DNA of 26,314 nt from a bacterium (GTDB taxonomy: Bacteria; Patescibacteriota; Patescibacteriia; UBA1558; S5-K13). The notes under the pieces were generated by a model. It made no database searches, was not told the origin of the DNA, and saw nothing but the letters and a program-made list of their open reading frames with translations. Each line of letters opens with the position of its first letter. Position 1 is the first letter of the stretch. A program made the translations under genes and the position numbers. Positions 1 to 26,314 of this stretch are shown here, piece after piece. The stretch lies in NCBI GenBank assembly GCA_029555085.1, contig JAKPTO010000006.1:1-26314 (forward strand), read 5' to 3'.

Positions 1-2
1 AT

Positions 3-1151
3 ATGAAAAGATTAACTGAAATAGATAATAAATCTAAATCAGGACAAGAACTAAACAAAGACGATCTTAGATTTCTCTATGAAATAGATTCAGAAATCAA
101 AGGATTTGGTTATGAAAAAGACCCAAGAATACAAGAAATACTACAAGAAAGAGACATAAAAGAAGATATGTCTATAGCTATTGACTGCAAAAAAGAAGAA
201 ATAAGCTTAACAAAAGAAGAAGCATTATCTGGAAATATAAAATATCACTATGGAGATCTTTATCTTCGTAATCTTACATCAGCACAAGGTTTAGAGCTAC
301 CTGAAATTATTCGTGGAAGTCTTTATCTTTATAGTCTTACCTCAGCGGATGGTCTAAAATTCCCTAAAAGTGTTGGTGGATATCTTGATCTTTATAATCT
401 TACATCAGCACGAGGCTTGGAATTGCCTAAAATTATTCGTGGATATCTTGATCTTCGTAGTCTTACATCAGCAGACGGTCTAAAATTCCCTAAAAGTGTT
501 GGTGGAGATCTTAGCCTTTATAATCTTACATCAGCAGACGGTCTAAAACTTCCTGAAAGCGTTGGTAGAAGTCTTGATCTTCGTAATCTTACATCAGCAG
601 ACGGTTTAAAACTTCCTGAAAACATTGGTGGAGATCTTTATCTTAGTAGTCTTACATCAGCAGACGGTCTAAAATTCCCTAAAAGCGTTGGTGGAGATCT
701 TGGTCTTGATAGTCTTACCTCAGCAGATGGTCTAAAACTTCCTGAAAGCGTTGGTGGAGGCCTTGGTCTTTCTAATCTTACCTCAGCAGATGGTCTAAAA
801 CTTCCTAAATATATTGGCGGACATCTTAGTCTTCCTAATCTTACCTCAGCACAGGGTTTAGAATTACCTCAAAATGTTGGTGGATATATTTATCTTCCTG
901 GTCTTACCTCAGCAGATGGTCTAAAATTCCCTGAAAGTGTTGGTGGAGATCTTTATCTTTATAATCTTACCTCAGCAGATGGTCTAAAACTTCCTGAAAT
1001 TATTCGTGGAAATCTTGATCTTCGTGGTCTTACATCGGCACAAGGTTTAGAGCTACCTGAAAACATTGGTGGATATATTTATCTTCCTGGTCTTACATCA
1101 GTAGAAAAAGATGAATTAAGACAGAAATATCCTAAATTAAAGATAATTTAA
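3..1151 (+). CDS. LRR-like repeat protein (13 full and 1 partial 21-aa repeats), probably 5'-truncated by the window edge
   Basis: The ORF starts 2 nt from the window edge. An 84-aa helical segment (..DLRFLYEIDSEIKGFGYEKDPRIQEI..) precedes repeats of xLxLxxLTSAxGLxLPxxVGG and a short C-terminal cap. Confidence 0.85.
   Translation: MKRLTEIDNKSKSGQELNKDDLRFLYEIDSEIKGFGYEKDPRIQEILQERDIKEDMSIAIDCKKEEISLTKEEALSGNIKYHYGDLYLRNLTSAQGLELPEIIRGSLYLYSLTSADGLKFPKSVGGYLDLYNLTSARGLELPKIIRGYLDLRSLTSADGLKFPKSVGGDLSLYNLTSADGLKLPESVGRSLDLRNLTSADGLKLPENIGGDLYLSSLTSADGLKFPKSVGGDLGLDSLTSADGLKLPESVGGGLGLSNLTSADGLKLPKYIGGHLSLPNLTSAQGLELPQNVGGYIYLPGLTSADGLKFPESVGGDLYLYNLTSADGLKLPEIIRGNLDLRGLTSAQGLELPENIGGYIYLPGLTSVEKDELRQKYPKLKII
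255..1100 (+). repeat. Coding tandem array of 63-bp units (13 full + 1 partial)
   Basis: Units start at 255, 318, 381 ... 1011, 1074. Consensus NNT ctt NNT ctt NNT NNT ctt acM tca gca gaY ggt cta aaa ... cct Raa NNY Rtt ggt gga. Confidence 0.95.
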
Positions 1152-1305
1152 TATTTTGTAATAAGTATTAATCTATATTTTGACTTGAAATGGGTTATAG
1201 TATTGTTTATTAAATCGTAGTATTTAAAAATTTTGCTTATATAATTTTTTGTTTTTTATGTGTTTATAATGTAAAATTAATTTATAATTTTTAATATTTT
1301 TATTT

Positions 1306-2667
1306 ATGAAAATTTCATTTCATGGCGCATGTAAAGAAGTAACTGGTTCCTGTATTCTTGTAGAATCGGATAATTTTAAATTTCTTGTTGATTGTGGTTC
1401 TTTTCAGGGACAGGAATTTTCTTCTGATAGAAACGCTCAAGATTTTATATTCGATCCAAAACTTATTGATTTTGTTCTTTTAACTCATTCGCACCTAGAT
1501 CACTGCGGGAGATTACCTAAATTATTTCAGGAAGGTTTTCGAGGAATGATTTATTGTACAAGACCCACAAAAGATCTTGTATATTTGATTTTGATGGATG
1601 CTTTGAAGATAATGAAGGATAAGGAAAGTATCAATAAAAAACTTCAATACACATTAAAAGATGTAGAAGGCGTTATGAATTTAATTAAATGCTTAGATTA
1701 CAATGATGATTTTGATGTAAATAAATTTGTAAGAATAAGATTAAAAGATGCTGGACATATTTTGGGATCTGCTTTTTTTGAGGTTTATATAAAAGAAAAT
1801 AATAAAGAGAAAAAAATAGTATTTTCTGGTGACTTAGGAAATCCACCAACTCCAATTATAAGAGATACTGAATTTTCAGATGGCGCGGATATTGTGGTAG
1901 TAGAATCAACTTATGGTGGCTTATTGCACGAAGATAAGGAAATCGGTAAAAGTGCTATAAAAAATGTAATTCTTGAAACAATAAAAAATAAAAGTGTTTT
2001 GATAGTCCCTGTTTTTGCAGTTGAAAGATCTCAGGAAGTTTTATATGAACTTAATAATTTAGTAGAAAATAATTTAATTCCAGAGGTTCCAATGTTTTTT
2101 GATTCTCCCATGGGAATTAATGCAATAGATATTTATAGAAAATATCTTGATTTTTATGATGAAGATACTAAAAAATTAATAGATTCAGGTGATGACATTT
2201 TTATATTTCCAAAAATGAAATATACTCTTACACCTTTTGAGTCAAAAAAAATAAATAACACACAAGCTCCAAAAATTATTTTAGCTGGAAGTGGAATGTG
2301 TAATGGGGGAAGAGTTTTGCATCATTTGAAATTTAATTTAAGTAATCCAAAAACTAATGTTATGCTGTTATCTTTTCAAGCAAAAGATACTTTGGGTAGA
2401 AAACTTATGGAAGGAGAGAAAAATGTTTTAATTAATGAAGTGGATGTGGAGGTGAGAGCTAAAATTTCTGTTTTTGGATGTTTTTCTTCTCATGCAGATG
2501 AAAAAAAATTAGAAAATTGGCTTTCTAGTTTTACAAAAATTAAACCAAAAACTATTTTTATAAATCACGGGGAAGAGGATAGAAGCATTGCGTTGCAAAA
2601 TAATTTGAAAAAAACTACAAAAGCGAAAATACTAATCCCAGAATTTGGTGTTAAATATAACATTTAA
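1306..2667 (+). CDS. MBL-fold metallo-hydrolase, beta-CASP RNA-processing nuclease family
   Basis: Motifs GACKEVTGSC, LVDCG, THSHLDHCG (HxHxDH), AGHILGS, SGDLG, ESTYG, FAVERSQE, SGMCNGGR, FSSHAD and NHGE are all present. Confidence 0.93.
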   Translation: MKISFHGACKEVTGSCILVESDNFKFLVDCGSFQGQEFSSDRNAQDFIFDPKLIDFVLLTHSHLDHCGRLPKLFQEGFRGMIYCTRPTKDLVYLILMDALKIMKDKESINKKLQYTLKDVEGVMNLIKCLDYNDDFDVNKFVRIRLKDAGHILGSAFFEVYIKENNKEKKIVFSGDLGNPPTPIIRDTEFSDGADIVVVESTYGGLLHEDKEIGKSAIKNVILETIKNKSVLIVPVFAVERSQEVLYELNNLVENNLIPEVPMFFDSPMGINAIDIYRKYLDFYDEDTKKLIDSGDDIFIFPKMKYTLTPFESKKINNTQAPKIILAGSGMCNGGRVLHHLKFNLSNPKTNVMLLSFQAKDTLGRKLMEGEKNVLINEVDVEVRAKISVFGCFSSHADEKKLENWLSSFTKIKPKTIFINHGEEDRSIALQNNLKKTTKAKILIPEFGVKYNI

Positions 2668-2685
2668 TTTTTTTTAGTTATATAT

Positions 2686-2714
2686 AAATAAAAACTACTC
2701 TTAATAGAGTAGTT
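2686..2714 (-). terminator. Intrinsic terminator; U-tract on the - strand, possibly bidirectional
   Basis: Perfect 9-bp stem AACTACTCT (2693-2701) / AGAGTAGTT (2706-2714) with a 4-nt loop. On the - strand the stem runs out into TTTTTATTT. Confidence 0.75.
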
Positions 2715-2966
2715 AAAATTTATATTTTTCAGTAATCAAAGTAGTGTGTAGAGTTTAGAGTTATGATATGACATTGTTTTCCGCTGTTACCATAATTATC
2801 ATTGCAATGAAGCTTTGATAATGTAACTTTGGTCCACATTTATATAATTATTTGTCATTTATAACTCTATTTTAAGGCCAAATCCACGCTTTAAAGCGCA
2901 GAAATAGCCAAATAGTTCCCTCCACACTATTTTAATCACTGAAATTTTAATGTACTTTATGTGAAT
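2688..2966 (-). ncRNA. Candidate structured non-coding RNA (rod-like, 6S-RNA-like architecture; family unassigned)
   Basis: Nested pairings: 2727-2751/2920-2944 (21 of 25 Watson-Crick), 2756-2773/2853-2869, 2786-2790/2823-2827, 2795-2801/2816-2822, plus a side hairpin at 2876-2909. Most mismatches become G-U wobbles on the - strand. It is flanked by a - strand promoter and terminator. The ends are estimates. Confidence 0.7.
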
Positions 2967-2972
2967 ATTTTA

Positions 2973-3001
2973 ATGATAGCACATTTTGTAATATTTGTCA
3001 A
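2973..3001 (-). promoter_or_regulatory. Sigma70-type promoter for the candidate ncRNA
   Basis: The - strand reads TTGACA (3001-2996), a 17-nt spacer ending in TGc, then TATCAT (2978-2973): a perfect -35, optimal spacing and an extended -10. Confidence 0.75.
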
Positions 3002-3060
3002 TAGCAAATAATATTTTAAAAATATTGACTTATTTTTGTATTTATTTTATAAAATAAGTA

Positions 3061-3089
3061 TTGTATATATATTTTTTTTATGTTATATT
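3061..3089 (+). promoter_or_regulatory. Putative sigma70 promoter for lepB-hisS
   Basis: TTGTAT-17 nt-TATATT with TG at the extended position. A second candidate, TTGACT(3025)-17-TATAAA, lies upstream. The AT-rich background lowers specificity. Confidence 0.4.
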
Positions 3090-3121
3090 ATTGTATAATT
3101 GTGATTAAATTGTTATAAAAT

Positions 3122-3757
3122 ATGAAAAATAAAAATCAAAACTTAGAATATATTAATGAGGGCGAGGATGTGAACTTTGATAATCTACCCCAACCAAACA
3201 AATGGAGAGAACGCATTAGTTTTGTTTTAGAAATTGTAAAAACAGTTATAATTTCACTTGCAATTATATTGCCTATTAGATATTTTTTAATACAACCATT
3301 TATGGTTGACGGAGCTTCAATGGAGCCAAATTTTTACAACGCCGATTATTTGATAATTGATGAGATTTCTTATAGATTTAAAGTTCCAGAAAGAGGAGAT
3401 GTGGTTGTTTTTAAAAATCCAGAAAACACAAAAGAATATTTTATAAAAAGAGTTATAGGTCTTCCTGGTGAAACGATAAAAATTCAAGACGGAAAGGTTT
3501 TTTTAAAAAATATTAATTCAGGTGAATTTGAACAAATCCAAGAGGATTATCTGCCAGTAAATTTACAAACAATTGGTGTGGGTAGGGATATTATTATTCC
3601 AGATAATCATTATTTTGTTCTTGGAGATAATAGATCAAATAGTAGAGATAGTAGATATTTTGGTGCAATTTCAGAAGATTTAATAACAGGAAAAGTTCTT
3701 TTAAGGGGATATCCATTTAACAGAATAAAATTATTTACAGGAGATAAGCAATATTAA
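3122..3757 (+). CDS. lepB: Signal peptidase I
   Basis: One TM helix, catalytic Ser box (VDGASMEPNF), Lys box (YFIKRVIGLPG) and box E (GDNRSNSRDSR). Confidence 0.96.
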   Translation: MKNKNQNLEYINEGEDVNFDNLPQPNKWRERISFVLEIVKTVIISLAIILPIRYFLIQPFMVDGASMEPNFYNADYLIIDEISYRFKVPERGDVVVFKNPENTKEYFIKRVIGLPGETIKIQDGKVFLKNINSGEFEQIQEDYLPVNLQTIGVGRDIIIPDNHYFVLGDNRSNSRDSRYFGAISEDLITGKVLLRGYPFNRIKLFTGDKQY

Positions 3758-3810
3758 TTTAATTAAAAACAAATTCTAAATTAGTTTGTTTTATTGAGAT
3801 ATAAATATTT

Positions 3811-5148
3811 ATGTCAAAGAAAAAAGTTCAAAAATTTTATTTAGTAAAAGGTTTTAAAGATATTTTGCCAGAAGATCAACCATATTGGGAGTTTTTGCGT
3901 AAAAAATGTTTTAATGTGGCTAAATCTTATGGATATGAAAGAATAGATTTACCAATACTAGAGGATAGTAAATTATTTGTGAAGGGAGTTGGTAATTTAA
4001 CAGATGTTGTTTCAAAAGAAATGTTTAGTTTTGAAACATTGGGCAAAGAAAGAGTTTCTCTAAGGCCAGAAGGAACAGCTGGAGCGGTTAGAGCATATAT
4101 AGAGCACGGGATGATGAATAGAAAAAAACCAGTAAAATTATTTTATATGGGGCCAATGTTTAGATATGATAAACCACAAGCCGGAAGATATAGACAGTTT
4201 TATCAATTTGGTTTGGAAATTTTTGCAGGAGATGAACCCATAATTGATTCACAAATGATTTATATGGTGTATCAATTTTTTGATGAATTAAAAATTCCTA
4301 TTATTGTAAAAATAAATAGTATTGGTTGTCCTAAATGTCGTGAGAAATTTTTGAAAGTTTTAAAGGATTATTTGAAAAAAAATAAATCTAAATTATGTAA
4401 GGATTGTCAGTTAAGATACAACAAAAATGTTTTAAGAATTTTAGATTGTAAAGAAAAAAAGTGCAAAGAGATTATACAAGAATCTCCACAAATATTGGAT
4501 CATTTATGCGAGGATTGTAATAAGCATTTTGTAAAGACCCTGGAGTATTTAGAAGATTCTCAGATAAATTATGAGCTTGATCCATTTGTAGTAAGAGGAC
4601 TTGATTATTATAATAGAACAACATTTGAAGTTGTTCCTACGGAAGAGTTTGCTGGGGGAGAAATTAGCGCTCAGGGCGCTCTTGCCGGTGGAGGCAGATA
4701 TGATTATTTAGTTAAAAGTCTTGGTGGTCAAAATACTCCCGCAATTGGCGTGGCATTTGGAATGGATAGAATAGTTAATGCACTTAAAAAAATAAAGGAT
4801 TTAGAGATACCAAGCATCAATTCAAGTGATATTTTTGTAGCGCAATTAGGAGATAAAGCTAGGAAGAAAGTTTTAGCGCTTTTTGAAAAATTAAGGCGCG
4901 CTGGATTTTCAGTATCTGAAAGTATATCAAAAACATCTTTGGGTCAACAACTTGAAGAAGCCAATAGATTAAAGACGAAATTAGCTCTTATAATAGGAGA
5001 AAAAGAATTATTAGATAAGACGATTTTAATAAGAGATATGGAAAGTGGTAGTCAGGAAGTTGTTCCAGAAAATAAAATTGAATCTGTCTTAGAAACCAGA
5101 TTAAAAAGTTTAGATATAAATGTTAAAAAAACCAGAATACGCAATTAA
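3811..5148 (+). CDS. hisS: Histidine--tRNA ligase
   Basis: LRPEGTA, motif 2 FRYDKPQAGRYRQFYQ, VRGLDYY, GGGRYD, and an anticodon-binding C-terminal domain. Confidence 0.97.
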   Translation: MSKKKVQKFYLVKGFKDILPEDQPYWEFLRKKCFNVAKSYGYERIDLPILEDSKLFVKGVGNLTDVVSKEMFSFETLGKERVSLRPEGTAGAVRAYIEHGMMNRKKPVKLFYMGPMFRYDKPQAGRYRQFYQFGLEIFAGDEPIIDSQMIYMVYQFFDELKIPIIVKINSIGCPKCREKFLKVLKDYLKKNKSKLCKDCQLRYNKNVLRILDCKEKKCKEIIQESPQILDHLCEDCNKHFVKTLEYLEDSQINYELDPFVVRGLDYYNRTTFEVVPTEEFAGGEISAQGALAGGGRYDYLVKSLGGQNTPAIGVAFGMDRIVNALKKIKDLEIPSINSSDIFVAQLGDKARKKVLALFEKLRRAGFSVSESISKTSLGQQLEEANRLKTKLALIIGEKELLDKTILIRDMESGSQEVVPENKIESVLETRLKSLDINVKKTRIRN

Positions 5149-5190
5149 ATAAATTAATAAATTTTAAAACATAAGTTTTAATTTTTGAAA

Positions 5191-5204
5191 AGAAAGGAAG
5201 GTGA
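5191..5204 (+). promoter_or_regulatory. Extended Shine-Dalgarno of rpsU
   Basis: AGAAAGGAAGGTGA, the anti-SD complement AAGGAGGTGA with one extra A, ends 5 nt before an in-frame GTG at 5210. Confidence 0.7.
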
Positions 5205-5209
5205 ATAAA

Positions 5210-5437
5210 GTGGTAGAAGTAAAAGCAAAAAATAATGAATCATTTGAAAAGCTCAACAGAAGGTTTACGAAAAAAATTATTCAAAGTGGTAAATTGATTC
5301 AAGCAAGAAAAATAAGATTTAAGACAAAGCTTAAAAATGCAAGAGAGAAAAAGGCCGGAGCGATTCATAGAGTGAAAATGCAAGACAAGAGAGAGTATTT
5401 AAGGAAAATTGGCAAAATTGACGAACCAATGATGTAG
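5210..5437 (+). CDS. rpsU: 30S ribosomal protein bS21 (start more likely GTG 5210 than GTG 5201)
   Basis: Small, very basic protein: VEVKAKNNESFEKLNRRFTKKIIQSGKL..ARKIRFKTK matches the bS21 pattern V.v..nEs.e.alRRFk+. The SD spacing favours 5210. Confidence 0.85.
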   Translation: MVEVKAKNNESFEKLNRRFTKKIIQSGKLIQARKIRFKTKLKNAREKKAGAIHRVKMQDKREYLRKIGKIDEPMM

Positions 5438-5533
5438 ATTATTCAATTTTATAAAGTTGAAATATTTTCTTTTATTAATTGAGGTGTGTTTATTTAAAAT
5501 GTTTTCGAAATAGGAGATAAAAAGAATAATTTG

Positions 5534-5542
5534 TGCTATAAT
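5534..5542 (+). promoter_or_regulatory. Extended -10 promoter of the pilin/adhesin cluster
   Basis: TGCTATAAT (TGnTATAAT consensus); no clear -35. Predicted TSS about 5549-5551. Confidence 0.6.
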
Positions 5543-5550
5543 AAATGGTA

Positions 5551-5641
5551 GTGAAATAGACAACGCAAAATCAAATTTTGATAAATTTATGAAATTCGTG
5601 ATAGATCATAAATGGATAAGTAGATGATTTTGCGATTTCAC
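5551..5641 (+). promoter_or_regulatory. Structured 5' leader (long interrupted hairpin)
   Basis: GTGAAAT 5551-5557 pairs with ATTTCAC 5635-5641; CGCAAAATCA 5564-5573 with TGATTTTGCG 5625-5634; ATTTATGA 5585-5592 with TCATAAAT 5606-5613. Confidence 0.6.
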
Positions 5642-5689
5642 AATTTTAAACTAGGAATTAGATTAAAAATAAAAATTACACAAAATAAA

Positions 5690-7414
5690 ATGATTCTTAA
5701 ATTGAGAAATTTCTCTCTTTTAAAAAAGGCAGTTGCTTTTAGTTTTTTATTGCAACTGGCTTTTTTATTTGTGCCAAAAATTTCATTTGCAGAACCTCTA
5801 CAAAAACATCCAATAGGATATATTCCAAGTATTGAGGGATTAGCAACAAGCGCTAGTCCAGAAGTAGTGATAACTAATATAATTCAAATCTTTTTGGGAC
5901 TTTTAGGATTTATAGCTCTTATTATAATTATTTATGGCGGATTTGTATGGATGACTAGTGGTGGTAATCAAGAAAAAATAAATAAAGCTAAGGGGATTTT
6001 AAAAAGCGCAATTATCGGCTTACTAATAATTTTATTTTCATATGTAATTGTTAGTGTTGTTATGAGAGCAGTTGTCGGTGTTACGACAGATGATGGTGGA
6101 GGAGGAACTGGTTATACTGATGGCGACGATTATACATTTGGTGATGGAGCTCTCGGGGGTGGAGTAATAGAGAATCATTTTCCAGAGCGTGATGCTATAA
6201 ATGTTCCTAGAAATACAATGATCATGATTACATTCAAAGTTCCAGTTGCAACAAGTACAATTTTAAATGACGATAATCCTCCAGCGGATTGTGCTACTTA
6301 TAATGTTAATGGAAATGAGTGTGGAAATTTGAGAGCTGATAATATAAAGATCAAAAATGTTAACAATCAAATCCTTGCGTCTGATAGAGTTATTGCTGTA
6401 TTGCAGAAAAATGGAAAATCAGTTTTATTGAAGCCCGTGGATTTGTTAGGTTTAAGCACCTCAGATGTAAATATTAATGTTCATTTAACATCGGGTATTC
6501 TAGCGCAGAATGGAAATAGTTTATTATCAGGGAATGGATATTCGTGGAATTTCACAGTTAGTACTTTTTCTGATACTACTCCGCCAAGAGTTACTAAGGT
6601 TTGGCCAAAGGCCTCAGAAAATTCAGATGTGAAATTTGCTAGAAATGCAATTATTCAAATTAATTTTTCAGAACCGATAAATTTTTTAAGTATGGATGGA
6701 AATATCACGGTAAGTTCAAGTGGTAGTATTTTACCAGGAGAATTAAAAATTAGTAATAAATATAAAACAGTGGAGTTTTTAAGTTCTGGTAGTTGTAGTG
6801 AATCATCAACAAGCCCCACAATTAATTCTTGCGGGGAAAGAGTTTTTTGCTTGCCGGCAAATTCAACAATAAATGGATTAATTTATTCTGGAAACGGTAT
6901 TAATCCATTAAGTGGAATAAGTGATGCAGCTGGTAATTTATTAGACGGAAATAGCGACGGACAATCCAGTGGTTCTCCACATGATGATTATAAGTGGTCT
7001 TTTAATACAAGTGATACTATAGATTTATCTGTCCCTAAAATTATTCTCGTTTCTCCTACAGCAGATAAAATTTCTATTAATCCGGAGATATATGCTAAAT
7101 TTAGTAAAGATATTTCACCAAGCTCTTTAACTTCGGATAATGTTTATATATATAATAGTACTTTATGTAGTAGCGAAGATAATAATACTATTGGTAAAAA
7201 AGATGAACTAGTGTTAGGAAGTACAGGAACTGCTTGTTTTCCAAATTATTCTGTTTATTTGAAAGACGATGGAGTTTCTGCGAGTATAAATATATATTCT
7301 CCGTATTTACAAAAAAATGCTATATATAGACCAAGGTTAACATCTGGAGTAAAAGATACATACGGAAATTGTTTTTATCATTCACATGGTCCTAGTGGCC
7401 CAGGACAACATTAA
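5690..7414 (+). CDS. Secreted/membrane protein: signal peptide, VirB2/TrbC-like CPR pilin domain and ~3 bacterial Ig-like (Big_5-type) domains
   Basis: Signal peptide ending ISFA|E; helical hairpin FLGLLGFIALIIIIYGGFVWMTSGGNQEKINKAKGILKSAIIGLLIILFSY; Ig units such as P..NVPRNTMIMITF..YSWNFTV and DTTPPRVTKVWP..IQINFSEPI. The start is moved from 5624, which lies inside the leader hairpin, to ATG 5690 (inferred). Confidence 0.8.
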   Translation: MILKLRNFSLLKKAVAFSFLLQLAFLFVPKISFAEPLQKHPIGYIPSIEGLATSASPEVVITNIIQIFLGLLGFIALIIIIYGGFVWMTSGGNQEKINKAKGILKSAIIGLLIILFSYVIVSVVMRAVVGVTTDDGGGGTGYTDGDDYTFGDGALGGGVIENHFPERDAINVPRNTMIMITFKVPVATSTILNDDNPPADCATYNVNGNECGNLRADNIKIKNVNNQILASDRVIAVLQKNGKSVLLKPVDLLGLSTSDVNINVHLTSGILAQNGNSLLSGNGYSWNFTVSTFSDTTPPRVTKVWPKASENSDVKFARNAIIQINFSEPINFLSMDGNITVSSSGSILPGELKISNKYKTVEFLSSGSCSESSTSPTINSCGERVFCLPANSTINGLIYSGNGINPLSGISDAAGNLLDGNSDGQSSGSPHDDYKWSFNTSDTIDLSVPKIILVSPTADKISINPEIYAKFSKDISPSSLTSDNVYIYNSTLCSSEDNNTIGKKDELVLGSTGTACFPNYSVYLKDDGVSASINIYSPYLQKNAIYRPRLTSGVKDTYGNCFYHSHGPSGPGQH

Positions 7415-7419
7415 ATATT

Positions 7420-10400
7420 ATGAGATTTTTAAAAAACAAAAAAAATATAATTGCATTAATTACTTTTGCAGTAATTTTGTTTTTACCTATAATTTCATTT
7501 GCACAACAATTTACTAGGCATGAAATTGGTTATATTCCAGATATTGGTTTGGGTGGAAATATTTCTCCAGAAGAATTGATTGGAAATATAATAAGATTTT
7601 TTCTAGGATTGTTGGGATTTATTGCTCTTATTATAGTAATAATATCTGGCTTCAAGTGGATGACTAGTGGAGGAAATCAGGAAAAAATTTCAAAAGCAAA
7701 GCAAATGCTTGGAGCTGGAATTGTTGGGCTTTTGATTATTTTATTCTCATATATTATAACCACCGTTGTAATGCGCACATTTTTAACAATAACTGATTCA
7801 GGTGGAGGATCAGGTGGACCAGGTGGACCAGATGGACCACAGATAGTCTGTAATCAGACTACATTTGGTCAATGTATGGGTTGTAATTATATTTGTGGTT
7901 ATGAAAATGGTTCCTATCAAGCAGTGTATGATTCAAGTGTTTGTTTCGATGACTGTTCAACAAATCCAGACGACCTAAATTATTTGAAAGTTATATCATT
8001 GAGTCCATCTGGAAATAATGTAAATTTATGTTCAAACATACAAGTTAAATTTAATAAAAATATTAATTTAAATACGGTAAATAAAACAAACTTTCCAATT
8101 TATAAATGTAATAATTTTCCAAATTGTACTTATGCAGATGTCGAATCAGCGTTAGATGGTGAATATTCCCTGGGTTCTAATTCTAGTAAAATTGTAAAAT
8201 TTAACCCAAGTTCTAATTTTGAAGCAAATTCAACATATTGTATAAGCATAACAACCGATGTACAAAGCGTTGAAGGTTTTAGTTTGTTAAGACAAGAAGA
8301 TTCGTGTTTTAGTACTGGCGCGGGCGTAGATAATCAACCTCCAAAAGTTACTGAGGTTTTTCCAAATGTTGACAGTGGTACAGGGAATGATGTTTGTAGA
8401 AATACATATATAAAAGTTGGTTTTTCTAAAGATATGGACGAGGACAGCTTATTAAATTCTAATGCTATTAAATTATACAAAAAGAACGGTAATGTTTATT
8501 CACTTGATAACAGAGAATTTCATCACAGCGTTAATTCTAGCGGAGATCTTATTTTAAGATTAAAATCTGGGGTTTTTGATGAAGATAGTGATTATTCAGT
8601 TGTCTTGATTGGAGATAAAATAAAAGATTCTTGCGATATTACATTGGATGGAAATGAGAATGGCAGTGCAGAAGGTTCTCCGACGGATAATTTTCCACCG
8701 AATACCCCACCAACAAATCACGCTTCTTGGCATTTTATTACTGGTCAAACATATGAATGTAGACCTATTATAAATAGTAATCCCGGATTAGCTCATTATG
8801 ATGGCGGAGATGTTTTAACAATAACAGGCGATTATTTAAATGGGGCCTCGCTAGTTTTCAACAATAATATTAATATTTTTGAAAATAGTGAATCTTGTAT
8901 GGCAGATGCTAATGGTATTGTTAATGTAGCCTGTTCTCCTTCTGCTTGGGATGATAATACAATAAAAGTAAAAGTGCCTACTGAGGCAAGATCAGGAAAT
9001 ATAAAAGTGAATACATTATACGGAGCTACACTCAATACAAGCTTCACTCTTTTAAGTCCAAGAATCAATAATATTTCTCCAAGTATTGGAGGGAAGAATC
9101 AATTTATTACAATAGATGGGGATAATTTTGGAGCGACTCAGGGTACAAGCGAGATTTATTTTAGAAAAGGTAGTCAAAGCATACCAGCAGGATTTCCATG
9201 TGATTATTGGACGAATAATAGAATAATAATTAGCGTTCCGGAATCAATGGCAGATGAGTCATTTGGAGATTGGAATATTCAAATCAAAAAAGTGGGAGAT
9301 GAAGTGCATTGGAGTAATCCAGTAAAATTCACTTTTGATAATAATAGTTCTGCTGGTCCGGGGTTGTGTAGTGTTGGACCAAGGGATGTACATTATGAAG
9401 ATTTATTTACATTAACTGGGGTAAATTTAGGAACATCTTCTGATGAAAGATCAGTGGTTTTAGGTAATCAATATAATCACATTCCTGCAACAGAGGCAGG
9501 ATGGAATTCAGCAGCAACTCAAGTTACTGCAAAAACACCAAATTTACAGTCAGGAAGTGTTGGAGTAAGGGTCGTTGTTGGTACGGGAACAAGTGCAAAA
9601 TATAGCAATTTTCTCTCATTAAATGTATTAGATACAGGGGTTAATGCTTTGAATATATCTTACATAGAACCAGAATCTGGTCCAGTGGGTTCATATGTGA
9701 CTATATATGGAAGCGGATTTGGATCTAGCAGGGGAAATAGTGTTGTAAGATTTAAAACTAGTACAGATAATTGGATTGAGGGAGATTTTGTATTCCCATC
9801 AAGTTGTTCAACAAATTTTTGGAATAATAGCAGAATAATTGTAAAGGTTCCAGATGGGTTTTCTCTAGCCCATGGTTCATCACTTTCTTCTTCTGTTAAG
9901 GTAGTATTGAACGAAGGACAGGCAAATGAAAAAACAAGTAATGAAAAACCATTTGAGATAAATACTCAGCCACTTGCTCCATCTATTTGTGGAATATTAC
10001 CGGCTTCTGCGACAGCTGGTGAAACTGTTAATATTTTTGGGGAATATTTTGGTAATAATAAAGTAACAGCAACATTTCATTATATAAATGGTCAAGGTGA
10101 TAACGTTCTTTCCGGAATACCAACAGCTGATTCTGTGAGTGTTGTGGTTCCAGCAACTCAAACAGGACCAGTTGCTGTTAAGAATGAACATGGATATGGT
10201 AATACGGTTAATTTTGAATATATACAAGGATCTGAAACTCCAACCACTCCTCCGTTTGATTTTTACGGATGGAATTTTACAACATGTGAAAAATGCGGAA
10301 TACCAAGAGTTAGAAGACAGGCCTGTTCATCCGATGGTACATCTTCTCCTACCCCGTTTCCAGGATATCAAGATGTGCCAGTTGATATGAATATTTATGC

Positions 10401-13400
10401 TGAATTTGAATACGCAGATAAAACAGCTGTAAATTTAGATTTTAGTAACGGTGGTGTTAATTTTTATAAATGTTCTAATAATAATCAAAATAATTGTACT
10501 ATTCCAGTATCTTTTGTTCCGACTTATGATTCTGGTGGTGATGGATATACATCGTCAATTACGCTTGATCCAAGAAGCAATCTTGATGCAGGTACTTTAT
10601 ATAAAGTTTCCTTGTCCTCTGAGATTAAAGACTTTGATGGTTCAAGTTTAATTCCATTTGAGTGGTATTTTAAAACAAATTCATCTGGGGGGGCTTGTAA
10701 TGTTGATACGGTTCGTGTTTATCCAGATAGTCAAAGTGTTATTTACGATGCCGGCAAGACAGTTTCTTTTGGCACGCAAGTTTGGGCTTCAGATGGATGT
10801 TATCAATGTGCTAATAATTATCAATATGAGTGGTCTAAAGAAGACCCAAATAATTTAGTTGATTGGGTTAATCCAGGGACTGCCTCAACATCTAAAGTAA
10901 AAATTAATTCAAGTGGTAAGATTGGGAATGTGTTTGTAAATGCAGAAAATTTATCCTTTAATATATCTGATAATTCTCCTGCGCGTTTATCAATAACATT
11001 AGATTGTACAAAATTTAACACTATTGAAAATGAAATTACCAGACAAAATAAATGTTCTGCTAATAATTGTTGTTGGAATGCTCAATCAAATCAGTGCTTA
11101 AATCATGGTAATGCGGTTTGTGGAAAACCATTTGTATTAATTGAAAATTGTATTTCTAGTGGAAATGAAACAACAATGGGTTCTCCATCGCCTCAGTCAA
11201 CAAATACGTATTCTGTTCCTGTTGGAGCTAAAATTTTTGCAAAATTTGCAAAAAGCGGAGGAGAGGTTTCAATGAATGAAAGTACATATAGTGTCTCCGG
11301 AGCAATTAAAGTATATAAGTGTAATTCAGCTAATGGTTTTTTTGACAACAATGCTTGTATGCCATCTGGATTAAACATACAACATGATTCTTCTTTAAGT
11401 AATGGTCAGCAGGTTTTATATAATAAGAACAATGATTTTGATCCAGGTTTTTGGTATAAAGTTGTTTTAAATGAAAATAATAATAATGTTATAAAAGATG
11501 CAACCGGACAACCATTACAAACAAAAACTTGGTGGTTTAAAACAGGTTCAGGATTGTGCAATTCAACAAATGTAGCGGTGAGCGCTGTAAGTAGTACCTT
11601 AGCAGTTGGTGAGAATCAGAAATATACAGCAATTTCTTCCGATAATAATTGTACAGTTTGTAGTAACAATGATGAGTATTATTGGTCAATGACAACTCCA
11701 AATATTGCTCACTTTAATACTAGTACAACTCAGCCCAATATTTTTGTTACAGCAGATAATGTGGGACAAACAAAGATTAAAGCTCAAAATAAGGATTTTC
11801 CTATATTTGGATTAAAAAATTTAAAAGTTGTAAAGAATGTTAATTGTTCTAGTTTAACAAATCAAACAAGTTGTAATAATTCTGGTGCTTGTTGTTGGAG
11901 TAATGTCCAAAATAAATGTTTGCAGGGAGTTGATAATCCAGGGTGTCCAAACACCGGACCATTTAAGGTTCTCTCGGCTTTTCCTACGGAAGATGCTTGT
12001 CCAAATACGGTTATATCAGTAACATTTGATTCTGTTTTAGATTATTTAAGTTTGCAAGATAAAATATTTATAAAATCAGGAAGCGAAGATGTTGATTTTA
12101 GATATTCAGTTTATTTAAACGAATCTGGTCAATCTGTTTTAATAATAGAACCAACATCTGGATTAAAAGTTAATACTTCATATACTGTTTATTTAAATAA
12201 AGGGATAAGATCATCTGGGGGCGGATCTTTAATTTGTTCTGGGGATGCAACAGGTGATAGTTGTTATTCTTGGGGTTTTAAAACTGGAGCCAGTGTTTGT
12301 TCTTTGAGAAAGATAAATATAGTATATCCAGTTAAAAAGTTTTATGAATTTAATAATTTAGATGATCGCCCAACATTTACAGTACAAGGTTTAGATTCTA
12401 GAGGAAATGCAATAACTCAATTACCGGGTGTTTATGATTGGAAATGGAATTGGAGTAGTCAAGATACATCTCTTGTGGATTTTGTACCAGATTCAGATAT
12501 GTTTTTAAGTTCTGCGCAATTCATGGCTAAAAATAAAAACGGGAAAACCACTGTAACTATAACCGCAGAAGAATTAAATCCGCCAGTTGGTTTTAATGGC
12601 TCTCTTGATGATAAAGTTAATGTGGAAGTATTTTTATGTTTAGATCCTTGGAATTTGATGATAGATAATGATTATAATTTTTCTATGAAGTATTGCAAAG
12701 ACGGAGGACTTCCACACTTATCCGTACGAAAAACCTCAAACACTGGAGGTGGATTATTAAGAGAATACATACTTTCATTTAATGAATCAGGTGGGTCAAC
12801 CACTATTAATTATCCAACAAATAATACAATTAATAAGATTGCAAAACTTTCTAGTAATTCATTTGTTTTAAATATATTTTCACAATTTTTTGGTGGATTT
12901 GTAAATAAAATTTTAGGAACAACTGTTTTTGCCGAACAGGAAGATCCAACACAAGATGTTATAGGAATAAGAATATATAAAAATCCTAAACATTTAGATT
13001 CTTATACTTGGTATTATAATTCAGGATATGTTCCAAACCTAGGAAGACCAACAAAAACTAAGATTGATTCGTATAGTGCAGTACAAGAGGGGACAACTGT
13101 GTATGTAAATGCCGGAAATAAGGTTCAGAATAATAATATTGCGGGTTCTTCAAATCCTGCAAACCTTTATACAACAATATATTTAATGTCGCATAATCCA
13201 AACGCAACTAGCATAACAAGAGGGATCATAGCACAATTAAAAAAGAATTGGACATTTAATATAAATCTTACAGAGCCACAAGATAAAATAGATTTAACCC
13301 AGGATGTATTGAGATGGGAACACATTAGAAGTTTTGAAAATATATTGGATAATTACGCTTATTATAATAAATATTGCGCTTATCAAACTAATCCGATTGC

Positions 13401-14367
13401 AGGCAATTGTCCAAGCACAGTAGATTTATCATATAAATGGATTGATGATGATAGTGACGGAGTTATTGAATCTACTGATGGGAATGGGATAATTAATAAT
13501 GGCGAATGCTATAGTATATCAAAAGAAATTAGGTGTTCTGATGATGAATATTGTAAAAATAATGCATTAAAATTTGATAAATGTTTAATGACATATCCAT
13601 TGTTAGAGAGTGGGACATATAAGAAGGGCATGTCTGTTTCTGTTTGGCCATCATGGAGCGAGACTCTGTCATCTGAGGTTGGTGGAATGCTTCCAATTGA
13701 TCCAATAAACAAAATGGCTGGGGAGTGTTCTAATGGTCCTAATGATCCAAGAGATCCAGTAACTTGTTGGGATGCAGTAAATAGTAATTTTATGTGTCCA
13801 GCTGGTTCTCATGTATACATTTACAAATCAAGAGCCGGTGGTTTTGATTTATATACAATGTTTAATAATAATTCTAATACTTCTGCTATTTGGGATGGAG
13901 ATAGTAGTCCGTTTATGCCACAAAATCGTTTTATGTTTGATAATTCAGCAATATGTAATGGTTCTACAAATGCAATGTGTGGAAACAATAGTGATTGTCC
14001 TGGGGATTGTCAGAAATGTAATCTAATAACACACGAGTGCGAGTCCACATGTAGCGCTAATAAACCACATTGTTTTGATCATAGTATCCCAGTTGATTGT
14101 TTAGATGATGTTCATTGTACTGAACCATGTCATAGATGCGATAGCGTAACACACGAATGTGTTAATAATTGTTCTGATGGAAAAATTTGTAGTAATACAA
14201 ATCAATGTGTTCAATGCGTGAGTGATAGGGATTGCACTACTCCATGTTCACGATGCGTAAATAATAATTGTAGACCTTTATGCGCTCCTGATAATTGTAT
14301 AAATAATCACTGTTCTGATTTTTCTTCTGGTGGATTAGAGATTAATAACCCCGATGTAAAACCATAA
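7420..14367 (+). CDS. Giant 2315-aa Cys-rich surface protein: signal peptide, VirB2-like pilin, Big_5-type Ig, ~5 IPT/TIG, duplicated Ig/Cys modules, GspG/type IV pilin-like domain, Cys-rich tail
   Basis: ISFA|Q signal peptide; pilin motif GFKWMTSGGNQEKISKAK; IPT units (PRINNISPSIGGKNQFITIDGDNFG, ISYIEPESGPVGSYVTIYGSGFG); WxFKT Ig ends; DVLR..I...LDNY..YP..LPIDP; C-terminal CxxxxDC repeats. Confidence 0.85.
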   Translation: MRFLKNKKNIIALITFAVILFLPIISFAQQFTRHEIGYIPDIGLGGNISPEELIGNIIRFFLGLLGFIALIIVIISGFKWMTSGGNQEKISKAKQMLGAGIVGLLIILFSYIITTVVMRTFLTITDSGGGSGGPGGPDGPQIVCNQTTFGQCMGCNYICGYENGSYQAVYDSSVCFDDCSTNPDDLNYLKVISLSPSGNNVNLCSNIQVKFNKNINLNTVNKTNFPIYKCNNFPNCTYADVESALDGEYSLGSNSSKIVKFNPSSNFEANSTYCISITTDVQSVEGFSLLRQEDSCFSTGAGVDNQPPKVTEVFPNVDSGTGNDVCRNTYIKVGFSKDMDEDSLLNSNAIKLYKKNGNVYSLDNREFHHSVNSSGDLILRLKSGVFDEDSDYSVVLIGDKIKDSCDITLDGNENGSAEGSPTDNFPPNTPPTNHASWHFITGQTYECRPIINSNPGLAHYDGGDVLTITGDYLNGASLVFNNNINIFENSESCMADANGIVNVACSPSAWDDNTIKVKVPTEARSGNIKVNTLYGATLNTSFTLLSPRINNISPSIGGKNQFITIDGDNFGATQGTSEIYFRKGSQSIPAGFPCDYWTNNRIIISVPESMADESFGDWNIQIKKVGDEVHWSNPVKFTFDNNSSAGPGLCSVGPRDVHYEDLFTLTGVNLGTSSDERSVVLGNQYNHIPATEAGWNSAATQVTAKTPNLQSGSVGVRVVVGTGTSAKYSNFLSLNVLDTGVNALNISYIEPESGPVGSYVTIYGSGFGSSRGNSVVRFKTSTDNWIEGDFVFPSSCSTNFWNNSRIIVKVPDGFSLAHGSSLSSSVKVVLNEGQANEKTSNEKPFEINTQPLAPSICGILPASATAGETVNIFGEYFGNNKVTATFHYINGQGDNVLSGIPTADSVSVVVPATQTGPVAVKNEHGYGNTVNFEYIQGSETPTTPPFDFYGWNFTTCEKCGIPRVRRQACSSDGTSSPTPFPGYQDVPVDMNIYAEFEYADKTAVNLDFSNGGVNFYKCSNNNQNNCTIPVSFVPTYDSGGDGYTSSITLDPRSNLDAGTLYKVSLSSEIKDFDGSSLIPFEWYFKTNSSGGACNVDTVRVYPDSQSVIYDAGKTVSFGTQVWASDGCYQCANNYQYEWSKEDPNNLVDWVNPGTASTSKVKINSSGKIGNVFVNAENLSFNISDNSPARLSITLDCTKFNTIENEITRQNKCSANNCCWNAQSNQCLNHGNAVCGKPFVLIENCISSGNETTMGSPSPQSTNTYSVPVGAKIFAKFAKSGGEVSMNESTYSVSGAIKVYKCNSANGFFDNNACMPSGLNIQHDSSLSNGQQVLYNKNNDFDPGFWYKVVLNENNNNVIKDATGQPLQTKTWWFKTGSGLCNSTNVAVSAVSSTLAVGENQKYTAISSDNNCTVCSNNDEYYWSMTTPNIAHFNTSTTQPNIFVTADNVGQTKIKAQNKDFPIFGLKNLKVVKNVNCSSLTNQTSCNNSGACCWSNVQNKCLQGVDNPGCPNTGPFKVLSAFPTEDACPNTVISVTFDSVLDYLSLQDKIFIKSGSEDVDFRYSVYLNESGQSVLIIEPTSGLKVNTSYTVYLNKGIRSSGGGSLICSGDATGDSCYSWGFKTGASVCSLRKINIVYPVKKFYEFNNLDDRPTFTVQGLDSRGNAITQLPGVYDWKWNWSSQDTSLVDFVPDSDMFLSSAQFMAKNKNGKTTVTITAEELNPPVGFNGSLDDKVNVEVFLCLDPWNLMIDNDYNFSMKYCKDGGLPHLSVRKTSNTGGGLLREYILSFNESGGSTTINYPTNNTINKIAKLSSNSFVLNIFSQFFGGFVNKILGTTVFAEQEDPTQDVIGIRIYKNPKHLDSYTWYYNSGYVPNLGRPTKTKIDSYSAVQEGTTVYVNAGNKVQNNNIAGSSNPANLYTTIYLMSHNPNATSITRGIIAQLKKNWTFNINLTEPQDKIDLTQDVLRWEHIRSFENILDNYAYYNKYCAYQTNPIAGNCPSTVDLSYKWIDDDSDGVIESTDGNGIINNGECYSISKEIRCSDDEYCKNNALKFDKCLMTYPLLESGTYKKGMSVSVWPSWSETLSSEVGGMLPIDPINKMAGECSNGPNDPRDPVTCWDAVNSNFMCPAGSHVYIYKSRAGGFDLYTMFNNNSNTSAIWDGDSSPFMPQNRFMFDNSAICNGSTNAMCGNNSDCPGDCQKCNLITHECESTCSANKPHCFDHSIPVDCLDDVHCTEPCHRCDSVTHECVNNCSDGKICSNTNQCVQCVSDRDCTTPCSRCVNNNCRPLCAPDNCINNHCSDFSSGGLEINNPDVKP

Positions 14368-14422
14368 GTGACATTTGATCTTTGAATAAATTAAATAATA
14401 TCAATAATTCAAATAAAAAAAT

Positions 14423-15631
14423 ATGTTCGACGATTTAAATCAAAATAATAATGGACAAGTAAATGCTCCAAATAACCAGAGCGATATAAACAATGCTGAC
14501 TCTCTAGATTTTTTACAAGATAATTCTAATGTTAATTATCAAGACAAATTAAAGAACAATTCATTTGTTGATTCTAGTCCAGCTGAGGATATGTTTGCTA
14601 GCACAGATAGAGACAATGTTGATGCAAGAACATCAAATGTTTTTGTAAAAACAGAAAACTCTGGACCAGCACCAGTTAATCCAATAACAGATTATTCTCA
14701 GTTTGTATCAGAAGTTGAAAATTCTAATACTGGTAAAGTTAGACCAATATTTTTTATTATAGGGACGATTGTTTTATTAGCTATTTTAGGAAGCGGTGGA
14801 TATTTTGTTTATTTAAAGTATTTTAAAAATAATACTTCTGTAAAAGAAGCAGAAATCAATACCCCAGTAGAAAATATAGATCTTAATAATGAAAATACTG
14901 AAACTCCAGAAGGTATTAATATTAACGAATCAGCAATAATAGAAGATACAGATGGAGATGGATTGAAGGATGAGGATGAAAAAATACTTGGAACAGATCC
15001 AAATAATCCAGACACGGATGGAGATGGGTTGTATGATAGAGAAGAAGTTATGATTTATAATACAGATCCACTAAACGAAGATACAGATGGAGACGGATAT
15101 AAAGACGGGGAGGAGGTAAGGAATGGTTATAATCCATTGGGAGAGGGCAGATTATTGAATCTTGATTTGATTACTTCAGAAAATGATGAACAAGAATCTA
15201 TTCAGGAAAAAAAGTTATTACCCACTAATATAGATATGAATTTATGGAAAAGTTATTCCGATAAAAAACTAAATATAGCGTTTAAATATCCACCTTCTTG
15301 GAACATAGAAACAAAAAATAATATTATAACTTTGTCTGGATCAGAGGGCGATATAGCAAGTTTAGAAATAAGAGATAATAAATTAAATTTAGATTTAATT
15401 GATTGGATTACAACGCAAAGCGATTTTCCAAATTTTAGACAACAGGAAATAATTGTAAACAGTTTAAAATCTCTCGCAGTAAGTAGTTCTGATTATAATT
15501 GGAAAGCAACCCAGTCAATTTTTTTGCCAGGAGAAAAGAAAGTTTTTTGTTTTAATTATTTAAATAAAAAAGTTAATGATGGAGAATTTAAAGAATTTCA
15601 GGAAATAGTAATGTCTTTTTCGTATTCATAG
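14423..15631 (+). CDS. Single-pass membrane protein with bacterial thrombospondin type-3-like Ca-binding repeats and a PsbP-like C-terminal domain
   Basis: Low-complexity N-terminus, TM IFFIIGTIVLLAILGSGGYFVYL, three DTDGDG(L/Y)xDxxE repeats, then WKSYSDKKLNIAFKYPPSW. Confidence 0.75.
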   Translation: MFDDLNQNNNGQVNAPNNQSDINNADSLDFLQDNSNVNYQDKLKNNSFVDSSPAEDMFASTDRDNVDARTSNVFVKTENSGPAPVNPITDYSQFVSEVENSNTGKVRPIFFIIGTIVLLAILGSGGYFVYLKYFKNNTSVKEAEINTPVENIDLNNENTETPEGININESAIIEDTDGDGLKDEDEKILGTDPNNPDTDGDGLYDREEVMIYNTDPLNEDTDGDGYKDGEEVRNGYNPLGEGRLLNLDLITSENDEQESIQEKKLLPTNIDMNLWKSYSDKKLNIAFKYPPSWNIETKNNIITLSGSEGDIASLEIRDNKLNLDLIDWITTQSDFPNFRQQEIIVNSLKSLAVSSSDYNWKATQSIFLPGEKKVFCFNYLNKKVNDGEFKEFQEIVMSFSYS

Positions 15632-15662
15632 TTTACAAAAAATAATTTTAGAATAACATAAT

Positions 15663-16934
15663 ATGTTTGAGTCAGATAATAAAATTAGTTCATTGAATCA
15701 ATCAAATTTAGAGCCACAAACTTATGAAGTGGTAAATTCTACGCAGGATGATTCTATGTATTATATGCCGGATAAATTTCTGAAACCAGAAAAAACTAAA
15801 CAAGGTGGTGGTTTATTTTTAAAAATATTAATAGTTCTTTTATTAATTGGAGTTTTGTCAGTCGGAGCTTTTGCTTTTTATATTTTAAAATTGAAAGACG
15901 ACAATACTACAATTACTAACAATGAAGAAGTTTTAAATTTAGAAAAAAAACCTCAAGAGCAAGAAGAAGAGAAAGAGGTGGATAATTTAGATACGCCAGA
16001 AGGAAGAGATAAAAAAAGAATAGAGGATATACAAACTTTAGTTTCATCAATTTCGTTATATTTTTCAAGAAATAAGAATTATCCAGGATCATTAAACGCA
16101 CAAGCTTTAAATCTAAAACAATTACCAGTTGACCCAAGTGGAGGAGTTTATACTTATATTTTAGATTCTAGTGGAAGAGATTATAAATTAATATTCACTC
16201 TTGAATACGGAGCTAATTTTGGTGATCAAGCTTTATTAAGTGGTGAATATCAAATTAATTCTAGGGGAATTATAGATGAATATAAAGAAGATGAGGAAAA
16301 TCAGGAAGATGAGAACTATAAAAATAATAAAGACAACACAGAAAATGATAATTCTGGTATTTTCAAAATTCCACCAAGTGGTCCAGATGAAGATAATGAC
16401 GGACTTACAAATGCAGAGGAATTATTATTTGGAACAGAAATTGGTATAGCAGATACAGATTCTGATGGTTATTCTGATTCGGATGAAATTGAAAATTTAT
16501 ATGATCCATTAAGTAAAACCGGTAAACTTGCCGATAATGTTGTATTAGCAAAAGTTTTATATAATGAATCACAGAATTATTCTATTCTATACCCAGCAAA
16601 ATGGACTTTTGAACACAGAACTTCTGATTTTAAACAAACAGTTTTTTATGGCGACAGGAACGACGACTTCTTTTTGATAGAAGCTTATGATAACTCACAA
16701 GACCTTTCTCTCTCAAATTGGTATTTGAGCTATTCCCCCGGCGCCAAAACAGAAGATTTGTTAGTTTTTAGCGGAGAAAAAATGGATGGCTTATCTACGA
16801 AAGATGGTATGAATGTTTATTATTCTATTAATAACAAGGTTTATGTTCTTTCATATAAAGTTTTAAATGAAAAGGAATTAAATTATTATTCTACATTTTT
16901 GATGTTTGCAAGAAGTTTTAGAGAAATGAAATAA
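15663..16934 (+). CDS. Single-pass membrane protein with a GspG/type IV pilin-like globular domain, TSP3-like repeats and a PsbP-like domain
   Basis: TM helix; RDKKRIEDIQTLVSSISLYFSRNKNYPGSL..LPVDPSGGVYTY..DYKLIFTLE; DEDNDGLTNAEE and DTDSDGYSDSDE; YNESQNYSILYPAKW. Confidence 0.75.
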   Translation: MFESDNKISSLNQSNLEPQTYEVVNSTQDDSMYYMPDKFLKPEKTKQGGGLFLKILIVLLLIGVLSVGAFAFYILKLKDDNTTITNNEEVLNLEKKPQEQEEEKEVDNLDTPEGRDKKRIEDIQTLVSSISLYFSRNKNYPGSLNAQALNLKQLPVDPSGGVYTYILDSSGRDYKLIFTLEYGANFGDQALLSGEYQINSRGIIDEYKEDEENQEDENYKNNKDNTENDNSGIFKIPPSGPDEDNDGLTNAEELLFGTEIGIADTDSDGYSDSDEIENLYDPLSKTGKLADNVVLAKVLYNESQNYSILYPAKWTFEHRTSDFKQTVFYGDRNDDFFLIEAYDNSQDLSLSNWYLSYSPGAKTEDLLVFSGEKMDGLSTKDGMNVYYSINNKVYVLSYKVLNEKELNYYSTFLMFARSFREMK

Positions 16935-16941
16935 TAATAAA

Positions 16942-17364
16942 ATGATTGAGATAAATATTTTAATAAAAAATTTTAGATATAGACGTTTTATAGAAAAAAT
17001 TGTTTCCAAATTAGAGCAAATAGAAAAATTAAAAAATAAAAAAATTTCTTTACTTATAACTGGTGATAAAATTATAAAAGAGTTGAATAAAAAATATAGA
17101 AAAAAAAATAAAACAACAGATGTTTTAAGTTTTGCAGAAAGGGACATAAGAAATAATTTTTATTTTAATGACAATTTTTATTTAGGAGAAATAATAATAA
17201 ATATAGAGCAAGCTAAAAGACAATCAGAAAATTTTAAAAAAGAAATATTGATTTTATTAATACATGGATACTTGCATCTTATTGGCTATGATCACGATAA
17301 TTTACAAAAAGAAGTTTGCATGAATAAGCAATTACAAAGAATTATAAAGAAATATGATATTTAG
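16942..17364 (+). CDS. ybeY: rRNA maturation RNase YbeY
   Basis: LNKKYRKKNKTTDVLSF, LGEIII and the Zn-binding HGYLHLIGYDH. Confidence 0.95.
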   Translation: MIEINILIKNFRYRRFIEKIVSKLEQIEKLKNKKISLLITGDKIIKELNKKYRKKNKTTDVLSFAERDIRNNFYFNDNFYLGEIIINIEQAKRQSENFKKEILILLIHGYLHLIGYDHDNLQKEVCMNKQLQRIIKKYDI

Positions 17365-17737
17365 CATAAAAAAATTTTTAAAAAGTGCAAGATTTGCCTT
17401 GAGGGGCATTTTTTCCATCTATAAGACAGAGCAAAATTTTAGATTTCAAATTTTCGCTAGTTGTTTTGTAATTTTTTTAATAATTTTTTTTAAAGTATCT
17501 CCAAAGGAGATTATAGTTTTAATACTTATGATTTCTTTAGTTTTGATTATGGAAATAATAAATTCTGCTTTTGAGAAAATTACTGATATGTTTAAACCCC
17601 GTATACATGTTTATGCTGAACTTGTAAAAAATATTATGGCTGGAGCTGTTTTAATATCATCATTTACTGCTCTTGTGATAGGGATAATTATTTTTTACCC
17701 ATATTTTATGGATTTTTTTATAAAAATTTCACAATAA
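17354..17737 (+). CDS. dgkA: Prokaryotic diacylglycerol/undecaprenol kinase family protein
   Basis: FALRGI..EQNFR, EIINSAFEKITD and VKNIMAGAVLI, with three TM helices; follows ybeY as in many bacteria. Confidence 0.9.
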   Translation: MIFSIKKFLKSARFALRGIFSIYKTEQNFRFQIFASCFVIFLIIFFKVSPKEIIVLILMISLVLIMEIINSAFEKITDMFKPRIHVYAELVKNIMAGAVLISSFTALVIGIIIFYPYFMDFFIKISQ

Positions 17738-17756
17738 ACAATTTTTAAGTTATAAT
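17728..17756 (+). promoter_or_regulatory. Sigma70 promoter for ftsA-ftsZ-nrdR
   Basis: TTCACA (17728-17733), 17 nt, TATAAT (17751-17756), 28 nt upstream of the ftsA ATG. Confidence 0.6.
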
Positions 17757-17784
17757 AATATAAAGATTTTTTTATTAAAACATT

Positions 17785-19026
17785 ATGGTTAAAAGTCATA
17801 TAATAACTGGATTGGATGTTGGTTCAAGAAGTATTAAAATTGTTGTAGCTCAATATGATATGGACGGAAGAGAATTGAGAATTATAGGAGCAGCTGATCA
17901 TCCAACAAAGGGAATAGTAAATGGTAATATAATTAGCATAGAAGATGTTGTTAATTCTATTTCTACGACATTAGAAAAAGTTGAGAGAGTTATAGGTATG
18001 CCAATTGAGGGAGCTGTTATAGGAATATCTGGTCCACATATTAAGTCAATTAGTAGTCAGGGTGTTGTTGCTGTATCAAAAGCAGATGGAGAAATAAGAG
18101 AAGAGGATGTTGGAAGAGTTATAGAAGCTGCTCAAGCAGTTGCTGTTCCGCACAATTATGAAATTTTACATGTAATTCCTAAAACTTATAAAGTTGATAA
18201 TCAGGAAGACATAAAAGATCCAGTCGGAATGACCGGAATTAGATTAGAGGTTGAAGCTCAAATTGTAATGGCTCTATCTAATCAGAAAAAAACAATTGAA
18301 AAATGCATGAATAGAGTTGGTGTTGATATTGATGATGAGGTTTTTTCTATTTTGGCTGATTCAGAAGCGGTTCTTTCAAGAGAACAGAAAGAATTAGGCG
18401 TTGCGCTTATAAATATTGGAGCATCAAATACAGGACTTGCGGTTTACGAGGCTGGTGAATTATTACATACAGCAGTATTGCCAGTTGGCTCTGGACACAT
18501 AACAAATGATTTAGCGATAGGGCTTAGAACATCTATAAGAGTGGCGGAAATGATTAAAATGCAAGAAGCAACATGTATTTTAGAAGATATAAAAAAAAGA
18601 GACGAAATAGATCTTTCTTTATTTGATGAAACACTTGAAGGTGGAAGAAAAAATATGATACCAAAAACAGAAATTGCTAACATTACAAAAGCAAGAGTTG
18701 AGGAAATTTTTGATTTAGTTGCTAAGGAATTAAAAAATATTGAAAGATTTGGAATGTTGCCAGCCGGAGTAGTTTTAACTGGTGGTGGTGCAAAATTACA
18801 GGGAATAGTAGAGCAAGCAAAAGAACAATTAAGATTACCTGTATTTTTAGCAAAATTGCAAAAAATTAATAGTATAGTTGATAAGACGGAAGATTTGAGT
18901 TATTCTACTGTTGTTGGACTTTTATTGTGGACGCATAATAATAATTCCATAAGGACCCCAATTACTGTATCAATAGGTGGATTTTTAGGTAAAATAAAAA
19001 ATGCATTTAAGCGCATTATTCCATAA
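17785..19026 (+). CDS. ftsA: Cell division protein FtsA
   Basis: GLDVGSRSIK, DPVGMTGIRLE, LPVGSGHITNDLA, GVVLTGGGAKL and a C-terminal amphipathic helix; directly upstream of ftsZ. Confidence 0.97.
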   Translation: MVKSHIITGLDVGSRSIKIVVAQYDMDGRELRIIGAADHPTKGIVNGNIISIEDVVNSISTTLEKVERVIGMPIEGAVIGISGPHIKSISSQGVVAVSKADGEIREEDVGRVIEAAQAVAVPHNYEILHVIPKTYKVDNQEDIKDPVGMTGIRLEVEAQIVMALSNQKKTIEKCMNRVGVDIDDEVFSILADSEAVLSREQKELGVALINIGASNTGLAVYEAGELLHTAVLPVGSGHITNDLAIGLRTSIRVAEMIKMQEATCILEDIKKRDEIDLSLFDETLEGGRKNMIPKTEIANITKARVEEIFDLVAKELKNIERFGMLPAGVVLTGGGAKLQGIVEQAKEQLRLPVFLAKLQKINSIVDKTEDLSYSTVVGLLLWTHNNNSIRTPITVSIGGFLGKIKNAFKRIIP

Positions 19027-19036
19027 TTAAAAAAAG

Positions 19037-20296
19037 ATGAAAAAATCTATAGGAAAAAATAAAGCAACTAGAGAATTTAAACCAGATGTAGAAACATTTG
19101 CAAAAATTAAAGTTGTCGGTATTGGGGGATCGGGTGGTTCTGCAATAAACAGAATGGTAGAGAATAAAATTAGAGGTGTTGAGTTTATAGCAATAAATAC
19201 AGACGCTCAGGCTCTTAATAGATCAGATGCTGATAAAAGAATTCAGATAGGAATAGACACAACAAAGGGTCTTGGTGCGGGTATGGATCCAGATGTTGGA
19301 GCAAGGTCTGCAGAGGAAAACTTAGAAGAAATTGAGAAATCCCTCGAAGGTGCTGATATGGTTTTTATAACTTGTGGACTTGGCGGAGGAACTGGTACTG
19401 GTGCAGCACCAATTATAGCAGATATTGCTAGAAGAAATAATTCTTTAACCGTAGCTGTTGTTACAAAACCATTTAGTTTTGAAGGGTCTCAAAGGAAAAT
19501 GATTTCCGAGCGTGGATTTAATGAATTAGAGAGTAGGGTAGATACAATCATTACAATTCCAAATGATAGAATTTTAAATATAATAGATAGAAAAACTTCA
19601 GTCTTGGATTCGTTTAAGATAGCAGATGAAATATTGCATCAGGGAATACAGGGTATTTCTGAAATAATTACAATTCCCGGAGAGGTTAATGTGGACTTTG
19701 CTGATGTAAAAAGAATAATGTCAGATGCTGGGTCTGCTCTCATGGGAATAGGTCGCGCAAGTGGAGAAGATAGAGCAAAAAGAGCCGCAAAGGAAGCTAT
19801 TGATTCACCACTATTAGATGTCTCAATTGCTGGAGCAAAGGGAATATTATTTACAATAACTGGTGGCGAGGATTTGACCATGTATGAAATAAATGAAATT
19901 GCTGAAATAATTACCTCTTCTGCTGATGGCGGTGCGAGTATTATTTTTGGTACTGTTATTGATAAATCAATGAGCGGAGATGTAAAAGTTATGGTTGTTG
20001 CTACTGGTTTTGAAAGTTTTGATTCACAAAAGAAGGATGTTGCAAAAATGAATTCTGCTTATAAACAAAATGAATACATAAGTAGAATGAATCATTCTAT
20101 AAAAGATATTACAGATGTTTCAGAGGATATCGATGAAATAGAATTTGAAGAAGAAAAAGATAACGCAGATACCACTATCAATGACACATCGTTTGATGAT
20201 TATGATAATGATATTAAATTAAATAATGATTCTGAGTTTTTGGAACAAAATAGCGAGTATGATATCCCAGCATTTTTAAGAAAGAAGATGAAATGA
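19037..20296 (+). CDS. ftsZ: Cell division protein FtsZ
   Basis: INTDAQAL, GLGAG, tubulin signature GGGTGTG, NVDFADV, an acidic linker and C-terminal DIPAFLRKK. Confidence 0.98.
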   Translation: MKKSIGKNKATREFKPDVETFAKIKVVGIGGSGGSAINRMVENKIRGVEFIAINTDAQALNRSDADKRIQIGIDTTKGLGAGMDPDVGARSAEENLEEIEKSLEGADMVFITCGLGGGTGTGAAPIIADIARRNNSLTVAVVTKPFSFEGSQRKMISERGFNELESRVDTIITIPNDRILNIIDRKTSVLDSFKIADEILHQGIQGISEIITIPGEVNVDFADVKRIMSDAGSALMGIGRASGEDRAKRAAKEAIDSPLLDVSIAGAKGILFTITGGEDLTMYEINEIAEIITSSADGGASIIFGTVIDKSMSGDVKVMVVATGFESFDSQKKDVAKMNSAYKQNEYISRMNHSIKDITDVSEDIDEIEFEEEKDNADTTINDTSFDDYDNDIKLNNDSEFLEQNSEYDIPAFLRKKMK

Positions 20297-20754
20297 AGTG
20301 TCCAATTTGTTGTAATAAAACTACAAAAGTACTTGACTCTCGTGTGGCAACAGATGGGGTTACAGTAAGAAGAAGACGAGGATGTTCAAAATGCAATTTT
20401 CGTTTTTCTACGATTGAGGAAATTGAAATATTGGATATTACAATAATCAAAAATGATGGATCTCGGGAGATGTATAATAAACAAAAGCTAAAAGACGGAA
20501 TTAGAAAATCACTCCATAAAAGAGGAAAAACAGATGAGGATTTTGATCAGCTTATAAGAGACATAGAAATGGATTTACAAAAGGAAAGAAAGGATGAAAT
20601 TTTATCCAAAGTGCTTGGGGATATAGTAATGAAACATTTGAAAAAATTTGACAAAGTTGCATACATCAGATACGCGTCTATATATAGATCTTTTGAAGAT
20701 TTGGAAACATTTGAACAGGAATTAAAAAAACTTATTAAAAGCAAAAAAGAATAA
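20293..20754 (+). CDS. nrdR: Transcriptional repressor NrdR
   Basis: Zn ribbon MKCPIC..VLDSR..VRRRRGCSKC..RFSTIE, an ATP-cone, and DKVAYIRYASIYRSF. Confidence 0.97.
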   Translation: MKCPICCNKTTKVLDSRVATDGVTVRRRRGCSKCNFRFSTIEEIEILDITIIKNDGSREMYNKQKLKDGIRKSLHKRGKTDEDFDQLIRDIEMDLQKERKDEILSKVLGDIVMKHLKKFDKVAYIRYASIYRSFEDLETFEQELKKLIKSKKE

Positions 20755-20766
20755 TATAGATATAAA

Positions 20767-21018
20767 ATGGAAGATAACAATGAAATAAAATCGCTTGTAG
20801 AAAAAAATTTAAAGCTAAATGAAGAAATTTTATCTATTTGTAAGGAAATAGAACATCACAATAGATTGGCGAGAATTTATAGCTTTATAAAAACAGCTAT
20901 CATTGTTATTCCTATTATAGCAGGTATTTTATTATTAAGTCCTTATTTTAATAGTTTTAGAAAGATTTTTAAAAGTTTAGATAGTTATTCTCAGGCAATG
21001 ACCGAACTACTGAAATAG
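20767..21018 (+). CDS. Small hypothetical membrane protein (coiled coil + 1 TM)
   Basis: 83 aa, collinear with nrdR and followed by a terminator; TM AIIVIPIIAGILLLSPYF. Confidence 0.75.
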   Translation: MEDNNEIKSLVEKNLKLNEEILSICKEIEHHNRLARIYSFIKTAIIVIPIIAGILLLSPYFNSFRKIFKSLDSYSQAMTELLK

Positions 21019-21031
21019 ATTTTTTCTAAAC

Positions 21032-21059
21032 AAAAAAGTTCCCTGAAGGGAATTTTTTT
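21032..21059 (+). terminator. Intrinsic terminator, likely bidirectional
   Basis: A6-G-TTCCC-tgaa-GGGAA-T7. Confidence 0.8.
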
Positions 21060-21078
21060 ATTAAAAATTTAGATTTTG

Positions 21079-21087
21079 TGGTAAAAT
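21079..21087 (+). promoter_or_regulatory. Putative extended -10 promoter
   Basis: TGGTAAAAT just downstream of the terminator and upstream of the membrane protein/Clp pair. Confidence 0.4.
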
Positions 21088-21169
21088 ATATATAGCTATT
21101 GATTTTTTAAAAAGAATTTTGGCAATTTTTTAATTTTTAATTTAAAAGCTTTGTTTCGGTTTTATTTTC

Positions 21170-21553
21170 ATGGGTAAAAAATTTACAAAAAGAATTTTAA
21201 AAATTATATTTATAGATTTTATTATCTATGGAATTTTATATTTTCCAATTTGGTGGTATTCTAGGGGGCTTTTTAAGGTGCTTTTAAAATCTCAAAAAAT
21301 TCTTTCTGATGCGTGGGAAAATCTTGGATTATCTATTCAGATTAAGTATCTTTTTAAGCCAATGTATGCGCAAAGAGACCTTGCTGGAATCTTGATTAGT
21401 TTTTTTATGAGACTTTTAATGTTAATTTACAAAAGCATATGCATGATATTTGTTTTATTGTGGAGCGCTGTGCTTTTTTTATTGTGGGCATTTTTACCCA
21501 TTATTGTTATATATGGAATTATTGTAAATTATAATTTTTTGAAAACTCAATGA
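21170..21553 (+). CDS. Hypothetical membrane protein, translationally coupled to the Clp ATPase
   Basis: Hydrophobic 127 aa with YFPIWWYSRG and LFKPMYAQRD motifs; ATGA overlap with the next gene. Confidence 0.8.
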   Translation: MGKKFTKRILKIIFIDFIIYGILYFPIWWYSRGLFKVLLKSQKILSDAWENLGLSIQIKYLFKPMYAQRDLAGILISFFMRLLMLIYKSICMIFVLLWSAVLFLLWAFLPIIVIYGIIVNYNFLKTQ

Positions 21554-24216
21554 AAAATTTAGAAAGAGCAAATATTGTTTATTGTGAAAATTGTACTAAG
21601 AATACAAAATGTTCTTATTGTAGGGGGACAAAATACTATCTTCAAATAGGGAATCAAGCTATTTATTTTGATAAATCTTTTTCAAAAGAATCAATTTTGT
21701 TTGATAATATAAAATCTTCCATAAATTTGATTATAAATTCAATTTTAGGAATAATTGGTTTTATTGGAATATTGTCAATCATTTTTCATGTGTATAATAT
21801 ATTTTCATTGGGGGGTAGTATATTTTTCGCTGGAAATTGGTTGGGGGAAAAAGTTTTAGTATTTTATTGTGGCGTGTTAGCGCTAATGTTATTTTTTTAT
21901 AGATTGCAAATAGCTTCATATATTAGGGAGAGAGTTTTAACGCCAGATGTTGCAGAGAAAAATAAACGCAAATCATTTAATGCATATAATTCTTTTTCAA
22001 AGCAAGTAAAGAAGATATTATTTAATTCTCATTATTTAGCAATTAAAAATAAGCAAAATATTTCCCCACTTCATGTATTGTATGTAATGTTAGACAATGT
22101 TGATTTCATTGTAATTTTAAGTAGATTGGGAATTTCTAATCAAGTATTAAAGTCGAAAGTTAAAACTTTGCTTAGTAATTTAAAAGATCCAGTATCTGAG
22201 AATGTATACTTTCTCGACTCTATTTTAAATAGTTATTATTTTGCTTTTTTAAATAAATCAGAATATGTACGAATTAGTCATCTTATATTGGCAATTTCTA
22301 CTATTGATGAAAGAATTTTTGAATTATTCTTTGATATGGGAGTAGATGCAAATCAGTTAAGAAATGCTATAGCGTGGATAAGGTTAAGAGACGACATGGT
22401 TGAACTATATAAAAAATATAAAAAAAGATCTTCTTATAAACCAAGTGGAAATATGAATAGGTCAATGACAGCAGTAGCAACACCTACTTTAGATAGATTT
22501 GGTTCTGATTTAACACGTCTTGCAAAATATGGGTATCTTAATTTAGTAGTTGGCAGAGATGAAAAAATTGATGAAATATATCGATCAATTGAGACCTCAA
22601 ATAAGGGTGTATTAATAATGGGGGCACCTGGTGTTGGTAAAAAAAGTATTATAGAGGGACTTGCCAACAAAATGTCAGCCGAAGATGTTCCAGACCAATT
22701 AAAGGATAAAAGATTGGTTTCATTATCTTTGTCTAAATTTGTTTCAGAGGCATCAAGTGGGGGTAATGTAGAATTTTTGTTTATGAAGGTAATAGAAGAA
22801 ATTGCTAGGTCTGGTAATATAATTTTAGTAATAAATGATATACATAATATAGTTGGAGTTGTGTCTTTTGGGAATAATAGTATTGATCTTTCTAAGATTT
22901 TAGCAGATGGTATTTTACGATATGGAATAGTGGTAATTGGAACGACAAGCGAGCAGGAATATAAAAAATATTTAGAAAATAATTCCTTGGTTCAGACCAT
23001 GAATATAATTGATCTTCCAGAGCCAAATTTTGATGATACCGTGCAAATTCTTGAATCGAGGTCTTTTAGTTTAGAACATAAACATAAAATTTATTTTTCA
23101 TATCAAGCAATTGAAAAAATTGTGAAATTAACAAATGAATATATACATACATTTAAACAACCAGTAAAAGCGATTAGAGTTATGGAAGAAGTTGCTATAG
23201 TGGTGAAATCTCGAGGGGGTAAAAAATTAGTTACAGCTGAAGATGTTGCAAAAGTTATATCTCAAAAGGTTAATATACCACTTGGATCAATTACTATTTC
23301 TGAATCTGAAAAACTTTTAAATTTGGAAAAAATAATGCACGAAAGGATAATTGGTCAAGATGAGGCAGTTAACATGGTTGCCTCAGCTCTTCGTAGATCG
23401 AGAGCTGAACTGCGAGATGAAAATAAACCAATAGTCAATTTATTATTTCTTGGTCCAACAGGAGTTGGAAAAACAGAGCTTGCAAAAACCATCGCAGAAA
23501 TATTATTTGGAAGCGAGAAGGATATGGTTAGGTTGGATATGAGTGAGTATCAAGAGAAATCATCTATCGCGAGACTTATAGGTTTTGAGGGTAGTTCAGA
23601 GGGTGGAATTTTAACAGAAGCAATAAAGAAAAATACTTTCTGTGTTGTTTTATTGGATGAACTTGAAAAAGCGCACCCAGATATTTTAAATGTATTTTTA
23701 CAAGTAATGGACGATGGGAGACTTACTGATTCAAAGGGTGAAACAGTTGATTTTACAAATTGTATTTTAATTGCAACATCTAATGCGGGATCTTTCTATA
23801 TACAGGATAAATTAGCAGAGGGCGTTGATTTAGAGACAATTAAAAATGATTTAATAATGAATCAATTAAGAGACAGCTTTAGGCCAGAGTTTTTAAATAG
23901 ATTTAATGGTATTGTTGTGTTTAAACCTTTAACGCAAAAAGAAATAGAGGCTATTGCAGTTTTAATGTTGGATAAAATATCAAAGCGTTTAGAGGAAAAG
24001 GGCATGTTTTTTTCTGCGTCGCCAGATGCAGTTAGGGAATTAGCTCAAATAGGGTTTAGTAGAGAGTTTGGAGCGAGGCCACTTGCAAGAACAATTGAAG
24101 AAAGAGTCAATAATTCCTTGGCAAATATGCTCTTAACTAATAAAATAGGAAGAAGAGATAGGATTATTTTAGAAAAAGGTGGTGAAATAAGAGTAGAAAA
24201 GGCAAGCAGGATTTAA
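21550..24216 (+). CDS. ClpA/B/C-family double AAA+ ATPase with an N-terminal Cys motif and two TM helices
   Basis: Clp-N-like repeats (ISPLHVLY, ISHLILA), TPTLDRFGSDLT, VVGRDE, D1 GAPGVGKKS, RIIGQDEAV, D2 GPTGVGKTELAK, LLDELEKAHPD, FRPEFLNRF, FGARPL. Confidence 0.9.
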   Translation: MKNLERANIVYCENCTKNTKCSYCRGTKYYLQIGNQAIYFDKSFSKESILFDNIKSSINLIINSILGIIGFIGILSIIFHVYNIFSLGGSIFFAGNWLGEKVLVFYCGVLALMLFFYRLQIASYIRERVLTPDVAEKNKRKSFNAYNSFSKQVKKILFNSHYLAIKNKQNISPLHVLYVMLDNVDFIVILSRLGISNQVLKSKVKTLLSNLKDPVSENVYFLDSILNSYYFAFLNKSEYVRISHLILAISTIDERIFELFFDMGVDANQLRNAIAWIRLRDDMVELYKKYKKRSSYKPSGNMNRSMTAVATPTLDRFGSDLTRLAKYGYLNLVVGRDEKIDEIYRSIETSNKGVLIMGAPGVGKKSIIEGLANKMSAEDVPDQLKDKRLVSLSLSKFVSEASSGGNVEFLFMKVIEEIARSGNIILVINDIHNIVGVVSFGNNSIDLSKILADGILRYGIVVIGTTSEQEYKKYLENNSLVQTMNIIDLPEPNFDDTVQILESRSFSLEHKHKIYFSYQAIEKIVKLTNEYIHTFKQPVKAIRVMEEVAIVVKSRGGKKLVTAEDVAKVISQKVNIPLGSITISESEKLLNLEKIMHERIIGQDEAVNMVASALRRSRAELRDENKPIVNLLFLGPTGVGKTELAKTIAEILFGSEKDMVRLDMSEYQEKSSIARLIGFEGSSEGGILTEAIKKNTFCVVLLDELEKAHPDILNVFLQVMDDGRLTDSKGETVDFTNCILIATSNAGSFYIQDKLAEGVDLETIKNDLIMNQLRDSFRPEFLNRFNGIVVFKPLTQKEIEAIAVLMLDKISKRLEEKGMFFSASPDAVRELAQIGFSREFGARPLARTIEERVNNSLANMLLTNKIGRRDRIILEKGGEIRVEKASRI

Positions 24217-24217
24217 C

Positions 24218-24245
24218 TTGTTTTATGAGTTATTAGTAGTATAAT
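24218..24245 (+). promoter_or_regulatory. Putative sigma70 promoter for the glycine--tRNA ligase gene
   Basis: TTGTTT-16 nt-TATAAT in the short intergenic region. Confidence 0.35.
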
Positions 24246-24278
24246 ATTATAAATTGACTTAATAATTTATAAACATTT

Positions 24279-25712
24279 ATGGCAAAAAAGACTAAAAGTA
24301 AAAGCACCAAAAGCGTCAAAAGTGTCAATAGTATAGAAACTAATGAAAAAATGAGCAAAATTATTTCTTTTGCAAAGCGAAGGGGTTTTGTTTTTCCATC
24401 ATCAGAGATTTATGGAGGATTTTCTAGTATATATGATTATGGTCCATATGGAGTAGAGTTATTGAATAATATAAAGAAATTTTGGTGGAAACATATGATT
24501 CAGTTGAGAGATAATATTATTGGACTTGATAGCGCTATATTTATGCATCCAAAAATTTGGGAGGCAAGTGGACATGTAGCTGGGTTTTCTGATCCATTGG
24601 CGGAGTGTAAGAAATGTCATTTTAGATTTAGAGTGGATACTTTACTTGAAGAATTGGGTTTTAGCGCAGATGAAAAAATGTCTTTGGGTCAAATAGAAAA
24701 ATTGTTTAGAAAAAATATAGATAAAATTAAATGTTCTAAATGTGGATCTAATGAATTTACAGAAATAAAAAAGTTTAATTTGTTAGTACAATCCAATTTA
24801 GGAAATTTTTCTTCTGATTTTGAAAAAGAACCAGTTTATTTGAGAGGAGAAACATGTCAGGGAATTTATGTGAATTACAAAAATGTTCTCGATTCAACGA
24901 GAGTAAAGATTCCTTTTGGCATAGCGCAAATAGGTAAGGCATTTAGAAATGAAATTACGGCTCGTCAATTTATTTTTAGGACTCGTGAATTTGAACAAAT
25001 GGAGATGCAGTATTTCGTTAATCCAAAATCAGAAATGGAAGAATATGAAAAATTAAAAGAATATAGATGGCAATATTACCTTGATTTGGGTATAAAAGCA
25101 AAAAATTTAAAATGGTATAAACATAAAAATTTAGTTTTTTATGCTAAAGAAGCTTATGATATAGAGTATAATTTTCCATTTGGGTTTAAAGAATTGGAAG
25201 GAATTCATGCTAGAGGGGACTATGATTTAAAGCAACATTCTAAGTTTTCAGGAAAAGATTTAAGCTATACTGATGCGACAACTTCTGAAAAATATATTCC
25301 ACATGTAATTGAATCATCAGCTGGGGTCGGAAGAACATTTTTAGCTCTTATGACAGAAGCATATACAGAAGAAAAAATAGATAATGATATAAGAGTTGTT
25401 TTAAAATTACTTCCAGAATTAGCTCCAATAAAAATTGCAGTTTTTCCATTACTGAAAAACAAACCAGAATTAGTGAAAAAAGCATCTGAGATTTTTAATG
25501 AGCTTAGAAAATTATATATGTGCGAGTTTGATGATAATGGAAACATAGGAAAAAGATATAGACGCCAAGATGAAATAGGGACCCCATATTGCGTAACAGT
25601 GGATTTTGATACTTTAGAAAAAAATGAAGTAACTGTTCGTGATAGAGATACAATGAAACAGGAAAAAATAAAAATAGAAAATTTGATAGATTATTTTAAA
25701 TTAAGAATATAG
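24279..25712 (+). CDS. glyQS: Glycine--tRNA ligase, homodimeric (alpha2) type
   Basis: KRRGFVFPSSEIYGG, WEASGH, YLRGETCQGI, QIGKAFRNEI, FRTREFEQME, PHVIESSAGVGR and IGKRYRRQDEIGTP. Confidence 0.96.
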   Translation: MAKKTKSKSTKSVKSVNSIETNEKMSKIISFAKRRGFVFPSSEIYGGFSSIYDYGPYGVELLNNIKKFWWKHMIQLRDNIIGLDSAIFMHPKIWEASGHVAGFSDPLAECKKCHFRFRVDTLLEELGFSADEKMSLGQIEKLFRKNIDKIKCSKCGSNEFTEIKKFNLLVQSNLGNFSSDFEKEPVYLRGETCQGIYVNYKNVLDSTRVKIPFGIAQIGKAFRNEITARQFIFRTREFEQMEMQYFVNPKSEMEEYEKLKEYRWQYYLDLGIKAKNLKWYKHKNLVFYAKEAYDIEYNFPFGFKELEGIHARGDYDLKQHSKFSGKDLSYTDATTSEKYIPHVIESSAGVGRTFLALMTEAYTEEKIDNDIRVVLKLLPELAPIKIAVFPLLKNKPELVKKASEIFNELRKLYMCEFDDNGNIGKRYRRQDEIGTPYCVTVDFDTLEKNEVTVRDRDTMKQEKIKIENLIDYFKLRI

Positions 25713-25753
25713 GATTGGTTTAGGTAAATTAGACTAGCTTAGAAAAAAGAAAT

Positions 25754-26314
25754 ATGAAAAATAAAAAATTTTTATTAGTATTTATAATTTGTATAGTAGT
25801 TTTGTTTTTTAAAGCACATACAATAATTGCAGATCAATGGGATGAGAATGATTGCAATGCTGGTAAAGATTATGGTTGGGTATACCCTCCTTTTGTTGAG
25901 GATCCTTCCAATATAGCTCATTATATTTATGATCATAATACCAAAGGAAGACAGCAAACGGGAACAATAAGTTTTTGTTATAAAAAGAACGCAGCATGTC
26001 CATCATCTACACATGAATGTAGAAACTACACAAGTGAAAATGGAAATTTACAAGGCTTTTGTAATGGTAGCGCCCCAGGTTTTTTTTGGTGTAATAGTGG
26101 TGTTTGTTGTAAGGCCTCAGACAAAATTCTTGATAAGTCAGAGAAGTTATATTTTGACCCAGAAGTAGGTATTCCAGGGTTTAGAAAACAACAAAAAATA
26201 GACGGAGATCTTATGGGTAAATTTGCTAAACAATTATATATTTATCTCCTTGGTTTATCTGGAATAGTAGCTGTGCTCGTATTAATATTGGCTGGTTTTC
26301 AGTGGGTAATGGCA
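25754..26314 (+). CDS. 3'-truncated secreted protein: signal peptide, Cys-rich domain and the start of a VirB2-like CPR pilin domain
   Basis: Translated by hand; open for 187 codons to the window end: MKNKKFLLVFIICIVVLFFKAHTIIA|DQWDENDCN...CNSGVCCK...FDPEVGIPGF...LYIYLLGLSGIVAVLVLILAGFQWVMA. It is absent from the ORF track because it has no stop codon in the window. Confidence 0.85.
   Translation, partial: MKNKKFLLVFIICIVVLFFKAHTIIADQWDENDCNAGKDYGWVYPPFVEDPSNIAHYIYDHNTKGRQQTGTISFCYKKNAACPSSTHECRNYTSENGNLQGFCNGSAPGFFWCNSGVCCKASDKILDKSEKLYFDPEVGIPGFRKQQKIDGDLMGKFAKQLYIYLLGLSGIVAVLVLILAGFQWVMA

Follow-up and report, generated by a model that had tools for sequence, protein, structure and literature searches.

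An RNA transcription unit on the minus strand lies in the 454 bp that separate lepB (3122-3757) from a beta-CASP/RMMBL nuclease gene (1306-2667), two genes of the plus strand. Which kind of RNA does it encode? A first-pass annotation of this DNA had offered two answers: a divergent 6S RNA with an inserted arm, or a member of an unnamed class of non-coding RNAs from the CPR (Patescibacteria). The stretch analysed here, called the window below, has 26,314 nucleotides and is contig C51 of host genome G000 (1.02 Mb, 99.4% complete). The CPR/Patescibacteria account for a large part of the diversity of bacteria, and to our knowledge their non-coding RNAs are almost uncharted; a literature search on CPR with SRP RNA or 6S RNA found nothing on CPR non-coding RNAs. 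The second answer was borne out. The locus carries a real non-coding minus-strand gene that has a fold, a promoter and a distribution of its own: it is conserved and single-copy, its base pairs covary, its promoter is conserved, and no Rfam family matches it. Judged by sequence comparison, it belongs to a new RNA family that is confined, among the genomes searched, to one family of Komeilibacteria.

The gene is preceded by the candidate promoter TTGACA-17-TGCTATCAT (3001-2973, minus strand), which combines a -35 hexamer with an extended -10 box, as annotated previously. With 11 of 12 matches it ranks first among the 16 promoter-like sites found in a scan of positions 2500-3300. The host genome contains 34 promoters of the same full-consensus type versus about five expected by a rough estimate. 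Placed from the position of the -10 box, the transcript would start near A2966, 7 nt past this box, and its predicted length is about 280 nt. At the other end, the 9-bp hairpin with a U tract that had been called a terminator (2714-2686) is present; with its stem at 2714-2693 and the U tract after it, it is the sole terminator-like site in 2500-3300, where 0.2 are expected. There is no minus-strand gene 3' of the terminator, and the RNA gene faces the 3' end of the convergent gene.

The window has 17 long ORFs that are not nested in another, every one of them on the plus strand, and the RNA gene is the only minus-strand unit, in agreement with the earlier description. One minus-strand ORF of 93 aa is nested within a plus-strand ORF. 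The longest reading frame in the RNA itself has 36 aa (start at 2839) and meets a stop at codon 2 in G001; thus the gene is non-coding. The element is single-copy, as blastn found one full-length copy in the 1.02-Mb genome, the 32 other matches being 14-38 nt long with E-values of at least 0.006. The DNA occurs in 17 public runs. Three runs, two of RNA and one guessed to be RNA, contained 11-18% of the sampled words of 2400-3400; their contigs lie on the neighbouring genes only, those of X18 on lepB (3151-3379) and those of X20 on the beta-CASP gene (2400-2595), and X19 yielded no contig in this interval. We infer expression of the RNA and the ends of its transcript from sequence.

Features of the RNA gene and its predicted fold (positions in the window; parts of the RNA in order of transcription)
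Feature	Positions	Strand	Basis
Whole transcription unit, promoter to terminator	2686..3001	minus	sequence, fold, promoter/terminator scan
-35 hexamer TTGACA	2996..3001	minus	promoter scan; conserved in homologues
Extended -10 box, TGCTATCAT	2973..2981	minus	promoter scan; TATCAT at 2978-2973, TG ahead
Predicted 5' leader	2945..2966	minus	sequence
P1 closing helix, 5' strand, conserved ...AAAAUAGUGYGGAGGG	2918..2944	minus	alignment, inverted-repeat search
Junction strand J1/2 (AACUAUUU; AACUAU...)	2910..2917	minus	alignment; near-invariant in g1, g3, g4
P2 side hairpin	2876..2909	minus	covariation, inverted-repeat search, folds
P3'/P3, 5' strand (long-arm base)	2853..2869	minus	minimum-energy fold, covariation
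One-sided A/U-rich bulge, 14 nt	2839..2852	minus	minimum-energy fold, alignment
Distal arm P4-P7: two 3x3 purine-rich internal loops and apical loop	2775..2838	minus	alignment, covariation
Apical stem	2786..2827	minus	minimum-energy fold
P3'/P3, 3' strand	2756..2773	minus	minimum-energy fold, covariation
P1 closing helix, 3' strand	2727..2753	minus	alignment, inverted-repeat search
Intrinsic terminator: 9-bp stem (2714-2693), 4-nt loop, U tract TTTTTATTT	2686..2714	minus	terminator scan

Both strands were folded. On the minus strand the region 2686-2970 reaches -83.4 kcal/mol (z-score -9.13, none of 200 shuffles as good), versus -73.2 kcal/mol (z-score -7.24) on the plus strand. For the 223-nt core (2946-2724) the minus strand gives -72.8 kcal/mol, compared with -61.1 kcal/mol for the plus strand. 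The first-pass annotation had counted five positions that become G-U pairs on the minus strand only. The strand bias stands, while the count does not: the minus-strand fold of the core contains six G-U pairs among 72. The parts of the fold that had been described from the sequence were all recovered. An inverted-repeat search detected the arms of the closing stem (2727-2751 and 2920-2944; 25 nt, 84% Watson-Crick pairs) and the side hairpin, the latter also seen in the folds, and the minimum-energy fold contains the second stem and the apical stem; the asymmetric bubble appears in it as the one-sided A/U bulge.

Nine homologues were found, in eight GTDB genomes from four genera of one Komeilibacteria family and on metagenome contig L066. 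The covariance model R1 detected a homologue in 8 of the 13 other genomes of the family (f1), with 3/3 in genus g1, 3/3 in g3, 1/1 in g4, 1/1 in g5 and 0/5 in g2. A laxer search of the five g2 genomes, with 150 candidates scored per genome, also found none (best E-value 3). With strict filters, the RNA was found neither in the order's six other families (72 genomes, R1) nor in 149 further genomes of the class (model R2, 15 candidates scored per genome). By blastn, 12 of 61 relatives were matched and the core was covered in six; the other matches, 26-43 nt long and restricted to the promoter or terminator ends, were dropped.

The search was extended using an invariant 16-mer. In metagenomes it marked at least 118 stretches; among the 80 scored with R1, only L102 (with the same score as G003) and L066 were confirmed. 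Stretch L098 reached 27.7 bits over a 67-nt piece and was dropped as a chance hairpin. Among genome contigs 80 of 119 stretches were scored, and only L263 and L265 were confirmed, with scores equal to those of G009 and G005; L242 (18.9 bits, E-value 0.0089) was dropped. All 19 viral contigs with the 16-mer were scored, and none was a true match. Model R2 detected no homologue in 29 ruvB loci across the phylum (best 13.8 bits, E-value 0.18). The space upstream of ruvB in the host genome contains small ORFs and no RNA.

The promoter is conserved together with the RNA. The pattern TTGACA-17-TGnTAnnnT is present on the RNA strand in all eight homologues for which 80 nt or more of upstream DNA is available, and TGnTAnnnT in 9/9 sequences with upstream DNA, the host genome included. 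Contig L066 ends at the contig edge and still contains the extended -10 box. In g3 and g5 the promoter is situated about 30 nt further upstream, and the longer leader contains a second TTGACA and a hairpin. A PreQ1 match in the leader of G005 (14.6 bits, E-value 2.9) was judged to be due to chance. The canonical terminator was seen only in the host genome and is not conserved among the homologues.

Covariation points to selection on the fold. RNAalifold applied to seven sequences yielded 50 pairs, 12 of them compensatory. For the final model, helices read from the alignment were added and the ten sequences were realigned. In this model 87.7% of 682 cells are paired, versus 32-45% when the partners are slid by 1-3 columns, and none of 500 shuffles reached its covariation score. 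Both sides have changed in 29 of 71 pairs, although the ten sequences represent about four lineages and these counts overstate independent events. G-U cells outnumber A-C cells (72 versus 32); four pairs are mostly G-U and none is mostly A-C. The G-U excess and the conserved minus-strand promoter together place the RNA gene on the minus strand.

The closing helix P1 has 26 modelled pairs, with 93% of cells paired and compensatory changes in six pairs. Its sequence is near-invariant. An A-C mismatch with an adjoining U-G pair is kept in 9/9 full-length sequences (U-A in G000), and so are two more G-U pairs. Side hairpin P2, helix 2 of the model, has 13 pairs, six of them compensatory; its base GGCU/AGCC covaries, its UCU/GGA step is invariant, GGAUUU is conserved, and the length of its tip varies. 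A putative closure of P2 pairs CUAU with AUAG. In G007 the tip carries a 30-nt extension. The base of the long arm is formed by the covarying helix P3' (5-9 bp) and by P3, which reads AUGAC/GUCAU, AUGGC/GCCAU or AUGGC/GUCAU. The one-sided A/U bulge that follows has 11-14 nt in the homologues and a variable sequence. Past it, the distal arm begins with an invariant UGU/ACA, a 3x3 purine loop and a covarying 2-bp step (CC/GG, AC/GU or GC/GC). Another 3x3 loop comes next, and two helices, both covarying, lead on to the apical loop. In these distal helices (5-8 of the model) 93.6-100% of cells are paired and 9 of 19 pairs are compensatory. The internal-loop positions of the RNA are invariant or restricted to purines. 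The strand returning from the long arm to P1 has only 2-5 nt. Given this short return strand and the layout of the arm and the hairpin, the centre of the RNA is modelled as a closed three-way junction of P1, P2 and the long arm.

None of the 4227 Rfam families reached its gathering score in the window, and no relevant match was observed at E<=10 in the stretches 2600-3150 (551 nt) and 2720-2950 (231 nt). The nine homologue loci produced two tRNAs only (E<=0.1). Two housekeeping RNAs are encoded elsewhere in the host genome, tmRNA (RF00023) at G000:C5:58738-59128 (91.1 bits) and RNase P RNA (RF00010) at G000:C48:34631-35019 (191.9 bits), and the locus is neither of them. A Y RNA or YrlA was also considered. 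Like the partners of Rsr (Ro60), the RNA has a conserved terminal helix as a possible protein site and a structured module beyond it; unlike them, it shows no T-loop-like motif by eye. This identity was rejected, as the TROVE/Ro gene (PF05731) was not found in the host genome and no Rfam Y RNA matched. A retron msr-msd was rejected as well, since Pfam detected no reverse transcriptase domain in the 19 ORFs flanking eight of the loci. Finally, a riboswitch or other cis-acting leader was set aside, given the terminator and the convergent gene here and the different downstream genes among the homologues.

SRP RNA deserves separate consideration, since the RNA resembles 4.5S RNA in being a housekeeping-type rod. 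However, the models RF00169 and RF01854 have no match at the locus or in the host genome, and RF00169 has none in the 86 genomes of the order. The partner proteins were not found either. The SRP GTPases are marked by the motifs GxGK[TS]T and D[TS]AG, and no ORF of the host contains both. The SRP54 M domain (PF02978) was not found in the host genome, where the SRP GTPase domain PF00448 gives only a partial P-loop match of 22.9 bits in a 212-aa ORF, and there are no real matches to SRP proteins in the 86 genomes of the order. As neither Ffh nor FtsY was found in the host genome or its order, SRP RNA was ruled out.

The literature search found no statement on the presence or absence of SRP proteins in Patescibacteria. 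In the part of PMC10768705 that was covered, the locus prefix of the named SRP genes is APY09_, and the comparison made for them is with the host-alone control XH001n; for both reasons we take them to be genes of the bacterial host in that study. The covered part of bioRxiv 10.1101/2024.03.08.584096 describes the 'Sec-SRP' of a patescibacterium as secDEFGYA and yidC, and names neither ffh nor ftsY there. A term search in PMC9297842 returned no mention of SRP or 6S.

The main alternative suggested at the outset is 6S RNA (SsrS, RF00013). In this case the RNA would bind the sigma-70 holoenzyme as a mimic of the open promoter; the A/U bulge or the junction would stand in for the bubble, and P2 would be the inserted arm. 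There are resemblances: the gene stands alone in a single copy under a strong sigma-70 promoter, a long helix joins the two ends of the RNA, and the main axis of the molecule is rod-like. The bulge is on the 5' strand, the one on which 6S RNA templates pRNA. Moreover, no Rfam 6S RNA was detected in the host genome or in 86 genomes of the order, and the niche of 6S RNA thus seems to be empty. Nevertheless, RF00013 has no match at E<=10 in the 231-nt stretch or at E<=0.1 in the nine homologue loci, although the model works in this phylum: canonical 6S RNA was detected in 19 of 121 other Patescibacteria sampled (E<=0.001; six above the cut-off; lengths 143-197 nt). None was found in the six sampled genomes of the host's class. 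The core of the RNA described here is longer than these 19, at 220-275 nt, the size being of the same order.

The folds separate the two RNAs further. Six 6S loci that were fetched (153-156 nt) are predicted to combine a closing stem with an apical stem and to carry a small hairpin on the 3' side of the latter; in two of them, from G251 and G278, 18 nt on the 5' side are left unpaired. In the minimum-energy predictions for nine members of the new family the topology is reversed, with the hairpin 5' of the long arm, a 3' joiner of 2-5 nt and a largest loop of 14:1 or 12:2. Open-promoter mimicry by 6S RNA requires a bubble with both strands. The only large loop here is one-sided (11-14 nt versus 0-2 nt), and none of the nine minimum-energy folds contains a two-sided central bubble; where 6S RNA has a two-stranded bubble, the new RNA is predicted to have a closed three-way junction. 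In addition, the RNA is limited to four genera among the genomes searched, and within its own family genus g2 lacks it. On the strength of these models, the divergent 6S RNA proposed by the first-pass annotation is improbable, and a 6S-like function in the broader sense becomes less likely. It follows for similar loci that a rod with a promoter and a terminator is insufficient for a 6S call; the side of the hairpin and a two-sided bubble are the discriminating features.

A related possibility places the RNA at the core of a ribonucleoprotein peculiar to this CPR lineage, for instance a regulator directed at the polymerase or the ribosome, in which the closed junction would replace the bubble of 6S RNA. 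If true, different lineages of Patescibacteria would carry several unrelated closed-junction rod RNAs, this one among them, where canonical 6S RNA is undetectable. We consider this unlikely. The narrow distribution, the RNA having been found neither in g2 nor in the other families searched, makes any core cellular role unlikely.

The reading that we prefer is that of an independent gene for a new, lineage-restricted family of structured RNAs acting in trans as part of a ribonucleoprotein, either as a scaffold or as a decoy. The chances of this joint reading seem to us about even, and the proposed mechanism, considered by itself and from sequence features, is graded lower. According to it, transcription would start from a sigma-70 promoter that has the full consensus and an extended -10 box, and the RNA would accumulate as a stable molecule of about 280 nt with a conserved core of 220-275 nt and fold into the closed junction of P1, P2 and the long arm. 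It would not mimic an open promoter. Instead it may work in trans within a ribonucleoprotein, binding protein as a scaffold or decoy, with the irregularities of helix P1 and the internal loops as putative recognition sites. A ribonucleoprotein role is favoured because a long conserved helix, fixed non-Watson-Crick pairs and purine loops are typical of features recognised by proteins. The strong conserved promoter, the 29 covarying pairs and the conserved non-Watson-Crick features make the locus a well-supported new RNA family in a lineage with no detectable 6S RNA or SRP. A partner protein or target, if found, could lead to regulation or ribonucleoprotein biology specific to minimal host-dependent cells. 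The distribution over four genera limits the present weight of the family.

The independence of the gene is suggested by its surroundings, as the flanking genes differ between genera and a terminator follows the RNA here. The neighbours vary by genus and include lepB-hisS, DnaB, Big_13, SSF, YibE_F and NYN, and GtrA. The first-pass annotation had pointed to the region upstream of lepB in related genomes as the place to look for covarying homologues; homologues and covariation were indeed found, whereas lepB-hisS flank the RNA gene within genus g1 only. A 185-aa ORF beside GtrA is a recurrent neighbour in g3 and g5. It has no homologue in the host genome and was therefore rejected as a partner protein. 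In some homologues the 3' flank leads directly into the ribosome-binding site of a small ORF, and co-transcription is possible there.

This variability of the flanks can also be read differently. The RNA could be a 5' leader or otherwise linked to an operon, being the first part of a transcript that extends into variable small genes; in a related form of this explanation the locus is an integration hot spot, a role known for tRNA and tmRNA genes. In G003, G005 and G011 a conserved 3' module lies within 70-100 nt past the RNA, together with the ribosome-binding site that serves a small ORF, and these ORFs differ by genome (105 aa in one case, 84 and 82 aa and Cys-rich in the others). In G006 and G009, too, Cys-rich ORFs follow the RNA on its strand, and these are unrelated; tRNA genes are situated within 0.3-0.7 kb in G001 and G003, and a canonical terminator was seen in the host genome only. 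However, the RNA of the host genome stops at its terminator, facing the 3' end of the convergent gene. The downstream genes are mutually unrelated, unlike those expected for a cis-regulator of one gene family, and no riboswitch or leader family was matched. We consider this explanation improbable in either form.

The long terminal inverted repeat and the variable flanks might instead mark a mobile or selfish element of the MITE-like foldback type, or the RNA of a defence or toxin-antitoxin module, and in G009 an IS200-type transposase gene adjoins the RNA. Yet a MITE, which the first-pass annotation had named as the possible undoing of its own reading, is expected in dispersed copies, and the genome holds the single full-length one. 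None of the viral 16-mer matches was true, no phage or plasmid match to the element was found, and no reverse transcriptase, toxin or Cas-like gene lies within about 1.5 kb at eight loci. Compensatory changes and the G-U bias indicate selection on the RNA fold, and the promoter is conserved, so that a mobile or module-borne element is very unlikely. Least credible of all is a palindrome acting at the level of DNA, as a site of protein binding or recombination, with no RNA made. The plus strand indeed folds well too, with its z-score of -7.24. Still, the G-U pairs are strand-asymmetric (72 G-U versus 32 A-C cells), the minus strand is favoured by 11.7 kcal/mol, and a conserved promoter is directed into the element.

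Sequences directly downstream of the minus-strand structured RNA gene contain a conserved module of ~50 nt in three related genomes (G003, G005, G011) and in the homologous metagenome contig L066. The module reads GACCCGYUU(R)AGGGGAUU, and in G003, G005 and G011 it is followed by a GUCGCU...AGCGAC hairpin, of which G011 has an AGCGAU variant. At its 3' end the module abuts the ribosome-binding site of small ORFs that are mutually unrelated. One copy of the module is present in each of G005 and G011. No module was found in the genome carrying the window (G000), where a plain terminator occupies its place. The module may be an ancestral 3' domain of the RNA.

The region 3' to the RNA gene differs considerably from genome to genome (homologue loci L028, L029, L030 and L031). 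Small cysteine-rich ORFs of an unassigned family are frequent here, and tRNA genes are located near the RNA in two genomes. Judged by this arrangement, the variable region resembles an insertion hot spot, similar to those at tRNA and tmRNA genes.

Features of the RNA homologue loci and of G000.
Feature	Location	Strand
3' module	L024:1433-1500	-
3' module	L030:1404-1500	-
3' module	L031 and L066, 3' to the RNA		
tRNA gene near the RNA	L024:836-908		
tRNA gene near the RNA	L027:1167-1239		
two small ORFs upstream of ruvB	G000:C5:120531-121350 (= L169:2494-3313)		
2315-aa ORF	window 7420-14367	+	

The leader upstream of the RNA is ~30 nt longer in two genera of the family, g3 and g5 (L029, L030, L032, L066). 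Between the promoter and the closing helix P1, the longer leader has another TTGACA box as well as a GC-rich hairpin. In the leaders of genera g1 and g4, just a GUNCNUUGA-like remnant is left. Full promoters of the form TTGACA-(16-18)-TGnTAnnnT occur 34 times in the 1.02-Mb genome G000, compared to ~5 expected by a rough estimate from base composition. Several of them lie near contig ends and have near-identical spacers; these probably belong to stable-RNA operons.

The signal recognition particle (SRP) pathway, as far as can be seen from the sequences, seems to be altogether missing from G000, from its order and from a sample of genomes across Patescibacteria. A profile search of G000 identified no SRP54 M domain, and domain and motif searches of the same genome identified no SRP-type GTPase. 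Among the 86 genomes of the order, none has a real match to the SRP GTPase domain PF00448, and none has a 4.5S RNA. The M domain PF02978 was observed in 0 of the 61 genomes sampled across Patescibacteria and in all 14 control genomes. Literature searches on SRP and 6S RNA in CPR/Patescibacteria identified no published statement of SRP absence. In one preprint, the components listed for the "Sec-SRP" of a patescibacterium are secDEFGYA and yidC only (bioRxiv 10.1101/2024.03.08.584096).

The RNA is also present in the genome-contig record L265, titled "uncultured Gammaproteobacteria bacterium", with a score equal to that of G005, a genome of the Komeilibacteria family. The title or the binning of this record is probably wrong.

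In G000, the region upstream of ruvB contains two small ORFs with strong ribosome-binding sites, bounded by terminators; the first of them has a consensus promoter (12/12 match). In the window itself, the plus-strand gene string includes an ORF of 2315 aa.
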